Shown: in pieces, positions 1 to 64,000 of the stretch
Position numbering within the stretch: the stretch's first letter is position 1
Layout: every line of letters starts with the position of its first letter
Source: a virus
Reading direction: 5' to 3' (one strand)
IMG/VR virus record: IMGVR_UViG_3300037258_000282
Coordinates: 32,001 to 96,000 of that record
DNA: 64,000 nucleotides
Notes under the pieces: generated by a model
Told to the model about the DNA's origin: nothing
What the model saw: only the letters and a program-made list of their open reading frames with translations
Database searches by the model: none
Program-made: the position numbers and the translations under genes

Positions 1-194
1 GGAGAGACCATCTCGCACTTAGCCTCAATCTCACTGACTCTACTCTTGGGAATATCGTAGTGTGGAAACCCCGGTGTGTTATGAAACCAACACCTCTTGA
101 TGCTGAGATCGTGGGCCATCTTAGTCAAGTTCTCAAAGGAGAACGGGACGCATATTAGATGTCTCCGACCATCAGTGAGATATCGCAATGTCAT
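1..194 (-). CDS. DUF4031-like small protein, runs off the window end
   Basis: Read by hand: MTLRYLTDGRRHLICVPFSFENLTKMAHDLSIKRCWFHNTPGFPHYDIP; HYDI motif; sigma70-like promoter just upstream. Confidence 0.55.
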   Translation of the reverse strand, partial: MTLRYLTDGRRHLICVPFSFENLTKMAHDLSIKRCWFHNTPGFPHYDIPKSRVSEIEAKCEMVS

Positions 195-200
195 AGGCGA

Positions 201-229
201 ATACTATAACGCTTCGGATGATCTGTCAA
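201..229 (-). promoter_or_regulatory. sigma70-like early promoter
   Basis: TTGACA-17 nt-TAGTAT on the minus strand. Confidence 0.6.
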
Positions 230-360
230 CTGCCTATATGTGAAATATCTTCCCGCATCTGACGCACTTCAATTTAGAGAAGTGACAGGGATACCGATCC
301 GCAGAGTCATGATAATCGTGATAGTCGTGAACGTCGTCGGACATCTCGCACACCATAGCT

Positions 361-834
361 TCAGAGAGCCTCAGGTATGCCAGCATCGATCCCGTCGGCT
401 TGCGTAGGTCCGACCGGCTCAAGTGCTTTCCATTGAGCCAGGTCTCTAATCTGGCTCTTACGTACTCTAGCGAGGATCCAAGAATTGTAGTAAGAGTCAC
501 TCTCTAGTACTCTCCTGTCAACTTGCTCGCACAACTCGAGGTAAGTGGCAGCACTCTTGGATGCGCAAAGGTGCAGCACCTGTCGAAGAAAAATACCGCG
601 GCCAAAAACTTCAACATCTCTCAGTAACTCCTCGTTGGACCCATAGTAGTCCTTCCAGTCGGACTCTACCTTATATCTCTTTTTCTTCTTCTTGACCATC
701 TTGGTCTTAGAGAAGAAAAAGCTTTTCTTCCCGATGTACATTCTACCCGTTCTAGAGTTAGTTATCAGGTATACGAAGCTGACTGCTCCATATGGAACCT
801 CCTCGAGTGGAGTTCCACTATACGTCCACGACAT
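361..834 (-). CDS. GIY-YIG family nuclease
   Basis: FVYLITN...MYIGKK and ESDWKDYYGS motifs; likely start MSWTY at 834. Confidence 0.7.
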   Translation of the reverse strand: MSWTYSGTPLEEVPYGAVSFVYLITNSRTGRMYIGKKSFFFSKTKMVKKKKKRYKVESDWKDYYGSNEELLRDVEVFGRGIFLRQVLHLCASKSAATYLELCEQVDRRVLESDSYYNSWILARVRKSQIRDLAQWKALEPVGPTQADGIDAGIPEAL

Positions 835-888
835 CTCAAGATATTCCCCACGGGTATAACGAATCATTATACCCGATAGGAATATTTA

Positions 889-1095
889 TCAGCTATCCGG
901 ATGAACCTCGTAGTAAGCTTCGTCGAACGCCGGAGACCAGCTGCCGACGCATTCGTCTAGACCATCCGCGTCGTAGTTCTCAAACGCCTTGATGACTTCA
1001 GTATATAGGTTTACTCTCTCATCGTACTTGGAGATAGTCTCATCGATGATCTGAATAAGTTCTTCTATGAGAGTCGAACCAGAAGACCAACCCAT
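889..1095 (-). CDS. hypothetical protein
   Basis: 68-aa ORF, translationally coupled (TAATG) to the upstream small ORF. Confidence 0.6.
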   Translation of the reverse strand: MGWSSGSTLIEELIQIIDETISKYDERVNLYTEVIKAFENYDADGLDECVGSWSPAFDEAYYEVHPDS

Positions 1096-1235
1096 TACTG
1101 CGCGAACCTCTCTTCTTGAGTTAGACTGATCCAGTAGTTCCAGGAGACCTCGTCGCCACTTGAGAGAACTACTACGTACTCTCCATCTCTATACCGAACG
1201 TTGGCGACGTGAACTCTACTCTTCCTGTCTATCAT
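1095..1235 (-). CDS. 46-aa hypothetical protein, not in the ORF track
   Basis: MIDRKSRVHVANVRY...RFAQ; ATGA overlap with the nrdJ stop and TAATG overlap downstream. Confidence 0.5.
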   Translation of the reverse strand: MIDRKSRVHVANVRYRDGEYVVVLSSGDEVSWNYWISLTQEERFAQ

Positions 1236-3193
1236 ACCTCGCATCCTCCAGCTCCCGTGCAGGCCAGCTCATGTGATGATGTAGTAGTGTCCTCTAACTC
1301 ATACTCTGGGAGCTTCTTCCAGTCTATCTTCTCGGGCATCTGAGCTACTAGTTGGTCGTATTCTTCACGCGAGCACGCCGAGAATGGAGCCTGTCGATAC
1401 GTGTGCCCGTCCTCTTCCGCGGGAAGGAACGACACTCCAGAGAGCCACTCGAAGTTCTCATAGCACCAGGCTCCAACCGCGAGCCACTCACTCTCTCGAA
1501 CCGACACTGTGATAGACGGCTTGTGCTCGCACCAATACTTCTGATATATCAACCAGAGCTCGAGATGGCTGATGGCGTCGACATCGCTCTTAAATATTGA
1601 GTCACAAGGTGATTTCAGTGGAAACTTAAACACCACGTTTCTCTGGTTATAGAAGTCTATCTCATGTGGAACACCCGCGTCGATCATGAACTTAGTTACT
1701 GGATCGTTGGTCGAGTTTCTAACGTGCCTGATGTAGAACGCCGAGTGCGCCGGATGAATTCCAGAAGAAGTTCCATTCAGAGCAGAGGAAGTTCCAGATG
1801 GCTTGACGCACGTTATAGCCACAGAAGAGTTGATGCCTATCTTAGAAGCTAGTTCCCTGTTGACTACTATCGCCCCACGCTTAAGTCTCGTGAGCAGACT
1901 CACGAGAGCGGGCCTAGGCCCGTATCCATTAGTTAGAATATTGTCGAATATTCCCGTGAGAGATACTCCGAGAAGTCGCTCATCCTCGCAGTTTCGCTGC
2001 CACTTCTTGTTGATGAAGCGAAAGTTAGAGAGACACGCCTGAAACGTTCCTAATATCGTAGCTATCCTGATCTTTCTAACCAGCGACTCTTCCGTGTCAT
2101 CTGGACGAATTATCACCTCAGTTAGGTTACAGAATTCTAATTCCCTCAAGATTATCTCGACGCAAGGATTTGTCCCAAATTCATGATCTGGATCTCTGAG
2201 CCTATAGAGCTCTTCTCCAGCATCTTGGTTTAGTAACTTCCTAAAGTCATTAGCGTTATTAATCACGGTTCTCATGGCTGGTCTAGAGATTATACCCCGC
2301 TCACCGGACTTAGACTCATAGAGTGAGATCCACTCTCGCATGAACGTCCCAATGTCTGGCTTTGATTCGTAGACCGCCGAGTTATTGGAGAGAGATCTCT
2401 GGTTATCCTTTACCCACCACTGTCCCTTCTTACAGTCTCTCATCCTATCATCCGAGAGATCGGACAGGGATATGAGGGCCGATCTCCTGACTCCACCTAC
2501 GACGACGATCTCGGCGATCTTACACACTAAGTCGTGACACTCTATCGTCGATAGCTTCCTTCCGGCGGCGCGGCGAAAGAGGGCGGCGGAGAACGTCAGT
2601 AGGTCGACGAGAGGATCTGGTCCCGACGCTCGACCACCGAAGATCTTCAGCTTAGCTCCCATCGGTCGTATCTTCGACACGTCGTACTTGGGTATCTGAC
2701 CTACGGCCAGCAGCGACATCCACTCACGAAAGCCCTTGGCCCATCCAGTTCTAGAGTCCTCAAACACTATCACGGTATCTGACTCGTAGAATTCATCTGG
2801 AAGAGTGGGAAGCTTTGAGATGTACTGCTTCTCAACCGAGAAGCCCATGCCTGAGCCAAGCATGAGAGTGTAGAGAGTCTCGTCGAACGACCTCAGCGAG
2901 TCGATTGGAATATACGCGCAGTTGAAAATAGCGCCCGGGTCTCTCTTTAGAGCCGGCCCTGCCGTCATGAGTCCACGCATGGACGGCATCCCCTCGTGAT
3001 CTAGGACAGCCTGCTCGAGTTCGGGCCTATAGCTTGAGAAATCAAAGGCATACTCCTCTCGCATGAACGACTCCATAAAGTCGAAGTAGCGAGCGACAGT
3101 CTCGGGCCAAGTCTCTCTCCTCTTCTCACGGTCGAGATACTTAGCGTATCTCGACACGTAGATGAACTGCTGATAGACTGAGTCCTCGTACAT
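1232..3193 (-). CDS. nrdJ: class II (adenosylcobalamin-dependent) ribonucleotide reductase
   Basis: FNCAY, VVVGGVRRSA, TNPCVEI, CVKPSGT motifs and C-terminal CTGAGGCEV; AAGGAG SD before ATG at 3193; no beta-subunit gene adjacent. Confidence 0.9.
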   Translation of the reverse strand: MYEDSVYQQFIYVSRYAKYLDREKRRETWPETVARYFDFMESFMREEYAFDFSSYRPELEQAVLDHEGMPSMRGLMTAGPALKRDPGAIFNCAYIPIDSLRSFDETLYTLMLGSGMGFSVEKQYISKLPTLPDEFYESDTVIVFEDSRTGWAKGFREWMSLLAVGQIPKYDVSKIRPMGAKLKIFGGRASGPDPLVDLLTFSAALFRRAAGRKLSTIECHDLVCKIAEIVVVGGVRRSALISLSDLSDDRMRDCKKGQWWVKDNQRSLSNNSAVYESKPDIGTFMREWISLYESKSGERGIISRPAMRTVINNANDFRKLLNQDAGEELYRLRDPDHEFGTNPCVEIILRELEFCNLTEVIIRPDDTEESLVRKIRIATILGTFQACLSNFRFINKKWQRNCEDERLLGVSLTGIFDNILTNGYGPRPALVSLLTRLKRGAIVVNRELASKIGINSSVAITCVKPSGTSSALNGTSSGIHPAHSAFYIRHVRNSTNDPVTKFMIDAGVPHEIDFYNQRNVVFKFPLKSPCDSIFKSDVDAISHLELWLIYQKYWCEHKPSITVSVRESEWLAVGAWCYENFEWLSGVSFLPAEEDGHTYRQAPFSACSREEYDQLVAQMPEKIDWKKLPEYELEDTTTSSHELACTGAGGCEV

Positions 3194-3392
3194 ATCTTCT
3201 CCTTGAAAAATAAAATAAGCGCGACTGAGACGATGCAATCGTGTCTGTCGGGCGCGGAAATCTATATTATGATTGTATTACAGTGGAAACATTAATGGGA
3301 TGGGCCCACGTCAGGAGAAGAGACGCAACCATCGGAACTTTACTGAGTGCCCTCACTGCGATCCTCTTTCTTCTCTCGATCTCTAAGACTCA

Positions 3393-3695
3393 CTATTTAT
3401 AGTCTGGGGTGAACTCTTCCATCGGAACTATGGTAGTCACAGCTCCGTGGCTGGAGATCGTGATATCTAGTATGATTCTTAACTCCGGAATGAACAAATC
3501 TGCCCGAAGTTCATTGCGATCGATCACTTCTGGAGGATTATTTGTCTCATCGCACACTACTTTATAACCAAATACTTCAAGCAAATTATTCGAAATTTTT
3601 TTTCTCGTGATCGAATCATTTAGCTCGCCGTATGACATATCAAGTATCTCGTCAGCCGACTTCTGAATGATAGACATCATGATATCACTTACCAA
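3393..3695 (-). CDS. hypothetical protein with a sheath C-terminus-like VVCDETNN motif
   Basis: ORF track; KVVCDETNNPPEVIDRNELRADLFI resembles the end of gp18 in this window. Confidence 0.5.
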   Translation of the reverse strand: MVSDIMMSIIQKSADEILDMSYGELNDSITRKKISNNLLEVFGYKVVCDETNNPPEVIDRNELRADLFIPELRIILDITISSHGAVTTIVPMEEFTPDYK

Positions 3696-3888
3696 TTTCT
3701 ACTCCACATTAACATAGCCTAAAAACGGGCCGCCATATATACACCTGACTCTCGCGTCTCTCAATGTCTCGAGCCAACATCTCTGACAGATCGCGCACTT
3801 TCCAGATTCTAAAGCTTGCTTGGTGACTTTGTCGACTACTCTTACTCGCGGATCGTCAAAAGTGAAGTCAACTTCTATTCCATCAAAC

Positions 3889-4806
3889 CTACGCAGTCTC
3901 ATCAGGAATGGTCTTTCTGTATTGAATCCATCCGTGGCAAAAATTACCACTCAAGTGAGGATTAGCTGGAACGCCGGACGGAGTGAGATCGTCGGCTTTA
4001 GCCTGATGCTCGGTGGGAGACGCGTGCATAGGTTTCTCTCTAACGAACTTGTCGTGAAGCTCTATCGCCCTCTCCAAGTTCATATCAAAGCCATCTACCG
4101 TCTTATATGAAGTAGATCCGCATCTAGCTACAGAAAGCGCTATCGCGTTCCTATCAGACGCGAGAGCTGGTATTCCATCAGAATCTTCAATATGCAAGTC
4201 GTCAATACTAACAAACGGCCAGTGCCAGCGTCCTGGTGGTAGTACGTTGACTTGCGCGAAACCCATCGCCTTCCTGATCTCGCCCGCGAGTAGGCGGAAA
4301 TGCGGCTCCGCCGCCTCGTGATCTCTGAGAGCAAAGAAGTTTGACCATTCCGTAGACGTGACTACCACCGTGATGTGGGAAAACGGCTCAAGCAGGCGGT
4401 TGATTATCTGCTTGTGATATCCTAACCGAGCGTAGCGCTGGGCCTTCTTAACCGCATAGTCTCTCGCCTCGAGCCACTCTTCCTCGGCGTCGAAGACTGT
4501 TCGGTACCCATAATCTTCCTTAGACTCATCGTCTTCCATAAATTCGATATGTGGGCGGTGACCAATACCCTGCATGCCGGGTTTATTCATTCCCCACACG
4601 AGCGGTACGAATGGATCGCTCATGACGTCTTCGATAAGTTTTGCTACGGGAATAGCTCGACTAGACGCCGAGTTCCTCGACATCACTCTATGAGTCATAA
4701 ACTCAGAGTGAATGCACCTGGGATAGCGGAGCAGTAGCGTATCTATCCTAGAGTTAGTCAGGGCGTGTCGAGAGGCCAAGATGCTTTTAGCAGTGATAGT
4801 CGTCAA
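3889..4806 (-). CDS. thyX: flavin-dependent thymidylate synthase
   Basis: HSEFMTHRVMSRNSASSR motif, KQIINRLLEPF, HASPTEH. Confidence 0.88.
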   Translation of the reverse strand: MTTITAKSILASRHALTNSRIDTLLLRYPRCIHSEFMTHRVMSRNSASSRAIPVAKLIEDVMSDPFVPLVWGMNKPGMQGIGHRPHIEFMEDDESKEDYGYRTVFDAEEEWLEARDYAVKKAQRYARLGYHKQIINRLLEPFSHITVVVTSTEWSNFFALRDHEAAEPHFRLLAGEIRKAMGFAQVNVLPPGRWHWPFVSIDDLHIEDSDGIPALASDRNAIALSVARCGSTSYKTVDGFDMNLERAIELHDKFVREKPMHASPTEHQAKADDLTPSGVPANPHLSGNFCHGWIQYRKTIPDETA

Positions 4807-5825
4807 ATCTTTCTCCAGTCTGCGAGTCGCATTCTCGCCGATAATCCGTTAAACGTGTTTTCCTTAAGAATAAATTGAAAGTTAGTGCTCTCATCAGCGA
4901 GAAACATATCGTTGACGTCCTTATACGCGTGAAGATACTCCGGCCATATGGCCACAGAATATCCAAAGTCTATCGCCTTTGAGATCTTTCTTACCGTATC
5001 GGCAGATCTAGGCTCGTTGTCATAAACGATGACTAAGTTAGTCCTGGGAAATGACCGACAAGACGACGCGAGGTCTCCGCCGAGAGTGGCTATCGAGTTC
5101 TCAACGAACATCGAGTCGATCGGTCCTTCAAACACGTATATAGTCTTGTCTCTATCTACAGTATCTAAGCCATAGATAGAAGTAGACTCACCATCAAGCA
5201 TCGTGGTGATGTATTTAATAGAACCATGAGTACTTAAGAGCGCCCTACCCTGAAAGCCAAATAGCTTTCCCTCCTCTGATAGGAGTGGTATGAGTAGACG
5301 AGTCTCGTCTAAAGAGAGAGCTCGATCTGAGAACTTTCCAGGCAATAGAGAATTAGTAAATCCCATGAAGTTTGGACACTCGTATAGTTTAGTCCAATAC
5401 TTCTTGGGTATCTTCCTACTCTCGACGAAGTGAAGAGTTTTCGAAGTTGACTCTAAGACTGACACTCGCTTAAGTCGCTTGAGGCATCCCATGTCGTCGA
5501 ATCGAGGAGGGGCGTATTCAACAGTCGCGATCTTAGGGAGGGCCTCCCTCTTGTCTCTCAGTAGATCGAGAGAGTACTCTCCATAAGAGACTGGATCAAA
5601 ATCTTTGAGAAAGGTGGAAAACCTCCTGGAGGCGCAGCCGTTGTGACAGTGAAAGAACCACTGCCCGTCGCGAGTATGAAAGTAGGCGCGAGCCTTAGTC
5701 TTTGATCTCTTGGAGTCTCCGCAGAAGCAGCAGCGAAAGTTATAGAGAGAGTCACTCTTCCTGCTGAATCTCTCTAACTTTACGGACACCTGATTTATGT
5801 ACTTAACGTCTACCCAGGAGCTCAA
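4803..5825 (-). CDS. 61: DNA primase, T4 gp61-like
   Basis: Zn ribbon CCFCGDS...HCHNGC; TOPRIM EGPIDSMF and YDNEPR; KDVND. Confidence 0.92.
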   Translation of the reverse strand: MSSWVDVKYINQVSVKLERFSRKSDSLYNFRCCFCGDSKRSKTKARAYFHTRDGQWFFHCHNGCASRRFSTFLKDFDPVSYGEYSLDLLRDKREALPKIATVEYAPPRFDDMGCLKRLKRVSVLESTSKTLHFVESRKIPKKYWTKLYECPNFMGFTNSLLPGKFSDRALSLDETRLLIPLLSEEGKLFGFQGRALLSTHGSIKYITTMLDGESTSIYGLDTVDRDKTIYVFEGPIDSMFVENSIATLGGDLASSCRSFPRTNLVIVYDNEPRSADTVRKISKAIDFGYSVAIWPEYLHAYKDVNDMFLADESTNFQFILKENTFNGLSARMRLADWRKI

Positions 5826-5851
5826 TCACGTATCTCTCATATTGAGATACT

Positions 5852-5880
5852 AATCTATACCTCTACCATCGATTTGTCAA
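5852..5880 (-). promoter_or_regulatory. sigma70-like promoter for the primase operon
   Basis: TTGACA-17-TAGATT. Confidence 0.65.
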
Positions 5881-5883
5881 TAT

Positions 5884-6471
5884 TCACTTACTCACGTGAT
5901 CCGGGACCTCTGCTGGAGACGCTCCCCGTCTGACCTGAAGTTCTAGCTCTAGACTCTTTATCCTATCCTGAGCCGCAGCCAGCATCTCCGCGTCGTGCTT
6001 ATCCTCCAACTGAGTAGCTCTCGTCTCATCCCTGTTGATCCTCTCGCGCATGAGCTTTATCTCGCTGTTGAACGTGTCTGAAGTCACTGCTACTCTTGAG
6101 AAGTCCTTAAAATCTGACACGACCTGGCGAAGATCGTCGTTGATAGGCTTAAGTATGGCCGCGATAAGTCCGATAACTACTATAGCGACTCCGGCGGCGG
6201 TCGCCCAGAACGCGAGCCAGTTAGTGGACCGCGCCGAGTTCCAAGCGGCCGACTGAGTCTCTATCTTGGTGACTATATCCTTGATGGACTCAGAGATAGA
6301 CTCAGCCATGCCATGCATCTGAGACGAGAAGTCCTTCTGAACGTCATCAATCTTATCTGAGAGAGTTAGAAAATTGCGCTCGGCTCCAGACACTCTCTCA
6401 GAGAGCGCCCCGAGATTTATACTTCCCTCGGCCCAAGTGTTCTCGTAGTTGGTCCTACCGACGATCGGCAT
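5884..6471 (-). CDS. membrane protein with coiled coils
   Basis: One hydrophobic segment (WLAFWATAAGVAIVVIGLIAAIL) flanked by helical charged regions. Confidence 0.55.
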   Translation of the reverse strand: MPIVGRTNYENTWAEGSINLGALSERVSGAERNFLTLSDKIDDVQKDFSSQMHGMAESISESIKDIVTKIETQSAAWNSARSTNWLAFWATAAGVAIVVIGLIAAILKPINDDLRQVVSDFKDFSRVAVTSDTFNSEIKLMRERINRDETRATQLEDKHDAEMLAAAQDRIKSLELELQVRRGASPAEVPDHVSK

Positions 6472-6481
6472 CTTACTCTCC

Positions 6482-6664
6482 TCATTTTACTCTTGACAGC
6501 TTCTTAATCTTAACTATATCAGACAGCTTCTTGCGCTTGATGGGACGCGCTATTAGAAGTGGGTCGAACGTCTGAATAGGACCTGATGAGGACGAGGAGG
6601 CGCCCATGGAGTTAGTTGGAACTCCAGACTCAGTCTCAGCTATGATCTCTCTATCTTCTCTCAT
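6482..6664 (-). CDS. small hypothetical protein
   Basis: ATGA-coupled 60-aa ORF. Confidence 0.5.
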   Translation of the reverse strand: MREDREIIAETESGVPTNSMGASSSSSGPIQTFDPLLIARPIKRKKLSDIVKIKKLSRVK

Positions 6665-7053
6665 ATGCCTCTGAGTCTCTCTACTATCGCCTGTTCCATC
6701 GCTATGAATCTGGTATCCACTAACAGTTCGTCTCCTACGTTACGAATCTCATTCTGCATCACGTCGAGCAGTATAAGGAACGGCTTGACGTACTTCATCT
6801 GATCCTTCAACTTTAAGTATAATATCTTACATAAGACCACTGGACCAAAGCAGTTATTAAGTATTATGATGTGGTTGAGGATCAATCTCTCTTTGAGACT
6901 TCCGCCCTCGACGTACCGCGTTATCAACTTCTTTATGTATTTTACCCTGTTTATATCTTCCATCACGTCCTCTATCGAGGAGAACTTTACGTCTCGATAG
7001 TGGCGAACGCAGAAAAGGAGGAAATTATCTTCGACTAACTTTTCTTCGTTCAT
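6661..7053 (-). CDS. conserved T4-like phage hypothetical protein
   Basis: NFLLF...KYIKKL..RY...LKERLILNHIIIL motif seen in marine and alphaproteobacterial T4-likes. Confidence 0.7.
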   Translation of the reverse strand: MNEEKLVEDNFLLFCVRHYRDVKFSSIEDVMEDINRVKYIKKLITRYVEGGSLKERLILNHIIILNNCFGPVVLCKILYLKLKDQMKYVKPFLILLDVMQNEIRNVGDELLVDTRFIAMEQAIVERLRGI

Positions 7054-7056
7054 ATC

Positions 7057-7338
7057 TTAGAACGTCGACAGTGCCGCTCTCATCCAAGTATTAGATGAAG
7101 TGCACATATAAATGTAGCCAGAGTCATACGCGAAGTTTCCTGCGTTACCCACTGACGCGGAATTTGCTGGAGCTGAGTTGGAGATTATCACGTTGGCGCA
7201 GAGATTCGCTAACATTATCTGCCTGAGAGTGGCGTTAGCGTTCACTCCATTGGCGTTGTATATCACGAGCACCATGTCAGTAGCCGCCAGATTTGCGGCT
7301 ATTGGAAGCTCATCTACTGCTACTGGATTCTGGGCCAT
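7057..7338 (-). CDS. putative virion/fibre-associated protein
   Basis: AYDSGYIYMCTSSNTWMR motif common in tail-fibre-associated proteins. Confidence 0.5.
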   Translation of the reverse strand: MAQNPVAVDELPIAANLAATDMVLVIYNANGVNANATLRQIMLANLCANVIISNSAPANSASVGNAGNFAYDSGYIYMCTSSNTWMRAALSTF

Positions 7339-7341
7339 ATA

Positions 7342-8682
7342 TTAGACTGACCCACCGCCGGTATTGGCCACCGCCGAGATTATGTTGAGCAAGTCAGAAT
7401 AGAGTATCGCGTTGGCCGTGGAGTCCGCCGAGAAGGCGCCCTGCTTGCCGATAGTTCCAAGAGCTACGAGAGTCTCATAGTGGACTCTGTTAGCTCTTCC
7501 TCCTGCCACGAGAGTGAACACGTTCGCTCCATTCGAGGCGAAGAAAGATAGAGGCGCGGCGATGTTACCGTGAACTAGAGTTATTCCACTTCCTAGGTTG
7601 AACGTTGGAGTGAAGGTGTCGACCAATGGACCAACTCCATTTCCGTGGGCACCTGAAGCGTTGGAATATACTAGAGTATACGCGGAGGCGACGTTCGTGA
7701 ACCGAGATCCGGCATTCACTACTCCAAAGGATAGGTTTCCTCCGGTGGAGTTGGTCGTGACGTTGACGACCGCCGGAATTCCAAGCGTCGGCCACGTCAG
7801 CGGATATATGGTGATCAGATCTCCGTTGGTATAGGAGGTGACGTTAGTAGTTCCATTAGACCACGTCATTCCCTTCACGTTTCCATAGATCGCTCCGTTG
7901 GCATTGGCCGTGAAGCCGTATCCAGCGTTGCTTATGGTAAACTGAAGGTTTCCTCCAGTAGAGTTAGTCGTAAATGAGATGACGGCGTTGGCCTCGCCTC
8001 CCACGGCAGTTCCCTGCAAGTTGGCGACAGGCGACGCGATGATGAGCAGATTTGAGTTGCTCCATCCAGTAGCAGTTCCCGTGAGATATACGGAGTTGAC
8101 TACAGACGTCTGTGCTACGGCCGGCGTATTGTTACTAAATCCGAAGCCAGGATTAGCTATCGCGAATGATACCGGACCGCCGATCGAGTTTGTGGTCACT
8201 AGAGCGAGACCATTCGCTCCCGACGGGGATATTAAAGTCAATCCCATATTGTTGATATATGGACCAGGAGTGTTCGCGTTAGTGTTTACGTATGCGCCGT
8301 GAACTATGTTGACCTCGGCGATTGGTCCAGTACCGGCTCGACGAATATTCCAACCAGTGTGAGTTATGAGAGACCCAGAGCCACCGGTATTCGACGCTAC
8401 GGTCGAGTGAAGATTCGCAGAATGAGCGGTATTGACGCCGATGATTCCAACGGCGATTCCAGATAGGAACGCGCCTGGAGTAGTATTCTCGAACATCTGA
8501 ACGTCGACGTTAGCTCGCGAACCCGCGTACGTGTTTCCGAGGTGGGCGTTGGCGCCGTGTGGGGCTCCATTAGGAGCCCCCTTGACATAGACGTATGTCC
8601 CTAGCGGCGCGCCAATCGTAGTTTCTATCGTAGTCGTGCTGTTGGCCACGACGGAATTTGAGTTTAATCCCCACCCGCTCAA
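7342..8682 (-). CDS. putative virion structural protein, N/G/S/T-rich
   Basis: Repeated TTNS(T/I)GG motif; late promoter TATAAATA upstream; TTG start with AAGGAG SD. Confidence 0.6.
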   Translation of the reverse strand: MSGWGLNSNSVVANSTTTIETTIGAPLGTYVYVKGAPNGAPHGANAHLGNTYAGSRANVDVQMFENTTPGAFLSGIAVGIIGVNTAHSANLHSTVASNTGGSGSLITHTGWNIRRAGTGPIAEVNIVHGAYVNTNANTPGPYINNMGLTLISPSGANGLALVTTNSIGGPVSFAIANPGFGFSNNTPAVAQTSVVNSVYLTGTATGWSNSNLLIIASPVANLQGTAVGGEANAVISFTTNSTGGNLQFTISNAGYGFTANANGAIYGNVKGMTWSNGTTNVTSYTNGDLITIYPLTWPTLGIPAVVNVTTNSTGGNLSFGVVNAGSRFTNVASAYTLVYSNASGAHGNGVGPLVDTFTPTFNLGSGITLVHGNIAAPLSFFASNGANVFTLVAGGRANRVHYETLVALGTIGKQGAFSADSTANAILYSDLLNIISAVANTGGGSV

Positions 8683-8711
8683 GTGCGTCTCCTTAGGTTG
8701 TGATTTCTTAT

Positions 8712-8719
8712 TATTTATA
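8712..8719 (-). promoter_or_regulatory. T4-type late promoter
   Basis: TATAAATA 30 nt upstream of the 8682 start. Confidence 0.7.
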
Positions 8720-8747
8720 CCATTTGGAGACTTAACTTAGAACTCAG

Positions 8748-8939
8748 TCACTGAGTCATCATGTCGAGCACGTACGCAGACTGCTTGGATATCTTCCTCG
8801 CGACTCCATCAACTATGAGTATGTGGTGATCCTTATCGTACCTGAGATCGTGATAGTCGTGGATAACGCGCATAGCGGCCTCGTGATTACCGGCCGCTAT
8901 GATCTTCTTGATTAGATCTACCTTCTTTTCGTCAGTCAA
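8748..8939 (-). CDS. hypothetical protein
   Basis: ORF track; overlaps the upstream stop. Confidence 0.5.
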   Translation of the reverse strand: MTDEKKVDLIKKIIAAGNHEAAMRVIHDYHDLRYDKDHHILIVDGVARKISKQSAYVLDMMTQ

Positions 8940-9186
8940 CGCTCTCGACTATCCTTCCAAACTCTCGCTCGATCGACTCCTTGTCGTCTGGCTTTTCAGC
9001 TTCCATGTAGCTTGAGTAATACTCACCCACCACGTCAGTTGGAATTCCATGAGTTTTTCCCGTATCTGGATGAATCAAATGAATAAACCCAAATTCGTCA
9101 GTCTTACCCATCTTAACCTGAGCCATAAGGCTTGGAGTATCTGGCCTCTCTAGGTCGAGAGATCCCATGTACTGTCTCTTTACCAT
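8932..9186 (-). CDS. hypothetical protein
   Basis: ORF track; operon context. Confidence 0.5.
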   Translation of the reverse strand: MVKRQYMGSLDLERPDTPSLMAQVKMGKTDEFGFIHLIHPDTGKTHGIPTDVVGEYYSSYMEAEKPDDKESIEREFGRIVESVD

Positions 9187-9207
9187 TCACCACACCGTAA
9201 GTTAAAC

Positions 9208-10683
9208 TCACTTACTCTTCTTAGAGTCCGTCAGCGCGTTTGTTGGAACACCATCTACTATCTTGTCGCCTCGACCCTTTCCGACCTGAGGACCATCGTC
9301 GTCTCGCTGAGAGCCTGGCTTCGCCTCGACCAAACCAGCCATACCGGCGATCTCGTCCCTATAGAACGTTACTCCATCTATCACTAGATTGATCTCCTCC
9401 GTGATATTCTGACAGTCTGATAGAACTCCCGTGACGTACGTCGAGATATCTTCTTTCTCTACCGCCTGATTCGCGCTCTCCTTGAATGTCTTTTTCACCT
9501 TAGACTTATAGTCTCTTACGCTGGTCTTACCACCGGCGTCGGCTTTCGAGTATGGAACCATCTCCCTGGCCTTATTCCTGGCGTCTCTGTGATCTGACGC
9601 GATGACGGCATGAACGAATCCATCTTCTGGTATGTTCATCCAGGACTTCTTGTGATGAACTATGAATATGCGACCAGAATCAGCAGAAGCTTCCTCGGTG
9701 GCCTTGACCTTAGTCTGCCCGGAATATTTCGCGAGAGCCGACTTAATTCCCTTCTCTCGCCCAGCGATGGACTTCTTAGCGTGATCGGCGGCCCACTTAT
9801 CCTGAGGGTCCTCTGATCCCTTTAGAGCCGCCGCGGTCTTCTTCTTCGCCGCGACGTCATCCCTCGCGCCACCTATGTAGCTATCAAGTTTACCATGAGA
9901 TATCTCATCTACCTGCTCAACTTCTTCCTTCACGGCCGACTTCTTCTTATCGTCGACACTCTTTGGCTCCATCTTTCCAGACGCCACGTAGTTAGCGAAT
10001 CGAGCGTTCGAGTTATGCTTAGCGTATCTCGCCAGCGTCTGTCTCGTCAGCTCTATCAGAACGTCCGACCTCGACATTCCCTCGAACATCCTCTTGGTGG
10101 TATCGGCGATCTCTCCCTGGAGCTTCTTCGCGCGCGACTCATTCTCCTTTCCCTCGAGATCGTCAGTATTGAGATCTACAGTAGCCTCGTCAAACTCACC
10201 GCGCGTGATATTCTTATCAGAAGTGCCGTTCTTGTTCTTTCTTGCGGCATCCGCGGTGATATCAGCCTTGAGCTTCTTGTCGGCCTTAGTCTTGGCGGCC
10301 TCGTCTACGATTTTATCATTTGTCTTTGGATCGGTGTCGACCTTCGTCTTGCCGGTGGTCTTCAGTATCTTACCCTTCTTACCGTCCTCTATGTCGGCGA
10401 CTTTCTTGTCGTTCTTAACCATAGAATCGTCAGAGTCTTTATCATCGGAGCTCTTGGAATCGTCGTCATTCTTTCCAAATGGAGGCTTCTTGGAGTCCTT
10501 ATCCTTAGAGTCCTTAGAGTCCTTATCCTTGGAGCTCTTATCTTCCTTTCCAAATGAAGGCTTCTTGGAGTCCTTATCCTTGGAATCCTTACCCGACTCG
10601 TCCTTCTTTTCAAACTTCTCGCTTAGAACTCCACTCACGGCGGCAATTAGGCTTTGCGGCAGGCCAAACATAGACTTAGGCAT
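9208..10683 (-). CDS. highly charged putative internal head/core protein
   Basis: KDS low-complexity repeats; E(I/L)(S/T)xxxLxxY modules shared with 53041..54876; GATAAATA late-type promoter upstream. Confidence 0.55.
   Translation of the reverse strand: MPKSMFGLPQSLIAAVSGVLSEKFEKKDESGKDSKDKDSKKPSFGKEDKSSKDKDSKDSKDKDSKKPPFGKNDDDSKSSDDKDSDDSMVKNDKKVADIEDGKKGKILKTTGKTKVDTDPKTNDKIVDEAAKTKADKKLKADITADAARKNKNGTSDKNITRGEFDEATVDLNTDDLEGKENESRAKKLQGEIADTTKRMFEGMSRSDVLIELTRQTLARYAKHNSNARFANYVASGKMEPKSVDDKKKSAVKEEVEQVDEISHGKLDSYIGGARDDVAAKKKTAAALKGSEDPQDKWAADHAKKSIAGREKGIKSALAKYSGQTKVKATEEASADSGRIFIVHHKKSWMNIPEDGFVHAVIASDHRDARNKAREMVPYSKADAGGKTSVRDYKSKVKKTFKESANQAVEKEDISTYVTGVLSDCQNITEEINLVIDGVTFYRDEIAGMAGLVEAKPGSQRDDDGPQVGKGRGDKIVDGVPTNALTDSKKSK
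10480..10590. repeat. imperfect coding tandem repeat (KDSKDKDSKK)
   Basis: gagtccttatcctt unit repeated. Confidence 0.7.
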
Positions 10684-10729
10684 ATGATCTTCCTTCTGAG
10701 ACGTCGGGTTAGTGATGACTCAGTATTTA

Positions 10730-11314
10730 TCACTCCTTTGCTTTAATGGACTTTAGTCGCCGCCGGACGTCCCTATACATCTCAGCTACCTTACTTTCTA
10801 TCATCGCCTCCGGCGCGCCCTGACGAAAAGTGTCAAAGTCATTCCTATCGGCGGCCTCTCTCATCATCGTGCCAGATATAATGTCTCTGCCTGGAATAAG
10901 AATTGAGTCTATAAACTTAAAGTCATAGAATCCGTGAGGGTAGGCGTTCCCATTATACTTCTTCAGTAATTCGTAGTACTCGTCGCGTCGATCTTCGCCA
11001 CTGACTACTACGAAGATCCTGCACCCATCTGCATATATCTTAGATGCGTGGTGAAGTATAGATGGAGAGTCGTGCGACGACTCTGAGATCTTAACTTGGT
11101 CTCCAAACGTAAGGCGACCGTACTTAAGTTTCTGCTTCACCGTCAGGGGGTTTTTCTTAGAACTCACCGCGTGAGACACTATGATGTTGTACTTGCCGCC
11201 GTTTTTTTCGGCTAGTGACTTCGCCTTAAGTACTCCAAGCTCGTGACCCTTAGTCCAAGGTTGTGCCCTGCCCCACCATAGGGTCTGATACTCACGCCCT
11301 ACGTCAGTCATCAA
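10730..11314 (-). CDS. cytidyltransferase-like (HxGH-type) nucleotidyltransferase
   Basis: GRAQPWTKGH, KNPL, ISGTMMR motifs. Confidence 0.7.
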   Translation of the reverse strand: MMTDVGREYQTLWWGRAQPWTKGHELGVLKAKSLAEKNGGKYNIIVSHAVSSKKNPLTVKQKLKYGRLTFGDQVKISESSHDSPSILHHASKIYADGCRIFVVVSGEDRRDEYYELLKKYNGNAYPHGFYDFKFIDSILIPGRDIISGTMMREAADRNDFDTFRQGAPEAMIESKVAEMYRDVRRRLKSIKAKE

Positions 11315-12498
11315 TCTCTCTTGGAATGCTTGGCAAAATTCATCTTAGAAAACTCCGAGCGATCGACTAACTTGACGCTGTCTCCGCGTCTATTAGTCGC
11401 CACGACTCCCTCTGGGGCAGTCGGCTTACCGTCGATACTTCTCGCGTACCCACCACCGCGGCCCAGTACTTTAACTAGTACGTTCTTGGCTTTCTGAAGA
11501 TGGCCGTGTAACTTCAACATACTATCAAAGTGTTTGGAATTGTCAACGGCACGCTGAATCTTACTCGCGTATCCCTGAGCCTTCCTCTGCCTTCCAGACT
11601 CCGTCTTAAGTTTTTCTACCGCGCTCTTTGACTTATCTGTGAGAAAATTGATGTATCCATTCAGTGACGGCTCTTTTCCATTTCTGATAGAGTCGTTGAC
11701 GTGGGCTTCGATAGAAGATCCGTGATCCCTCAGAATATCAGGTGTCTCGGGCTTCATCTTCCCATATTCTCCGGTAGCTAGAGCCCGGTGAAATAGGAAC
11801 TCTCTCTGCTCGTCAGGCGAGTAGCTAGATGGATTTATCTTAATATTATTAGACATCCGGTGTACGTCAGGATGATCTTGAAACTTCGAGTGGTCCGACT
11901 CCTCCATGGGTTCGGCCCTCATCTGATGCGGCTCTCCCCTTCCCACGTACTTAGTGTGAATGGCGATGCCGAATTTAGATCTACCAACCTTCTTTCCCTC
12001 GGCGGAATCTTTGGGTACAGAATAAGTTATGAGGTTGGGAGTAAATGAAGTGTTGGCGCCATCGACTATCCTATCAAGTGAGGAGTGCATCACGTCTCCC
12101 TGGTACACTCCTCCCGTAGGTGGCATTATCTTAGGTAAGTGTCTGAGAGCAAACTTCAGCTTGTCAGTCAGACCGCTACCCGGGCCGTGATTGTTATGAA
12201 TGTCGGCGTTGGTATAGTTGATCTTAGGCTTCGAGTTAAACGCTGACTTCGTTGCTACGAAGAACTGACCGGACCTAGGATGAGTGCCAAATACTAGAGA
12301 AGGAGACCCATCCAGCTTCTCAGAGACGTGAATCTTACCATCATGTCCGAGAAGCTTTCTATGAACTCCATCGAGAAACTCAGCGGCTAGCCCCACTCCA
12401 GAGTGGCCACCGCGAATAGGAAGATCTTCTAGATGAGTGAGGTGCTTGAGCGGCGCGGCGACTCGCTCCTCAGTAACAAATTCTTGAAAACTCTTCAT
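11311..12498 (-). CDS. conserved T4-like protein (DUF6267-like) with a ligase-type KxDG motif
   Basis: HLTHLED, SEKLDGSPS, YQGD, PEGVV, VKLVDR. Confidence 0.6.
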   Translation of the reverse strand: MKSFQEFVTEERVAAPLKHLTHLEDLPIRGGHSGVGLAAEFLDGVHRKLLGHDGKIHVSEKLDGSPSLVFGTHPRSGQFFVATKSAFNSKPKINYTNADIHNNHGPGSGLTDKLKFALRHLPKIMPPTGGVYQGDVMHSSLDRIVDGANTSFTPNLITYSVPKDSAEGKKVGRSKFGIAIHTKYVGRGEPHQMRAEPMEESDHSKFQDHPDVHRMSNNIKINPSSYSPDEQREFLFHRALATGEYGKMKPETPDILRDHGSSIEAHVNDSIRNGKEPSLNGYINFLTDKSKSAVEKLKTESGRQRKAQGYASKIQRAVDNSKHFDSMLKLHGHLQKAKNVLVKVLGRGGGYARSIDGKPTAPEGVVATNRRGDSVKLVDRSEFSKMNFAKHSKRD

Positions 12499-13451
12499 TT
12501 TTTTCTCAAAGCCTTGTTTATGTCTATGGAAGTATTCCTCTTCGTCGCCATATATACACCGACCCTTCCTCCCGTGTCAACATTATTTGCGCCGAGGCGG
12601 TGCTCGCACATTATCTTACATTCCACCGCCTCCGACATATAGTTGTTTCTCGCGTTAGAGTAGATGTTGTCTGCCGTGAATTTGTATATTCCCGAGCTTA
12701 TCTTCTTCAGTCCCACGCTTGACCCGTGAAGTACGGCCTGAACGTTGTCGATACCATACTTCTTTCCATGATCCATCCCGTACATAGACTTATGTATCAG
12801 ATCTCTATCTGGTGAATAATCACTATTTAGTCCAAAGTGATATGCCGGATATCCAGGTGGAAGCCACTTCTGTCCAGGAATAGTCATATCTCTTTTTATG
12901 ATGAACTTACTCACGGCGATCCTCATTCGCTCGAAGTGCATCTTATCGCACACTCCGGCAAACTGCTGAAACGTCTTTGCCTTGAGAGATAAGAAGATCA
13001 CGTGCTTCATCCCATTGACTAAGATGACGTCACACTTATGTCCGGCCACAGCGTCCGTTACTCCAGTTACCGAGAACTTCTTTCTCCCGATTATGATCGC
13101 TATAGGTCGCCCACCATTTTCCGCGACGGCCTCGGCCACCGCTACTCCGAGGGCGGCTTTCTGACTCTTCTCGATGGCCATGACGTTGTCTCTATTCTTT
13201 GGAAGCTTTGGCTTATCCAGCATAGAGATGCGCTCCGTAACCACGATCTCCCCATAGGAGAGGTCTGCGATGAAGTATCTATCGCCGTCGAGTCTGACAT
13301 TAGATACTCGAACTTGGGACTTGTATGGTATGACTGACCTTTTTCCCTTAAAGAGATAGGTCGTCATATTCATCAGGTCCTCAGTAAAGTACTTAGTCGC
13401 GTGGCTCACCGCGCGCGGACTCTCACTGTTAGCGTATATGGTTCCCATCAA
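12495..13451 (-). CDS. hypothetical protein, possible PD-(D/E)xK nuclease
   Basis: KCDVIL...FLSLK pattern. Confidence 0.4.
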   Translation of the reverse strand: MMGTIYANSESPRAVSHATKYFTEDLMNMTTYLFKGKRSVIPYKSQVRVSNVRLDGDRYFIADLSYGEIVVTERISMLDKPKLPKNRDNVMAIEKSQKAALGVAVAEAVAENGGRPIAIIIGRKKFSVTGVTDAVAGHKCDVILVNGMKHVIFLSLKAKTFQQFAGVCDKMHFERMRIAVSKFIIKRDMTIPGQKWLPPGYPAYHFGLNSDYSPDRDLIHKSMYGMDHGKKYGIDNVQAVLHGSSVGLKKISSGIYKFTADNIYSNARNNYMSEAVECKIMCEHRLGANNVDTGGRVGVYMATKRNTSIDINKALRKK

Positions 13452-13484
13452 CTTATCTCCATGATATGAATCGTGATTATCTGA

Positions 13485-13513
13485 TTGACACCCACATAAG
13501 TAAGTGATAGATT
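13485..13513 (+). promoter_or_regulatory. sigma70-like promoter on the plus strand
   Basis: TTGACA-17-TAGATT. Confidence 0.6.
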
Positions 13514-13643
13514 TGCCTTCGTTGAAGGCGGCTTCTACTCACGAGACGATGCCATGGAGGCGCCTGTTGCGCTACGTACCAACCGTGATACAGCACGCAA
13601 CTACTATGAGATGCTGGATACATTCCGAATGGAGGCATGATAT

Positions 13644-13844
13644 ATGCGCCTCGGCAGCATTCAGCGTGATGTTGTGGCCTACCTCACTCGGTGCAGCGAG
13701 AAGCGCGGTGTGATTCGCTCTACAACTAAAGCTGATGAATTTCAGGGCTATGATCTTGAACAGGTAGAGCGCGCTCTTACTGGCCTCATGCGTCGTGGCA
13801 TCGTTCGACGCGAGGGCATTTGGTATGTTTTGGCGAAGTGGTAG
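13644..13844 (+). CDS. small winged-HTH-like protein
   Basis: GGAGG SD; LEQVERALTGLMRRGIVRREG. Confidence 0.5.
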   Translation: MRLGSIQRDVVAYLTRCSEKRGVIRSTTKADEFQGYDLEQVERALTGLMRRGIVRREGIWYVLAKW

Positions 13845-13920
13845 ATGCCAACACCAGTCTTCGATCGGGAGGACTTATCGTTCCCTCGGCCTACATCGAA
13901 GCGATACACTAGAGTCGACT

Positions 13921-14526
13921 CTAGTGTATCGTCGCGCTCTTCATCTCATACCTATTTCCCTGCGCGTCGAACATGAACCTATCGATGATTCTAATTCTAT
14001 TAGCATAGTATGAGATGTATACATCGTGCAGCGCCGTACCCATGTTGCTGCCACCGTTATATCTCAGAGAGTCATACCCTAATCTCTTAAGTAACTCTCT
14101 GGCTCTCGCAGTCTGAGTCATTCCCTGGGATATTCCCTTGAATACCTGCTCTCCAGTGAGAGTCAGCGCTCCATCTGACAGCTGTCCTAGAACCAGGTAC
14201 TTATCTGCCCCGGAAGATAGGAGTCCAGCCCCGCGCGCGAAGCTCTCCATCTCACTTCTAGTTGAGAACATCTTCTTAATATTGGAGGAGGGAATATAGT
14301 TGTCGACGTCGAAGCACTTGTCTATCAGAAGATCTACCTTATACACTATGCGATCTCCGCCAGATTTTCTGGCCATGGATCTCGCGTAAGTATAGGCGAC
14401 GTCGGCAGTGTTCGTGAAGTAGGCCACTCCACCCCCGTAATAGTCATTTATTACGCGAGCCTTACCCTGATCGAACTGAGAGAACGATGAGTTAGTTCCA
14501 TGAAATAGAGTCTCAGTCTTACTCAC
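13921..14526 (-). CDS. ADP-ribosyltransferase-like protein (ART-PolyVal type)
   Basis: LFHGT...F..F...G.G.AYFT....A..YA and LGYDSL motifs. Confidence 0.6.
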   Translation of the reverse strand: MSKTETLFHGTNSSFSQFDQGKARVINDYYGGGVAYFTNTADVAYTYARSMARKSGGDRIVYKVDLLIDKCFDVDNYIPSSNIKKMFSTRSEMESFARGAGLLSSGADKYLVLGQLSDGALTLTGEQVFKGISQGMTQTARARELLKRLGYDSLRYNGGSNMGTALHDVYISYYANRIRIIDRFMFDAQGNRYEMKSATIH

Positions 14527-14717
14527 GCGCGCTTTAACTCTCTAAGCATGAAAGTCGGAGTGAACCCCTGAAACCCAGTAGAATTACTGATCTTCACTCC
14601 AACTCTCGCTCCACTGTAAGTATCAAACTTACGTAGAACTTGAGAGGTTAGGTTCTCAAAGATGTCGTAGAACTTCTTATTTCCATCTACTCTCTTACGG
14701 ATGATATAGCTTCCCAT
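14523..14717 (-). CDS. hypothetical protein
   Basis: 64 aa; GFQGFTPTFM motif. Confidence 0.55.
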   Translation of the reverse strand: MGSYIIRKRVDGNKKFYDIFENLTSQVLRKFDTYSGARVGVKISNSTGFQGFTPTFMLRELKRA

Positions 14718-14718
14718 G

Positions 14719-14961
14719 TTAAGTATCCATATCTCTCTTAAAGTAAAACTCTTTGGTCTGACAATTCAAGACGATGTTCATCACGTAGTTATAACCAGGT
14801 GCAAGCTTAGGGGACGCCACCTCGCACAGATAGTAGTCCATATCTCCAATCCAAGAAGCCTTAAGTATTCTAAGATCTTCTCTTGGATAAGTGAGTAGGA
14901 ATATCAAGAAGTCTCGAGTTACCTCGACCGTACATCTACCCCAGTTGTCCTCTACTCTCAT
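14719..14961 (-). CDS. hypothetical protein
   Basis: ORF track; operon context. Confidence 0.5.
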   Translation of the reverse strand: MRVEDNWGRCTVEVTRDFLIFLLTYPREDLRILKASWIGDMDYYLCEVASPKLAPGYNYVMNIVLNCQTKEFYFKRDMDT

Positions 14962-14971
14962 GATGCTCTTC

Positions 14972-15586
14972 CTAATCTATGTAGAAGCGCCCGTTTATAT
15001 CGGCGCCATTTCGACCACGCTGATAGATGTAGTTAGTAAATGTCTCAACATCTCTCTGCGCCATCGTGGAATAGCCCTTTGTTCCATACTTTAAGATACG
15101 CCTGAGAGTAGCATTTGGGTAAGTGACTGTATTTAGACTTATGTTCTTGCGCAGAACATCACGAATCGCGGCTCTCGACGTGATAAGCCTACCATCAGAT
15201 ATGGCCGACATCCCGGCGACTATATCGAATGAGGAAAGCAGAGCCTCAGCGGTGTCAAAGTTGTGTTCCTCGACGAACTGTACCTTAGCGTCCTTGAACT
15301 TAAAGTTAGATAACTTTCCTTCCGGGCACTTGAACGTGCACTTAGCTCCGGCCTCTATTAAAACTTCTCGTGCCTTATCGGCGGCTACTTTATGCTTGAA
15401 GAATATGTCGTAGTCTACGACTACCTCGCTCTCGTCGAACAGCTTTCTAAGCGCCCCTCCCGCGAGGATCACTCCATAATTGAACTGAGAGAATATCTGA
15501 GAGAGCTCAATAAGCGTCGGCCATCCCCTCTTCTCAAGTATCACTCGAGTAGAATTTACATTAAACGTGATAAAGTTCATTGACAT
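14972..15586 (-). CDS. pol-beta superfamily nucleotidyltransferase (CCA/poly(A) polymerase head-like)
   Basis: LAGGALR...DYDIFF, SFDI motifs. Confidence 0.65.
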   Translation of the reverse strand: MSMNFITFNVNSTRVILEKRGWPTLIELSQIFSQFNYGVILAGGALRKLFDESEVVVDYDIFFKHKVAADKAREVLIEAGAKCTFKCPEGKLSNFKFKDAKVQFVEEHNFDTAEALLSSFDIVAGMSAISDGRLITSRAAIRDVLRKNISLNTVTYPNATLRRILKYGTKGYSTMAQRDVETFTNYIYQRGRNGADINGRFYID

Positions 15587-15725
15587 AGGTCCATGTATCT
15601 ACTGGCAAGCTCAACGATGATCTTGAGCTTTTCTGGTTCTATAACGCAGGAATCTCCCGAGTACATAGACTCATCGACGAGAGTCCTAGCCCAGGCCAAT
15701 ATCTCCTCGATCTCTTCGTCACCAA

Positions 15726-17117
15726 TCACTTAAACTCGCTGAATTTGTCTTTAAGCTTACCTTTATGTCGCTCGGCGTCGTGAGTTCCAAATGTAGTCTT
15801 ATCCATGACCGGCGAATCGTCTTCCTGACCAGATTGATCTATATTGTACATTCGCATCTTCGCTCGATCAGTGCCGATGAAGAACTTCTTCTTTCTATTC
15901 GGATCGGAGTACCTATTCTTCAACTGCTTTGCCATCAACTGATCTATCTCAGTCAACTCGTCAGTCGCGATCAAGGCCATCATGAAGTCAGCGGTCGCGG
16001 GAAGACCAAATGAGTCCGAAGTATTCTCAAGACCAAAGTCTGAGTCCGTATATCCAGTCCTGTTTACCTGAGTGGCCGTCACGATCGGGACGCCGAACTC
16101 CACGGCTAGACCTCTGATCTCTTCGGCTATGGACTTCACGTACGTATACGTGTTGATCGACCCACTGAGCTTCAGTCTAGACGAAGCGCAGATATTAAGA
16201 TAGTCGATATAGATGATCGACGGAGAGAAGTTCTTCTTAGTCTTAAGCTCATTTAAGAGATATCGAAAGTGAGAGCTTCCGGCCGCGGCGGTGGGATACT
16301 CCTTGATTATGAGCTTTCCCTTGACTTTCTCTCGGAGTCTAGCGATCTTTCGATCGTAGACGTCCTTAGAAGTCTTCCTCAGTTCAGAGAGTGGAATATC
16401 CAAGAGATTAGCGTCGATCCTCTCGGCGATCCTCTCCTCAGCCATCTCCATAGTGATGTAGAGTACGTCGAACCCGCGAGATAAGTTATAGGCGGCCTGG
16501 TGGCACATCAGCATGGACTTTCCAACGCCGACTCCAGCCATGTATACGTTCAGAGTCTTGACCGAGAACCCACCCTCAGTGATCTCGTTCATTATATCAA
16601 TGTCAAACGGGACCTTCTTCTCTCTGGCGTGGTAGAACTCGTATCTCTTCTCTGCGTCGTCTATGAAGTCATGACCGATGGAAGTATCAAACGACACGGC
16701 GAGAGCGTCAGATAATATCTTAGGTATGGCGCCCTTATCAGACTTCGCGTCCTTACCGTCGATTATCTGGATCGACTGCATGATCGCGTTGTAGACCGCG
16801 CGCTCTTGGCAAAATTTTTCAGTGGAGTCTACGAGCCACTCTAAGTCTGGTCTCCTTTCTGGCTCCTTGGAGATCTCCTCAACTATAGAGACCGCCTCCT
16901 TGAATATCTGCTCCGTAAGTGAGACATTCGTTAGGTCTATCGCGACAGCTTCGATAGATGGTATCTTATTGTACTTTATGAAGTATGATGTTATTACCTC
17001 ATATACTACTCTCTCTGCCTTATTGGAGAAGTACTCTGAATTTAGAAATGGGATTATCCTGCGTGAGTACTCTTGGTTAGAGACCAACCCTGAAAGTATT
17101 ACCTTCTCTACTGCCAA
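15726..17117 (-). CDS. 41: replicative DNA helicase gp41
   Basis: AGVGVGKS Walker A, YITMEMAEERIAERID, IYIDYLNI, TATQVNR, SFGLPATAD, KQLKNRY. Confidence 0.95.
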   Translation of the reverse strand: MAVEKVILSGLVSNQEYSRRIIPFLNSEYFSNKAERVVYEVITSYFIKYNKIPSIEAVAIDLTNVSLTEQIFKEAVSIVEEISKEPERRPDLEWLVDSTEKFCQERAVYNAIMQSIQIIDGKDAKSDKGAIPKILSDALAVSFDTSIGHDFIDDAEKRYEFYHAREKKVPFDIDIMNEITEGGFSVKTLNVYMAGVGVGKSMLMCHQAAYNLSRGFDVLYITMEMAEERIAERIDANLLDIPLSELRKTSKDVYDRKIARLREKVKGKLIIKEYPTAAAGSSHFRYLLNELKTKKNFSPSIIYIDYLNICASSRLKLSGSINTYTYVKSIAEEIRGLAVEFGVPIVTATQVNRTGYTDSDFGLENTSDSFGLPATADFMMALIATDELTEIDQLMAKQLKNRYSDPNRKKKFFIGTDRAKMRMYNIDQSGQEDDSPVMDKTTFGTHDAERHKGKLKDKFSEFK

Positions 17118-17316
17118 TATCAGATCCTAGCGTAAAGTCTTCGGCAACCCCCTCTATCATACTGAGGCGCGCTCCAGAATAAGTTCTTACATTGCTGTCA
17201 AATGCGTCCGATAAGATAAGCACTATCTTCGCGGCGCCCTCTTCTCCAAGGATGCTGGCTACTCTCCTACCATCGTCGGAAATAAACTCAGATATAATGT
17301 ATTTATCGTATGACAT
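17077..17316 (-). CDS. hypothetical protein
   Basis: ORF track. Confidence 0.45.
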   Translation of the reverse strand: MSYDKYIISEFISDDGRRVASILGEEGAAKIVLILSDAFDSNVRTYSGARLSMIEGVAEDFTLGSDIGSREGNTFRVGL

Positions 17317-17466
17317 CGCTCATATCTACTCCGACCATCTCTGTCATGGCAGGCCAAAAAGGGATTGGATCTACTGGAGTTCCTGTATTAAGATAGATGT
17401 TAAGAAACCTATTAGGAAAATCTTGCTGCCAGATATCCCCAATGTATGACGTTATGCACATCTCTC

Positions 17467-17994
17467 TTATTCATCCTCAGTAGTGTCTGATATCATCTTG
17501 ATGTTACCGATAGCATATTTATTATCGAGATACACCTTAAAGTCGGTTCGATCAAAGATGTATTTCCAAAGCGAGGAAGATTTCTCGGCCATCTTGACCT
17601 TCACGTTCATATCTTCGATGACCTCGCCAGTCTCCCTGTCTACCGGCGCGACCCACCCGTTCTTAGTGGAGATCAAGTACTTACCCTCGAGAGCCTGCTC
17701 GACTAGTCCCGACCACCTATTCATTCCATCTTCAAATGTTATCTTGATGGGTATCTGGGACTTCTCCTTGAGAAAGCGAGACTTCTCAATGTTGATAATA
17801 AAGTCAAAGCCAAGCAGCTCCTTATCGGTGTTCTTATCCTGCCTCCTAGACACTATCCATATCGTATCGGCTCCAAAGTACACCCCCGTGTTATGACATA
17901 CGACACCATTCTCAAGTACGTACTGCTGGTTGCGTTCAACAGATATATCATACACTGACTGGTGCCCGACAGGTCTTATACTTTTTATTTTCAA
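17467..17994 (-). CDS. uvsX: UvsX C-terminal fragment fused to a split-intein C half (35 aa)
   Basis: MKIKSI...VYDISV...ENGVVCHN|TGVYFGADTIW...IEKSRFLKEK; AGAGGA SD and TTG start. Confidence 0.9.
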   Translation of the reverse strand: MKIKSIRPVGHQSVYDISVERNQQYVLENGVVCHNTGVYFGADTIWIVSRRQDKNTDKELLGFDFIINIEKSRFLKEKSQIPIKITFEDGMNRWSGLVEQALEGKYLISTKNGWVAPVDRETGEVIEDMNVKVKMAEKSSSLWKYIFDRTDFKVYLDNKYAIGNIKMISDTTEDE

Positions 17995-18311
17995 TTATCT
18001 TCCTCTTACAGTTATCGTCATGCCATCTCTTAACATATCATCAGTTTATCACGATCACTTATATCAGATACCAACTTCCACGATCCGTCATCCATCATAA
18101 ATTGATGGTCTTCAGAAACTGTTACCTTATATCCATCTTCAAACTCAACTTCGAAGCACCGTGGAGTTCCATCGCATAGAGTTTCTGGATTCCACACATG
18201 AGTAACTTGCATATCACCATCTAGCGTAACTACGCTGCTGCCCACACTCATACATTCCATAGGAAGTAGCGTACCATCGGCCATTTTCACTCTCGTTCCA
18301 GCGGCAACGCA
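17890..18311 (-). mobile_element. naturally split intein in uvsX (IntN 18033..18311, IntC 17890..17994)
   Basis: Block A CVAAGTRV, block B VSEDHQF, block F VYDISV, block G CHN/T. Confidence 0.9.
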
Positions 18312-18956
18312 ACCACCAGATACCACCGGCTTTGAGTACATCTCCTGCGTCTGATACGTGTGGTTGATGACGACCATCGGTATGTTCTTCATCGGAAGGT
18401 GCGGAGTTACTATCCTGAACAGACTCTTGAGCTGCTTAGCTCGCGTCATATCGGCCGAGGACTTCTGATCCATCGCGTCCTCGACTTCCTTCTTCGACGC
18501 GATATTTCCAATCGAGTCGACCATGATGAAAACGCGATCGCCCTTTTTTAGCTTGGCGAGTTGAGCCGCGATATCAAACTTCAGCTCCTCGATATTGGTC
18601 ACGGGAGTGAGGACGACAGACTTCAGCGATATACCAAACATATCAAAGTATGACTTCGGCGTGCCGAACTCATTGATATAGAACAATATCACTCCATCTG
18701 GATACTTCTTTAAGTACTGAGACGCCAGGAACAAAGCGAAGCCAGACTTGAAGTTCTTTGACACTCCGGCGATTACCGTAAGTCCGGCCGTAAGTCCACC
18801 GTCGACCGAACCCGAGAGGGCCAAATTTATCATCGGCACCGACGTGGGAATGACGTCCCGATCGTTGAATATATCTGAATTTTCCAAAATATCAGTCGTG
18901 CTAATAGTGGAAGTTTCCAGTATCTTTTGCTGGAGGGTCAACTTTTCTGCTGCCAA
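18030..18956 (-). CDS. uvsX: UvsX N-terminal fragment fused to a split-intein N half (93 aa)
   Basis: NLALSG, AGVSKNFKS Walker A, VDSIGNIASKKE, DMTRAK, INHTY, VVSGG|CVAAGT. Confidence 0.92.
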   Translation of the reverse strand: MAAEKLTLQQKILETSTISTTDILENSDIFNDRDVIPTSVPMINLALSGSVDGGLTAGLTVIAGVSKNFKSGFALFLASQYLKKYPDGVILFYINEFGTPKSYFDMFGISLKSVVLTPVTNIEELKFDIAAQLAKLKKGDRVFIMVDSIGNIASKKEVEDAMDQKSSADMTRAKQLKSLFRIVTPHLPMKNIPMVVINHTYQTQEMYSKPVVSGGCVAAGTRVKMADGTLLPMECMSVGSSVVTLDGDMQVTHVWNPETLCDGTPRCFEVEFEDGYKVTVSEDHQFMMDDGSWKLVSDISDRDKLMIC

Positions 18957-18957
18957 G

Positions 18958-19767
18958 TTACGACCTGTCCTTATCTGATAGGATGTTTGGATTGATTACT
19001 ACTATATCACTTCTGCCTGGAAGTGTCAACTTCTTTTGGAGTCCTGAGTTTGCCGCGAGGAGAAGTACGATAGCAAGCGGGTCGAATACTGACACTATGA
19101 CTACTATCAGGTATCTCACGGTCTTATCTAGAGCCGCCTGAGAGTTTTCAGAAAATAGAAGTTGAGCAACGTATAGAAGTGGGCCGGCGTCAGCTGACGC
19201 TTGGCTTACCTTAGACCTCGCGGCGATCAGCTCCTCGCTGTACTGCTGAGACGCGGTGAGGTGCTTATTTCTAGAATCCACTAGAGCTTGCCGAGTCTTG
19301 CGCTGACTCAGCTGCTCTCTAAGTGATAGAGACGCTCGATCGTTCTTGACGAGACTCTCTATAGCCTTATCTATCGCATCTATCTGAGTCTGTTCATCGT
19401 CTATGTAAGTCTTCTCACCTGAGACCTTAGCCTCAAGCAGTTGAATCTGCTCGACGTTACCTATGTTGGCCACTATGACGTGCTCGATGTGGGCCTTGGC
19501 TAGAAACCCATATACTCCCACGTCAGTTATGACTGACAGAACGCATATCGCCGCGATGAGATATGAGCGTATCGCGACAGAGGCCACCGGCCAGTTATGT
19601 TGAACCCACGACGCCGCGACCAGCTTTCCGGCCCCGAGGACGACGCCCATTATAGTCACGGGCCAGTAGGCGCCGACGAAGAGAGTGGTAAGTCCCTGAA
19701 TCGAGAAATACTCAGCTACGCCAGATAGACAGATCGCGACTATGAGGGCTATCGCGCTTACTATCAT
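18958..19767 (-). CDS. conserved multi-pass membrane protein with coiled coil
   Basis: N-terminal hydrophobic helices, GVYGFLAKAH, VFDPLAIVLLLAAN. Confidence 0.65.
   Translation of the reverse strand: MIVSAIALIVAICLSGVAEYFSIQGLTTLFVGAYWPVTIMGVVLGAGKLVAASWVQHNWPVASVAIRSYLIAAICVLSVITDVGVYGFLAKAHIEHVIVANIGNVEQIQLLEAKVSGEKTYIDDEQTQIDAIDKAIESLVKNDRASLSLREQLSQRKTRQALVDSRNKHLTASQQYSEELIAARSKVSQASADAGPLLYVAQLLFSENSQAALDKTVRYLIVVIVSVFDPLAIVLLLAANSGLQKKLTLPGRSDIVVINPNILSDKDRS
19001..19029 (-). promoter_or_regulatory. sigma70-like promoter for uvsX
   Basis: TTGACA-17-TATAGT. Confidence 0.65.
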
Positions 19768-20270
19768 TCGGCGATTAACTTTTCCATCTTCTCAACGAAC
19801 GCCTGAATGGCTGAGACTCTCTGAGAGCCGGGCCAATACACGTAGTCTTTCTCTGAATCCGCACCCAGAGCGCTGAGGAGGGGCATGATCGCCTCATGAA
19901 GATTTCCAAGCTTTTGCTTAGTCACGTCGGCGACCGTAGTGACCGTTTCAAGATGAGCCTGAAGCTCTCTTTCCTTCTGCTTAACCTCACCCTCAGTCAT
20001 GAGTGAGAAGCCAAACGCGTTGTTTGAATCGTAAGTCTGTTCCACTTTTTTTCCTATCTCCATTTTCTCTTCTTTATGATCTTCGCAGTTGCACACTTTA
20101 TACAGCCCGCACGAGCATCCTCCGCCTCGATCATACATAGCCACGTCAAGCTCCGGCGATTGGTTTAAAAGATTCAGGAAGAATGACATTTGGCGGACTT
20201 CCCCTGAAGAAATGGGCAATATCTGTCGGGGTATATCCCGCGAGGCCGCACCCGATCGCTGTAACCTCAA
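19764..20270 (-). CDS. hypothetical protein; true start probably internal
   Basis: FGFSL and KDYVYWP motifs; the 5' part overlaps the next gene. Confidence 0.5.
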   Translation of the reverse strand: MRLQRSGAASRDIPRQILPISSGEVRQMSFFLNLLNQSPELDVAMYDRGGGCSCGLYKVCNCEDHKEEKMEIGKKVEQTYDSNNAFGFSLMTEGEVKQKERELQAHLETVTTVADVTKQKLGNLHEAIMPLLSALGADSEKDYVYWPGSQRVSAIQAFVEKMEKLIAE

Positions 20271-20502
20271 ATGTCATCTCCGTATGCTCTCTAGCGAACT
20301 CAATGAAATCTCTAACATATCTCTCTATCCAATCAAGTGGAAGAGTCCTGAGGTTCGCGTCCTTAGTAGGTATGCCATACGATCTACCCATCAGTCCAGT
20401 AGACCGTCCGTACACCGCGCCCTTGTACTTTTTAGCGTAGAGCGCGGCGCCCTTTCCGTGCCTTCCAGCCAGATTGGAGCCGAAGACGAAGATACTCTCC
20501 AT
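20146..20502 (-). CDS. A1S_2505-like phage protein
   Basis: IFVFGSNLAGRHGKGAA, SYGIPTK, VTAIGCGLAG. Confidence 0.7.
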   Translation of the reverse strand: MESIFVFGSNLAGRHGKGAALYAKKYKGAVYGRSTGLMGRSYGIPTKDANLRTLPLDWIERYVRDFIEFAREHTEMTFEVTAIGCGLAGYTPTDIAHFFRGSPPNVILPESFKPIAGA

Positions 20503-21611
20503 CAGAAGAACCTCTCAAGAGAACTCTTCTTCTCGAGAGTCCAACCGATCACGTCGACTATAGACTTAAGTGGCTCAAGAAACGCCTTATCAAACTGAAG
20601 GTTTCGATCTATGAAGTCCTCAAGTCCAAATTCAACCGGCATCCTCTCAGCTATCGATATCACGTTCTCACCTATTGGGTTTGGAAGTCTAAGGTACGCG
20701 AACTTCACCTTATCGCCATCCGATATGGGCTGAATAGTCTTGAGCCCATGCTCCCGACATAGGTGATTGAAGAGTAGAGCTCCCCTGACGGCAATTGGAG
20801 TCTTATCTCCGTATATCCTCTTATTGTCTGAGTACTTATCCATTCCGTTCACCGACCGGGGAAACGCTATGTCTTCAAACTTCAGTGCGTTGAACTCATC
20901 TCTGAACTTGTCGATAAACGCATATAGCTCTTCCTGACTTCCATGTAATATTATTCCTATGGCCTTCTTAATATTGTCTCGACAGACGTGTGGAGTTGAA
21001 GAGCGCACGGCCTCTATTCCAGACATCTTGATCTCAGGAGGATCGCACTTAACTCCCTCGATGTCCAGGGCTGAGAGAATATACATCTTTTTAGCTTTCC
21101 AGATAGATCTTCCAGCTATGGTTTCTCTCTTCATGTGCATCTTCTGCTGATATGCGCCCATTCTATGTTGAAGTTCGGCGTATATCTTTTCGAGCTTCGG
21201 GGCGATCTTCTCGCTTACGAACCTATCTAGGGCCGCGGTTATCTCGTACTTGTCTTTATCTCGACCTATCAACTCCACGATAGAGTCTAATTCAAGATAG
21301 ATGGAATCAGTATCGGATGCCACGACATAGTCTATTCCAGAAGTCTTGAGTAGAACGTTGATATACTGGTTGAGCTTCTTTTCTGTCCACCTGATCGTAA
21401 GCTGACCTGAAGAAGTCACTGCCTCAGCGTGGTTGAAGTCAAACCAGCGAAAATATTGATTCGCGAGCTAGAGCGCGCCGTAGAACGAGTTGAGAGATGT
21501 CTTCATAGATAACTGAAGATTGTGATACTTCGAGATCTCATTTTTCAACTGTTCACGACGCGCTAAAAGCTCCTCCTTTCTCAAGGCGCTAACCTTTTGC
21601 ACTTCCGTCAT
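20502..21611 (-). CDS. 43B: DNA polymerase gp43 C-terminal subunit, with an in-frame TAG at 21468..21470
   Basis: GGAGGTG SD and ATG at 21611; KTSLNSFYGAL*LANQYFRWF (motif B); SDTDSIY (motif C); C-terminal SSLERFF. Confidence 0.85.
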
Positions 21612-21636
21612 CTATCACCTCCCTCTTAAGTATAGA

Positions 21637-23088
21637 TCAAAGTTTAACTAACTCAGCGTTTACCACCGCCAGCTCCTTCTTGGCGTTGAGCATTAGCTTC
21701 TTATACTTTACTCGTCCATCGTATAGCTTCTGCATGATCTCTGGAAGAAAACCAGACTTGTCCTTCCTATACGCGCAACCATTCGCGGCAAACGAGAAGC
21801 TCTTCCTATCATACTCTGATAGTGGATCTTCGCCCGTAAGCAGTTCATCTATCTTCGGAAAATTATGATACCTAGTTGAGAACATCTCCGGTGAGATATT
21901 GTACTCCATAATTAAATGTGGGTAGAGTGAGTCCAAATCGAGAGACACGACCCACCTAGACTCACCTATCTTCGGCTCCTTGACGTATCCTCCCATGAGG
22001 GAGTCAAACATCGTAGACTTCTTCACCGGAGGAATCACTATACCCTGGTTCATCAAGTGAGAGTGTATGATCATATCAGACGGGCGAAGGGTGGTGAGAG
22101 TATCTATATAGTTGACTTTAGCCAAGTACGCGTAGGCTACGACCTGCTCCAAAAACTTAAGCTTCTCCTCCAGCTTCTCGACTAGAATGCAGTCCCTCAC
22201 GTTGTAGTCTATATACTTCGTAAAGTCTGCTCGGTATATATCCATGAGGTTTCCATACTCAGAGTAGTCCAACTTCTGCTCGTTGAGCTCGACCTTGGAG
22301 ATATAGTCTAGCTTATACGACTCAGAGTTTCCAAACTTAAACTTTCTATAGAGCTGATAGTAGTCCAGAACACTGACTCCAACTATCACGTAGCTGTGAT
22401 TGGTCTTATTGTGGAACGCTACCTCATTTATATCCAAGATCTTCCACGGTGAGAGTCTAAGAGTCCACGACTCACCTATAACCGCTCGTATCCTATTGAT
22501 AAGATATGGAATGTCGAAGAACTCTATGTTCCATCCAGTCACTATATCTGGGGATATAGACTCCCAGCACCTCACTACCATCTGGAGAAGCTCTATCTCA
22601 TCGTGGCACTTCACGTACTCGATCGATGGATCAGTTCCGAGATACTCCTCGCACCCAAATACCATAGACTTACCGCGAAACCTCAGAGTCACTGCCGTGA
22701 TCTCTTGGTCCGCTCGAACTATCGATGGAAATCCTGAGTCAAACTTACACTCCAAGTCTAGAGTGATAGTTCTTATCATAGAGAAGTCGTGCTCTATTAA
22801 GTCTGGAAACTTATCGTATATGTAGAGGTATTGAAAGTTATCCAGCCCGTAGATCTCAAAGTTATCGACGTCTTTGTACTTATCTACGAACGCCTTAGCG
22901 TCCTTGATGCTCGAAAAGTTCATCTTCCCAAACTTACGACCATCTAAAGATCTATACTCTCCCGTTGGAGATGGAACGAACAGGTAGGGCTCGTACTCTA
23001 CGCATTCCTTGACGCGCAGTCCCTTGTCGTATCCGCGGTAAAATATCTTGTTACCGCGCTTAAGTACAGAAGTGTAGAATTCTACCAC
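21637..23088 (-). CDS. 43A: DNA polymerase gp43 N-terminal subunit (exonuclease, motif A, first finger helix)
   Basis: LDLEC, TGWNIEFFDIPY, YNVRDC, GGYVKEP, SLDLDSLYP. Confidence 0.92.
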   Translation of the reverse strand: MVEFYTSVLKRGNKIFYRGYDKGLRVKECVEYEPYLFVPSPTGEYRSLDGRKFGKMNFSSIKDAKAFVDKYKDVDNFEIYGLDNFQYLYIYDKFPDLIEHDFSMIRTITLDLECKFDSGFPSIVRADQEITAVTLRFRGKSMVFGCEEYLGTDPSIEYVKCHDEIELLQMVVRCWESISPDIVTGWNIEFFDIPYLINRIRAVIGESWTLRLSPWKILDINEVAFHNKTNHSYVIVGVSVLDYYQLYRKFKFGNSESYKLDYISKVELNEQKLDYSEYGNLMDIYRADFTKYIDYNVRDCILVEKLEEKLKFLEQVVAYAYLAKVNYIDTLTTLRPSDMIIHSHLMNQGIVIPPVKKSTMFDSLMGGYVKEPKIGESRWVVSLDLDSLYPHLIMEYNISPEMFSTRYHNFPKIDELLTGEDPLSEYDRKSFSFAANGCAYRKDKSGFLPEIMQKLYDGRVKYKKLMLNAKKELAVVNAELVKL

Positions 23089-23293
23089 TTGTCTCTACTC
23101 TCATTTTTAGTCACGATATCGACGTACATCATGATCGTAAGTATAGATAGAGCCATGAAGATATACAGACATGCCATCGCGACGTGGGGCTCCATAGGAT
23201 TGACCTGAGCTATCCCTCGACTAGCGAGAACGTGTCCACCTATCATATTCACGTCGAGACTCTCTCATACAATAATATATCACATATATCGAT

Positions 23294-23506
23294 CTAGTGA
23301 AAGGTCTTTCCTAGAGTCTCCTCAGAGCTGACTACGAGCTTATTACCATCTGGCTCGTAGAAATATAGAGGTGACATCTCTATGTTTCTCCACATCTCGC
23401 CGATCTCCAGGGCCCGAACGAAGGCGTTGTTCGACTCGTCTGGAAACCGCTTGAGATACTCAGTGGCATAATACGTGACGCTCTGCTCGCTGACTTTATA
23501 ATACAT
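23294..23506 (-). CDS. hypothetical protein
   Basis: ORF track. Confidence 0.45.
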   Translation of the reverse strand: MYYKVSEQSVTYYATEYLKRFPDESNNAFVRALEIGEMWRNIEMSPLYFYEPDGNKLVVSSEETLGKTFH

Positions 23507-23578
23507 CGGACTAGAGTCTATGTCTCAGTCAGGATTTGAAATATTAGTATCAACCATGACATGTCCCTCCTAGCGCTT

Positions 23579-23586
23579 GATAAATA
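23579..23586 (+). promoter_or_regulatory. late-type promoter variant for the spanin genes
   Basis: GATAAATA, the same variant as before gp22 and the 10683 gene. Confidence 0.55.
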
Positions 23587-23619
23587 ATCCGAGGCCAACA
23601 CTAATGGAGATAATATCCC

Positions 23620-23991
23620 ATGATATCGATTTTGTCACTACTCACTAACAAGTTCGTCGGCTATGTGGTAACCTTTTTTCTGGTGTCCGGCCTACTAGTC
23701 AGTGGATATTTATACTGGAAGAGCACGGTAGAGGCTGGGGCGCTCGATAAGTTCAACCAGGCTCAGATGGCTCAGGTCGTAGCGGACAACGTTAAGCTAG
23801 CGGCTCAACTGAAGCAACTCCAGAGCGATCAAAATGCTATCGCTTCGACTCTCTCTGCAAAGAACTCTGATCTCGACGCTTCCATCAAGGCCAAGCTGAA
23901 GAACCTGAGCTCTGCCCCAAACGTTAAGGCCGATAAGCTCGCCTCCAAGATACTACGCGATCTAATCGCAAGTCTTCCTCCCACCAACTGA
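23620..23991 (+). CDS. putative i-spanin (Rz-like)
   Basis: N-terminal transmembrane helix plus coiled coil; GGAG SD; followed by a lipoprotein gene. Confidence 0.65.
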   Translation: MISILSLLTNKFVGYVVTFFLVSGLLVSGYLYWKSTVEAGALDKFNQAQMAQVVADNVKLAAQLKQLQSDQNAIASTLSAKNSDLDASIKAKLKNLSSAPNVKADKLASKILRDLIASLPPTN

Positions 23992-23998
23992 GGTATCC

Positions 23999-24283
23999 AT
24001 GTTCAACTTAGTTAAGTACCTGCCTATACTAGGGCTCCTTGGTCTAGGAGCCTGCGAGACCACTCAGGCTAACTTAATTGAGACCCAATTTAAGGTCGCC
24101 GTACCACCGGCAGTGATGTATGACTGCAAGGTAGCCAAGAGACCAGCCGATCCCCAGACTCTCACTGATATAGAAGTCGGAAAATATATAGTTCACCTCT
24201 ATCACAACAACGTCAAGTGCAAGCAGTCTATCGACGCTATTAAAGACTTCGAGACTAAGGCATCTCAAGACGTTGGTAAGTGA
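23999..24283 (+). CDS. putative o-spanin lipoprotein (Rz1-like)
   Basis: Lipobox LGAC, Pro-containing segment, paired Cys. Confidence 0.65.
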   Translation: MFNLVKYLPILGLLGLGACETTQANLIETQFKVAVPPAVMYDCKVAKRPADPQTLTDIEVGKYIVHLYHNNVKCKQSIDAIKDFETKASQDVGK

Positions 24284-24285
24284 GA

Positions 24286-24642
24286 TCAGTCATACGCGGG
24301 AACAATATCATCGTTTCCCCGCGTATCTGATTCATTTTCCACCACTATATACTTAGCTTTTGGATTAAACATCGCGTAGGCGCCGAGTATCTTTCTAGCT
24401 CGGTGAAGCCTCTTTATCACGTCATTTAGAGTTTCATGACAGGCTAAGTCATTATGCCCGCTCTGCAGATCCACGAGAACTGCCTCGAGATTAGAGTCTA
24501 TAGCTCTATCCACGTGTATCATGACATTATTCCCAGACTCATCTGGAACGAAGTGAGTCTCAAGCTCTGGAAATAGAGCCGATCGAATTTTGTCTAGCTC
24601 GACGTTGGGTCTCTTCGATCGAAACCACCGCATCCATCTCAT
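24286..24642 (-). CDS. hypothetical protein
   Basis: ATGA-coupled to regA. Confidence 0.55.
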   Translation of the reverse strand: MRWMRWFRSKRPNVELDKIRSALFPELETHFVPDESGNNVMIHVDRAIDSNLEAVLVDLQSGHNDLACHETLNDVIKRLHRARKILGAYAMFNPKAKYIVVENESDTRGNDDIVPAYD

Positions 24643-25046
24643 CTCTTCACTCTACCTATAGTGTACTTCGACTCGAGAATATAGTCCCTCTTCTCTGAGA
24701 AGGATATAACCTTAATCTGAGACATATCGGCGAGCGGAGAACTGATCTTCTTCAGAGACTGCTCTGGAATTTTAACCAATCCCCACTCTGCTAGAAGCCT
24801 AACTATTCTGTTGCGTCTGGCGATGTCGTCTTCAGTAAAGTTAGTCTCTCGATCGTCGAGAGCGAACATCTCCTTAAATGATACGATAAAGTACCTACCG
24901 CGGCGATGGAAGATGTGGCAGGACTGAAAGAGTTTCTTCTCTCGCCTAGAAAGAATACCTACTCGCGAGAGAGTCTCCTTGATCTTTAAGAAGTCTTCTG
25001 GATCTATCATAACCTCTACTAGAGACTCAAAAACTGTCTCATTCAT
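24639..25046 (-). CDS. regA: translational repressor RegA
   Basis: EDFLKIKETLSRVGI, LFQSCHI, RRNRIVRLLAEWGL, KYTIG. Confidence 0.93.
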   Translation of the reverse strand: MNETVFESLVEVMIDPEDFLKIKETLSRVGILSRREKKLFQSCHIFHRRGRYFIVSFKEMFALDDRETNFTEDDIARRNRIVRLLAEWGLVKIPEQSLKKISSPLADMSQIKVISFSEKRDYILESKYTIGRVKR

Positions 25047-25416
25047 CTAACTCCAGCCTTTTCTTGATTATTTTCTTCTGCTCCGGAGTAAGTATCCTAC
25101 ACGCTTCGCGGGCTCTTACTGTACTATATTTATAGTACAGTCTAACTTGCTCCAAGTATGGCTCGAGTAAGCCCTCTTTCTTCTTAGCAAATCTTCTTCC
25201 GCGGGGAATGGAATTGAATAGATAGTCGTACTGAAGCTGATTGTCCAGTCCGTACCTCAGGTTCATCTCATTCGAGTATAGAACCGTGTCTGGAAACGCC
25301 GACAGAGATCTGTTCATGCGCCACGCGGAATATCCGGTAATGTCACCCACACGGTTCTTCGTGTGGATGGAGTTCTCAAACCGCCAGTCGTATTCATACC
25401 GACTCTCTGACATCAC
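25039..25416 (-). CDS. 62: clamp loader small subunit gp62
   Basis: NRSLSAFPD, NEMN, QYDYLFNSI; position between gp44 and regA. Confidence 0.85.
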   Translation of the reverse strand: MMSESRYEYDWRFENSIHTKNRVGDITGYSAWRMNRSLSAFPDTVLYSNEMNLRYGLDNQLQYDYLFNSIPRGRRFAKKKEGLLEPYLEQVRLYYKYSTVRAREACRILTPEQKKIIKKRLELDE

Positions 25417-25607
25417 GTCATTCTAATCAAGGCGTCAGTGATCGTAACACCTGGAGTCTCTTCATCACGCCATATGCCAGTGGAAGCGTCTCCACCCGCC
25501 CTGATAACGACCCAGTACCTGACTCTGTATGGAAGCAGCATATACGCGACGTACATGCAGAAGCTGTCCCATAACTCATCCAACTTAGAGACCACCTGCC
25601 AACTCAT
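25413..25607 (-). CDS. hypothetical protein inserted between gp44 and gp62
   Basis: ORF track; GAGG SD. Confidence 0.45.
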   Translation of the reverse strand: MSWQVVSKLDELWDSFCMYVAYMLLPYRVRYWVVIRAGGDASTGIWRDEETPGVTITDALIRMT

Positions 25608-25669
25608 CTTTGAACCTCATGCAAAACCAGTTACTATAAATGGTCAATATCTTTCAAGCATTAAAAAAG

Positions 25670-26617
25670 CTAAAGCGGCGTGCACTCGACCATAACTTCC
25701 GTGATAAATGCCAAGAGATTGACCTCCTGGTCTGCGACGAAGGCCGATTGATACTGATACTTTGAGAGAGTGAGTATAAGCATAGGGATGGACGCCTGGG
25801 TGAAGTAAGTGGAGCACTGCTCGTAGAACTTCCTGTATATTCCCACGACGTCGTTATTCATGTTCTGGATCACCCACTGCCTGGCGCTGGAGTAATCCTT
25901 GTTCTTGATGTATATAATCAGCTCTGAGAATACCTCGTCCGTCATGCGAGCGAGTATTCCCGTGTCGATCGTGCCAGACGCTGAGTAAGTCTGGAGCTCA
26001 TTTAGCACTCTTCTCCAGTCTGGAAAATGCTTGGTGATGAGCTCTGCGACTATCGGCTTTTCAAACTTCACTCCCTCGTTGGATAGGATCGCGCAGGTCC
26101 TATGAAAGAAGGCCGACGCCATCTTTGCCTTCTCTTTGGAGTCGAAAGTAAACTCTACGAGAGAGCACCTCGAGTGAAGAGCTGGAATGATCTTATTCTT
26201 ATAGTTGCAGGTAAACATGAACCCGCAATTTCCAGAATACTCCTCCATAAAGTTTCGGAGAGCGGGCTGCGTTGAATTTGGATTGAGAAAGTCGGCCTCG
26301 TCGAGTATGACGTACTTCCTACCCCCGGTAAGTGACACTGAGGAAGCAAAGTTCGCGATCTGATTTCTCAGAGTGTCGATGTTTCCGTCGAGAGATCCAT
26401 TTATCACCATATAGTCTATGCCGAGCTGCTCGCACATAGCTCGCGCCGTGGTGGTCTTTCCTACTCCAGATGTACCCGCGAGGATCAGGTTCGGAATGGC
26501 CCCATTCTTGATGAACTCTCTAAACGACACTTTTATGCGATCTGGGAGTATGGTATCATCGATAGTCTGAGGTCTATACTTTTCTACCCAGAGAAATTCA
26601 TCAGGATTCGATTGCAT
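25670..26617 (-). CDS. 44: clamp loader large subunit gp44
   Basis: LWVEKYRP, GTSGVGKTT, ILDEAD, SRC. Confidence 0.95.
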   Translation of the reverse strand: MQSNPDEFLWVEKYRPQTIDDTILPDRIKVSFREFIKNGAIPNLILAGTSGVGKTTTARAMCEQLGIDYMVINGSLDGNIDTLRNQIANFASSVSLTGGRKYVILDEADFLNPNSTQPALRNFMEEYSGNCGFMFTCNYKNKIIPALHSRCSLVEFTFDSKEKAKMASAFFHRTCAILSNEGVKFEKPIVAELITKHFPDWRRVLNELQTYSASGTIDTGILARMTDEVFSELIIYIKNKDYSSARQWVIQNMNNDVVGIYRKFYEQCSTYFTQASIPMLILTLSKYQYQSAFVADQEVNLLAFITEVMVECTPL

Positions 26618-26798
26618 CGGGGTAAGTCCTTCTCAGATAATCACGATCCTGCTGAAGCATGCTCATGAGAGTGCCCATAGTATCATACTCTCGCCGATAC
26701 TGCTTACTGTCTCGAAGTTGGAAAAAACCGCGATATAGCGCGGCGATCGAATTTTCGATCAGTTCTTCGGTGGCGTCGGCTGGCTCTTCAGTAGTCAT
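26601..26798 (-). CDS. hypothetical protein
   Basis: ORF between gp45 and gp44. Confidence 0.45.
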   Translation of the reverse strand: MTTEEPADATEELIENSIAALYRGFFQLRDSKQYRREYDTMGTLMSMLQQDRDYLRRTYPDAIES

Positions 26799-26809
26799 GA
26801 CAGGTCTCC

Positions 26810-27475
26810 TCAGGCGTACTGCGACTTTTCCTCAAGTGCGATATAATACTGAAGTTTTCTAGACTTAGACGTGAAGTGCGATATTCCCTCACAGATCGTC
26901 ACGTCGTATGCATCTGGAAGCATCTTCAGGTTATCGTACCTGAAGATAGCTCTGAACTTCTTTTGCGTCTCTCCGACCACTAGCGAAAAAGTGTCTCCAA
27001 ATGAGTTCTTAATGTCGAGAGCCGTAATAGTTACGGTGTTACCATCGCCTATTATCGCCAGGTCTGAAAGCCCCATCACGGCGTGAGCCTTGGCGATCGA
27101 CGGAAGGACATCCTCGTTAAGTGAGAACTTCACCACCGCGGGTGGAAGATTGAGGCCATCGGCTTCCGGTGGCATGGGCTTGACTCGTGGATCTCCGTAG
27201 ACGTAAGTCAGCGACCAGCTTTCGGCATCAGATATCTTTACAGTCTTATCTCCAAACTCTAGATCGGGATCAGACATGAGAGACATCGACGACAAAAACC
27301 TGTCGAGCTTCGAGATCGCAAAGGTCGTCGGAAAGTTCGTAGCCACCTCGGCTACTCCAAATATGCTTTTTGAAGCCGAAAGCGTCTTGAGAATTCGACC
27401 CTCTCTAATCAGAATCATGGGATTGATAGCAGCGAAATTCCTCAGTACTACCAGCGTATCTTGATCTATCTTCAT
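26810..27475 (-). CDS. 45: sliding clamp gp45
   Basis: MKI...TL..L.NFA.IN, NLKMLP..YDV, YYIALE. Confidence 0.9.
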   Translation of the reverse strand: MKIDQDTLVVLRNFAAINPMILIREGRILKTLSASKSIFGVAEVATNFPTTFAISKLDRFLSSMSLMSDPDLEFGDKTVKISDAESWSLTYVYGDPRVKPMPPEADGLNLPPAVVKFSLNEDVLPSIAKAHAVMGLSDLAIIGDGNTVTITALDIKNSFGDTFSLVVGETQKKFRAIFRYDNLKMLPDAYDVTICEGISHFTSKSRKLQYYIALEEKSQYA

Positions 27476-27487
27476 ATGTTTCTCGCT

Positions 27488-27530
27488 CTCTATGATATAT
27501 CGCGATATATCATAGAGTCTCTATGATATA
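27488..27530. repeat. three alternating copies of CTCTATGATATA, including a 30-bp perfect palindrome
   Basis: Copies at 27488-27499 (+), 27506-27517 (-), 27519-27530 (+). Confidence 0.85.
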
Positions 27531-27534
27531 ACAT

Positions 27535-27563
27535 AATATATCACCAACCTACCGCGGTGTCAA
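27535..27563 (-). promoter_or_regulatory. sigma70-like promoter for the gp45-44-62-regA operon
   Basis: TTGACA-17-TATATT. Confidence 0.7.
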
Positions 27564-27564
27564 C

Positions 27565-28005
27565 TCACTTATTTCTAGAACTATATGCGGAGTTTATAAC
27601 TCCGGCGTGGATCGCCCAGGGCCACTTATCGTTGATTAGAGCGGCGGCATCGTCACCATCTAACTCTATCCTATCTGACATAGAGTGCTCTAGAAGTGAG
27701 ATGTAGTGCTCATACCTACTTGAGACATCCACTGGGGCTATAGTAGAGAAGAACTTATTATAGGCATCTTGTATATTATTTGCAGTTGCCGAGCCCTTCA
27801 AACTAGCCTTAGCTACCTTGATGAGTTTTTTCAAAAGTTCCTCGCGATCTTTGTAATACACATTGACGGCAGTATCATACTGCTCAGATCGTAAGGACTG
27901 ATGCTTCTTAAGTTGAAGCAACAGCACGTCCTTGTCATATATCGCCCGGATGTTTAAGTTTCCAGTATCTCGCGTTGAATCGATATGCATCGTGTTACAC
28001 TCCAT
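27565..28005 (-). CDS. hypothetical protein
   Basis: ORF track. Confidence 0.5.
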   Translation of the reverse strand: MECNTMHIDSTRDTGNLNIRAIYDKDVLLLQLKKHQSLRSEQYDTAVNVYYKDREELLKKLIKVAKASLKGSATANNIQDAYNKFFSTIAPVDVSSRYEHYISLLEHSMSDRIELDGDDAAALINDKWPWAIHAGVINSAYSSRNK

Positions 28006-28009
28006 TTCT

Positions 28010-29293
28010 TTAGATTATCTTACCATACGCGGCATGTCCAGCATCCCATAGTCTAGTATATCCTGCCGCGATCATGTTTTCAACTTCGGTCTTATCTTCA
28101 TCAAAATTAGGAAGAGAATTCTTTAACTTATGTTTTTGACATGAGTATCTCGACGCTCTATCCCCAGTAGTCGAGTTAAAGTATTGATAAGACGGACTAG
28201 TCTCTTTAATTAAAGAAAAACCCAGAGTTTCATATACCGCACCGGTGAAGAACCTCCTATCACAGTAGCTGATCATGCTACCAGACACTCTCTTAGAGAT
28301 CTCTGACATCATCTTAGCCGGACCACCAACCACAGTAGTTCCGATCGCACTAGCAAGTCTTAGAAGTTCTAGGTCAAATCTCTTATTAAACCTAGGTCTT
28401 CCAACCGTCATCACGGATACTAAACTTTTCTTATGGAGAAGTCCGACTGCTAGAGAGTGTCCCACACTTCCCTGTACGTGATTCTCCTCCAAAAAGTTAC
28501 TCGCCACTCTCTTGTCTAATACCTCTATCTCACACTCTCTAGCCCATATCCTAGAGTTACGCCCCAGTGATGAAGTGATAATAGACTTAATCTTATCAAA
28601 GTTTTCGTCTATCTCATAGTCATATGGCTGAAGTAGTCTTATTCCTAACTCTCTGCACTTAAAAAACTTATCTCTATGATAGAACTTAAATTCATCACCA
28701 GAGTGCCAGTAGGCCCCATTTACCTCTATAGCTAACTTATTCGACCCAACGTATATGTCCAACTCTTTTGGAGAGATTATAGTCCTATCGTTAGTAGAAT
28801 ACTCTACTCCAATTGACGAGAGTAGGTCTCTAATCTTTCTCTCATATCTAGACTCAACTCTACTCTTATCTAACTCTATCTCGTTGAGATGCATGTACCT
28901 CTCAATGCAAGTTCTCTTCACTCCCAGAACGGTTCCTATCTCGGAGCAAGATAGACCACTACCATGGTATAGCTCTTGAAGCTGAGACCTCGAGAAATTT
29001 TTCTTTCTAAGAGATGAATTGTGTGTCACTCCGTATCTCTCGAGTAAAGTTCTAGAGCTCTTCTCTCTTACGGCGTCGACCTCAAATGCCGACCTAAACC
29101 CATGCCTCGCCGCGGTAGTATTCATTCTCTGATGAGAGTTATTCCAACTCTCATCCCCATGGCGTCGGAGTGAGGTCTCCCTCCTCTTAGATATCGTATC
29201 AGGATGCCTCATTGAGCATGAGGTAGAGCAAAACTTACTTGAGGTTCTACCATTAAGCTCCACGTCGCACGTGAGGCATCGCTTAAGTGGCAA
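28010..29293 (-). CDS. free-standing Hef/Vsr-like homing endonuclease with an extra C-terminal domain
   Basis: CxxC..FCSxxC Zn motif; ELDIY...LAIEVNGAYWHS; paralog of 47503..48897. Confidence 0.7.
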   Translation of the reverse strand: MPLKRCLTCDVELNGRTSSKFCSTSCSMRHPDTISKRRETSLRRHGDESWNNSHQRMNTTAARHGFRSAFEVDAVREKSSRTLLERYGVTHNSSLRKKNFSRSQLQELYHGSGLSCSEIGTVLGVKRTCIERYMHLNEIELDKSRVESRYERKIRDLLSSIGVEYSTNDRTIISPKELDIYVGSNKLAIEVNGAYWHSGDEFKFYHRDKFFKCRELGIRLLQPYDYEIDENFDKIKSIITSSLGRNSRIWARECEIEVLDKRVASNFLEENHVQGSVGHSLAVGLLHKKSLVSVMTVGRPRFNKRFDLELLRLASAIGTTVVGGPAKMMSEISKRVSGSMISYCDRRFFTGAVYETLGFSLIKETSPSYQYFNSTTGDRASRYSCQKHKLKNSLPNFDEDKTEVENMIAAGYTRLWDAGHAAYGKII

Positions 29294-30407
29294 GTCCCGC
29301 GCTCTTCTTGTTCTTCTTAGCCCTGCGAGCCAACTTCTCCTGCTGCTTTGATGGTACAGCCGCGGAGTCGATCTTGTCTGGAACCGGCAGCTTGTTCAGC
29401 TTCGATGGGTCGGCGGTAGCGGCGGCGCCGATCGCGGCCAGGTCAGCGAGAGAGCCACCGAAGATATACGTACCGACGTGACTCATCTGCATCCACGGGC
29501 AGAGCCAGGTCTTGAGCCCGATCGCGTGTGCTTTCTGACAAAACCAATAATCTTCAGACAGATATCTCTTCGTCGACGCCTCTCGTCGCATATTGAAGTT
29601 CTTTATCATGTCATATATGACTGAACCAACGGACGACTCAGGAGCATCCGAACCTACTGGAAATTGTAGATACTCTTCGATCTGATTCTTAAGTTCGAGA
29701 GGATCTGGAACGTCCATCTCGGCCTGAAAGAACTGCATGATAGGACGCGAGCCATCGAAGTGCTGAGTCCTAACGTGATCCGGCCTATAGAAGTACTGCG
29801 GATAGCTCTCGCAGAACTTATCCATGGCCTCGCGCTTCATCATCATGAAGCCAGTTCCGATCTCAAGTACTTCAGCGGGCTCCGAGATGAGTATATTTCC
29901 AGTTCCACCCTTGGGATTAAAGACGTAGTCACCCACGAACTTCTCTAGAGTCTGCGGGTCTTTATCTGCGAATCCCTTATCTACCGCGGTCTTGATCTTC
30001 TCCCAGGAGATACACTTCTTCGGGTATGGTCCTCCGACGATATCATAGTCATTGCCCTCCATATTCTGAAGAGCCATGAGGGCCAGAACGTCCTGCGGGT
30101 TGAAGCCGATATCGGCGTCGATGAACATCATGTGACCAAACGGGCGCTTCTCAACTTCAACACCCTCTTGGTTCTGGACGTTGATCGTCATGCGCATGAA
30201 CTCATCGCAGCAGTAGTTTCGCGCACGAGGAATAAGCGACTCGTTGAACAAGAAGTGAAACACCAGAGGTATGTTGTAGTGCTTAAACATCGCGGACATA
30301 TCGGCGCATGATTTAGCAAATATTCCAGAACACATTCCACCATACATAGGCGTGGATACGAACAGGCCTCTCTTCTGAAGCTTACTAATATCTAGAGGTA
30401 TCTGCAA
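29283..30407 (-). CDS. GT-A fold glycosyltransferase-like protein
   Basis: ESLIPRARN, FIDADI (DxD), GTGFMM, LSEDYWFC. Confidence 0.7.
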   Translation of the reverse strand: MQIPLDISKLQKRGLFVSTPMYGGMCSGIFAKSCADMSAMFKHYNIPLVFHFLFNESLIPRARNYCCDEFMRMTINVQNQEGVEVEKRPFGHMMFIDADIGFNPQDVLALMALQNMEGNDYDIVGGPYPKKCISWEKIKTAVDKGFADKDPQTLEKFVGDYVFNPKGGTGNILISEPAEVLEIGTGFMMMKREAMDKFCESYPQYFYRPDHVRTQHFDGSRPIMQFFQAEMDVPDPLELKNQIEEYLQFPVGSDAPESSVGSVIYDMIKNFNMRREASTKRYLSEDYWFCQKAHAIGLKTWLCPWMQMSHVGTYIFGGSLADLAAIGAAATADPSKLNKLPVPDKIDSAAVPSKQQEKLARRAKKNKKSAGLAT

Positions 30408-30410
30408 GGC

Positions 30411-30707
30411 TTACTTTACTCCCTTATTCTGGCTGAGCTCCATCGCGTGTAGAGCGAATAGTATGAAATGCATCGCCTTGAAGGCGTCTTTTCGAGCGGC
30501 CGCGTAATCGCCCTTTTTTCCCAATCTCCAGAGATACTTCATGGCAGTATCCCTCGAGCTAGTAACGGCAGATCCGAGAGCTATCCAGGCGTCCATGCAC
30601 TGAATCGCGTCTCCAGAACTATCTGTAGAATAATGCTCAGAATAAGTAGAGTCTACGATGGCCTTAAGCTGAGCTATCGTCTGATCTTCAGAGTACCTAT
30701 AGTTCAT
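30411..30707 (-). CDS. DUF3310-like protein
   Basis: HY....IQCMD...KYLWRLGKK....DAFKA. Confidence 0.6.
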   Translation of the reverse strand: MNYRYSEDQTIAQLKAIVDSTYSEHYSTDSSGDAIQCMDAWIALGSAVTSSRDTAMKYLWRLGKKGDYAAARKDAFKAMHFILFALHAMELSQNKGVK

Positions 30708-31906
30708 AAAAATATCTCCAAGTTGGATTTTATATCATCCATATCATCAAGTGACTTACTCGCGTTATGCTGGAACACGTAACTTGAGTTGATCATGTTA
30801 CGACGACCCTCTAGATAAGCCCTCACTTCTAGAGCCATATCTCTCGCGGTACTCACCGGAACATTTTGACAGATATGATTCACTGACTTTTCTGGGTCGA
30901 GCAGTTCAAAATCCAATGGTAAGTTCATTATGGTCATCGCCTCGCGATAGCTGATGTACCTATCTTGGTGGGGATGAGTCAGCATAGTTGGATAGTGTCC
31001 CACGAAGGCGCCTATGTGCCCCTTAGGTACGATGGTTCCTCGCCTCATTATGGAACCACCGGCCTGGAGTTTCTCATGCCTCCGAAGGCACCTGTCGCGC
31101 TCCTTGGGATATCCATTAGATCCCATCCACTCGGCTATCTCTGGATACGCGTGAGTCTTCTCTATGAATGAGACGATATCGTTGTTTCGTATTTTTGCGG
31201 ATGGAACTAGGTTGAAGAACTCTAGATGAGATATACCACCGTACATGTGCTCCAGAACAAACCGATAGTATGGATCTCTAGATGGGATCTTCCCATTGAT
31301 AGGGGTTGTCTGAAAGTTTGATCTACCGGCGGAAAGTATGGTATCCTCGATCTTCTCATGCTCTCGACTGAAGTACGACAGCTCCGGGCAGCGATCGCCC
31401 TTCCAAAAGAAGAAGAAAGCTCGAGAGCGAACTTGCGGCATCCCATGTAGTATAGACTTGGTCGAGTATACGGACATCGCGTAGCCGGCATCGTGAGCTA
31501 TCGCCCGCATACGCTCTCTGATGTCTTTACCGATATTTCCCGCGAATCCCGGCGCGTTCTCTCCCCAGAATACCTCTGGACTCATCTCAGTCAAGACATA
31601 CTGAGTCGTCTTAATCAACCACTTGTTGTTTTGATTGCTAGTTCCATATCCATGAGACAACTGAGATAAACCGGCGCATGGACACACGCTTCCAACGACG
31701 TCGAGCTTACTCGGCTTACCCCCGTCATCTAGAACGACGTATGGTACTTTAGCTCCCAGATTTTTCTCATAGTAGTTGATGAGATGCCTGTCGTTACCAT
31801 AAAATGGCTTGAACGATATAAGCTCTTCGGATAGTCTTCCGAAAGCCATATCGGAGCCCAGCGTCAGCCCACCTATAAGAGGAATTATGGTGCCGTGCTT
31901 AATCAT
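30704..31906 (-). CDS. divergent DNA cytosine-C5 methyltransferase-like protein
   Basis: CPCAGLS (motif IV), GENAP (VI), PQVRSR (VIII), RYISYREA (IX), QNVP (X); atypical motif I PLIGG. Confidence 0.7.
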   Translation of the reverse strand: MIKHGTIIPLIGGLTLGSDMAFGRLSEELISFKPFYGNDRHLINYYEKNLGAKVPYVVLDDGGKPSKLDVVGSVCPCAGLSQLSHGYGTSNQNNKWLIKTTQYVLTEMSPEVFWGENAPGFAGNIGKDIRERMRAIAHDAGYAMSVYSTKSILHGMPQVRSRAFFFFWKGDRCPELSYFSREHEKIEDTILSAGRSNFQTTPINGKIPSRDPYYRFVLEHMYGGISHLEFFNLVPSAKIRNNDIVSFIEKTHAYPEIAEWMGSNGYPKERDRCLRRHEKLQAGGSIMRRGTIVPKGHIGAFVGHYPTMLTHPHQDRYISYREAMTIMNLPLDFELLDPEKSVNHICQNVPVSTARDMALEVRAYLEGRRNMINSSYVFQHNASKSLDDMDDIKSNLEIFL

Positions 31907-33377
31907 TAAAAAATGTACTCAAATCTGCCCTATCCATCACTTTGGAAAGATCCATTACTGTAGTTCTCTTCTTTCCCTCAAAGACCGAAAAGATCTTATC
32001 ACTAAACTGCTTAAAGCCTACGGCCGGAACCTGACCATTTGATATTAAGCTCTCCCATTTAGCGGTCACTAAGCCACCGGCCGTCTGACCATAAACGTGG
32101 TCTAGAAAGTCCCTGACGCCATTAAACTTACCTGGGTCCTTACCGATCCTGACGATATCATCGAGCATCGTCGGAAGATTGATGTTGGAGTTGAACTCAC
32201 TCTTTATGAATGCTAATCCCGACTCCCTATATTTATCCTGCTCTGATGTATTATCGGCGATATCTACCAACTTTTCTGCAGTAGCGCGAAGATCACTCTT
32301 ATCAGACCAAATAGCAAGGTGGTCTATAGAGTCGTATGTCACTCCAGAAGATGACATATTATGCGCTCCATAGTGGGAGTCAAATACTGGAATCGACCCA
32401 CACGCTATCATTTCAATTTGAGTATTCTCCATGCGATCACCATAGTTCTCTGGCTGCTTTGGAAGCCTAAAGAAAGACGCGCAAAATAGAGATTCCGCTA
32501 TATATCTCATTCCATTGGAATGAGTATACGGGCCAAATACCGGAACTTTGGGTGGATTAAAGTCGTAGTCTCCATCAAACTTTAAGGAATAGACCGTATT
32601 ATGGTGTCCCCAGTCTTCTGGAGGAGGGCCGCCTTTATAGGACGCTATGGGGCCGCCGACGATGTCAGCCTTGGCTCCAATAGACTTCTCTATGCCATGA
32701 ATCAAGCACTGGAACTTAGGGTCTATCTCGAATAAGTGATCTGCTAGGTCTAGCACTCTTCTAGGATCTTTCATCGTCGACCATCGCCCGACGTACGTCA
32801 GCCTCTTAGCCTTATCAGCGAGCTTAACTGAGTCAAAATACTTTTCCTTGAGACCATCTACGTCGGTCCATATCTTAAACCTGCGGACGCGATCTCCCAC
32901 TACCTTTGACGGAAGTATCTTTGTGATATTTTGAGCGAACCAGACTTTCTCAGAGAAGACATATATCAAGTCTGACTCATTGAGGATGGGAAGCCACAGT
33001 GGAAAACAGTCGATGTTTGGCTGAATTATCTCGTTCATCACCGAGACGACTATAGCTTGGGACGCCGATAGTGATCGAACAAGATCGTAGTAGAACGAGA
33101 TTGAGGTAGACGCAAGATGCTTAAATGATGGTATCGACTGTAGGATGACGACATCATACTCTGTCAGTCTCTTCGCTACGGTCTTCATTTCTGATGGCTT
33201 GAATCTCACTACCGTACCGGAAAATGGATGTCCTGATGCCCTGGCGAACGAGCGCTCGACCAATTCAAACACGTCGAACTGCATTCCGACTCTGATAGCC
33301 CAATTTTGAAACTCAACGCCGGACCGCTGAACTCCACATCCATCAAACCCCTTTCCAAATACCATAGCAATCTTCAT
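31899..33377 (-). CDS. DNA alpha-glucosyltransferase homolog (T4 agt-like)
   Basis: MKIAMVFGKGFDGCGV, SFARASGH, YVGRWSTMKD, ENTQIEMIACGSIPVF match recalled T4 AGT motifs. Confidence 0.75.
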   Translation of the reverse strand: MKIAMVFGKGFDGCGVQRSGVEFQNWAIRVGMQFDVFELVERSFARASGHPFSGTVVRFKPSEMKTVAKRLTEYDVVILQSIPSFKHLASTSISFYYDLVRSLSASQAIVVSVMNEIIQPNIDCFPLWLPILNESDLIYVFSEKVWFAQNITKILPSKVVGDRVRRFKIWTDVDGLKEKYFDSVKLADKAKRLTYVGRWSTMKDPRRVLDLADHLFEIDPKFQCLIHGIEKSIGAKADIVGGPIASYKGGPPPEDWGHHNTVYSLKFDGDYDFNPPKVPVFGPYTHSNGMRYIAESLFCASFFRLPKQPENYGDRMENTQIEMIACGSIPVFDSHYGAHNMSSSGVTYDSIDHLAIWSDKSDLRATAEKLVDIADNTSEQDKYRESGLAFIKSEFNSNINLPTMLDDIVRIGKDPGKFNGVRDFLDHVYGQTAGGLVTAKWESLISNGQVPAVGFKQFSDKIFSVFEGKKRTTVMDLSKVMDRADLSTFFND

Positions 33378-33446
33378 CGCTCGCTCTCCATCCATTCCTG
33401 ATAAAGTTCACACGTCATATGAAGCGAAGTCATCATCTATATAACA

Positions 33447-33902
33447 TTAGTCGATGTTATCCTTCGCTCGACACACTCGATCTCTCAACTCCGACGATGA
33501 AAATGGATGCTTTCTCGAGTTAAACTCAATCGGACATAGATCGGCGCCTGTCGTCACGGACCCGAGATACTCCTCTCCAACGATCCTAACGTCCGGCTGT
33601 ATCATGAGTATCATATTCTCGAGATCTCTCTCATCACTGAAAGGAATGATCTCATCTACGTACTTACACCCGGCTACCTGAACGTACCTCTCCATCATAG
33701 ATTGAACCGGCGCATTCTTGGTCTCCGGCCTATCTATGGTCGGATCTACCAAGAGCCCTACTACAAGATAATCGCACTTCTCCTTGGCCTGCTGAAGCAT
33801 CATGACGTGCCCGGCGTGAAACAGATCGAATATCGACGACGTCAGACCTACGATAGGCTTTCTACCAAGAGCGGCCTCAAGTTTTTTCTTATCAAGAAAT
33901 AT
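33447..33902 (-). CDS. glycerol-3-phosphate cytidylyltransferase-like (TagD family); probable ATA start
   Basis: FDLFHAGH lies upstream of the first ATG; CDYLVVGL, YVDEIIP, SSSELR; AGGAG SD 6 nt before ATA at 33902. Confidence 0.75.
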   Translation of the reverse strand: MFLDKKKLEAALGRKPIVGLTSSIFDLFHAGHVMMLQQAKEKCDYLVVGLLVDPTIDRPETKNAPVQSMMERYVQVAGCKYVDEIIPFSDERDLENMILMIQPDVRIVGEEYLGSVTTGADLCPIEFNSRKHPFSSSELRDRVCRAKDNID

Positions 33903-35097
33903 CTAACTCTCCTGTGAGTGAGAATTTATTCGTACATATCTTATGCGCGTAGACCAACCGGCGAATGGCGCAATATACTAGAGTAAGCTCCTCGACATTC
34001 TGACTGGAAGCATCAGAAGCGATAGCTCTCAACTTATACTTTATCATCCTGACTAGGTGTAGTACGGTAAGCATAACCAATAGTGGTGACGTTAAGCCAT
34101 CATTAGCCAATATATTCAGGCAGATATACTTATTATGGACAGGCCTGTAGTCGCTTCCAAGTCTCCACTCCTCATATCCTATGCATGACTGCAGTATCTT
34201 ACTAAAGTCAAGTAGATAAGAAGAGTATAGTCCGGGAGGAGAATTAGGATCTATATAGCACAACTCATCACTTTGTGTGACTATAACATTTCCAAACGTA
34301 AGGTCTCCGTGACACATCGACCTATTATCGTTCATCACTTCATGAGTTTTGAGATCATTGATCCAGTCCCAGATGTATTCCCTCTCTGGAACATCACTGA
34401 ACGCGAAGTGATCGCCGATCCTGGAGACCATCGTTTCCCAGAGAGGAATATCGCTCAAGTAGTTCGATGAGCAGTTCCTAACCGAAGAGATAAGCTCCAA
34501 CATGAGTCTCTCTATCCTAGAGTGATACTCAGTTGTTACGATCTCCTCGTTGAGAGACCTTCCCTCGACGTACTCCATATCTAAGGTATCGCCAAAGAAA
34601 GCATTTACTCTCGGCGACTTATAGAAGAAATTATTTTCTTTACGAAGCCTCGCGGCGGTCTTATACCAATCATACTGATGCCTAAGGTCTGGTCCAAACT
34701 TCAGGACTCTGTCACCAAACCTAGTTATCTTTGCGCCGGAACCACCTGAGAAATTTTCAGTCTTCATAGACACTAATTCGTCGGGTCGAATAGCCTTATC
34801 ATCAACGTAGTAGACTGCCAGTGGCTTTCCAAACTTAAGAGTGGTGTACTTAACGTCGTGTACTGACAACCACGCCTCAAGTATCGGCCTATTGTACTTC
34901 TCGATAGCCTGAATGTCCCCGTCGAACGTATACATGCCCCTAGCCGTATATAGGACTATATTTACTCCGGCGTCGTATAATTCGTTTATCCTCTGAATGA
35001 CGTCAGTCTTGGGTATCGCGTTAGCGTAGTCGCGGTGGTCTACAGTCGTCGATATAGTGTCATCGACATCGACTACTACAGTTACTGGAGCCATCAT
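33892..35097 (-). CDS. HAD phosphatase fused to an APH/choline-kinase-like phosphotransferase
   Basis: DVDDTI, YTARG, GKP..YYVDDK; CHGDLTFGN, YIDP. Confidence 0.75.
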   Translation of the reverse strand: MMAPVTVVVDVDDTISTTVDHRDYANAIPKTDVIQRINELYDAGVNIVLYTARGMYTFDGDIQAIEKYNRPILEAWLSVHDVKYTTLKFGKPLAVYYVDDKAIRPDELVSMKTENFSGGSGAKITRFGDRVLKFGPDLRHQYDWYKTAARLRKENNFFYKSPRVNAFFGDTLDMEYVEGRSLNEEIVTTEYHSRIERLMLELISSVRNCSSNYLSDIPLWETMVSRIGDHFAFSDVPEREYIWDWINDLKTHEVMNDNRSMCHGDLTFGNVIVTQSDELCYIDPNSPPGLYSSYLLDFSKILQSCIGYEEWRLGSDYRPVHNKYICLNILANDGLTSPLLVMLTVLHLVRMIKYKLRAIASDASSQNVEELTLVYCAIRRLVYAHKICTNKFSLTGELDIS

Positions 35098-35449
35098 CTA
35101 AAAATTCCCTGCACTTAGACAGTTGGTTTGCTATATACTTTTCATCGTTTATCTGTCTATTGAGACCAGATGGATGTGGAAGCTTGAAGTGTGATATATT
35201 TATGCGGGATAGACAATCGGATGCTAGATTTCCTAAGCATATTATATGACTGTGGCGCGCGACAAGCGAGAGAAGTCTCGTGAAGTCGACGTCGGACAAG
35301 CGAAACTTTCCAGAAACCAGCGAGCAGTTGGTAAAATTAAACTGCTCTACGCCGATAGACGCCATCCAGGCGTGCAGTCTGTATATAGTAGAGTTAACAG
35401 ACCTCGGATTACTTGTTCCTGGATTCTGCCCCACCACTAGTATAGTCAT
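35060..35449 (-). CDS. uracil-DNA glycosylase superfamily-like protein
   Basis: VVGQNP, CLGN.A, LPHPSGLNR. Confidence 0.6.
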   Translation of the reverse strand: MTILVVGQNPGTSNPRSVNSTIYRLHAWMASIGVEQFNFTNCSLVSGKFRLSDVDFTRLLSLVARHSHIICLGNLASDCLSRINISHFKLPHPSGLNRQINDEKYIANQLSKCREFLDDGSSNCSSRCR

Positions 35450-35909
35450 CGATGTGAAACACCATGCAAGATACACCGGACTCACTCAACATCTCGATGG
35501 CAAGCTCTGATGAATCTCTCCACTTGTCTGATATACTGCCTTGATAATTCATAACTACGCGCTTAATACCCACCTGTATGACCGCCTTAGCGCACTCGTG
35601 ACACACCGGAAGCCCATGGACGTAGAGATCGGCTCCGTCGAGAGACTGTCCCGTGAAACACGCGTTGTAGATGCAGTTCTGCTCGGCGTGTATGATATAT
35701 TGGTACTTAACCGCGCGATCATTAAGCCTCTGCTCAGTGTCCTTGAGACCTCTAGGAATACCATTATATCCAGACGATAGAAACTGCTTTCGATCTGGCC
35801 TGACTGCGACGCACCCTACCTTGGTCGACGGGTCCTTGGACATCTTAGACCAATTCTTGGCCTCTGAGAGAAAGTGATTATCCCACCTATTGATTATCAC
35901 TTGACCCAC
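35409..35909 (-). CDS. cd: dCMP deaminase
   Basis: SKDPSTKVG, GYNG, HAEQN, PVCHEC. Confidence 0.9.
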   Translation of the reverse strand: MGQVIINRWDNHFLSEAKNWSKMSKDPSTKVGCVAVRPDRKQFLSSGYNGIPRGLKDTEQRLNDRAVKYQYIIHAEQNCIYNACFTGQSLDGADLYVHGLPVCHECAKAVIQVGIKRVVMNYQGSISDKWRDSSELAIEMLSESGVSCMVFHIDDYTSGGAESRNK

Positions 35910-36643
35910 TCCGACGTAGGATACGCGATCCTATAATCGGTCTTAGGTATAGTGTAATATCCAGTCATATCGTAGTGATGCAGTAGGTAGAAGTCTCTCT
36001 CATAGACGTGAAGTGATCCTACCTGCCAGATCAAGTCACCAAGCGAGTAGTTATTTGACTTAAAATTATAATTTAGATCGGCCAGGAGCTTTCTCCGGAC
36101 GTGGTCCTGCCAGGCTCTGTCGTTTCTATACCCGAACGTGACGTCGTTAGACCTCATATTGACGATGGTGTGAAGCATATTTTCTCTGATGAGATACTGT
36201 ACAGTATTCGTGCAGATAAAGTCTGACATACCGTCCCAGTTGTAGTCCTCCCATATCTCAGGACGAGTATATATGGCGATGGCTCTTCTAGAATCTGGAC
36301 TGTTGATAAGCTCAGTCAGTACGTTGTCATACTGACAAAAATTTTCTCTAGAATAGAGAAGATACCCATAGTTCGAGTTGATCTTTCCATCGGAGCTCGC
36401 GACCTTCTTCCATATCTCAGGTACCTTACCAGGGATATCTGCGACGAATAGAGACTGATTCTCGTACCACTCGATCTCCCTCTCGATATACTCAGCATTT
36501 GGAGCGCCGAAGATCGTGATGTCGGAGGCCGAGAAGGAGTAGCCGATCAACTCAACTACTCTGCCGCCGGACTTATCGACTACGAACTTTTCGTCAACTA
36601 ACTTACGAGAGAGATCTTGACGAACGTTCCATATATTATTCAT
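35897..36643 (-). CDS. 42: dCMP hydroxymethyltransferase, T4 gp42-like
   Basis: INSNYG, SDFICTNTVQYLIR, MRSNDVTFGYRND (Asp specificity residue), VGSLHVYER. Confidence 0.88.
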   Translation of the reverse strand: MNNIWNVRQDLSRKLVDEKFVVDKSGGRVVELIGYSFSASDITIFGAPNAEYIEREIEWYENQSLFVADIPGKVPEIWKKVASSDGKINSNYGYLLYSRENFCQYDNVLTELINSPDSRRAIAIYTRPEIWEDYNWDGMSDFICTNTVQYLIRENMLHTIVNMRSNDVTFGYRNDRAWQDHVRRKLLADLNYNFKSNNYSLGDLIWQVGSLHVYERDFYLLHHYDMTGYYTIPKTDYRIAYPTSEWVK

Positions 36644-37410
36644 ACTGACTCCATCTCTAATATCATCAGCCTACCATTAGAGTCTTCTACAACTGACGTT
36701 AGAGACTCAACCCAATCTCCAGTATTGATATACTCAACTCCATCTATACATTTTATAATAGCATGGTGGATGTGTCCACATATTACACCATCTACGCACA
36801 TCTGTCTAGCGTAGTCAGTAACTAATTTTTCAAACTTTGATATGAAGTTAATAACCGACTTCACTGAGTCCTTACCATATTGAGCTAATGACCAGTATGG
36901 CATTCCGAACAGCCATCTGACGTCATTCATGTACTTATTCAGGACGAATAGAGCCTCATAGAGGAAGTCGCCGAGATGCATCATCCATTTAGCTCTAGTC
37001 ATAAAGACGTCGAACTTATCTCCGTGAAGTATGAGATATCTCTTTCCAAAAGAAGTCTCAAATAACACTTCGTCAACTACAGAGATCGAGCCTAATCCTA
37101 TGTTGAACTCAGTTCTAGAAAACTTACGTAAAAACTCATCGTGATTTCCCGCGACCACATACACCTTAGTACCGAGTGAGGCCTTCTCAAGTATAAGTTG
37201 AACTATTTTAGTCTCGTACTTACTCCACCTCCACTTGGACTTCAGTGCCCACCCATCTATCACGTCGCCGACTAAGAATAGAAAGTCCGACTTCGTCGAC
37301 TTTAAGAAACTCAGCAGAGCCTTACTGTTGGCGTACTTCATCCCCAGATGCGCGTCTGAGATGAATATAGACCTATAGTATGATGGTTTAGTCAGGTCTA
37401 AAATCCTCAT
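36640..37410 (-). CDS. PlcP-like (LpxH-superfamily) metallophosphoesterase
   Basis: ISDAHLG, VGDVIDGW, GNHDE, HGD, CGHIH, NTGDWVES. Confidence 0.75.
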   Translation of the reverse strand: MRILDLTKPSYYRSIFISDAHLGMKYANSKALLSFLKSTKSDFLFLVGDVIDGWALKSKWRWSKYETKIVQLILEKASLGTKVYVVAGNHDEFLRKFSRTEFNIGLGSISVVDEVLFETSFGKRYLILHGDKFDVFMTRAKWMMHLGDFLYEALFVLNKYMNDVRWLFGMPYWSLAQYGKDSVKSVINFISKFEKLVTDYARQMCVDGVICGHIHHAIIKCIDGVEYINTGDWVESLTSVVEDSNGRLMILEMESV

Positions 37411-38158
37411 ACTCGCGAGTCACTTCCCTACCACCCGTAACAGCCAGGTAGTTCTTGACGTACGCTAGGGTGGTGTTAAATATACCCTGCTCGCGAAGTC
37501 TACGAGACGATGAGTATATCCACATCGCCGGAATAAGTCTAACACTACCGAAATTAGACAACCTTCTAGCGAGGTCCGTGTCCTCACCGTAGAATGGAAT
37601 GTTAGTAGAATGACCACCGGCCGCCGTCAGATATTTGCGCTTGAGGATGAAGTTGCCACCCTGAAGCGTCGGACCTATAATCATATTGGCAACTATATTC
37701 ATAATGTAGAACCCGGCGGCGCCGGCCTTGACCGGAAGGCTCATATCACTAAAATACAGCGGACCAGACACGACCGCGATATTTGGGTTCTCCACGAGTT
37801 GTACGATATTGTCAAGCCAGTTAGGTGGAACTATATTATCAGCGTCGATATAGGCGTGATACTGATACCTAGCAAAATCAGCTCCACGCTGACGGGCTCT
37901 AGTGACTCCCTTTTGAGACTCGAAAACTACACTTATCGGACACATCGACCTACTATCTTCAGTCGCCACCAGAGCGGCCTCGACATACGTCCGATCTGTA
38001 GAATTATTATCTACGACGATGATCTCAAAGTCACTTATAAGCCCGTCGAGCATCTCGTCCCTTGAGAATCTCTCGCACTCATCGAGAATCGACCTGACAC
38101 ACTTAGCTATACTCTTCTCCTCGTTATACGCGGGAATTATAAAGCTGATGCCACCCAA
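37388..38158 (-). CDS. family 2 glycosyltransferase
   Basis: IIPAYNEE, VVDNNSTD, IDAD, GED, SSRR. Confidence 0.85.
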   Translation of the reverse strand: MGGISFIIPAYNEEKSIAKCVRSILDECERFSRDEMLDGLISDFEIIVVDNNSTDRTYVEAALVATEDSRSMCPISVVFESQKGVTRARQRGADFARYQYHAYIDADNIVPPNWLDNIVQLVENPNIAVVSGPLYFSDMSLPVKAGAAGFYIMNIVANMIIGPTLQGGNFILKRKYLTAAGGHSTNIPFYGEDTDLARRLSNFGSVRLIPAMWIYSSSRRLREQGIFNTTLAYVKNYLAVTGGREVTREYEDFRPD

Positions 38159-38188
38159 GTTTAAACTCCTAATGTTTCAATAATAAAC

Positions 38189-38860
38189 CTAGTGCCATTC
38201 CAGGTTGAGATCGTCTAAGAATTCACTCTCGACGCTCAAGTCTATGGACTCGGGCGCGGGATGCGCGGGTTTGAGCGTCGAAGTAGTCGTCGAAGTATGC
38301 GGCTTGGTGAGGAGGTCATTAAATATGTCCCTAGACTCATCTTGCCCATCCATCTTCCCCCTAAGCCATGACACAGCAAATGAGGCATAGTTTATCAAGT
38401 CTTTGTATGTGTCCTCAAGTGACTCATTATTGGGTGTATTTCCAGACTCGATCAGCGACTGAGCCCTGAACATCTTTCCCATCATGATATCATGGATGGT
38501 GTCGATTCCACGGCGGTAGTGATCCGCCTGTCTCACTCGCGAGTTAGGGTTCTGATAGTCATGAGACTTTTTTCTCATGATGTCAATGCACTCATGAAGC
38601 ACGTTCATCGCTTCTGTGTTTGAAGCGTCAGATTTCTCGATCTGTGTGATGATCTCACAGTCCCTACATATGTTTTCTTCATACTGACCTTGAAGATAGA
38701 TCGCCTGATAAATCTCCACGTCAGTCTTACCACCGAGCCATTTCTTTACTTCGGGCTCGATCCAGTCAGCGATCTGACTGGCAGACATATGGAGCATAGA
38801 GTCTAAGTTATAAAAACTGACAGCATGTTGAATAGCCTCATTCAAAGTAGTACTCATCAT
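38189..38860 (-). CDS. DUF1599-like nucleotide-modification-associated protein
   Basis: KKSHDY...K..R...ESLEDT..DLINYA. Confidence 0.55.
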   Translation of the reverse strand: MMSTTLNEAIQHAVSFYNLDSMLHMSASQIADWIEPEVKKWLGGKTDVEIYQAIYLQGQYEENICRDCEIITQIEKSDASNTEAMNVLHECIDIMRKKSHDYQNPNSRVRQADHYRRGIDTIHDIMMGKMFRAQSLIESGNTPNNESLEDTYKDLINYASFAVSWLRGKMDGQDESRDIFNDLLTKPHTSTTTSTLKPAHPAPESIDLSVESEFLDDLNLEWH

Positions 38861-38881
38861 ATCTCTCCAACTCGTATATAC

Positions 38882-39313
38882 TTACGAAAATATGCCCTCG
38901 AGCATTCCATGATTGGACATGTGACTCGGGCCGCACCATCCAAATGGCTTGATGAGATCTGGCAGATTGAGGGGATTTGGTCGAGAGGGCTTTACCCCTG
39001 GAGCCTTTCTCATGTTCGCGTTGTGAACGGCGATCCAGGCCTTCGCGGTATCGACTCCAAACGTATCGAGCGTTCCAAGAGCGACTACGATAATATCTAC
39101 AAGCGCGTCGACAACGTCCTCTGCTGTCGTCGAGGAGTCCAGTTCGGCCATCTCCTCACGAAGGAAGTTCTTTCTGAACTCGAGAAGTTTCTTAAGCTGA
39201 TCTTTATCAAACTCAGCTACTCTCTTGGTGAACTCATAGAAGTCGTGCATCCCACGTATATCACCGATCATGTCGGGGTGAGAGTACGCCATATTATTCC
39301 TATGCAATTCCAT
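38882..39313 (-). CDS. MazG-like NTP pyrophosphohydrolase (candidate dCTPase/dUTPase)
   Basis: LREEMAEL...VVDALVD...VHNANMRK. Confidence 0.7.
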   Translation of the reverse strand: MELHRNNMAYSHPDMIGDIRGMHDFYEFTKRVAEFDKDQLKKLLEFRKNFLREEMAELDSSTTAEDVVDALVDIIVVALGTLDTFGVDTAKAWIAVHNANMRKAPGVKPSRPNPLNLPDLIKPFGWCGPSHMSNHGMLEGIFS

Positions 39314-39989
39314 CTAAACTCGCTCCATTTTCTGAATTCCAATCATCTATCATAGCTTCAATATCTATCCACTTCACCAGCGTGCTATCACTCGAAGTCA
39401 TATTCTTATCCCAAATATACCAGCAGTACTCGAGCATTCCACCAGTGTGATCCCGCGCGTTCGAAGAGGCGGCCATCTCCAGCGAGCAATTTATTCTTTT
39501 GGGAAACACTAGTACAGCAGTCGGAGGATTTACACTGAAGATCGACTTATATCTGCTTTGACTATTCATGAACTGCATTCTACAGAACATCGCGACGAAC
39601 GGAACTTTACTCCTCAACGCTCTCACTAAGAACCGCTCGGCCATCCTATTCTTATAGGGTGGATTGGTGATTATGGCACTTGACCAGTTTGAAAAACTAG
39701 TAAATCTAGTATCTGAAGAGTCGAGAAAGTCTACGCCATCAAGAACTTCTACCAGAGAATTCTCATACTTAAACTTATCAGTAGATAACACGTCGTGACC
39801 TAAGCGCTTAAGCTCAGCGGAGATATGTCCCATTCCCGCGGCGGGTTCCCATATGAATTCTGGAATATAATCCCAGTTCTTAACTAGGGAGTACGTCGCG
39901 AGGGGAGGCGTGGGATAGAAATCATTATCCTGCCTCTCTACTCCCCTCTTGTTTCCAAATCCGACTGTTGTAGCGAAATATGAAGTCAA
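39300..39989 (-). CDS. DNA amino (N6-A/N4-C) methyltransferase
   Basis: DFYPTP, WEPAAGMG, ITNPPY. Confidence 0.75.
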   Translation of the reverse strand: MTSYFATTVGFGNKRGVERQDNDFYPTPPLATYSLVKNWDYIPEFIWEPAAGMGHISAELKRLGHDVLSTDKFKYENSLVEVLDGVDFLDSSDTRFTSFSNWSSAIITNPPYKNRMAERFLVRALRSKVPFVAMFCRMQFMNSQSRYKSIFSVNPPTAVLVFPKRINCSLEMAASSNARDHTGGMLEYCWYIWDKNMTSSDSTLVKWIDIEAMIDDWNSENGASLDGIA

Positions 39990-40492
39990 TTTTGAATTAT
40001 CCAGTCTGGAACTTCTCTGTTCTTATATTTCAATAGATGTCTCTTATGGGTGTTATAGTACTTTCTATAAGACCCTACTACGTCTTCGTCGATGACGCAG
40101 TCGTCAGCGACGCATGGCACTATCACCGAGAAGTCGACTTCTCCGACGAATTTTTTAACGTTCAGCGGAGGTGACTGCAATTGATAGAGCATAGACGAGC
40201 ACTTGTGCTCTCTCCCATATCTGAACTTATACTCCACGAGAAGCCCATGAAAATGATCCGCTAGCCACCAGTAGTTATCGACTGACTCTCGACACCACTT
40301 AGCGCACGGATGATTGACGTGCGTCTTCTTATAGAAGACCAACTCGCGTTCGTCGGGCAGAGGATCGCCGTCTGCTACTCTATGCGCCGTGGAGAGAAGC
40401 TGAGCCGTTTCTAGAACCATCTTAACGACGTGCTTATCACACATCATCCTGGCTGCCTCCCAGGGCTCCTCGTGAAGAAAAAATATGTTCAT
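39986..40492 (-). CDS. pyrimidine-dimer DNA glycosylase-like protein (DenV family)
   Basis: MNIFFL...CDKHVVKMVLETAQLLS, THVNHPC, YRKYY. Confidence 0.7.
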   Translation of the reverse strand: MNIFFLHEEPWEAARMMCDKHVVKMVLETAQLLSTAHRVADGDPLPDERELVFYKKTHVNHPCAKWCRESVDNYWWLADHFHGLLVEYKFRYGREHKCSSMLYQLQSPPLNVKKFVGEVDFSVIVPCVADDCVIDEDVVGSYRKYYNTHKRHLLKYKNREVPDWIIQN

Positions 40493-40498
40493 GTGATG

Positions 40499-40527
40499 AT
40501 ACTACCACCATTTTATCAGATTGTAAA
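40499..40527 (-). promoter_or_regulatory. sigma70-like promoter heading the modification cluster
   Basis: TTTACA-17-TAGTAT. Confidence 0.55.
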
Positions 40528-41049
40528 TCACTTTCTTATGTACTTCATCAGGCCGATGCCAGAATAATCAACTTCGTGAGCGTTCTTTATCGCCCTATCC
40601 AGAGTTATCCTATTAACTAGACCCTCGAAGAACACCTTTCCATCGAGGTGCATCAGCTCGTGCTGTATGACTCTAGCCGTAATACCGGTATACTGGGCCG
40701 TGTCGACATGCGAGTTTGGTAAGGCAAACCTGAGTCTAATGTGAAGAGGTCGGCGGATTGGAACTACTAAGTGTGGATAGGTCACACACGCTTCGTTAAA
40801 CTTAAGATCTTCTGCTGAGAAAGTAAGCAGTCGCGGATTGAAGAACACGAAGTTCTCAGGAGAGCCCCTCATGGCGAATATTCTATAGGGTACGCCGACC
40901 TGATTCGACGCGAGGCCGACCGCTCCCGTTTCATACATAAAATGCACGAGCTCAGACGCGAACTCAATGGGATCGAACGGTGGGTTCGCGAAGTCAAACT
41001 CTTTAGTTGGAGTTGACAGTACTGGATCATCGTACCTCACTAGTTCCAT
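40528..41049 (-). CDS. def: peptide deformylase
   Basis: VGLASNQVG, FFNP, EACVT, QHELMHLDG. Confidence 0.8.
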   Translation of the reverse strand: MELVRYDDPVLSTPTKEFDFANPPFDPIEFASELVHFMYETGAVGLASNQVGVPYRIFAMRGSPENFVFFNPRLLTFSAEDLKFNEACVTYPHLVVPIRRPLHIRLRFALPNSHVDTAQYTGITARVIQHELMHLDGKVFFEGLVNRITLDRAIKNAHEVDYSGIGLMKYIRK

Positions 41050-41057
41050 GACTCATC

Positions 41058-42761
41058 CTAGCATATCTGTGAGAAGTTCTTCACCTTCTCGAACCTTATG
41101 ATCTGGTTGAACCTATCTACGAGCTGCTCCTTATGAGAGATGACTACTATGTTGCTCTCTGACGAAGCCTGCCTAATTATCTCCATGACTCCATCTATGG
41201 CCGTGGCGTCGAGAGATGAGTCGAATACCTCGTCAAGTATCAGCAAGTTTGTCGACGCGGAGTTTCTCATCTTAGATATCGCCCTCCACGTGAAGAGCAG
41301 AGCTAGGTCTATTCTCTGCTTCTCGCCCTCTGAGAACGAGAAGTACGAGTACTCATCTCTGTGCCTACTTCTGATCTTCTCATCGAAATTCTCGTCTAGC
41401 TCAAACTGAACGGTCATCTCCATGACCGAAAGGTACTTGTTTATCAGCCTGTTGATAATGGGAACGTACTGCTTGACTATCTTAGCCTTTATCCCGCCAT
41501 CCTTAAGTAGGGCCGCCAGCACGTTGAAGACCTGCTGCCTATCATTAAGAGTCTTCTGACGCTGCTCGATCTCTCTAGACTCTTCCATGAGAGCGCTGAG
41601 GTTGGTCGTTAAGTCGACCTCACTTCTCTTTGATATTCTCTTAAAATCTGACTCTAGACTGCTTATGTACTCTAAAAGAGATGATAACTTCATCGATCTT
41701 CGAGCGATCTCTATGTTTATAGAGCTGACCATGGATCTTACCTCGTCCATAGCCTTGATCTTATCTTCTCTTCCCGAGATTTCTAGATCGATCTTAGATA
41801 GACCAGACTCAAGTTCGTCTAGTACTATCTGCTTTTCCCCGATAGACTCATCCCTGAAGTGCTCGTCTATAGGTCTCTTGCACGTAGGACACGTCGTATT
41901 CTTCTTGAAGAAATTAACGTCCCGGTTGATAACTGATCGATTGGCTTCGATCTTGTGCTTAAGTCCTAGCACGAGCTCAAGTTTTGACTTAGCGTCTGTA
42001 TAGTCCGGCTGAAAGAACGGCAACTTTTCACTCTTAAACTTCAGCTCGTCTATCTCTCTGGAGGTAGACTCCATCTCGGCCTGAGTGCGACTGATGAGCT
42101 CGCTTTTCTCGGCTAAGAGCAGCGCTACGTCCACCGCGCTCTCATCCTGCTGCTTGCGAACGTAATCGACCTTGGCCGCAACTATCCTCTTATCGGAGGT
42201 TATCTTTATAGCCTCTTCCTGAAGCTTCTGCACCCTATCCCTAAGCAGTGAGTTCATCTTAGTAAACACCTGCAGGTCGAGGATGTCTTCGACTATCTCT
42301 CTCCTCCTTCCAGCTGGAAGCTGCATGAACGGCTGAAAGGTCGCGGCTCCAAGTACTACCACCTGAGAGAAGGTCTTATGACTCATCTTGAGTATAGACT
42401 TCTCAAATACCGTCTGATAGTCGCGAGCGTCGGCAGACTGATTCAAGAGTGAACCAGACACGTAGAGTTCGAATACGCTCGGGCGCATGCCGCGAACGAC
42501 CTTATAGTTGCTCGCGCTGATAGTGAACTCCAACTCTACTACGAGGTTCTTTCCCGTGATAGAGTTTATAAGCTGAGGCTTGTTTATATTTCTAAACGGC
42601 TTTCCGAATAGAGCGAATGAGATCGCATCCATAAGCGAGCTCTTACCCGAGCCGTTATTACCCAAGATAAGAGTAGACGAGTGAGAGTCTAGCTCTATCT
42701 CAGTAAAGTCATTGCCAGTCGAAAGTAAGTTCTTATATCGCACTCTACTAAAAGATATCAC
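41058..42761 (-). CDS. 46: recombination ATPase gp46 (Rad50-like)
   Basis: GNNGSGKS, CPTC hook, FSEGEK, LILDEVFD, VISH. Confidence 0.95.
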   Translation of the reverse strand: MISFSRVRYKNLLSTGNDFTEIELDSHSSTLILGNNGSGKSSLMDAISFALFGKPFRNINKPQLINSITGKNLVVELEFTISASNYKVVRGMRPSVFELYVSGSLLNQSADARDYQTVFEKSILKMSHKTFSQVVVLGAATFQPFMQLPAGRRREIVEDILDLQVFTKMNSLLRDRVQKLQEEAIKITSDKRIVAAKVDYVRKQQDESAVDVALLLAEKSELISRTQAEMESTSREIDELKFKSEKLPFFQPDYTDAKSKLELVLGLKHKIEANRSVINRDVNFFKKNTTCPTCKRPIDEHFRDESIGEKQIVLDELESGLSKIDLEISGREDKIKAMDEVRSMVSSINIEIARRSMKLSSLLEYISSLESDFKRISKRSEVDLTTNLSALMEESREIEQRQKTLNDRQQVFNVLAALLKDGGIKAKIVKQYVPIINRLINKYLSVMEMTVQFELDENFDEKIRSRHRDEYSYFSFSEGEKQRIDLALLFTWRAISKMRNSASTNLLILDEVFDSSLDATAIDGVMEIIRQASSESNIVVISHKEQLVDRFNQIIRFEKVKNFSQIC

Positions 42762-42765
42762 CCAC

Positions 42766-43833
42766 TTACTCCATCGACATCGACTCGTTATAGAGTTCTA
42801 CCAACCCAGCCTCTATCTTAGCCACGTCGGCTTCCGAAAACTGCTGTCTGTCGACGTATCTCATGCATATCTGTAGAGTCGACTCGGACTCATGTACTAT
42901 CTCTTCGAAGTCATCGTCGTCTTCACCTCCTAGAGATATAGAGAACGTATCTTCCACTACCTGAAGATCATATACTCCCGCGGCCTCCACGGCGTCGAAA
43001 AACTTATCGAAGGCATACGCGTCTGTCTTACTCTCCACTACTATCTTGACGTAACAGTCCCTAAGGAGTGAGAAGTCTCGATCAAGTTGATCTCCCTGCG
43101 TGTCATTATATCTTAACTTCTTAAACGCCTCGTGTGGATTTCTCACGAATTCCATCTCGCGAGTATCAGTGTCAAACACGTGAAAGCCACGCGAGTCGCC
43201 GTGATCTGCCCAAGTATAGTAGCCGGCTGAGCCTAGGTAGAAGATATGTCCATCTGAAGACTTATGGTGAAAGTGCCCTGAATAAACGGCGTCGAACTTT
43301 TGAAATACGTCTCTACTCATGCCGTCAGTAGACACTGATCCACGATACATCTCAAAGCCCGCGATCTCGAGATGACCAAAGCACACGCGCGCCTCGGTCG
43401 AGGCGATCTCTCTGATGGACCTCTCGCGATTGTCGTCGCATATCCACGGCACCATCAGCATGGGAACTCCCCCGAGACTTATGGTCTGAGCGGTATCATA
43501 TATGCTGACTGGATGATGCCCGAGAAGTTCTATAACTGAGGATACCTCGTTGGTGTTCTTATACGTAACGTCGTGATTACCTAGAGTAATATGCAGGTCT
43601 ATGCCGCGATCGAGTATCGGCTGAGTAAAGTCCTGCCTAAGGGCTCTTGCGGTCGCTATAGAGACGTACTTCCTCCGATCCAGGACGTCTCCAACGTGAA
43701 TTACGGTACGTATCCCGTGCTCGTCTAGGTATGGAAAGAACGTCTCTCGAAAGAAGGCCCCGCTCTTAGCGAGCAGTAGGCTGTTGTCGTTTCTCACTCC
43801 AACGTGAGTGTCGGCTATCACGGCTATCTTCAC
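42766..43833 (-). CDS. 47: recombination nuclease gp47 (Mre11-like)
   Basis: DTHVG, GDVLDRR, GNHD, SGHFH. Confidence 0.93.
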   Translation of the reverse strand: MKIAVIADTHVGVRNDNSLLLAKSGAFFRETFFPYLDEHGIRTVIHVGDVLDRRKYVSIATARALRQDFTQPILDRGIDLHITLGNHDVTYKNTNEVSSVIELLGHHPVSIYDTAQTISLGGVPMLMVPWICDDNRERSIREIASTEARVCFGHLEIAGFEMYRGSVSTDGMSRDVFQKFDAVYSGHFHHKSSDGHIFYLGSAGYYTWADHGDSRGFHVFDTDTREMEFVRNPHEAFKKLRYNDTQGDQLDRDFSLLRDCYVKIVVESKTDAYAFDKFFDAVEAAGVYDLQVVEDTFSISLGGEDDDDFEEIVHESESTLQICMRYVDRQQFSEADVAKIEAGLVELYNESMSME

Positions 43834-43872
43834 TGATCTTTACGTCGCTCGCGTTCTATCCACACTGAGATT

Positions 43873-43901
43873 ACTATATCACTAAGAGGTCGCGGTGTCA
43901 A
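43873..43901 (-). promoter_or_regulatory. sigma70-like promoter for gp47-46
   Basis: TTGACA-17-TATAGT. Confidence 0.65.
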
Positions 43902-44403
43902 CCTTAGTCTTCTTCTTGATCTTGCTCTTTTCCATCGTGCTCTCAAACGATCTTATCACCTCTTCATGAGATAAATTTCTAGACACTTCTCCAGAATTTA
44001 CCATGTCATTCAGCAAGGTAGTCTCGAAGTATTTATGCTTGACGTAGTTCTGCTTCTTCTCCTTCGAGATCCTCCTGATATACGCGTTCCAGGCGATCTT
44101 AGTAAAGTATGCGAACGGATTGTTAGTCTTATCTGGGTTAAAGTTATCGACCGCCGCGATGCAGTCTAAGATTCCATCTCCGACGAGATCGTAGGTGTAT
44201 CCCGCGAAGTTTCCCTTCTTAGATAAATTCGCACAGATGAGCATTATCGCCCTACCTATGTAGTCAGGAACGATGGGCCTAGACTTCTCTGTCGCGTCGG
44301 CCTCAGCGATCATCTTCCGGTATTTCACCATCGCGTCGTAGAGATCGCGATTATTGATGTAGTTTCTAGTCTTCTTCTTGACCTGAGTCTTGATCTGCTG
44401 CAA
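43882..44403 (-). CDS. 55: late sigma factor gp55
   Basis: NYINN, NFAGYTY, NPFAYFTKIAWNAYIRRISKEK. Confidence 0.92.
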   Translation of the reverse strand: MQQIKTQVKKKTRNYINNRDLYDAMVKYRKMIAEADATEKSRPIVPDYIGRAIMLICANLSKKGNFAGYTYDLVGDGILDCIAAVDNFNPDKTNNPFAYFTKIAWNAYIRRISKEKKQNYVKHKYFETTLLNDMVNSGEVSRNLSHEEVIRSFESTMEKSKIKKKTKVDTATS

Positions 44404-44503
44404 TAGTTAACCCTCTCTTAAAAAAAGAAATACTTTATCCCACTTATACGTAGTAGTGTGATGAATTTGTCACAGTTTTTTCCAAAAAGTCAAAGTTTTG
44501 CTA

Positions 44504-44532
44504 TTGACAAATCTGAGGTTTGACGGTATAAT
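44504..44532 (+). promoter_or_regulatory. perfect-consensus sigma70 promoter on the plus strand
   Basis: TTGACA (44504-09), 17 nt, TATAAT (44527-32). Confidence 0.85.
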
Positions 44533-44537
44533 CGTCT

Positions 44538-44780
44538 CTTACTACAGAGAGACAAACGACGAATTACCACTGAGCCGAGGACGCCGAAGGCGGACTCACG
44601 GAGGGCGACTCCGCCCGACGTCGACTGAACCACTCTCACTGAGACCACTGCGACTACCTTACGATCAACGTCAGCCAAGATGTGGGCTCTTCTGTAAAGA
44701 GCCCCTAGCGGGGCCACTGGCGGATCCATTGAACACTGGAGGGCAGGCCCTCCAGGACGCCTTGCGGCGTCATACCTGAG
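44538..44780 (+). ncRNA. candidate structured non-coding RNA or origin transcript, family unknown
   Basis: GC-rich intergenic region with at least five hairpins directly downstream of a consensus promoter; no credible ORF. Confidence 0.5.
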
Positions 44781-44791
44781 ATCTTCTAGAA

Positions 44792-46243
44792 TCATATCGA
44801 GATATTATAGGTCTTAAATGGAAATTCTTCTGAAGCGTAGATCTTAAGTCTCTCGATCATGTGAAGGATGGTAAAATTCTTATGAGACTTCCACGATAGA
44901 TCGTCGGCGACGTCGTAGAGCTTCGCGTGACTCTTGGTATCGTGAAGCCTCAGCATCCTACCGATAGACTGAAGATTCTTGATCTTTCCCTTAGAAGGAG
45001 ACGCAAATATCACGTTGTGAAGCTTCTTAATATTAGTACCCGTCGAGAAAGTTCCATCAGACGCTACTATGATCGCGTCGTCTTCTGTCTCGATTATCTT
45101 ACGAATCTCATCTCTATCTAATCCATCTACCTCTCCGGATATATAGTAGACGTTCCTGTCACTACCTACTTCGTCTCGTATCATGTCATACAAGACCTTT
45201 CCATGCTTCTCCACGAAATGAAACATCACGAGAGTATTTCCCTTGAGTGATATAGCTAGATTCCTGATAAAGCAGTTTCTCTCTCTACACCTCACGAGAT
45301 GATCCATCTCCTCTGGATACTTCATCTTGAAGCAGGATTTTCTAACGTCATCTGAGTACTGAAGCACCAAGACCTTTATCTGAAGCTTAGATATCTTATC
45401 GTCATCCATAAGCTTCTTGGAGGTAGTCACTCGATAGGTAGGTCCAAATAGACCGTTTAGAACCATCTCATTACACTTGGTCCCATCAAGCGTTCCAGTA
45501 AAGCCGTACCTATACTTGACTTTAGTGCACTTCTCCATGATCCCAGTTATAGACTTAGCTTTCGCGAGATGAGCCTCATCGCCAACTACGCAAGAGAACT
45601 GATCGAACCACTCCTGCGGCATCTGAAATATACTCTGCCAGGTCGACACTATCACGTCACGATCAGTACTCTTATCGGCTCCAGCCATTATCTTATGACA
45701 GTAGTCCTCAGGAGCCCCATACTCAGTAAAATCTGACTCCATCTGATGCACGAGTTGAGTCGTCGGAACTATTATCAGCTTTCTTCCAGATACGTATCGA
45801 CATATGAGATATATCATCATCGACTTTCCAGATGCGGTTGGAGAGACGTAGAGCTCGCGCCTCTTCCTCACCGCCCTGACGAAAGTAGAGAACTGATAGT
45901 CGCGTAGCTCAAACTTCTCTGGAATCTTCAGCGTCTTGATGAAGTCCGCCGCCTCCTTTCCTGAGAATTGATCTTCAGTAAAGTCGGAAGACTTGTCGAA
46001 CTGATACCCACTCGACTTACAGAACTCTCCTATGGAATCTGCTAGCCCAGCGTATATCACGCACGTCATGGGGTTGAACAGGCGTATGCGCCCGTCCCAG
46101 ATTCCCCTCTTGTACAGGGGGGTGAACTTGTACCCCGGCACCATGAAGGAGAACGCGTCGCGAAGCTCGAATGCTGTAGATGGCTCGCAGTATATCTTCA
46201 AGTAGACCTCGTTGATCTTTACTATAGATACTACTTCTGTCAA
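44792..46243 (-). CDS. uvsW: UvsW helicase
   Basis: SPTASGKS, GDEAH, GFTGT, QSIGRMLR; probable TTG start at 46243. Confidence 0.93.
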   Translation of the reverse strand: MTEVVSIVKINEVYLKIYCEPSTAFELRDAFSFMVPGYKFTPLYKRGIWDGRIRLFNPMTCVIYAGLADSIGEFCKSSGYQFDKSSDFTEDQFSGKEAADFIKTLKIPEKFELRDYQFSTFVRAVRKRRELYVSPTASGKSMMIYLICRYVSGRKLIIVPTTQLVHQMESDFTEYGAPEDYCHKIMAGADKSTDRDVIVSTWQSIFQMPQEWFDQFSCVVGDEAHLAKAKSITGIMEKCTKVKYRYGFTGTLDGTKCNEMVLNGLFGPTYRVTTSKKLMDDDKISKLQIKVLVLQYSDDVRKSCFKMKYPEEMDHLVRCRERNCFIRNLAISLKGNTLVMFHFVEKHGKVLYDMIRDEVGSDRNVYYISGEVDGLDRDEIRKIIETEDDAIIVASDGTFSTGTNIKKLHNVIFASPSKGKIKNLQSIGRMLRLHDTKSHAKLYDVADDLSWKSHKNFTILHMIERLKIYASEEFPFKTYNISI

Positions 46244-46244
46244 C

Positions 46245-46436
46245 TCATTCCTTCCACGTAAACTTATATGGCAACTCGCTGGGTCCAACCGCCGTGTTGT
46301 ACTTCTCGCAGTACTTATTTCTGCATCTCTTATAATATAAGTGAATCATCCTCGAATAGTCTATCTCGTGAGAGATCTTATAACTCGTGTTGCACGTTGG
46401 GCAATTAGACTCCCGCGCGAAATTTTTCATATTCAA
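46245..46436 (-). CDS. small Zn-ribbon-like hypothetical protein
   Basis: CPTC...CRNKYC. Confidence 0.4.
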   Translation of the reverse strand: MNMKNFARESNCPTCNTSYKISHEIDYSRMIHLYYKRCRNKYCEKYNTAVGPSELPYKFTWKE

Positions 46437-46839
46437 TAAAGTTCCTTATATTCCACCCGCGCTCTCTGAAGGTCTTTATTATCGAGTCGAGAGCCGAGAT
46501 CTTCTCCTGCTGAATTCCGATCTTGAATGAGAGAGCCATGATATCTGGATCAGCGTCCATATACATCGGTAGGTCCGACTTAAGTATCATACCCTTAGGA
46601 GGCAGCTTCCAACCCTTGGATAGCGTCTCCTGAGTGTGGCCCTGAGTGTAGAACTCATGCTTAGCCAGCTTCAACTCAGCGTACTCATACTCTAGAACGC
46701 GGACGCGCATCTTCTCCCCGACGTACATAGAGTAATATTTGTGATGAAGCTTAGCTATTCCCAGAGAGGACTCACCGAGGTTGGTCCTGTCTATCTCGGA
46801 GTCCTTACTCCAATTTTCCATTATGTCGTCTATAGTCAT
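46405..46839 (-). CDS. uvsY: recombination mediator UvsY
   Basis: WSKDSEID, LHHKY, RGWNIRNFIEYEKFRAG; adjacent to uvsW. Confidence 0.88.
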   Translation of the reverse strand: MTIDDIMENWSKDSEIDRTNLGESSLGIAKLHHKYYSMYVGEKMRVRVLEYEYAELKLAKHEFYTQGHTQETLSKGWKLPPKGMILKSDLPMYMDADPDIMALSFKIGIQQEKISALDSIIKTFRERGWNIRNFIEYEKFRAGV

Positions 46840-46868
46840 GAATCACATCTACTCGACCAAACCTTACT

Positions 46869-46897
46869 ACTCTATCATGAGTTTAGGTATATGTCAA
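46869..46897 (-). promoter_or_regulatory. sigma70-like promoter for uvsY
   Basis: TTGACA-17-TAGAGT. Confidence 0.6.
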
Positions 46898-46903
46898 CGT
46901 CTC

Positions 46904-47428
46904 TCAGTCGATGAGCGTCTTTATCGAGTAGTATATGTACTGAAACGTCGCGTCTGCCGTACAGAAGTCGATGTCAGAGACGTCGGTCATTAATCTAATC
47001 GACGACAGTCTTACTGGAAACGCGTCGTGAAATATCACCTGGATGTTCGGCTTCTTCTGTCCAGTGAGTATCGTTAGAGATATATCAGACTTAACTCCAA
47101 GCTGCGAGTAGGGTGGCTCTTGCTCCAGCTGCTTATAGTCATGGTACTCTAACTTATGGGCGCCCTTCATCCAATTGTATATCTCGAGCCAATTGTTGAG
47201 GTTCTCATCTACCTTGAACGTGAACTCATACTCATCGTATAGGAGGTGGTCGCCTGGCTTAGGTATCTCTACCAGAGGAGTGGGAACCATGGGAGACTGA
47301 GACGCTATTCCGGGAAGCATCGTCTTCTGAACGAAGTAGTTGACGTTGGGAGCTCTAAGAATATTAAACTTAAATCCCGTGGGATTGAGAAAATTAAACG
47401 TCTGAGGCACTTGCGAGAGAGCGGTCAT
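46904..47428 (-). CDS. 3: tail completion/tube terminator gp3
   Basis: NFLNPTGFKF, F.VDENL.NW.EIYNWM, F.DAFP..LS; AAGGAG SD. Confidence 0.85.
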   Translation of the reverse strand: MTALSQVPQTFNFLNPTGFKFNILRAPNVNYFVQKTMLPGIASQSPMVPTPLVEIPKPGDHLLYDEYEFTFKVDENLNNWLEIYNWMKGAHKLEYHDYKQLEQEPPYSQLGVKSDISLTILTGQKKPNIQVIFHDAFPVRLSSIRLMTDVSDIDFCTADATFQYIYYSIKTLID

Positions 47429-47452
47429 TAGAACTCCTTTCCAATATTTAGA

Positions 47453-47476
47453 CAAAAAAAGGGACCCGAAGGTCCC
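47453..47476 (-). terminator. intrinsic terminator with a UUCG loop
   Basis: GGGACC-TTCG-GGTCCC followed by a T run. Confidence 0.88.
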
Positions 47477-47502
47477 TAGTTACATTAACGATTTTTAGAT
47501 AT

Positions 47503-48897
47503 TTATACGTATACGTACTTTGCGCTCCCGCAGTCCCATATCCTGTCGTAGCCCTCATCCAACATGATCTGCCACTCAGTTAGATCCTCAGAGTAGCTTG
47601 GAAATGCCTTCAGCTTGTGCTTCTGAAACCTAACTCTGGATGACAGGCCGGATGGATACCTCCTGTCAAAATACCAGTAGTTCGGCGGCGTGTCGGCCAC
47701 TCTCGAGAAGCCACATCTCTCATACACTCTCCCAGATCCAAAGCGCAGGTCCGCGTAGGTCATTATTCCGGTTGGTTCGTACTCTTCTATGAACCAACCG
47801 AAGAGTCTCGACGCGCCACCGGCGACCTGAGTGTTGGCGACCGTGGTCATGCGGATGCACTCCCAGTCTATAGTCTTATCAAAGCGAGACTTTCCCATGG
47901 TTAGCGTCTGAAGTAGCTCTCCGTCGCGCTCAAGCCCGAGGTGGACACTTCCCGGACGATGACCATGAGAGTGGTTCTTAGACGCGAACTCTGCGGCTAT
48001 TTTAGAATCTAAATGCAGAACCGCGCACTCTCTGGCGCCGACTCTCCTGGAGCACATACCGAGCTTGACGCGAATCAGTGACTTTGTCAGATCGAGGTCG
48101 TCGGTCTCGAATACGGTAATCAGGTCGTATCCAGCCGCCGCGCATAGATCTCTCTTCGTCTTATGGTAGCTCTTGGCCCTCTCTCCGGTAAACTCAGAGT
48201 GCCAGTATAGGCCGCAGTACTCTATGGCTAACTTCCTGGAGTGGCACACTACGTCGAGCTCATACGGTGGGATCACGGTTCTATCAGAGGACTCCCAGAT
48301 GAGTTCCGGAGACAGAGACTGGCAAAAGTTGAACAAGGCGATCTCCGCGACAGATCGAGATGGATTGATTGTAGTTATGTCATACTCCTTGACTAGTCTC
48401 TTTATAGATGTACCTGAGAGGTCGAAGTGTCTGCCTAGTTGCGTTAGATTCTTATACTCATCATAGGCGGTGATAAACTCCTCTTTGGTGGGGATCATCC
48501 TCTGCCACGCTTTGACCTTTGCAATCTTTATTGACTCTGATAGAGTGTTTCTCGTTATATTATATCCATCGAGCCAATTGTAGATAGTATCTTGGCCTAC
48601 ATGAAACATTTTAGTAAGAGCGTGAATAGAGTTATTTTTACAGAGAGATTCAAGCTCTTCTCTAGATGGAGGATCATTTTCTACCAGATGTCTCTGGGAT
48701 GCTTCAGTCGAAGCCTGCTTGTGGTCTTTTACGGGTATGCCATATGACTGAAGCCAATGTCTTATAGTTACGTGCGTGGTATCATATATCTTCGCCATCG
48801 ATGATAGGGTAGAGCCAAACCTGAAGTACTTATCTATGAGCTCTTCTCTTGATGGTTTAGTGAATCGCTTTCCGACGCCAGTTCCTGTAGAAGTCAT
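47503..48897 (-). CDS. free-standing Hef/Vsr-like homing endonuclease with N-terminal HTH repeats
   Basis: Three ~50-aa HTH-like repeats; ELDVV...LAIEYCGLYWHS; inserted downstream of gp23. Confidence 0.7.
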   Translation of the reverse strand: MTSTGTGVGKRFTKPSREELIDKYFRFGSTLSSMAKIYDTTHVTIRHWLQSYGIPVKDHKQASTEASQRHLVENDPPSREELESLCKNNSIHALTKMFHVGQDTIYNWLDGYNITRNTLSESIKIAKVKAWQRMIPTKEEFITAYDEYKNLTQLGRHFDLSGTSIKRLVKEYDITTINPSRSVAEIALFNFCQSLSPELIWESSDRTVIPPYELDVVCHSRKLAIEYCGLYWHSEFTGERAKSYHKTKRDLCAAAGYDLITVFETDDLDLTKSLIRVKLGMCSRRVGARECAVLHLDSKIAAEFASKNHSHGHRPGSVHLGLERDGELLQTLTMGKSRFDKTIDWECIRMTTVANTQVAGGASRLFGWFIEEYEPTGIMTYADLRFGSGRVYERCGFSRVADTPPNYWYFDRRYPSGLSSRVRFQKHKLKAFPSYSEDLTEWQIMLDEGYDRIWDCGSAKYVYV

Positions 48898-48927
48898 CTG
48901 CTATCTCAACTATTTCTAACAGTTGAC

Positions 48928-48956
48928 ATTTTATAACATCTATTAGTTGTTGTCAA
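48928..48956 (-). promoter_or_regulatory. sigma70-like promoter of the endonuclease gene
   Basis: TTGACA-17-TAAAAT immediately after the gp23 terminator. Confidence 0.65.
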
Positions 48957-48957
48957 T

Positions 48958-48987
48958 AAAAAAGAGGACCCGCGGGTCCTCTTTTTT
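48958..48987. terminator. bidirectional intrinsic terminator after gp23
   Basis: Perfect 30-bp palindrome AAAAAAGAGGACCCG|CGGGTCCTCTTTTTT. Confidence 0.88.
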
Positions 48988-49009
48988 ATTATAATATGTG
49001 ATAAAAATA

Positions 49010-50398
49010 TCACATAAGATTGTTGATAATCAACCTTCTGTAGTACAGGTTGATCGATAGAGTGGAGGCTCCACCAGAACCCTTCACTAGACCCTGAGCA
49101 TATGGATTTGCCACAATACCATATCGGGTTTTAAAACCAATTTTTGGCTGGAATGAGTCCTGATCGACCGCGCGGACCATCTGCAGTGGAACGTATGGGC
49201 AGTAGAAGAGACCCGCGTCGAATGCGCTACTGCCCTTGTAACCGATCGTCGCGTAGTTACCACCCAGAGCGTATGGATCGATGTATACCTTAAACCTGCC
49301 GTTGAGAACTCCGGCGAAGGTGTTGCCAGTGTCGTCAACCTGTAGGTTGTTGGAGTTCAGGGCGGGGGTATAGTCGAGGACGCCGGCCATCTGAAGGGCG
49401 GAAGCCACGTCAGACGAACAGATGACCACGTTACCCTTACCACGCCTAGTGTCCTTCGCGATGTGGTTGGCCTCGCGCTCGAGCTGGAACATCAGACCCT
49501 TGAACTTCTCAACAGACCAGCGGCCGTTTGAGTCGGTGTCGAGGTCGAATACGCCGGGAGTCGTGGTGTTGTCAGCCGCACCCTGAACCGCGTTGATGTT
49601 GATAGTGCGAACCACCTCGCGGTTGATCTCAGCCAGGATCTCAGCAGACAGGATGTTCGAAAGCTCAGTCTCGGCATCCAGACCGTGGATCGCCTTGAGG
49701 TCCTGCGCCAGTTCCATCGAGTACTCGGCCTTGAGCGCCCTGGTGTTGGCGGTCACGGCCACCTTCTCGATGGTGAACGTCATCTGAGGGAAGGCTGAGT
49801 TTGAGTCGGCGCCTAGGGCCTCACCCTGGGCGGTCGTCATTCCCTGTCCGGTGTTATAGGTCGACAGTGACGTCAGAGGAGAGGTGTTGGTCGCGCCTGG
49901 AATCGTTCCAGTGAAGTTCTGTCCGAACGAGTTGTTACCCGATACTACGGACGAGAACGAGGTGTTCACCTCATTGTAGAACGTTTCGTTGGTCTGCGTC
50001 GCGCCGGTGGATAGGTCCGAACCCTGGTTGGTGTAGCGAGAGCGCATTGCGAAGATAAGTCCGGTAGGTCCGGTCATTGGCTGCACGCCGCAGATGTCAT
50101 ATGCGATCAAGTTAGGCATCGCCCTACGAACCAGCGAGATGAGGATAGGATCGAACGTATCGATACCACCGGTTCCAGCAGTAGAAGAGGATGTTCCCAT
50201 GAAGTTCGCGGGAACAAGGGAACTGGTCTCAGTTAGTGACTGATATCCAGTCATCGCGTGAGCCTCTTGAAGAGCCTTCTGAGTGTTCTCAAGCATCACG
50301 GCGGTGACCGAGCGCCTGTGCTGATCCTTGATGGGAGTTAGCTCTTCGATATCGAGCACCGGTCCCCACTTCTTTTGGATCTCTTCTCCTAGAAACAT
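49010..50398 (-). CDS. 23: major capsid protein gp23
   Basis: LVRRAMPNLIAYDICGVQPMTGPTGLIFAMR, ELAQDLKAIHGLDAE, FQPKIGFKTRYG. Confidence 0.97.
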   Translation of the reverse strand: MFLGEEIQKKWGPVLDIEELTPIKDQHRRSVTAVMLENTQKALQEAHAMTGYQSLTETSSLVPANFMGTSSSTAGTGGIDTFDPILISLVRRAMPNLIAYDICGVQPMTGPTGLIFAMRSRYTNQGSDLSTGATQTNETFYNEVNTSFSSVVSGNNSFGQNFTGTIPGATNTSPLTSLSTYNTGQGMTTAQGEALGADSNSAFPQMTFTIEKVAVTANTRALKAEYSMELAQDLKAIHGLDAETELSNILSAEILAEINREVVRTININAVQGAADNTTTPGVFDLDTDSNGRWSVEKFKGLMFQLEREANHIAKDTRRGKGNVVICSSDVASALQMAGVLDYTPALNSNNLQVDDTGNTFAGVLNGRFKVYIDPYALGGNYATIGYKGSSAFDAGLFYCPYVPLQMVRAVDQDSFQPKIGFKTRYGIVANPYAQGLVKGSGGASTLSINLYYRRLIINNLM

Positions 50399-50439
50399 CC
50401 TAGTTTTCCTTTCTTGTTATTCTTTAATCTACTTCAGGT

Positions 50440-50447
50440 TATTTATA
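50440..50447 (-). promoter_or_regulatory. T4-type late promoter for gp23
   Basis: TATAAATA. Confidence 0.8.
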
Positions 50448-50452
50448 TACTC

Positions 50453-51679
50453 TCACTTCTTGACGGTACGCCTGATGGCGGTCACGTAGCGAGATACATC
50501 TAGATCGGTCGACTTGACCTCAGTGTCAGATTCCTCCTCAAAGGTTTCCTCGGTCAGGCTCCTCGCGGAGGCCCTCTTCTTCCCGAAGAAATTTTCCTTA
50601 ATGAGAAGCAGCTTCTTTGAGTATGCCTCAGCGTTGCCAGTAAACTCCACTCCCTCCGCGAACGTCTCAAACTTCTCGCGGTCGACCTGAGTCATTCCCT
50701 CGGTGACAGTATCGACGATCTCGACGATCTGTGAGTCTACCGCGACATTCTTCAGCTCGGCGTTCTCGACGATGAGTGAGTCTACCCTACCCTGCAGTTC
50801 GTCTACCTCCTCCTCGAAAGCTCTCAGGAGGTCGACCTTCTCCTCGGGAACGTCGACGTAGTGCTCTACGAAAACCTTCTTCAGGCTCTCGATAAACTCT
50901 TCGGTGATGTCAGAACGCAGCGTAGACTTGATCTCCACCTCGTTCTCACTCATCCAGTTCTCCACCACGTAGTCCATGTAGGCGTCTATCTTGGAGGTGG
51001 TCTCTTCTACGAACTCCGCGACTTCTTCAGCTAGAACGGCCTCGTAGGCCTCCTCAAGCTCCGCTTCAAAGACGGTAGCCCTGGCAGCTACGGCCGCCTC
51101 AAATAGAGTCGTCACCTTATCCTTGAACTCTTCAGTCAGAGTCTCACCATCAAATAGGGCGGCGACGTCCTCCTTGCAGTCCAACTTAGGCATAGGCATC
51201 TTGACCTTTGGACCAGAGCTCGACACTGCCGCCGAAGGCTTGGCGTTGATAGAACTTTTGTTCTTATCTGAGTCGTTGGGAGCTCCGTCTCCCCACTTCC
51301 CGAATTGGGCCATGGTCTTAGTGAACCAATCCGTCATGTCGGACTTACTCATAGAACCCATGAGTCCGAGCATTCCCTGCATCATCGAAACCTTCGATGA
51401 AGTTAGAGCCTTGGGATCTGATATAGCGCGCGCGGCTGGGTGCAGGGAAGACGCAGACATCGTCTCTTCGTCCACCACTTGTTCATCCTCCTCGGGAGCA
51501 GCTTCGTCCTCAGTATCTACTTCAGACGAGTCCTCAACCTCAGCCTCTACTTCAGGCTCATCCTCGACCTCTACTTCGGTCTCTACTTCATCCTGAGCTT
51601 CCGGCTTCCCGGACTCGACGACACTTTTTGAGGCCTCCGCGAGAGTAGCCCTGATGATGTCTTGCATTCTCGTCTTCAT
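50453..51679 (-). CDS. 22: prohead scaffold/core protein gp22
   Basis: Acidic coiled coil; LTEEFK.K..TLFEAAV, YMDYVVENWM.EN; located between gp21 and gp23. Confidence 0.88.
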   Translation of the reverse strand: MKTRMQDIIRATLAEASKSVVESGKPEAQDEVETEVEVEDEPEVEAEVEDSSEVDTEDEAAPEEDEQVVDEETMSASSLHPAARAISDPKALTSSKVSMMQGMLGLMGSMSKSDMTDWFTKTMAQFGKWGDGAPNDSDKNKSSINAKPSAAVSSSGPKVKMPMPKLDCKEDVAALFDGETLTEEFKDKVTTLFEAAVAARATVFEAELEEAYEAVLAEEVAEFVEETTSKIDAYMDYVVENWMSENEVEIKSTLRSDITEEFIESLKKVFVEHYVDVPEEKVDLLRAFEEEVDELQGRVDSLIVENAELKNVAVDSQIVEIVDTVTEGMTQVDREKFETFAEGVEFTGNAEAYSKKLLLIKENFFGKKRASARSLTEETFEEESDTEVKSTDLDVSRYVTAIRRTVKK

Positions 51680-51719
51680 ATCTAGTCTCCCGGTAATTAT
51701 GGATTATTTATCAAAGTAC

Positions 51720-52397
51720 TTAACTTAACGCTAGAGAGCTAATAAAGTTTTCAAATAGAGCTATTTTTCTTTCTTCTATCTCTCTTAATGACATTTTTTT
51801 TATGGTATTTTTTAGAGTGTTAACTCTCTCTTCAATCCATTCATCCTTCTCACTATCATACCAGAACTCTACCCCCTCCATGATACCCTCGACAAACGCC
51901 TTGGGAGCAGATGGGTCGGCTACTATGTCTCCTGGAGTCGCGAGCTTAAAGTCTTTCTGGACTATCATCGCTCCATCTTTACCCGGCACGACCGAACCCA
52001 TGCCGCGGGTAGAAACTCCAAGCTTTCCTCCAGACTTAAGTATTCCCTTGGCTACACTTCCCATTGGAGTCTCACATAGCATGGCCTTACCGTGATAGTT
52101 ACTTCCATCGCGATACAGCTCAGTCATTATATGAGATACGCGGTCGAGGTTGATCTGCGGACCGATCGGATGACCGAGCTCACCGAATGATCTTCCGGTA
52201 TTGACGTTTTCCTTGATGTGTCGCTCTATCTCCTTGCCGACGTTCTGCATGGGGTATATCCTTCCATTGCGATTCTTGATGTCGCACTGGATGAATATTC
52301 CCTTGATGAAGTGGCGAGGTATAGTTCCTGGCTTGCCACTCTTATCCGTCTCGATGAGGTGCTCTACAGACTCGTTGAGCTCGGTTATAAGCTTCAA
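51720..52397 (-). CDS. 21: prohead protease gp21
   Basis: KNRNGRIYP, GELGHP, LGVSTRGMGS, DIVADPSAP; probable TTG start MKLITE at 52397. Confidence 0.93.
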   Translation of the reverse strand: MKLITELNESVEHLIETDKSGKPGTIPRHFIKGIFIQCDIKNRNGRIYPMQNVGKEIERHIKENVNTGRSFGELGHPIGPQINLDRVSHIMTELYRDGSNYHGKAMLCETPMGSVAKGILKSGGKLGVSTRGMGSVVPGKDGAMIVQKDFKLATPGDIVADPSAPKAFVEGIMEGVEFWYDSEKDEWIEERVNTLKNTIKKMSLREIEERKIALFENFISSLALS

Positions 52398-52398
52398 C

Positions 52399-53031
52399 TC
52401 ATACCCCCTTATATCCGACCGCAGAGATCTTGACGTTAGCACCCGTCACTACTGGGGCTATGTATATTCCGTTTCCAGTCGTCACCTGTCGGAGTGGAAC
52501 TGGGAAGTGTATAGGATTCGCTAGATAGTTGGCAGGGGCTGGAACTACCGCCAGCGTAGTTCCAGACGAGCCATCCTGAATCAAGATCTCTGTGTTGGCC
52601 CCAAGCCCGTTCGACACGATGATGGTCGTTATGTAGTTGCGAAGCCCCGCGCCCGGAGACGCGATCAGTTGAACAGAGGAAGTTCCGGTCTGCGCCGACG
52701 TGATGGTGCCTGAAACGAAGTTCTCGGGGTTGGCGTATGGCAGCACTATGGCCTTACCCACGAGATCAGTCACCATCTTAGCGACCGCTCCATTGGATGC
52801 GGCCGACTGCTCCGCGTTGACGGCTATTCCAAAGTTATCTACTGGAACTAGATTAGTGTTCGACACCGCCGCTCCATTGGAGAAGGCGAGTGCCGTATTG
52901 ACTATAACGTTTCCAGAGAAGTCTCCCAGCGAGTTGATTATCCCGCCGGTAGAATTCGCGAACATGACGACGTCGAACCAGTTCGCGGTGGAATTTCCAT
53001 AGGCGTTAGTAGATAGGCTGAACTGAGCCAT
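52399..53031 (-). CDS. hypothetical virion-module protein
   Basis: Beta-rich, N/A/G/T-rich ORF in the head operon. Confidence 0.55.
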   Translation of the reverse strand: MAQFSLSTNAYGNSTANWFDVVMFANSTGGIINSLGDFSGNVIVNTALAFSNGAAVSNTNLVPVDNFGIAVNAEQSAASNGAVAKMVTDLVGKAIVLPYANPENFVSGTITSAQTGTSSVQLIASPGAGLRNYITTIIVSNGLGANTEILIQDGSSGTTLAVVPAPANYLANPIHFPVPLRQVTTGNGIYIAPVVTGANVKISAVGYKGV

Positions 53032-53040
53032 GCCAGATCC

Positions 53041-54876
53041 TTATATATTTGCCGGAGTATCGGCCGAGTGAAACCCGAACCCGCCAGGATATGAATCCAT
53101 GGGAGGAGATGTAGAAGTAGATGGAAGTGTCATAGGAGAGTCAGGACCAGTAGTTTCATCGAGAGGATGATCCTTGAGGACTCCTATCATCTTCTTGAGT
53201 GACGCGTGACCCTTACCCTCAAACCCAGTAGGCTTAAACTCATCGTACTTTCTCGAGAAGTGCGCCCAGGTCTTGTCAGGAGACCTAACCACAACCTTAT
53301 GTTCATATCGGCCATTTCCGGTCATGTGGTGCCTCTTATAGATGTGGTCGGCGCCTAGGACGTCCTTACCTTCCCGAAAATTCTTATGCTCAAGCTTGCC
53401 GCACATGTTCCAACCACACTCAGAGAGGCAGTCGTGGTGCATCTTTACGTCTGATTCTGGAGCGGCCACGTGCTCGACTATGACCTCCTCAGTTGCTGGA
53501 ACTTTGGCTCGTCCGAAGATCTTTCTATCCGCGTGGTGCATTCCCATGACTCGCTTATCGGCGTTTTTCTTGTAGAACGCGCCCTCTCTCTTCCAGTCGT
53601 CTGATGTACCCGATATATGCTTGGCGCGCGGGACTACCGTCTTGTACTTAGCATTTCTATCAGCGTTGTCAGCTCTGGATACGGATAGTTTAGTATCACG
53701 TGAGGCCGCATCTAGATAAGACCTCAGTATGCCCTTGGATACCTCTTGAACACCCTCGGCGTCCTCTGAGTGCATCTTTCCACCTGCAGTTATCTTTCCG
53801 ACCGCCGTTTTAATTCCCGCACTCCTGTTGGCGATCTTTCTCGTCTTATATGGAGTGCTCTTCTCGTCCTGCTTACTCCTAAGTGTGGCTCGATCCATCG
53901 CGCCCTTCGTCACGTAGTTCTTCAAAGTTTCTCTCGAGAGTTCTTGGACGTCCTCCGCGCTCTCGTGATGCGCCATATTACTGAATTTCTTCGCTCCGAA
54001 TTTCTTTCGTCCTATAGAGGCGGCGAGAGCCTCTGGATCCTTGACTCCCTTCTCATGCGAGAGCTTTCCCTTAAGCTTAGCGAAGCCCAGGTGCTCCTCA
54101 CCAACATCTTGACCCTCTTTAACGTGCTTGGTATGCGCGTGAGTTCCCCTAAACGTCGCGGATGGCGCGAGAGACTTAGGATCGACCTTACTGATAATTA
54201 CCGGCGCGATCTTCTCTCCAGTCTGAGCGGCTTTCTTAAAGTCTGAACTCTTGATACCGGATGTCACTCCAGGCGCTATCTTCTTAACCTTAGAATAATC
54301 TATGTTCATTCCCTTGGTCAGATCTACCTTGGCCTCTGATCGAAAAGCGGCGAACTTCTTCACGCGCTGGTCGTGGCCACCATTGAGCTGACGCACTGAC
54401 GCGTCTACTTTAGTCCTCTTGGCATCAGACACGGCGTCGTCTGGCTGCTTAAGTGGAGTAGTTCCAGAGGCCTCACTGATCTTGTGGTGGTTGGTGGCGG
54501 CTGAGTTGAATTTCTTCGCTCCGTACTTCTTACGCCCGATAGCCGCGGCCAGTCCAGCGGGATCAGTGACGCCCTTCTCATGAGAGAGCTTATTCTTCAG
54601 CTTCGTGAAGCCCAGGTGCTCCTCATATTGGTCTTCCTTGGACTTTAACTTATCATTTTTCTTATCGTCGAGAGACTTCTTGACGTTGTCAGCCGCATAG
54701 ACATCTCCGGTGTTACCCGCGCGATCGTCGAACTTGGCGGTCTTGTGCTTCTTGACGAAGGCCTGACCTCCAGTTGACTTAGGATCGTAGTCTACTCCAG
54801 GCTTAGTTCCAGTAGAACCTGGAACTACCTTAGATCCAGCACTTCCCTTTAGGATGTCTTGCAGAGACTTGGCCAT
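53041..54876 (-). CDS. putative internal head/core protein with internal repeats
   Basis: Lys-rich; duplicated 39-aa module; position between gp20 and gp21. Confidence 0.6.
   Translation of the reverse strand: MAKSLQDILKGSAGSKVVPGSTGTKPGVDYDPKSTGGQAFVKKHKTAKFDDRAGNTGDVYAADNVKKSLDDKKNDKLKSKEDQYEEHLGFTKLKNKLSHEKGVTDPAGLAAAIGRKKYGAKKFNSAATNHHKISEASGTTPLKQPDDAVSDAKRTKVDASVRQLNGGHDQRVKKFAAFRSEAKVDLTKGMNIDYSKVKKIAPGVTSGIKSSDFKKAAQTGEKIAPVIISKVDPKSLAPSATFRGTHAHTKHVKEGQDVGEEHLGFAKLKGKLSHEKGVKDPEALAASIGRKKFGAKKFSNMAHHESAEDVQELSRETLKNYVTKGAMDRATLRSKQDEKSTPYKTRKIANRSAGIKTAVGKITAGGKMHSEDAEGVQEVSKGILRSYLDAASRDTKLSVSRADNADRNAKYKTVVPRAKHISGTSDDWKREGAFYKKNADKRVMGMHHADRKIFGRAKVPATEEVIVEHVAAPESDVKMHHDCLSECGWNMCGKLEHKNFREGKDVLGADHIYKRHHMTGNGRYEHKVVVRSPDKTWAHFSRKYDEFKPTGFEGKGHASLKKMIGVLKDHPLDETTGPDSPMTLPSTSTSPPMDSYPGGFGFHSADTPANI
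53983..54624 (-). repeat. dispersed coding duplication (~117 bp, two copies)
   Basis: EEHLGF.KLK.KLSHEKGV.DP..LAA.IGRKK.GAKKF at ~54508-54624 and ~53983-54099. Confidence 0.8.
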
Positions 54877-54882
54877 CTGATG

Positions 54883-55065
54883 TCACTCTTCCCTTGAGTT
54901 GTCTGGCGCCTTATGAGCGAACATGTCCTTGGCGACATCGATCTTCAGTTCGTTGACGCCGTCCTCTAGGCGAGGAGTTATCAGCTGAGCGAACGCGTTC
55001 TCGAAGTCTATAGGTCTCTGCTCGACCGCAGCACCGATTAAGTCGTAAACGGTATATTTATTCAT
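54883..55065 (-). CDS. small prohead core protein (gp67-like position)
   Basis: 60 aa directly after the portal gene. Confidence 0.55.
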   Translation of the reverse strand: MNKYTVYDLIGAAVEQRPIDFENAFAQLITPRLEDGVNELKIDVAKDMFAHKAPDNSREE

Positions 55066-55078
55066 TATACTTCCTCAC

Positions 55079-58000
55079 TTACTGTCCCTTGATATCTTGC
55101 CCAGCGGTACCTTTCGTCGCGCCGATAGACTTGGCTATCTCTGGATTCTTAGCTAGAATTTGCACCGCCGCCTTATACTTAGACTGATCCTGCATCGAGC
55201 GATTTTCCTTAGATTTCTTCTTCATCATCTCTATCGTCTGCTTGGCCTTTCTAACCTCTTCATACTTCTTGGCCTTATCGTCATCCACCATAGCATCGGA
55301 ATCTGAACCAACGTCCTGGGGCACATCATCTGGATTCTCATCTGGATTCTCATCTGGGTTCATCATATCTTGTGGCTGCCACCTCGGATCACCGGAGTCG
55401 AGCTCGGCCTGTATCTCGGCGTCCATCTTTTCGATGTCCTCATCTGACTGCTGGAGGACGTTCTTACGAACCCACTCATTAGAATAGTACTTACCTACCA
55501 TGTCCTGAAGATTTCTAGCGAGCTCAACTCTAGAAGTCAGTACCTCACCATCTTTTAGTTCAGTGAAGTAGTTATCCTTTGAGTAGTTATACTTTACTCT
55601 CTGCTCTATATCCTGCCAGTCCTCAAGAGACATAACCCCCTTGAGGACTAACTGCTTCTCGAGAAGCTTATTGAATATGATCGAGAAGCGTGAGCGAAGT
55701 CTTATGATGAACCGAGCAAACTTTACCTCGTCGCGCGTTACTTCGGTCGCCCTTCCCACGGAGAAAAGTGCGTCCGAGTTCAGTCGGGAGACAGGTACGT
55801 TGAGAGTCTGTAGAAACTTCTTCTGAAAGTATAAGACGTCGTCCATCTGCCCGAGGTTTTGACCTCCCGGCAGGGTAGTAACCTCAGTTCCACGCCCGCC
55901 CTCTCTTCTCGGAAGCCAGTAATCTTCAAGAGTTGTATTCTTTGAATAAATCCCACAGTCAAGCTGAAAGGTATGATGGCTATCATATGCCTCTTTTTCA
56001 AAGTCAATAGTCAGGCACCCGACGTCCATCTTCTCGTTGAGGAATTCTACAGATACGACCCTGTGGTTGTGCAGTTGCTCGGCGTGATACCCTCTAGAGC
56101 CAAAGTCTCCCTTGATGTTATTTCTATCTAATCCACTGGCGCGGCAGAAAGCGCTGAGATTCTCAATTATCTCAATCTGTCCGTCAGGAGCAGTGATCTT
56201 CCATGACTTACACGCAACAGAAGTTCTATTTTTAGCCGCTACAGATAGTGACTCTCTCCACTGTGTATTATTTGACATATCAACGTATCGCTTTAGCGTA
56301 CTGCGTTGCTTTTTATTATGTACTATTTTCGAAGCAAACTGAGCTGAGTAGCTCTTCCAGTTCTTATGTCCGAGGCGCCCGCACACTTTAAGCAGGTCGC
56401 GATACAGGAACTTCCAGGGCACGATAGCCCTCTTGGGCATGATGGTGTCGGCATTAGCGCTCATCCACGCCGCATGATCGATCTTCTCATTGATTAGTTT
56501 TAGAGCTTCCGCTCCTCTCATCTGGTCTCTGGCGCACTTCTCTACTACACCGTATATCTCGTCGGTGTATAATAGAGTTCGAGCCTCGGCATTCTTTATC
56601 TTCAACTCATCGCTGTTACAGAACACCGAGTGGTACTTCCAGTGATCCCTGTTGTTCATCATGACAAGGTTCTCTGGATTATTGTTGTATCTATTTAAGT
56701 CGAAGTGGTGAACTGTCCTCTTGTTTAGGTGGTTCAAGTCAGCATCATAAGAGAATTCCTCGCGAAGCCCGTTCTCGTCTTTCCACTTAGATACCGCGCG
56801 ATGAGTAAATACCCACTTCTTACTGTCATTTTGATATATCTGCTCGTACTCTCTTCCACCATCTTCTATGGGAGACATCCTCCTATAGCCTGGAATGATC
56901 GACTCACCAATCGCGAGGTGCTGAGCCTCGACGAACCCCTTGTTCCAAACTGGAAACTTGTGATCTGGTGTGCAGACAACGCTCTTGCCATTGTCAAGAG
57001 TGACGCGAACTACGTCGGAGTCTCTCTTAGTGATGCCAGCCCACTCTACTGGTCCTGGCGCGAATTTACCAGTCATGGGATCGCATGAGTATACCCAGTT
57101 CTTCTTACCAGCCTCGTACTCGGCGATTATCTCTTCTAGCGGAAGAGTGCGACCATCCAGCAGTGGTATTCTCGTATCTAACGCGAGACACATGAACTTG
57201 CGATCGTCACGAACCTCACCAGACGCGGCGTCATATATGAGACGATTCTTGTGCTTCACCATGATCTCGCGGACGTACTGCTCCGCCTTGATCTTTGGAA
57301 GATTACCGACGTCGATGTACCATATTCTTCTCTCGGGGGCTCTCGCGATCCTGTATATGACCATGGAGTCTTCGAGCGTCCTAAGCTGGTTCAGAGACTT
57401 AATGCCCTTATGCAGATAGGACAGGACCATGGTCCCACCGTTATCTGTCAGCCCGGATACTACGTGAAGTATGGAATCTACCGCGATCTTTAGGCCGTTA
57501 GTCGCAGGGCCAGATGGCTTATTTCCGTAGTTGAACCCCTTATCGTTGAACACGAAGTACTCGTTAGCAACGCGAGTGATCGTGGCGTCACCGCCTCCGA
57601 TACCTCCAGATGAGCCTCCCTGAACTCGCTTTCGAGCGACCTCGCGAATCTTACGGATCTTTCTCGGATCTATGTATCGAAGTTCCTTGATGCCACCAGA
57701 CGTATCGTTCTCATCTATGATGACGTGATAGTATAGGCGCCCATCGATATACCAGCGCCTGAGAATGTCGTACGCGTATTTGTTAAAATCGAGAAGGTCT
57801 AGGCAGTTGTGAAACTCCTCGATTATGACCTTCTTAATATTATCAGAGATATTGACTTTATCTAGATTTATATCTACGATGGTCTCTTCGTCGATAGACA
57901 TAGCTTCATTGACTATCTCATCGATAGCCGAATCGCACTCCGGCTGGAGCGACATCTCTCGATATTTAGTGACGAGTTCGGCCTCAGTTCGAACAGTTCC

Positions 58001-58138
58001 ATCTAGATCGATGTACGTTCCGAACGAGCCACCGGCCGCGACGATAACAGCTCCGTCCTCATTATCCCTCGGGGCGAATGAGACTAGCTGCTTGTCTAGC
58101 GGTACTTTTCTCTTAAACTCAAATCCGAATAGCATCAT
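55079..58138 (-). CDS. 20: portal protein gp20 with intein
   Basis: RRWYIDGR, LRYIDPRKI, IYRIARAPERR, EDYWLPRREGGRGTE. Confidence 0.95.
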   Translation of the reverse strand: MMLFGFEFKRKVPLDKQLVSFAPRDNEDGAVIVAAGGSFGTYIDLDGTVRTEAELVTKYREMSLQPECDSAIDEIVNEAMSIDEETIVDINLDKVNISDNIKKVIIEEFHNCLDLLDFNKYAYDILRRWYIDGRLYYHVIIDENDTSGGIKELRYIDPRKIRKIREVARKRVQGGSSGGIGGGDATITRVANEYFVFNDKGFNYGNKPSGPATNGLKIAVDSILHVVSGLTDNGGTMVLSYLHKGIKSLNQLRTLEDSMVIYRIARAPERRIWYIDVGNLPKIKAEQYVREIMVKHKNRLIYDAASGEVRDDRKFMCLALDTRIPLLDGRTLPLEEIIAEYEAGKKNWVYSCDPMTGKFAPGPVEWAGITKRDSDVVRVTLDNGKSVVCTPDHKFPVWNKGFVEAQHLAIGESIIPGYRRMSPIEDGGREYEQIYQNDSKKWVFTHRAVSKWKDENGLREEFSYDADLNHLNKRTVHHFDLNRYNNNPENLVMMNNRDHWKYHSVFCNSDELKIKNAEARTLLYTDEIYGVVEKCARDQMRGAEALKLINEKIDHAAWMSANADTIMPKRAIVPWKFLYRDLLKVCGRLGHKNWKSYSAQFASKIVHNKKQRSTLKRYVDMSNNTQWRESLSVAAKNRTSVACKSWKITAPDGQIEIIENLSAFCRASGLDRNNIKGDFGSRGYHAEQLHNHRVVSVEFLNEKMDVGCLTIDFEKEAYDSHHTFQLDCGIYSKNTTLEDYWLPRREGGRGTEVTTLPGGQNLGQMDDVLYFQKKFLQTLNVPVSRLNSDALFSVGRATEVTRDEVKFARFIIRLRSRFSIIFNKLLEKQLVLKGVMSLEDWQDIEQRVKYNYSKDNYFTELKDGEVLTSRVELARNLQDMVGKYYSNEWVRKNVLQQSDEDIEKMDAEIQAELDSGDPRWQPQDMMNPDENPDENPDDVPQDVGSDSDAMVDDDKAKKYEEVRKAKQTIEMMKKKSKENRSMQDQSKYKAAVQILAKNPEIAKSIGATKGTAGQDIKGQ
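55937..57190 (-). mobile_element. 418-aa cis intein with HNH endonuclease in the portal
   Basis: KFM|CLALDTRIP; CTPDHKF; VHHFDLNRYNNNPENL; GIYSKN|TTLEDYW. Confidence 0.9.
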
Positions 58139-58164
58139 AACGGAAAGTGACTCCTATGACGCTA

Positions 58165-58803
58165 TTATGACTGCCCACCAGTAGGATCTACAGTGATGGC
58201 CGCGGTCGTATTGGAGATCTCCCACCAGTCATAAGAGAAAGTAACGTCGAATACCTCTATCTGGTTGGTCTGATCCCATCCGAGTCTGATCTCTGCGACG
58301 TTGTTGGGCCATGCACCCATGATGGCGTATGTTACGATCTGCGATCCGGTTTTCGAGAACTGAGTGACGTCCATCTCTACCTTGTATGAAGTTCCAGAGC
58401 TTCCACCCGTGGTAGTCGTTGTATTGGTTCCAATACCTGGAGTTGGCCCACCGGACTCAGATAGAAAGTTAGGATTGCGGACGTTACCGACCATGGCGTT
58501 TATGTAGTTCGACCACGCCTCAAACGTCGAGCGAAGGAGAAAGTCCTCGTCGTTCTGGATAGTTACGGTCCAATCCGGAAAGGTCCTATCTCCAGCCGCC
58601 TTCATGGTCCGCCCAAAGTACGGTACGGGAATATTTCCTATAGTCGCCGGTGGAATCGACCCCGCCTGGCAGGCAAATTGGAACTTCTGAGGAGCTCCAG
58701 GAGCAGAGAACGGAGGAAGATTGAGAGTGCAGCTGAAGAGTGAGGGACGAGCACCGTCGAGAACTAGTCCCTGCTGTCTGAATGTGGCTATGTTGAATGG
58801 CAG
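58165..58803 (-). CDS. 19: tail tube protein gp19; probable CTG start
   Basis: Open frame extends upstream of the ATG at 58605: (M)PFNIATFRQQGLVLDGARPSLF...VPYFGR..K.AGDRTF.DW; GGGAG SD 8 nt before CTG at 58803. Confidence 0.9.
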   Translation of the reverse strand: MPFNIATFRQQGLVLDGARPSLFSCTLNLPPFSAPGAPQKFQFACQAGSIPPATIGNIPVPYFGRTMKAAGDRTFPDWTVTIQNDEDFLLRSTFEAWSNYINAMVGNVRNPNFLSESGGPTPGIGTNTTTTTGGSSGTSYKVEMDVTQFSKTGSQIVTYAIMGAWPNNVAEIRLGWDQTNQIEVFDVTFSYDWWEISNTTAAITVDPTGGQS

Positions 58804-58817
58804 TGGAGTTACTCCCG

Positions 58818-59012
58818 TTAGATGACGTATGTACTATTTATTCTCTTCTGATGTGAGGCAGACATCTTGGTCCTAGTCTCATCAGATATCTTGGTACCTA
58901 ATTTTCTCAGTCTCATCTTCTCTCTAGCCTCTGTGGAGTGCCTATTACCGGTATTATCGGTCGGAATGCCAGAGCTCCAGACTCTAATGTATTTTTTTAT
59001 CAAAGGTACCAA
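58818..59012 (-). pseudogene. NUMOD3 remnant of a homing endonuclease
   Basis: HSTEAREKMR...KISDETRTKMSASH with no catalytic domain. Confidence 0.6.
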
Positions 59013-59067
59013 AAATATTTAGTAGGTGAAGAAATCCTACTAAGTTGTTGATTTCAAATTGGTTTTA

Positions 59068-61200
59068 TTATCCCGAGAAGTTGCCAACTACCTCTGCGAA
59101 GGCCACTCCGGTCGGAACAGCTACAAAATTAAGTTGTATAAAGTTAATTGAGCGCGATGGCTTGACGTATATGTCGGCCACAAACTGATTTGAGTCAATT
59201 ACCTGAGCCGTGTTGTTGGTGGTATCGCAGACAACTTCGAAGTCAAAGATACCATCGAGAGCCTTGATTCCCGCAAGATATGGAGTCACCATATTGACGA
59301 ACGCCGCGCGGGTAAACGCGTCATTTAGCTGGAATAGGGTATACTTCGCGGCTATAGAGATGGCCTTCTCTATGGTGATGAACAGGCGCCTGACGTTGAT
59401 GCGATCGAAGGCCGACGGCTGCGACAGCATCGTCTTGTCTCCGTAGAGGATCGTTCCCTGAGCCGGGAAAGTCACTACCGGATCTATGCCGTTTGGATAC
59501 AGGAGATTCCTATCCGAGAGGGCCGGATTGAAGCGCATCTTGACGACGTTGTTTATCTGACCGCGGTTGAAGCCGGCCGGTGAGTCCCAAGGATATCCGA
59601 TGGAATCATTCCTCACGCAGAGCCCGGCGATGTCTCCGTTGGTCGGAACCCACCTATAGACGTCATTATACCTATCGTACTGGTACTTATACCCGGAATC
59701 GATCAGGGCATAGGAAGTAGACGAGAGGATGTTCCTCCAGTTTATGAGCGCTACGGCCTCATTATTATAGTTGTTAGTGATGACCGCGTCGTCTGGAGTG
59801 ATAAACACCACGCAGTCTAGGCGAAATTGGGCGATATTCTGGATCAGCCACTCACTTAGGAGGAAGTTGTTGATCTGCATGCCGGATCCATCTAGGGCTA
59901 CCGTAGCTCCACCGATAGGTCTTCCCTGAAGGATCAGAGACACGTCGATGTCTTCGGTCGACTGAAACTTCAGGTAGCCGTTGGTGATGGTCGCCAGCGA
60001 GGCGTTGGACTCGCCGACTCCGTCTTGGCCGGAGTTAAAGGCGATCGTAAGTGGAAAGCTGTCTGACGAGCTGAGGAGCGACGTGGAGATCGCGGAGTTG
60101 GCCGCGTGATCTGGGCGATCGTTTACTCCCCAGGCGTACTGAGAGTTCTGGTTGAGGACGGTCTTCCAGAAGTTCGTCACACCACCTACGGTCAGCGCGT
60201 CGGTCGCGCGAGATAGGTTGGTGTAGGTCTCGAGAATGGTTCCAGGGACTCCCGAGAAATCTCCGTTCTCATCTTGAATGACCACGTGCATTCCATCGAT
60301 GATCGACGCGTTGGACGTCTTCGTCGCCATATACGGCGTCTGCTGAGGTGGAACTCCGATGACGTTCTGAAATTCCCAGAACCTAGTGATGAAGTTGGTG
60401 TTCGCCGCGGCAGATGAGTTGATCGAGAAGTCCGTCGATACGATATACTTCGAGGTCAGTCCGACAGATACGGTCGAGATATTCGAAGTCGCGTTCGTGG
60501 TAAGTACCGGAGCTGATATCGTCGCGATCTGAGAGTACTGCGTTCCGACAGAGGTATTTCCCAGCACTATGTAGTCGCCAACAGAGAAGTTAGAGATCAG
60601 CGTGTTGACCGCCGCAGTTATCTGCGTTCCGTTAGCGCCGACCATCACGAGTGATACGGCGTTAGATCCAGTATTGATCGACGCGGTAGTCACTACAGCG
60701 TTTGAAGATACGGCGTTTGGAAGAAAGACGTTTGAGGTATAGGCATTGACCGAGTCGCACACCGACACGAGAAGTGAATTTCCGAGCCCGCCCGGCCACT
60801 TAGCGATGAACATCGCGTTAGTGTCGAATGATACGACGTTCTCAAATTGAGCCTCGTTAGTGACCACGCAAAGCGCGACGTTAGCGACCGGTCCGGTGTT
60901 GGCGATAGCGTTGAGAGCGGCATTGGCGTCACCAGAGGTCGTGTTGGCCGCGCGAACGACGAAGAGCTGATTACCATAGGACAGGAAGTTAGCCGCGGTA
61001 AACCAAGTCTGGAAGTTGTTCTGGTTAGGAGATCCAAAGGTCGACACTAGAGTCGACTCGGAGTTGATCTGAATGGCCTCTCCAACTGGTCCCCAGCTGA
61101 AGATACCGGCAATCGCTCCCTGAGTAGTGCCTACCGCCGGAACTATGGTAGTTAGGTCAAACTCAGTTACGTTTACGCCGGGAGATAGTTGAGTCGCCAT
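59068..61200 (-). CDS. 18: tail sheath protein gp18
   Basis: LSPGV...E.DLT, SPAGFNRG, FDRINVRRLF, KPSRSINFIQLNFVA. Confidence 0.96.
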   Translation of the reverse strand: MATQLSPGVNVTEFDLTTIVPAVGTTQGAIAGIFSWGPVGEAIQINSESTLVSTFGSPNQNNFQTWFTAANFLSYGNQLFVVRAANTTSGDANAALNAIANTGPVANVALCVVTNEAQFENVVSFDTNAMFIAKWPGGLGNSLLVSVCDSVNAYTSNVFLPNAVSSNAVVTTASINTGSNAVSLVMVGANGTQITAAVNTLISNFSVGDYIVLGNTSVGTQYSQIATISAPVLTTNATSNISTVSVGLTSKYIVSTDFSINSSAAANTNFITRFWEFQNVIGVPPQQTPYMATKTSNASIIDGMHVVIQDENGDFSGVPGTILETYTNLSRATDALTVGGVTNFWKTVLNQNSQYAWGVNDRPDHAANSAISTSLLSSSDSFPLTIAFNSGQDGVGESNASLATITNGYLKFQSTEDIDVSLILQGRPIGGATVALDGSGMQINNFLLSEWLIQNIAQFRLDCVVFITPDDAVITNNYNNEAVALINWRNILSSTSYALIDSGYKYQYDRYNDVYRWVPTNGDIAGLCVRNDSIGYPWDSPAGFNRGQINNVVKMRFNPALSDRNLLYPNGIDPVVTFPAQGTILYGDKTMLSQPSAFDRINVRRLFITIEKAISIAAKYTLFQLNDAFTRAAFVNMVTPYLAGIKALDGIFDFEVVCDTTNNTAQVIDSNQFVADIYVKPSRSINFIQLNFVAVPTGVAFAEVVGNFSG

Positions 61201-61255
61201 GCCTCTTTCCTTTCAGTAGTTTAAACTACAACTGATTATTATTCTAATTTCCGAG

Positions 61256-61263
61256 TATTTATA
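61256..61263 (-). promoter_or_regulatory. T4-type late promoter for gp18
   Basis: TATAAATA. Confidence 0.75.
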
Positions 61264-61295
61264 ATACTGAGGCTTTCACTACAGTTCCGTATTTA

Positions 61296-62957
61296 TCAGA
61301 ATTTCTCCTGCTTATAGTACATCCAGTTGTCACCGTCGTATGGTCTGACGTTTGGATCCGGCTCATCCCTGCCGTCATACACGAATAGAAATTGGGCTAG
61401 ATCCTGCTCGATCTCTTCGTCTGTCTTATCTCTAAGCTTCTGCATGGTATGGATGTTGGCATAGTCCTTGAAGTATCCTTGATCTGACAGCCATGAGAAG
61501 AGCACGAGACCCATGACCAAGTCGTCGTGCTTTCCCGGCTCGGCCTCATATGAATCTTTCTTCTTTGAGAACGTCGAGAGCTCCTCGATAGTGTTAAAAT
61601 CATTTATGATGAGCTGATTCTGCTCCACGAGAAGCTTTAATATCGAGCAACCTATGTTCTTAACTACTTTAGTAGTCCTGATACCCTTATCAATCTGCTT
61701 TCCACCGAAGCCAGAGGTGATCCTCTTTCCAGACCTTCCGGCATTCTCAGTAAAGAGAACGTTGTCATAGTTGAAGTCATAGTGCAGGGAGGTAGAGACC
61801 TGCTCACCGATATCGTTGATCTCTACTAGAACTGCCGAATTGTTGTAGGCGATCGCGACTCTATGCACTATGGCGGCGTAGTCCAATGGAGTGATGTAGT
61901 TGTCTCTATACACCGCGACCTGCTCATATGGCATCTCGGTGACGTCGATAAGTTGAAACGCAGAGTAGTCTAGACCTTTTCCACGTGAGACGTCGCAGAC
62001 CATCATGTAGATCCTATTAGGTCGCGGAGAGACATACACGTGAAGTCCCTCGGAAGCGGTCTCTGGACTCTTCCATATGAGCTCCTTGAGCTTCCATCCC
62101 GCGATAAGCGTTCCAGATGAACCTTGAAATTCGCACTCCATCTCTTGGGCGAATTTCTGAAGATCTCCATTCATTCCATCGAGAGTGTCTTTCTTCCACT
62201 TCTCGTCCCTTCCCGGAACGTCCTTCCAGTGGACTCTCAGAGGCTTGAACTGATTTTTTCTCTCCTTGGCTCCTACCCAAAACTTATGAAAGTGATTGAG
62301 TCCAAATGGCGTGGAGACCAAGATGATCTTTGAGTCGACGCCGGACGAGATAGTCGGATAGACTGAGGTGTAGAACTCATCCCACTTCTCGATGTGAGCC
62401 GCCTCGTCGACGAAGAGAAGTGATATGGAGTATCCTCGGATCGCGTCTTTTGTAGTAGTAGAAGCTATAACGCGAGAGTTGTTGTCTAGCTCAAACGATC
62501 CCTCGTTCCACTTCAGAACTCCATGCTGAAGCCACTTGGGAAGATGCTCGTATGCGAGCTGAATGCGTCCTAGTATCTCGCGAGCGACCTCTCCCTTGTT
62601 GGCTAGCAGCGCGACGGTCTTCTCTGACTGAAACAGAACGTACCACAGTATGAAGCCGCACGTAGTGGTTGACTTGCCACTTTGACGCGCGGAAGTTATA
62701 ATATTGAACCTCTCATTTTTGAAGTTCAACAACATCTGCTTCTGATAGTCATATAGCTTAAAGTGCACGAGTCCCTTATCTAGAGATACGATCTTCATGT
62801 AGGTCTCTACGAAGTAGATGGGATCCTCGGAGCACTTGACGTACTCTTGAATAAGTTCCGGCGTCCACTCTATCTGCTGATTAGCTCTCTTTAAGAGTGG
62901 ATTTCCGTTGTAGGCTTTTACTAGGTCGAAATTTCGATCATCCTGCATACTTACCAT
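61296..62957 (-). CDS. 17: terminase large subunit gp17
   Basis: RQSGKST, LLFVDEAAH, VSTPFG, DVSRG..LDYS, HDDLVM. Confidence 0.96.
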   Translation of the reverse strand: MVSMQDDRNFDLVKAYNGNPLLKRANQQIEWTPELIQEYVKCSEDPIYFVETYMKIVSLDKGLVHFKLYDYQKQMLLNFKNERFNIITSARQSGKSTTTCGFILWYVLFQSEKTVALLANKGEVAREILGRIQLAYEHLPKWLQHGVLKWNEGSFELDNNSRVIASTTTKDAIRGYSISLLFVDEAAHIEKWDEFYTSVYPTISSGVDSKIILVSTPFGLNHFHKFWVGAKERKNQFKPLRVHWKDVPGRDEKWKKDTLDGMNGDLQKFAQEMECEFQGSSGTLIAGWKLKELIWKSPETASEGLHVYVSPRPNRIYMMVCDVSRGKGLDYSAFQLIDVTEMPYEQVAVYRDNYITPLDYAAIVHRVAIAYNNSAVLVEINDIGEQVSTSLHYDFNYDNVLFTENAGRSGKRITSGFGGKQIDKGIRTTKVVKNIGCSILKLLVEQNQLIINDFNTIEELSTFSKKKDSYEAEPGKHDDLVMGLVLFSWLSDQGYFKDYANIHTMQKLRDKTDEEIEQDLAQFLFVYDGRDEPDPNVRPYDGDNWMYYKQEKF

Positions 62958-63357
62958 CCTCTTGAGGTGACTCTACGACCTTCATCTCTATGATCTTCTG
63001 CTCGTCCTTAACTCCAGCTATCATCTTCGCGAGTTCTGCCGTAGAGAGAAATAGGTTGTTGTTCGTGATGTTTTTAGTCGAAGTGATCGGAGCGTCGGCG
63101 TTGCGAATAGATCTGATCTTTATCTGAAGATCAAGAAGGTCCTTGTTAGCCATCACTATAGTCGAGACTAGCCCGGAGAGAACCTCATATGAGCGCGGAT
63201 GCTGCGACTGCTGGGCTAGATTAGAGAGTTCGTGAAGAGAGGTCTTGGCGGTCTCTATAACTTCTAATAGATTAGCTCTCGCGGTCTCAAAGTCTCTCGA
63301 TGCCGAGTCGTTGTTTACTTCATCAAGCAGGTTAGAGATCTCATCACTTTCGCTCAT
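62938..63357 (-). CDS. 16: terminase small subunit gp16
   Basis: DFETARANL, HPRSYEV, NNNLFLSTAELAKM. Confidence 0.88.
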   Translation of the reverse strand: MSESDEISNLLDEVNNDSASRDFETARANLLEVIETAKTSLHELSNLAQQSQHPRSYEVLSGLVSTIVMANKDLLDLQIKIRSIRNADAPITSTKNITNNNLFLSTAELAKMIAGVKDEQKIIEMKVVESPQEDGKYAG

Positions 63358-64000
63358 ACGTCAGTTTCCATTATAGTAGAGATGAACCCATAGTCGTCAG
63401 TTATGGAGATCTCTTGATATGGAATCGTTAGAGACGCGTTTGAAGTCGGCTGACCATTAGCGAGAAGACCAGGATAATACTGAAAGCTTGCAGATGGAGT
63501 CAAGTTAGCCGCCGCATCTCCAACTATGATAGATGTGTTAGTGAATTGAATTGGGAAGGCCTGCTTTATCGGCCCGTACATATATCCCTTGACCTGAAGA
63601 CTAAACTCCCAGATTATAGCTCTTCTCTTATTGAAGTCACCGTCGTAATTATCAGATACCGCGACGTCTGATATGACTACTGGAATATTTCTAGAGTCAC
63701 TCATCTCGGGGACCAGATTTATAGATAGGGTCCAATCTGGAGTAAAGTATGGAAGTATCTGCTCGATGATCTTCGTACCGTCCTCAGCGTTCTTCACGTA
63801 GACGTAGCACTTGAAGTTGATGTTATAGGGAACTGGGTTATACTGAACGCTGAGGCGGTTAGCCGCAGAGCCCGGCCGTATGTTTCGATTTATAGTCTCA
63901 AGCTTTCTCGACGCGTCGTACTCTAGTCCCACCAGCTCATACGACATCACGGGAAGTATCACGGCGGCTGGCCTAGAGATGTCGGGATCTTGGTCGACTC
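63354..64000 (-). CDS. 15: tail sheath stabilizer gp15, 5' end outside the window
   Basis: LPVMSYE...YDASRKL, PVPYN, KIIEQILPYFTP, YMYGP. Confidence 0.88.
   Translation of the reverse strand, partial: VDQDPDISRPAAVILPVMSYELVGLEYDASRKLETINRNIRPGSAANRLSVQYNPVPYNINFKCYVYVKNAEDGTKIIEQILPYFTPDWTLSINLVPEMSDSRNIPVVISDVAVSDNYDGDFNKRRAIIWEFSLQVKGYMYGPIKQAFPIQFTNTSIIVGDAAANLTPSASFQYYPGLLANGQPTSNASLTIPYQEISITDDYGFISTIMETDV

Follow-up and report, generated by a model that had tools for sequence, protein, structure and literature searches.

A predicted trans-splicing split intein in the uvsX recombinase gene of an uncultured T4-like soil phage, with an apparent endonuclease-gene remnant between its halves

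The window, a 64,000-nucleotide stretch of viral DNA (positions 32,001 to 96,000 of IMG/VR record IMGVR_UViG_3300037258_000282), carries two adjacent minus-strand open reading frames (ORFs). As judged by sequence comparison, these are the uvsX gene of an uncultured T4-like soil phage, with the recombinase encoded as two adjacent genes (Table 1). The first ORF starts with a TTG codon located one base past the TAA of the preceding ORF, and it encodes UvsX residues 1–215 followed by a 93-amino acid intein segment (IntN). The second ORF lies in a different frame from the first (35 mod 3 = 2). Its TTG start abuts an in-frame TAA and is preceded by a Shine-Dalgarno sequence, AAGAGGAAG, located inside the spacer and ending 4 nt before the TTG. 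The encoded protein begins with a 35-amino acid intein segment (IntC), after which come TGVYFGADTIW and 129 further residues. With a stop codon, a spacer, and a second gene having its own Shine-Dalgarno sequence, its own start, and another frame, IntN and IntC are separate translation units. The two UvsX portions, or exteins, comprise 215 and 140 amino acids, for a total of 355. IntN is acidic, with a net charge of -10 and a pI of 4.3, and IntC opens with 12 residues of net charge +3. This anatomy bears out the preliminary description of the locus, which had reported a gene ending in VVSGG and continuing into a 93-amino acid acidic IntN from CVAAGT (confirmed by the ORF, the charge, and the alignment to T4 UvsX described below). 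It had also reported, after a 35-bp gap, a gene in another frame with its own Shine-Dalgarno sequence and a 35-amino acid IntC ending in CHN, followed by TGVYFGADTIW, all of which the coordinates confirm.

Table 1. Features of the split uvsX locus, in window coordinates.
Feature	Position	Strand	Description	Basis
Sigma-70-like promoter (candidate)	19001..19029	(-)	TTGACA-17-TATAGT, TG extension, 11/12	consensus match only
N-half ORF	18956..18030	(-)	308 aa; TTG start at 18956	
uvsX N-extein	18312..18956	(-)	215 aa, C-terminal ...MYSKPVVSGG	T4 UvsX 3io5 and phrog_97 matches
IntN	18033..18311	(-)	93 aa, CVAAGT...LMIC	block residues and profile match
Cys1 (block A)	18311-18309	(-)	first intein residue	
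His69 (block B)	18107-18105	(-)	last residue of S66-E-D-H69	
TAA stop of N-half gene	18030..18032	(-)		identical in Logan contig
Spacer	17995..18029	(-)	35 nt	ungapped alignment to endonuclease-gene 3' ends
Shine-Dalgarno of IntC gene	18007-17999	(-)	inside spacer	
C-half ORF	17994..17467	(-)	175 aa; TTG start at 17994	
IntC	17890..17994	(-)	35 aa, MKIKSIRPVG...VVCHN	block residues and profile match
Asp16 (block F)	17949-17947	(-)		
His34-Asn35 (block G)	17895-17890	(-)		
Thr+1	17889-17887	(-)		
uvsX C-extein	17467..17889	(-)	140 aa and stop, from Thr+1	3io5 match

The candidate promoter precedes the N-half start by ~45 nt and could possibly serve both halves. No terminator-like site was found in positions 17000–19900. 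Because the halves are neighbors in the same orientation and no terminator separates them, they are likely to be co-transcribed; their translation would be separate. Predicted RNA structure over the spacer was not above that of shuffled sequences (z 0.37), and the hairpin described upstream of endonuclease genes by Dassa et al. (PMC2677866) had no counterpart in the folded spacer region. The apparent TTG starts on both half-genes could lower or unbalance expression.

The two halves match consecutive parts of T4 UvsX (PDB 3io5). The N-half ORF aligns to residues 4–186 (E = 2e-62), with the alignment ending at the Gly before Cys1, and the C-half ORF aligns from residue 187 onwards, starting at Thr+1 (E = 1.9e-22). 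T4 residues 186 and 187, which follow each other in the chain, thus lie on the two sides of the break with no gap across the junction, and excision of the 93 and 35 intein residues would therefore restore a collinear 355-amino acid UvsX. An intein-less locus, L034, reads ...VVSGGTGIMYSANTVF... at this place, so that the empty site equals the predicted spliced product; T4 UvsX agrees, and Thr is the native +1 residue in both. The N half also matches the UvsX-like recombinase family phrog_97 (2.5e-59). In Pfam, T4_UVSX_C matches the C-extein weakly (21.2 bits, under the 27-bit cut-off), and the RecA match (22 bits) is likewise just under its 27-bit cut-off. Two further PHROGs families reflect the split itself, with phrog_8337 corresponding to the N half and phrog_18112 spanning the C-half ORF from residue 1, IntC included. 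The split uvsX is the sole RecA-family match in the 152,589-bp record (linear, 91% complete).

The intein segments were compared by residue alignments of 14 IntN and 14 IntC sequences, namely those of the window and of 13 IMG/VR loci. Loci L026 and L027 were excluded, their IntN-like segments lacking any accompanying match to a UvsX extein. Cys1 of block A is invariant (14/14), as are Ser66 and His69 of block B (14/14 each), Asp16 of block F, and His34 and Asn35 of block G. The +1 residue is Thr in 13 of the 14 sequences and Ser in the remaining one. Block B has the form S66-E-D-H69, with Ser replacing the usual Thr of the T-x-x-H motif throughout the family, a conservative variant. Identity to the window within the family is 46–57% for IntN and 56–73% for IntC. 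The window has Cys at IntC position -3, where relatives carry Thr or Ser; its specific cysteines are C20, C46, and C93 of IntN and C33 of IntC. An IntN stretch, PECFEVEFEDG, is invariant in protein sequence; when it was examined as a possible endonuclease target, its third codon positions proved only slightly more conserved in DNA.

Profile comparisons place both segments among known inteins. The 14-sequence IntN profile matches the split intein gp41-1 (6qaz, E = 2.3e-7) as well as the PI-SceI and DnaE inteins, and the 14-sequence IntC profile matches residues 3–36 of the Npu DnaE IntC (4lx3_B, E = 1.9e-6), whose split point is shared. The start of IntC falls on residues 2–3 of Npu IntC, at the canonical endonuclease-insertion loop. 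Against the Pfam model PF14890, the N half scores 16.2 bits and the C half 22.9 bits, each covering only part of the model; both scores are under the cut-off (35.8), as may be expected for fragments. Intein codons in the family are under strong purifying selection, with dN/dS values of 0.06–0.16, including in pairs with the endonuclease-less loci L017 and L018. Between the window and its nearest relatives, pN is 0.27–0.29 and pS is 0.74–0.82, with synonymous sites saturated. Because of the conserved residues, the profile matches, the purifying selection, and the status of uvsX as the sole RecA-family gene, a trans-splicing-competent intein is by far the best reading of the locus. The split intein is well preserved and probably active. 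The proposal in the preliminary description that trans-splicing would rebuild SGG-TG and yield a UvsX of ~355 amino acids is thereby supported at the level of sequence, by collinearity, splicing blocks, split point, and profiles.

The window locus belongs to a sizeable family. A tblastn search with IntN found homologous split inteins in 25 GenBank phage records. Carriers include the Escherichia phages HY03, RPN226 (vB_EcoM-RPN226), ELT1, BYEP01, and SYGD1; the Salmonella phages CF-SP2, SEA1, and pSe_SNUABM_01; Shigella phage SP21535; Yersinia phage vB_YenM_TG1; the Proteus phages Pm5461 and PM2; Klebsiella and Enterobacter phages; Pseudomonas phage PspYZU05; Shewanella phage Thanatos-1; and the Vibrio phages EniLVp02 and vB_VmeM-32. 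IMG/VR contributed 19 further uvsX loci with the same intein. The preliminary description had proposed looking for the same site in phage genomes, and its recurrence in both collections means that the window is no singleton. All these loci have one common split point and one common insertion site, GG/T(S)G (the slash marks the point of insertion). The N-extein of CF-SP2, for example, is 211 amino acids long and collinear with T4. In nearly all of the GenBank and IMG/VR loci the halves are separated by a gap of 723–1066 nt, which is filled by a free-standing endonuclease gene of one of three types: HNH with NUMOD3, GIY-YIG-like with NUMOD3, or SegE-like GIY-YIG. The halves are annotated in GenBank simply as recombination, RecA-like, or hypothetical proteins.

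Contiguous forms of the intein also occur. A contiguous relative, P0008 (513 amino acids), was queried against 1.84 billion representative proteins, which returned at least seven representatives with contiguous mini-inteins of 127–152 amino acids at the same site, along with many N-half representatives having tails of 92–98 amino acids. Within the clade of P0008, intein-less, contiguous, and fractured states coexist: L033 lacks the intein (...SGG/QKLEL), L029–L031 have a contiguous mini-intein, and L032 is fractured, with a gene for a 415-amino acid GIY-YIG-like endonuclease.

The window has no free-standing endonuclease gene between the intein halves, as most relatives do, and has instead a 35-nt spacer that resembles the end of one. 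The HNH-type endonucleases of relatives end in a zinc-finger-like tail, CxxC...NL(K/S)RWHN(D/E)(N/K)CKRK..., whose last codons overlap the IntC start and hold its Shine-Dalgarno sequence (AAAAGGAAA). Read in the endonuclease frame, the window spacer encodes RWHDDNCKRKI. Aligned without gaps to the 3' ends of the endonuclease genes of L012, L016, and L018, it matches their final 34 nt at 26 of 34 positions (binomial P about 1e-6 per comparison), and in the window as in the HNH-type loci the TGG (Trp) codon lies 31 nt from where IntC starts. The spacer is, on this alignment, the 3' remnant of an HNH/NUMOD3-type homing-endonuclease gene, and its match to endonuclease 3' ends points to deletion of that gene in this phage. 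No homologue of the HNH endonuclease of L009 was found in the searched phage record, an empty result rather than proof of absence.

Other loci show less advanced decay. Remnants of 115 nt (L018), 138 nt (L017), and 142 nt (L024/L025) retain about 35–45 codons of the endonuclease tail, and the endonuclease genes of L016 and L023 are broken into two ORFs. The last ~31–41 nt of the endonuclease gene are kept in all four short-gap forms, which would fit selection for the ribosome-binding site of the IntC gene. The window has the shortest remnant among the loci compared, and it appears to be the end stage of endonuclease loss, corresponding to step III of the model of Dassa et al.

These results are best accommodated by a split class-1 mini-intein (93 + 35 amino acids) in the sole UvsX of the phage, acting by trans-splicing after the loss of its endonuclease gene, and we hold this reading with considerable confidence. 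The intein would be inserted between Gly215 and Thr216, in the conserved GG/TG motif beside the L2 DNA-binding loop. Each half would have a translation start of its own, that of the second being a TTG behind a strong Shine-Dalgarno sequence. A HINT domain would then form as the acidic IntN pairs and folds with IntC through the basic N-terminus of the latter. Splicing would begin with an N-S acyl shift at Cys1, continue by trans-esterification to the Thr+1 hydroxyl and His34-assisted cyclization of Asn35, and end with an O-N shift, yielding the 355-amino acid UvsX with the junction VVSGG-TGVYF. As to its origin, a free-standing homing-endonuclease gene in the canonical insertion loop would first have split the intein, producing the fractured-gene state found in most relatives. 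The endonuclease gene would then have been deleted almost exactly, with its last ~34 nt left behind, probably for carrying the ribosome-binding site of the gene for IntC and the UvsX C-extein.

Several other explanations were weighed against this one. The apparent split might be an artefact, in which a spurious stop or frameshift, introduced by assembly or sequencing, disguises a contiguous mini-intein. The window does derive from a metagenome assembly, and contiguous mini-inteins are known at the same UvsX site, in the 513-amino acid P0008 (L029–L031) and at least seven further representative clusters. However, a Logan contig (41,950 nt, k-mer depth 42.8) is identical to the window over positions 17300–19100, the TAA stop included. 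This contig was assembled from a single public soil-metagenome run, from which the window itself probably derives, and hence does not represent an independent sample; its match excludes an assembler-specific error and leaves room for an error at the level of the reads. The comparative evidence for a real break seems stronger than this second assembly. Over 30 other loci are broken at precisely this point, and the ORF for IntC opens with the family-conserved MKIKS, behind a Shine-Dalgarno sequence. Moreover, the spacer is homologous to the 3' end of an endonuclease gene, unlike an intein linker, and a single frame could be restored only by removal of the stop together with a frameshift. We therefore consider an artefact extremely unlikely. 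A different history, in which the endonuclease-free split is ancestral and endonuclease genes invaded relatives later, would account for the presence of unrelated endonuclease types (HNH/NUMOD3, GIY-YIG-like, and SegE-like) in one and the same gap across phages, as this suggests repeated invasion. But a gap that never contained an endonuclease gene would not bear its tail, and the spacer keeps, besides the 26 of 34 identical nucleotides, the frame of the RWHxxxCKRK tail and its distance to the IntC start. Remnants of intermediate length (115–142 nt in L017, L018, and L024) likewise speak against this history, which we judge very unlikely.

The intein halves could also have ceased to splice, and serve instead as a non-covalent clasp for two UvsX fragments, or belong to a decaying gene. 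The TTG start of the C-half gene, the Ser in place of Thr in block B, and the window-specific cysteines (C20, C46, and C93 of IntN, C33 of IntC) could be taken in this sense. Against these, the residues C1, H69, D16, H34, N35, and T+1 are all intact, and the block B Ser is invariant throughout a family under strong purifying selection. Neither extein is truncated, both are collinear with T4 UvsX, and the record has no other RecA-family gene. Loss of splicing is thus improbable. Equally doubtful is the idea that the split intein, now free of its endonuclease, gates UvsX post-translationally. In that case splicing would be conditional, on fragment stoichiometry through the weak TTG start of the C half, or on redox state through Cys1, the window-specific Cys at position -3 of IntC, and the extra cysteines of IntN; recombination-dependent replication would become conditional along with it. 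Comparable conditional splicing has been reported for the inteins of Pyrococcus RadA and mycobacterial DnaB. The preliminary description had likewise raised a switch on recombination-dependent replication, for which the present analysis provided no support.

The trans-splicing intein favored here has its closest precedent in the fractured genes described by Dassa, London, Stoddard, Schueler-Furman & Pietrokovski (2009, PMC2677866), in which a free-standing endonuclease gene lies between split-intein halves. In one of these, gp41-7, the intein halves are adjacent and the endonuclease gene is missing, which is step III of their gene-breaking model. In the window as in gp41-7, a split mini-intein interrupts a phage replication or recombination gene at a conserved position, and its halves lie side by side in the same orientation. 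The endonuclease gene appears lost while sister loci keep it, and the split point is canonical, at the endonuclease-insertion loop. The window differs from the loci of Dassa et al. in its host protein, UvsX, which figures in that study only as a neighbor of fractured gp41, and in that its gap holds a recognizable 34-nt HNH/NUMOD3 coding fossil that would double as a ribosome-binding site. The endonucleases of the relatives are HNH/NUMOD3 and GIY-YIG-like, and the family treated by Dassa et al. is Vsr-like. The fractured uvsX genes of cultured phages share with the window the GG/TG site, the split point, and Cys1/Thr+1, and their IntN is 49–58% identical to that of the window. These loci have an endonuclease gene of 650–860 nt within a gap of 761–1066 nt, as compared to the 35-nt gap of the window, whose phage is uncultured and comes from soil and whose UvsX is ~50% identical to theirs.

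The resemblance to the well-characterized split inteins Npu and Ssp DnaE (4lx3, 4kl5, 2keq) and gp41-1 (6qaz) is remote, being detected by profiles only (E of 1e-6 to 1e-7), and it extends to a class-1 HINT fold as assigned by profile match. IntN of about 90–100 amino acids and IntC of ~35 amino acids, an acidic IntN, a basic IntC start, Cys1, and a C-terminal Asn are common to all of these. In contrast to DnaE and gp41-1, the window has Thr rather than Cys or Ser at +1 and Ser-x-x-His in block B. The UvsX IntN also has a conserved insert, WNPETLxDGxPECFEVEFEDG, to which gp41-1 has no counterpart, and its halves are adjacent, unlike those of DnaE, which are encoded at distant loci. The contiguous mini-inteins at the UvsX site (P0008, P0019, P0020, P0111, and others) share the insertion site, homologous blocks, and 63% IntN identity with the window. 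These are single polypeptides that splice in cis and have a linker of 30–45 amino acids in place of the stop, spacer, and start found in the window.

The split-intein uvsX is neither unique nor categorically new, and belongs with the fractured genes and split inteins. Full-text literature searches, with subscription journals and InBase lying outside them, brought up no account of an intein in UvsX, whether split or contiguous; within that scope, this agrees with the preliminary description, which named no characterized split intein in UvsX. UvsX would thus join the host proteins of natural split inteins. The intein of the window is compact (93 + 35 amino acids), uses Cys1 and Thr+1 at a native GG/TG junction, and comes without an endonuclease gene, making it a possible orthogonal pair for protein ligation. 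Taken together, the uvsX loci document the states of gene breaking within one gene, from the empty site through the contiguous mini-intein, the endonuclease-split intein, and the decaying endonuclease to the 35-nt fossil. Within this series the window is of value as a clean example of the final stage, at the close of a clear course of decay. Since homologous loci occur in cultivable coliphages (HY03 and RPN226) and in Salmonella phages, the biology of the split uvsX is directly testable.

The endonuclease genes found between the intein halves of related fractured uvsX loci carry different nuclease heads on a common C-terminal tail, CxxC...RWHxDxCK. This tail is joined to a GIY-YIG-like N-terminus (MxVVYK...YIGS) in L002 and L020, and to an HNH head in L007, L009-L012, L019, and L021. 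The occurrence of one tail on different heads suggests that modules have been shuffled among endonucleases targeting the same uvsX intein gap. In L016 and L023, the endonuclease gene is split into two ORFs (77 and 129 amino acids, and 133 and 201 amino acids, respectively); these broken genes are decay intermediates.

The clade of P0008, a 513-amino acid UvsX with a contiguous mini-intein, includes the intein-less L033, which has Gln at the +1 position, the first residue of the C-extein (SGG|QKLEL). Intein-bearing alleles of this clade have Thr (L029, contiguous intein) or Ser (L032, fractured) at +1, which suggests that the intein brought this nucleophile with it. Upstream of the fractured uvsX of L032 is a 783-amino acid ORF with an intein-like block A (...INCFHKDTEIMTPDGIRLVKDVKEGD...) ~28 residues from its start, and this ORF may be another intein-bearing gene adjoining uvsX.

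The window phage itself has a second intein, which is large, contiguous, and located in a structural gene. The 1019-amino acid ORF for gp20, the T4-like portal protein, matches Portal_T4 with 532 bits in two stretches, between which lies an Intein_splicing match that exceeds the cut-off (45.9 bits, residues ~325–712).

Within IntN, the stretch WNPETLxDGxPECFEVEFEDG (residues ~43–59) is almost invariant in all 14 sequences, and the solved split intein gp41-1 has no counterpart, with a 5-residue gap there in the alignment. Third-codon positions of the stretch are conserved just slightly above those elsewhere, and the conservation may be due to either structure or an endonuclease target.

Features discussed, by locus and strand
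Feature	Location	Strand	Basis
gp20 ORF	window 55079-58138	-	Portal_T4 match
Near-consensus putative sigma-70 promoter, TTGACA-17-TATAGT with TG, 11/12	window 19001-19029	-	consensus match
uvsX N-half start	window 18954-18960	-	
uvsX C-half start	window 17992-17997	-	
Near-invariant IntN stretch	window 18135-18185	-	
GIY-YIG-like endonuclease	L002:2854-3708		
GIY-YIG-like endonuclease	L020:3344-4195		
Split endonuclease gene	L016:2066-2767		
Split endonuclease gene	L023:3345-4299		
Intein-less uvsX	L033:2501-3577		
783-amino acid ORF	L032:56-2407		

Both uvsX half-genes in the window appear to start with TTG directly 3' of a stop codon, the N half as TAAcTTG, which overlaps the end of the preceding ORF, and the C half as TAATTG; no in-frame ATG occurs near either start. 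The IntC gene begins with ATG in 18 of the 18 relatives examined. The putative promoter sits within the 3' end of the 269-amino acid ORF upstream of uvsX, and the N-half start follows ~45 nucleotides downstream.

Follow-up and report, generated by a model that had tools for sequence, protein, structure and literature searches.

A probable stop-hop element at the end of a mobile cassette in the split DNA polymerase gene of T4-like phages

The DNA polymerase gene (gp43) of an uncultured T4-like phage, known from a 152.6-kb IMG/VR contig that is estimated to be 91% complete, raises the question of how an essential enzyme can be made from a reading frame that carries a TAG stop codon within polymerase motif B. 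The locus lies in the stretch of DNA analysed here (the window: 64,000 nucleotides, positions 32,001 to 96,000 of record IMGVR_UViG_3300037258_000282), and the stop stands there between two identical leucine codons, CTC TAG CTC. On the basis of in silico evidence only, we consider it highly probable that the TAG-CTC hexanucleotide is a minimal programmed translational bypass (“stop-hop”) element, carried within a mobile cassette.

The split polymerase gene and its internal stop

In the window, gp43 is divided into two adjacent open reading frames, gp43A and gp43B (Table 1), which jointly cover a full family B polymerase (PolB) and are separated in the fingers, and fused relatives align across the junction. 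The polymerase is diverged, with a best identity of 50–60% to any other and 58–60% at the amino acid level to its closest relative. The assignment of gp43A rests on its translation, on relatives with the same architecture that match the Pfam models DNA_pol_B_exo1 and DNA_pol_B, and on an identical protein in a second assembly. The first segment of gp43B consists of a cassette-derived N-terminal tail followed by the first half of motif B, KxxLNSFYGAL; the codons before the stop read AAC TCG TTC TAC GGC GCG CTC, and from the stop onwards the sequence continues as TAG CTC GCG AAT CAA TAT TTT CGC TGG. A re-reading of the locus bears out the description in the first-pass annotation, according to which gp43B begins at ATG 21611 behind a strong Shine–Dalgarno (SD) sequence, runs for 47 codons to CTC-TAG-CTC and then goes on in frame through the polymerase. 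The open frame past the TAG amounts to 321 codons when the landing CTC is counted, and the resumed segment shows full-length identity of 50–60% to T4-like and cyanophage gp43, with its catalytic motifs intact. All of about 150 insert-free relatives, drawn from two sets of viral contigs, keep the spacing NSxYGxx(G/A/S)NxxFR, and thus the window contains exactly two extra codons, so that removal of six nucleotides does restore the family spacing, as had been proposed.

Table 1. Features of the gp43 locus, in positions of the window
Feature	Position	Strand	Description
gp43A	21637..23088	minus	483 aa, stop TGA; exonuclease domain, start of polymerase domain, added C-terminal tail
Spacer gp43A/gp43B	21612..21636	minus	25 nt; gp43B ribosome-binding site GGAGG at 21622..21618
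gp43B, first segment	21471..21611	minus	47 codons, from ATG 21611..21609 to take-off CTC 21473..21471
Internal SD-like AGAAAGGAGGA	21571..21581	minus	within the gp43B coding sequence, immediately 5' of the hairpin
Hairpin, 5' arm	21549..21572	minus	N-terminal-tail codons; RNAalifold and single-sequence folds
Hairpin, 3' arm	21465..21487	minus	motif-B codons S-F-Y-G-A-L, UAG and landing codon
In-frame TAG	21468..21470	minus	within motif B; stop conserved in at least 12 lineages
Landing codon CTC	21465..21467	minus	identical to the take-off codon
gp43B, resumed segment	20502..21464	minus	320 codons, ANQYFRW... to motif C (DTDS), thumb and TGA 20504..20502

The genome appears to use TAG in the ordinary way. 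TAG terminates the gp44 clamp loader gene, a gp46-like SMC/Rad50 gene (at the end of the Pfam model) and a thyX-like gene in the window, in agreement with the earlier observation that it is a normal stop elsewhere, and across the genome in-frame TAG codons between long open segments are no commoner than TGA or TAA. A genome-wide reassignment of TAG is therefore ruled out. The same applies to a suppressor tRNA, since the search for a tRNA with a CUA anticodon, advised in the first-pass annotation, found none among the 26 tRNA genes of the genome. These tRNA genes lie mostly in one cluster (G000:C1 ~8200-16400, 31644-31918, 134385-135627 and 143446-143520, all beyond the window or on its edge) and include tRNA-Leu(UAG), tRNA-Leu(UAA) and tRNA-Gln(CUG); ARAGORN additionally reports a permuted tmRNA-like gene at 135312-135627 of the phage's own genome. 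As a separate observation, the gp44 gene (25670-26617, minus strand) ends in CTT TAG CTT, a further case of codon-stop-codon but at an ordinary gene end, with the next in-frame stop two codons further on; this is probably just a normal stop.

Leucine codons around the stop in related cassettes

The same codon-stop-codon arrangement, which the first-pass annotation had suggested looking for in related gp43 genes, is present in 12 or more diverged lineages, which come from 15 or more samples, as CTN, a stop, 0–5 nt and a further CTN at codon 46–52 of a split gp43B. Two database proteins align “QL” with the “*L” of the window, and the Q of both corresponds to TAG at the DNA level (GCT CTT TAG CTC GGG and GCG CTT TAG CTC GGC). 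A pattern scan with TAG fixed and both flanks free returned six viral contigs, in each of which Leu codons flank the stop. The converse scan of viral and metagenome collections, with Leu-type flanks fixed and the middle codon free, returned further polymerases with TAG in every one; none of the polymerases found in these collections had a sense codon at the stop position, and sense-codon matches belonged to unrelated genes only. Gene callers fragment these polymerases or, as in the two database relatives, read the stop as Gln.

Of the members with an in-frame gap, the window reads CTC TAG CTC and others read CTT TAG CTC, CTT TAG CTA, CTT TAG CTT, CTA TAG CTG or CTT TGA CTT. Eleven variants have TAG as the stop, and one has TGA (L195, CTT TGA CTT). 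Take-off and landing codons are CTN in all 12 variants and never TTR, and the landing codon is always the first CTN past the stop; in insert-free relatives the equivalent residue is L, V, I or C, and TTR accounts for half of the Leu codons.

Searches with the upstream sequence of the cassette itself, rather than with the stop site, recovered further variants, two of which change the frame. One of these has a 4-nt gap (CTT TAG C CTT) and another an 8-nt gap (CTG TAG CGAAT CTG), the latter identical in contigs of three metagenomes, and a further variant has a 6-nt gap with two stops (CTT TAG TGA CTC). In all three variants a 323-codon polymerase frame opens directly behind the first CTN past the stop. 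Thus, a continuous frame with a single stop is a property of the window that fails in L190/L192/L193, L191 and L194, and in a series of gaps of 3, 4, 6 or 8 nt the window represents the smallest case, its gap of 3 nt corresponding to a hop of 6 nt.

The mobile cassette and its RNA elements

In three of the stop-bearing lineages (L082, L084 and L092), a block of high identity extends from about 940 nt upstream of the stop to the insert. These three differ at 2 positions over the 190 nt that precede the stop, as against 36–48 over the 194 nt downstream, the first of them at +8. Identity thus drops so sharply past the stop that the six inserted bases mark precisely the 3' terminus of an element that moves horizontally. 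The mobile-element scar that the first-pass annotation had listed as an alternative is in this respect half right, as the six bases are indeed the 3' terminus of a homing-endonuclease cassette, but they are a functional part of it and not a scar. The cassette comprises the gp43A tail, an endonuclease, the gp43B tail, a replaced segment of motif B and the insert. The endonuclease is a 231–234-aa open reading frame between gp43A and gp43B in five lineages (L084, L085, L092/L102, L191 and L195); Pfam models of SegE-type GIY-YIG nucleases match it, and it shares 36% identity with SegH across 92% of its length. Its gene is absent from the window, L082 and L190, and the window phage has lost it while keeping the tails, the hairpin and the insert. 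In L088 (6350-6650), a remnant that retains only the C-terminal DNA-binding part of the endonuclease overlaps the gp43B start, and it looks like an intermediate on the way from the full gene to its complete removal, as in the window.

The phylogeny of the downstream half-gene points in the same direction. A tree of the region downstream of the motif (317 columns) intersperses the stop-bearing genes with fused, stop-free polymerases; L082, for instance, is 88% identical to the fused L114 and only 77% to other stop-bearers, and monophyly of the stop-bearers is rejected (AU test, p = 7e-44, at a cost of 228 log-likelihood units). The hallmarks of a Seg-type homing cassette, namely an adjacent endonuclease gene, a patchy distribution and a sharp identity boundary, are therefore met in the relatives. 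A SegH-like GIY-YIG cassette bringing new C- and N-terminal tails would thus have split gp43 into gp43A and gp43B, and by analogy with MobA of T4 the insert probably breaks the endonuclease target in the conserved motif-B DNA without altering the protein; both cleavage and immunity are inferred, and the target is undetermined. No trace of the element was seen in the cultured phages of the collection, against which megablast returned nothing and protein and distant DNA searches found no cassette, tail or hairpin.

Further insertions and splits occur in the same gene. In L085 (4287-6771) and L191 (2303-4736), two related members, gp43A is itself in two open reading frames: one of about 320 aa encodes the exonuclease part and the other, of about 260 aa, the polymerase part. 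Some 700 nt lie between them, which in L085 contain an opposite-strand open reading frame; this interruption may be a second mobile insertion. L002, L041, L110, L161 and L162 have a split gp43B without the stop, with different N-terminal tails and no strong hairpin, and may represent other cassette families or cassettes from which the bypass has been lost.

At the RNA level, the cassette is predicted to form a hairpin of about 108 nt, in which codons of the N-terminal tail pair with motif-B codons through the stop and the landing codon. It is the minimum-energy fold in each of six sequences taken alone, with z-scores from -3.6 to -8.5 (-4.5 in the window), and in an alignment of 11 sequences 94.7% of the cells are paired, versus 25–49% when the partner is slid, with 4 compensatory pairs. 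The median fold energy of the same segment is -44 kcal/mol in stop-bearers, as compared with -24 in 114 fused genes and -22.5 in 6 split stop-free ones. The hairpin is thus both cassette-specific and covarying, and its function in stimulating bypass is inferred. A specific pairing of the internal GAGCU with UAG-CUC was considered and rejected, as the outer helix is disrupted in both L085 and L096, and for this reason conservation is claimed for the 13-bp core helix alone. The window could form the local CGCG/CGCG stem around the stop that had been put forward earlier, but relatives do not conserve this stem; what they conserve is the long-range hairpin.

The SD-like box preceding the hairpin, AGAAAGGAGGA, lies some 100 nt before the stop and is identical in all 11 aligned cassettes, synonymous sites included, while its flanks vary. 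Its AGA-AAG-GAG codon choice is expected at only 2–16% per gene from the genes' own codon usage. A role as the start signal of an internal or overlapping open reading frame was discarded, as no conserved start codon lies downstream of it or past the hairpin. The tail peptide, (L/W)RKE(E/D)L..(H/R)R.QL, is likewise conserved, in part at the nucleotide level; it has no similarity to KKYK, the nascent-peptide signal that in bypassing of the gene 60 type is placed about 30 residues from the P site. An AlphaFold2 model of gp43B with the TAG read as Gln has pLDDT values below 50 at residues 32–68 and is uninformative as to whether two extra residues would be tolerated.

Hopping, its alternatives and the known bypass systems

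With gaps of 3, 4, 6 and 8 bases at the end of a nuclease cassette in its relatives, the most likely event at this locus is that ribosomes hop the gap. A ribosome at take-off would hold Leu codon 47 (CUC) in its P site and UAG (21468..21470) undecoded in its A site; instead of termination, the peptidyl-tRNA-Leu would unpair, the mRNA would slide by 6 nt and the tRNA would re-pair on the next CUC. Decoding would then restart at GCG, giving a canonical motif B, NSFYGAL-ANQYFRW, without extra residues. At this moment the 3' arm of the core helix would occupy positions -14 to -2, inside the ribosome, with its 5' partner free 76–99 nt upstream, and hence zippering of the helix at the mRNA exit could pull the mRNA forward: the 3' arm is proposed to re-pair on leaving the ribosome and so to help draw the mRNA along. 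As the arm is inside the ribosome at take-off, it is nevertheless important to stress that this role of the hairpin is a model and not an observation; contributions of the tail peptide and of the internal SD-like element to the hop are similarly inferred. Synthetic stop-hops in E. coli are said to have proved inefficient in Weiss's work of 1987, and an essential polymerase would therefore need strong stimulation. The occurrence of the hop in gp43B itself is an inference, for there is no protein, ribosome-profiling or reporter evidence, and the host and the efficiency are unknown.

The alternatives left by the first-pass annotation have to be weighed against the same body of evidence. That the allele is inactive or artefactual, through an assembly or sequencing error or through a recent 6-nt insertion that killed the polymerase of a defective genome, might be entertained as long as the feature is taken from a single metagenomic contig whose closest relative is so distant and whose raw reads have not been inspected. 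The Logan assembly of SRR11832711, however, contains a 41,950-bp contig with the same 483/47/305-aa open reading frames and spacing and with identical proteins. The stop is accordingly not the artefact of one assembler, even though both assemblies probably derive from one sample. Moreover, the feature recurs across the lineages and samples described above with intact downstream frames of 318–323 codons, dedicated and conserved RNA elements accompany it, and the catalytic motifs of gp43B are intact, so that a dead or erroneous allele is scarcely credible. Scarcely better placed, and very unlikely in our judgement, is a three-piece polymerase, in which the UAG would end a 47-residue peptide, a third polypeptide would start downstream and the parts would assemble non-covalently. 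Such an enzyme would extend a split that already exists, and the split gp43A/gp43B of Aeromonas phage 25 is active (PMC2988022); in addition, the folded hairpin would place the internal SD-like element beside the landing site. Yet no ATG, GTG or TTG is conserved past the stop, the GTG at 21419 of the window being ATT or ATC in relatives; the matched Leu codons at variable distances would remain unexplained, and motif B would be severed between YGAL and (G/A)N.

A more serious competitor, if still an improbable one, is site-specific readthrough, whereby a near-cognate tRNA such as the phage tRNA-Gln(CUG) would decode the stop and produce YGAL-Q-L-ANQ, perhaps as a means of keeping gp43B low. 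The gap is in frame in the window and in most members, the genome does carry this tRNA, a gene caller took the stop as Q in two relatives, and a C following UAG, as here, is a weak termination context. Readthrough is nevertheless difficult to reconcile with homologous cassettes whose 4- and 8-nt gaps change the frame, with a tandem TAG TGA in one of them, with TGA in another member and with the lack of any sense-codon version in the two collections. It would also give no reason for the additional Leu codon or for the strictness of the CTN/CTN match, it would break the motif-B spacing YGxx(G/A) that all of the insert-free relatives keep, and the conserved structure lies upstream, while the usual stimulators of readthrough lie downstream. 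For the 4-nt, 8-nt and two-stop variants readthrough is excluded, since only a Leu-to-Leu hop restores the polymerase there; for the window, where the gap is in frame, the exclusion rests on homology with the frame-changing cassettes. Two further mechanisms were set aside: A-to-I editing of the UAG, as at the amber/W site of HDV, cannot explain frame-changing gaps, and we know of no bacterial enzyme that would edit a paired A in such a context, whereas a +1 slip of the RF2 type fits the CUU-stop-C members only and would leave extra residues. When the variants are read together, a hop to the next cognate Leu codon explains the whole gap series, which neither readthrough, a suppressor tRNA nor a single fixed frameshift can do, and the 6-nt tRNA-Leu hop that the first-pass annotation had placed beside amber readthrough is hence the better supported of the two.

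The closest precedent for such a hop is gene 60 of T4 with the endonuclease MobA (Huang 1988; Bonocora 2011; bioRxiv 10.1101/2022.08.31.505936). There, an endonuclease splits the gene and adds tails, bypass follows an N-terminal tail of 44–45 residues, and the 50-nt bypass insert keeps MobA from nicking the DNA of its own element (bioRxiv 10.1101/2022.08.31.505936). The gp43B cassette shares with it a free-standing homing endonuclease that divides an essential gene of replication and brings C- and N-terminal tails with it, an insert, here inferred to be untranslated, at the 3' end of the element some 46 codons into the downstream half-gene, a take-off codon directly followed by UAG with a matched landing codon, and an upstream mRNA structure whose 3' arm would be inside the ribosome at take-off; a role in pulling the mRNA has been proposed for the 5' stem-loop of gene 60 as well (PMC5009743; bioRxiv 10.1101/2024.12.09.627546). 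In both systems the endonuclease is often lost and the bypass kept, and the element has been acquired independently many times. The differences are equally clear: the gene is polB gp43 and not a topoisomerase gene, the nuclease is a GIY-YIG, SegH-like protein and not the HNH-type MobA, the gap measures 3–8 nt and not 50, and tRNA-Leu at CUN takes the place of tRNA-Gly at GGA. The gap contains no take-off stem-loop, and a single hairpin of about 108 nt follows the invariant AGAAAGGAGGA instead. Furthermore, the gene 60 bypass is proven at the bench and the gp43B element is not. No sequence similarity between the two cassettes was seen, and no Rfam family matches the hairpin or cassette element. 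Given that gene, nuclease, tRNA, gap and RNA structure all differ, the gp43B cassette would work like gene 60 but stands outside that family.

Other systems resemble single aspects of the locus. In the RF2 gene (prfB), with CUU UGA C, tRNA-Leu also sits on CUU before a poorly recognised stop in the A site, a context shared by L195 (CUU UGA C) and L191 (CUU UAG C); RF2, however, requires an SD sequence 3 nt upstream and shifts by +1, whereas the gp43B cassettes resume in frame 0, +1 or +2 according to the distance to the next CUN, and a slip of the RF2 type would not restore motif B in other members. The CUU UAG CUA of L085 is what we take to be the classic synthetic stop-hop construct of Weiss, Dunn, Atkins and Gesteland (1987), and in contrast to such artificial and inefficient sites the gp43B site is natural, conserved and set among dedicated RNA elements. 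The byp elements of Magnusiomyces capitatus are 27–55 nt long. These are short blocks in mitochondrial genes that are skipped between similar take-off and landing codons (PMC5009743) and, unlike the gp43B site, they are mostly context-independent and lack both a homing-endonuclease cassette and a stop in the A site. The same review, of 2016, treats synthetic stop-hops in E. coli as known and natural in-frame stop hopping as unknown, and remarks that shorter counterparts of bypass have “long been presumed” (PMC5009743). Finally, in the T4-related Aeromonas phages 25 and 44RR (Petrov 2006, 2010) PolB is likewise split in the fingers into two genes, gp43A and gp43B, and some phages have a GIY-YIG endonuclease of the Seg type, such as seg43(25), in between; as far as could be judged from the accessible part of that report, no in-frame stop or bypass is described (PMC2988022).

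Our literature search found no published bypass in a phage polymerase, and a 2022 preprint still called the gene 60 cassette unique (bioRxiv 10.1101/2022.08.31.505936). It is likely, if somewhat less certain than the hop element in the window itself, that these loci form the first family of natural stop-hop, or very short bypass, elements, with a gap of 3–8 nt in motif-B DNA that probably destroys the cassette's own cleavage site and with an RNA device of its own, made up of the hairpin and the internal SD-like box, independent of gene 60 and convergent on it. In practical terms, annotation is affected, since gene callers split such polymerases or call the stop Gln. Efficient programmed bypassing has for decades had essentially one example in the bacterial world, namely gene 60 of T4 with its homologues. 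Another cassette family, independent of it, would offer a natural mutational series, in gap, stop and take-off and landing codons, for the study of peptidyl-tRNA release and landing, and it would support a general rule whereby homing endonucleases shield their own copy by means of an insert that breaks the conserved target and is skipped by the ribosome.

Follow-up and report, generated by a model that had tools for sequence, protein, structure and literature searches.

A conserved antisense promoter between uvsW and gp55 of T4-like phages, followed in one lineage by a hairpin-dense block that is probably non-coding

In the genome of a T4-like virus, the gap between the gene for the helicase UvsW and the gene for the late sigma factor gp55 carries a perfect sigma70-type promoter, here called P_anti, which points against all neighbouring genes and into a hairpin-dense block of 236 nt. 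Sequence comparison indicates that the promoter is kept by a large branch of T4-like phages, among them cyanophage-type phages and uncultured relatives. Because the promoter is present in most relatives and the block is found only in this phage, the conserved element is the antisense promoter and the block is a lineage-specific insertion, a division that the original prediction for this region had not seen. The reading that we prefer, tentatively and as one that falls somewhat short of probable, is that P_anti gives rise early to a transcript whose structured leader is followed by sequence antisense to uvsW, and that this transcript works against read-through from uvsY-uvsW into gp55.

The window, that is, the whole 64,000-nt stretch of DNA analysed, comprises bases 32001–96000 of a 152.6-kb T4-like virus record, which has 49.7% GC and is about 91% complete. 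None of the collections searched contains a close relative of the phage, the top identity for gp55 being 61%. The host is probably a G+C-rich alphaproteobacterium, since the phage carries an alpha-type tmRNA. Nearly all genes on both sides of the uvsW-gp55 gap lie on the minus strand, and the gene order uvsY-uvsW-gp55-gp47-gp46 is kept in relatives. The uvsW gene (44792–46288, minus strand) is about 49% identical to cyanophage UvsW at the protein level, and the syntenic uvsW genes of relatives encode UvsW_N and helicase Pfam domains. For gp55 (43882–44403, minus strand), we prefer the TTG start at 44403 over the shorter, 149-aa version of the gene caller, because the relatives align from residue 2–14. 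With these boundaries, the gap spans 388 nt (44404–44791).

P_anti (44504–44532, plus strand) is composed of TTGACA (44504–44509), a 17-nt spacer, and TATAAT (44527–44532), and is antisense to all neighbouring genes. A sigma70-type promoter has −35 TTGACA and −10 TATAAT hexamers 16–18 bp apart, and P_anti, with a spacing of 17 bp, matches at 12 of 12 positions. The original prediction had described it as the sole perfect sigma70 promoter, oriented against the coding direction, and this description holds for the window: no other perfect TTGACA-17-TATAAT match occurs on either strand, and shuffled sequences give an expectation of 0.03. The whole 152.6-kb genome contains two such matches. The 40 nt directly upstream of the −35 hexamer (44464–44503, plus strand) are A+T-rich, with 28% GC, and resemble an UP element, and the transcription start is predicted at about 44539–44541. 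The other early promoters of this phage have the form TTGACA-17-TAnnnT in common, often with TG. A short palindrome, GTCTCT ... AGAGAC (44534–44553), covers the start region. Unrelated short palindromes stand at the equivalent place in several relatives, for example CACTAGTG, CACAGCTGTG and CAACTG-TGT-CAGTTG.

The same site is occupied by an antisense promoter throughout much of the family. Of 32 distinct relatives, 24 score at least 10 of 12 on the antisense strand within the 190 nt that surround the gp55 start; 14 score at least 11 of 12, and six have a perfect 12. Windows taken as controls from the same loci equal those scores in 0–4% of cases. The promoter lies upstream of gp55 in the cultured cyanophages P-HM1, S-CAM4, S-SKS1 and S-RIM2, and it was found in all seven of the closest relatives examined. 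In an alignment of 23 sequences, TTGAC of the −35 element and TA---T of the −10 element are invariant or nearly so, the strictly invariant positions being T11, T12 and A14 (−35) and T34, A35 and T39 (−10), and the spacer is variable. Selective conservation thus falls on the hexamers and their spacing and leaves the spacer sequence aside, which is the pattern expected of a sigma70-type promoter. The promoter call of the original prediction is therefore real, in that its key positions recur at the same place and in the same orientation in distant relatives.

The surroundings of the promoter differ among the relatives. The uvsW-gp55 gap measures 20–159 nt in the seven closest relatives versus 388 nt here, and in six of the seven the spacer, of 20–66 nt, is essentially the antisense promoter read backwards. 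Specifically, in the relative with the 20-nt gap (L047) the −35 element of the antisense promoter falls inside gp55, while the seventh closest relative (L035) has the gap of 159 nt. Many marine relatives have a good promoter in the gp55 direction back-to-back with P_anti. Furthermore, in marine relatives, cultured cyanophages included, a gene of phrog_471 ('methylamine utilization') stands between uvsW and gp55, and this family is present in 23 relatives. The antisense promoter is absent from T2 and from an Acinetobacter T4-like phage, both of which have a different gene order. The best explanation of these sequence comparisons is that P_anti is a working early promoter for the host RNA polymerase and represents this phage's copy of the conserved antisense promoter.

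Downstream of P_anti, the block (44540–44775, plus strand) forms the predicted leader of the transcript. It is G+C-rich and U-poor, with 59.7% GC (A59 C75 G66 T36) against 49.7% for the genome, so that the roughly 250 GC-rich nucleotides originally reported behind the promoter correspond to a block of 236 nt with 60% GC. On the plus strand A exceeds T (59 to 36), and the gene-sense strand of the flanks is the minus strand; by this bias, the 'sense-like' strand of the block is opposite to that of the flanking genes. Every stem listed in the original prediction is present at its predicted position. The first, cgcc-gaa-ggcg (44582–44592), is followed by mutually exclusive stems that extend to 44616, namely cggag/ctccg (44599–44603/44609–44613), gggcg/cgccc (44603–44607/44612–44616), or a longer option (44589–44597/44607–44615). 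An 8-bp hairpin, gggctctt/aagagccc (44684–44704), overlaps a 5-bp hairpin, gcccc/ggggc (44701–44714), and in the minimum-energy fold the 5′ arm of the 8-bp hairpin has another partner, the transcript's 5′ end (about 44543–44549). Finally, two abutting perfect hairpins (44736–44771) stand 20 nt from the uvsW stop, one of 8–9 bp, ctggaggg(c)/(g)ccctccag (44736–44755), and one of 6 bp, gacgcc/ggcgtc (44756–44771). The second has a GCAA (GNRA) loop on the minus strand only, and neither strand provides a U-tract. The strong stems fold on both strands because all of their pairs are perfect Watson–Crick pairs.

The fold z-score of the 236-nt block, calculated from 100 shuffles, is −3.95 on the plus strand and −2.80 on the minus strand; for a 262-nt plus-strand transcript it is −3.38, and for its complement −2.08. 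A set of 120 control windows of the same genome has a mean z-score of −0.54 (sd 1.05) and a minimum of −3.26, the latter in the tRNA cluster. The foldability of the block exceeds chance and all control windows sampled, and is stronger on the strand of the promoter, a good z-score by itself being no proof of a functional RNA. The plus strand of the block also contains five CACTG motifs between 44568 and 44738 (at 44568, 44637, 44646, 44715 and 44734), three of them as CCACTG, and nowhere else in the genome do four or more copies fall within 200 nt. Some 5-mer occurs five times in 3.3% of block shuffles, and because the shuffles allow for the choice of motif, the signal is marginal (p about 0.03).

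Judged by the searches that follow, the block is a singleton and not a known RNA family. A covariance-model search of Rfam 15, a check that the original prediction had proposed, matched no known RNA family at E values up to 10 and returned only a chance match to an S15 leader (13 bits, E = 6). ARAGORN finds no tRNA or tmRNA in the block, even at a relaxed score. No homologue was obtained by blastn of the region against 50,697 phage records, nor by blastn and nhmmer against 33 related loci. A search of the phage's own genome for a second copy returned the self match only, and plasmids gave one chance 25-mer and no homologue. Exact hairpin patterns with free loops had no match in IMG/VR, metagenome contigs or GTDB genomes, a search for exact stems that diverged relatives would escape. 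An RNAduplex search for targets among 269 phage start regions gave the same energies as a reversed control. Three more specific identities were considered and set aside. The ACCA/CCACTG repeats, spaced 69–78 nt, are tRNA-like in appearance but form no cloverleaves, in agreement with the negative ARAGORN result at relaxed score. The number of GGA triplets, six against about 4.6 expected, does not point to a CsrA-type sponge, and the triplets lie mostly inside stems. A CRISPR-repeat mimic was suggested only by GGATCCATTGAAC, which is loosely like what we take to be the ends of type I-C CRISPR repeats, and no Rfam CRISPR-DR model matched.

The block is probably non-coding. On the plus strand, a frame of 93 codons is open across it; downstream of the predicted transcription start this frame lacks a start codon, and it has no homologue among 1.84 billion representatives, and the original account of a plus strand with neither an SD-led ORF nor a U-tract terminator is confirmed. 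The minus strand contains an ORF of 101 aa (44490–44795) that this account had overlooked and that is itself probably not a gene. It is predicted by the gene caller, stays open from one end of the block to the other, and begins with an ATG that shares bases with the uvsW stop (ATGA), a junction of the same type as that between uvsW and phrog_471 in five relatives (L002, L004, L011, L014 and L016). Orphan genes are, moreover, common in the variable slots of T4-like phages, so that the ORF might be read as a real orphan protein, ATGA-coupled to uvsW and filling the phrog_471 slot of the marine relatives. We regard this as highly improbable. The ORF has no homologue among 5.8 billion clustered proteins, and Pfam and PHROG searches with both long ORFs gave no match. 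Its codon score of −0.14, like the −0.16 of the plus-strand ORF, compares with 0.31 ± 0.11 for phage genes in 100-codon windows, more than 4 sd higher, and its GC3 is 0.50 versus 0.58 in the genes of this phage. A single-sequence AF2 model reaches a pLDDT of 40. A diverged copy of phrog_471 is ruled out by hhalign, which assigns the ORF a probability of 0.07% against the family of that slot, and a search of this genome with the phrog_471 profile found nothing significant (best E 0.29, at another site). The last 14 codons would run across P_anti, a conserved promoter, and an opposite strand that is open as well is what G+C-rich non-coding DNA is expected to show. Homologues, genic codon usage and a foldable product, which mark a protein-coding gene, are thus all lacking, and only the ATGA junction with uvsW speaks for the ORF. 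What stands of the originally proposed undescribed non-coding RNA is that the region is most probably non-coding and is unusually structured, as indicated by the missing homologues, the non-genic codons and the z-score of −3.95.

The arrangement of transcription signals suggests where a P_anti transcript would go and what it would meet. No intrinsic terminator, that is, a G+C hairpin followed by a U-tract, occurs on either strand within 44404–44791; the tails after the hairpins read AUACCUGA on the plus strand and UGUUCAAU on the minus strand, and the clear terminators of this phage, such as 47477–47460, carry a U-tract. The next terminator-like site on the plus strand lies at 46798, so read-through antisense to uvsW, which the original prediction had anticipated, is to be expected. 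The promoter is oriented opposite to uvsW, as in a cis-antisense RNA, and the overlap with uvsW is predicted from the absent terminator. An early-type promoter before uvsY (46869–46897, minus strand; TTGACA, 17 nt, TAGAGT with TG; 10 of 12) is convergent with P_anti at a distance of 2.4 kb. Another, at the gp55 end (43873–43901, minus strand; TTGACA, 17 nt, TATAGT with TG; 11 of 12), restarts transcription for gp47-gp46. For gp55, the top candidate in the gene's direction is weak (−35 at 44493, within 44464–44503, minus strand; TTGACT, 18 nt, CAAATT with TG; 8 of 12), and no exact TATAAATA late-promoter motif is present in the uvsW-gp55 intergenic region. The gene has no good promoter of its own there and, on these grounds, seems largely dependent on uvsY-uvsW read-through, which must pass a perfect promoter firing the opposite way.

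The promoter with its conservation, the missing coding signal, the foldability and the absent terminator are observations; that P_anti RNA is made, how far it extends and how it acts we infer. In the preferred reading, the 236-nt non-coding block would be an insertion that separates the uvsW stop codon from the P_anti start site, so that the transcript would begin with a compact multi-hairpin leader and, as no terminator follows, would continue into uvsW in antisense. Early in infection, strong firing of P_anti would collide with and occlude transcription from the uvsY promoter (46897) towards gp55, and the resulting RNA would be complementary to uvsW mRNA in its 3′ part. As gp55 has no good promoter here, the late sigma factor and UvsW would be limited or delayed. 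The hairpin leader may stabilise the antisense RNA, or may be released as a stable fragment of about 230 nt. Holding UvsW back early would make biological sense by analogy with T4, in which UvsW is made late and removes origin R-loops (PMC3016281). Several considerations weigh against this reading. The strong stems fold on either strand, and one loop is a GNRA tetraloop on the minus strand only. The relatives manage without the block, which may be a passenger, and a symmetric divergent promoter can give rise to an antisense partner that serves no function of its own. In addition, read-through control would work differently in the many marine relatives, since these have a good gp55-direction promoter back-to-back with P_anti. 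The key bases of the promoter, invariant from marine cyanophages to a probable alphaproteobacterial phage, offer a concrete handle on the timing of the late sigma factor, testable in cultured phages (P-HM2, S-RIM2 and S-CAM4).

Other explanations separate the promoter, the block and the antisense overlap in different ways. The block might be a free-standing, trans-acting sRNA of about 230 nt, made in bulk, ended or trimmed at the hairpins at 44736–44771 and directed at a target in the phage or its host, perhaps as a sponge or as a decoy for a protein, the uvsW antisense being incidental. The perfect promoter with its UP-like tract fits such an RNA, as do a fold z-score more extreme than that of the tRNA-cluster windows and stronger on the plus strand, tandem terminal hairpins that could protect a 3′ end, and CACTG motifs confined to the plus strand; and because T4 has no characterised trans-acting sRNA (PMC3014915), phage sRNAs of this kind could have been overlooked. 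We nevertheless consider it unlikely, as the block has no U-tract terminator, no Rfam match, and no second copy or relative in any collection searched, the clustering of CACTG is marginal, the crude duplex search against phage start regions did no better than its reversed control, and the relatives have the promoter without such an RNA behind it. Should the block prove to be a stable RNA, it would be among very few candidate small RNAs in T4-like phages (PMC3014915). The hairpins could instead act on the minus strand, which is the coding direction and certainly transcribed, as the 3′ untranslated end of uvsW. There they would serve as a terminator-like or nuclease-blocking insulator of uvsY-uvsW from gp55 and as a non-coding meeting zone for converging polymerases, with the promoter as a separate conserved neighbour. 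On that strand, the first hairpin past the uvsW stop is the one with the GNRA loop, followed by the 8-bp G+C hairpin and UGUUCAAU; the minus strand also folds well (z −2.1 to −2.8), and in L035, which among relatives with a longer gap is the nearest, uvsW is directly followed by a small hairpin and a run of T. The z-scores are, however, weaker than on the plus strand, no hairpin is joined to a U-tract as in the terminator at 47477–47460, about 250 nt far exceeds what a terminator needs, and six of the seven closest relatives link uvsW to gp55 with no hairpin block at all, which together make this role quite unlikely. Very unlikely, in our view, is that the block has no function and is what remains of foreign DNA, for instance a decayed gene or a host palindromic intergenic element, that was inserted and lies by chance in the leader of the conserved promoter. 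Its restriction to this phage, a composition unlike that of the flanks, the probably G+C-rich alphaproteobacterial host, and the fact that relatives do without it are consistent with such an origin. Random or decayed DNA, on the other hand, rarely reaches a z-score of −3.9, and no source turned up among phages, plasmids, metagenomes or GTDB genomes, of which the last two were scanned for exact patterns only.

The original prediction had also proposed an R-loop primer origin. In this reading P_anti would prime replication through a persistent downstream R-loop, as at oriF/oriG or oriE of T4, and UvsW would later remove it. In its favour, a strong and conserved promoter that serves no gene adjoins uvsW. 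In T4, oriF and oriG need a MotA-dependent middle promoter and an A+T-rich unwinding element, oriE depends on an early promoter, late-transcribed regions are where origins tend to be situated, and origin R-loops are unwound by UvsW (PMC3016281). The locus shares with these origins a promoter whose transcript has no obvious coding role, near uvsW and uvsY, and with oriE an early promoter. It differs from oriF and oriG in what follows the promoter, which is hairpin-forming DNA with a higher G+C content than the rest of the neighbourhood: the first 120 nt have 59% GC versus 50% in the genome and provide no A+T-rich unwinding element. The relatives agree, the corresponding 120 nt being at or above the GC average of the locus in 14 of 17, with no A+T-rich tract. 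The predicted RNA is not G-rich but slightly C-rich (skew −0.06), with few G-runs. The extremes of the cumulative GC skew are found 15 kb and 89 kb into the genome, the curve declines smoothly through the site of P_anti at 76.5 kb, and no transcription strand switch occurs, as genes on both sides are on the minus strand; a skew shift or strand switch near the origin is true of several, not all, T4 origins. With no A+T-rich element, no G-rich RNA and no turning point in the skew, we judge an R-loop primer at this site most improbable. Hardly less speculative is a broader proposal that joins both functions in a family-wide control point: the antisense transcript would serve an origin next to uvsW as its primer or its mark and would hold back UvsW and gp55 until host-type transcription fades, with the leader in this phage acting as a long-lived hybrid or stable RNA. 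We consider it highly doubtful. If true, it would supply a defined and testable element for the origins and the early-to-late switch of the cyanophage-type T4 relatives. To our knowledge, these relatives lack the MotA/AsiA middle-mode system of T4.

Phage antisense RNAs and interference between convergent promoters are already known kinds of control. The literature searched contains no account of an antisense promoter of host type that is conserved where uvsW meets gp55 in cyanophage-type T4 relatives. Nor does it report antisense transcription at this locus in cyanophages, and the P-HM2 RNA-seq paper presents no phage antisense data in the parts searched (PMC5082946).

Several characterised systems resemble the preferred reading, by which P_anti opposes read-through into gp55 and its transcript enters uvsW. 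The OOP RNA of phage lambda is a 77-nt RNA with an intrinsic terminator, whose overlap with its target begins at once and which was once proposed as a replication primer. As P_anti would do here, a strong host-type promoter just past the 3′ end of a gene fires backwards, and its non-coding RNA runs towards the main early transcript and is the complement of that gene's 3′ end. Unlike OOP, the RNA predicted here has no terminator and has a structured, non-overlapping leader of 236 nt before the overlap, and the two are unrelated in sequence. In coliphage 186, the convergent promoters pR and pL lie tens of bp apart and form a lysis-lysogeny switch. There, too, a strong promoter faces a transcription unit reading through, with occlusion and polymerase collision acting without a protein factor. 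In the present phage, which is lytic and T4-like, 2.4 kb separate the facing promoters (46897 and 44504), whose interference is predicted from their positions. CfrI of the T4-like cyanophage S-PM2 is an experimentally demonstrated antisense RNA of roughly 225 nt at psbA and a homing-endonuclease gene, with which it is co-expressed (PMC2984593, PMC5931967). Like the putative P_anti transcript, it is a non-coding antisense RNA of similar size, in the same broad phage group, directed against neighbouring genes; it differs in locus, has no sequence similarity, and has been observed, whereas the RNA described here is a prediction from sequence. By analogy, the closest mode of action would be that of lambda OOP or the convergent interference of coliphage 186, and the closest counterpart within the T4-like phages would be CfrI.

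In a 23-sequence alignment of the antisense promoter site in relatives (alignment A1), a GTGTC-like motif directly follows the −10 element of the antisense promoter in most relatives, including loci L007, L015, L045 and L046, among others. Most relatives in the same alignment also carry a short palindrome at the antisense start site, with a run rich in purines after it. The GTGTC motif is missing from the promoter site of this window and from that of L035. At some loci the GTGTC-like motif is the reverse complement of a gp55-direction −35 element, but not at others. The annotation of Methylophilales phage Melnitz places a 31-aa CDS antisense across the gp55 start (L041:2456-2551); this CDS was probably called in error where the divergent promoters lie.

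The source annotation calls gp55 (window 43882-44403, − strand) as a 149-aa protein with an internal ATG as start. Translation more likely begins with the TTG at 44403, because the alignments of gp55 relatives begin at residue 2-14 of the 173-aa form.

The uvsW-gp55 slot of marine relatives (L002-L032, L040-L044) is occupied by a conserved gene of 130-280 aa, phrog_471, which is annotated as 'methylamine utilization', is frequently coupled to uvsW by ATGA, and encodes a protein with YRILKLxNGE as its N-terminal and DWSxDPxDYL as its C-terminal motif. No phrog_471 gene is present in this genome or in its closest relatives. Between uvsY and uvsW lies a Cys-rich 63-aa ORF (CxxC ... CxxxxC; window 46245-46436, − strand); L047 and S-SKS1 likewise have small genes of ~60 aa at this position. 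Just downstream of gp23, Prochlorococcus phage P-HM1 carries a manA RNA motif at full length (RF01745, 186 bits; L040:823-1010, + strand), which overlaps a CDS (788-964) annotated 'hypothetical protein'.

Outside the window, the genome encodes a permuted, two-piece alpha-type tmRNA (C1:135355-135642, L051, − strand; RF01849, 82.5 bits) with the tag ANDNFACEARLAA, together with 26 tRNA genes (genome positions 8210-16351, 31644-31918, 134385 and 143446). The alpha-type tmRNA points to an alphaproteobacterial host.

Early promoters throughout the genome share a common pattern, TTGACA, 13 nt, gTGa and TAtagT, comprising an extended −10 element, as exemplified at window 43873-43901, 46869-46897 and 48928-48956 (all − strand). 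The promoter at 48956 comes directly after a hairpin and T-run, forming a terminator-promoter cassette similar to the PeSL elements of T4-type phages.
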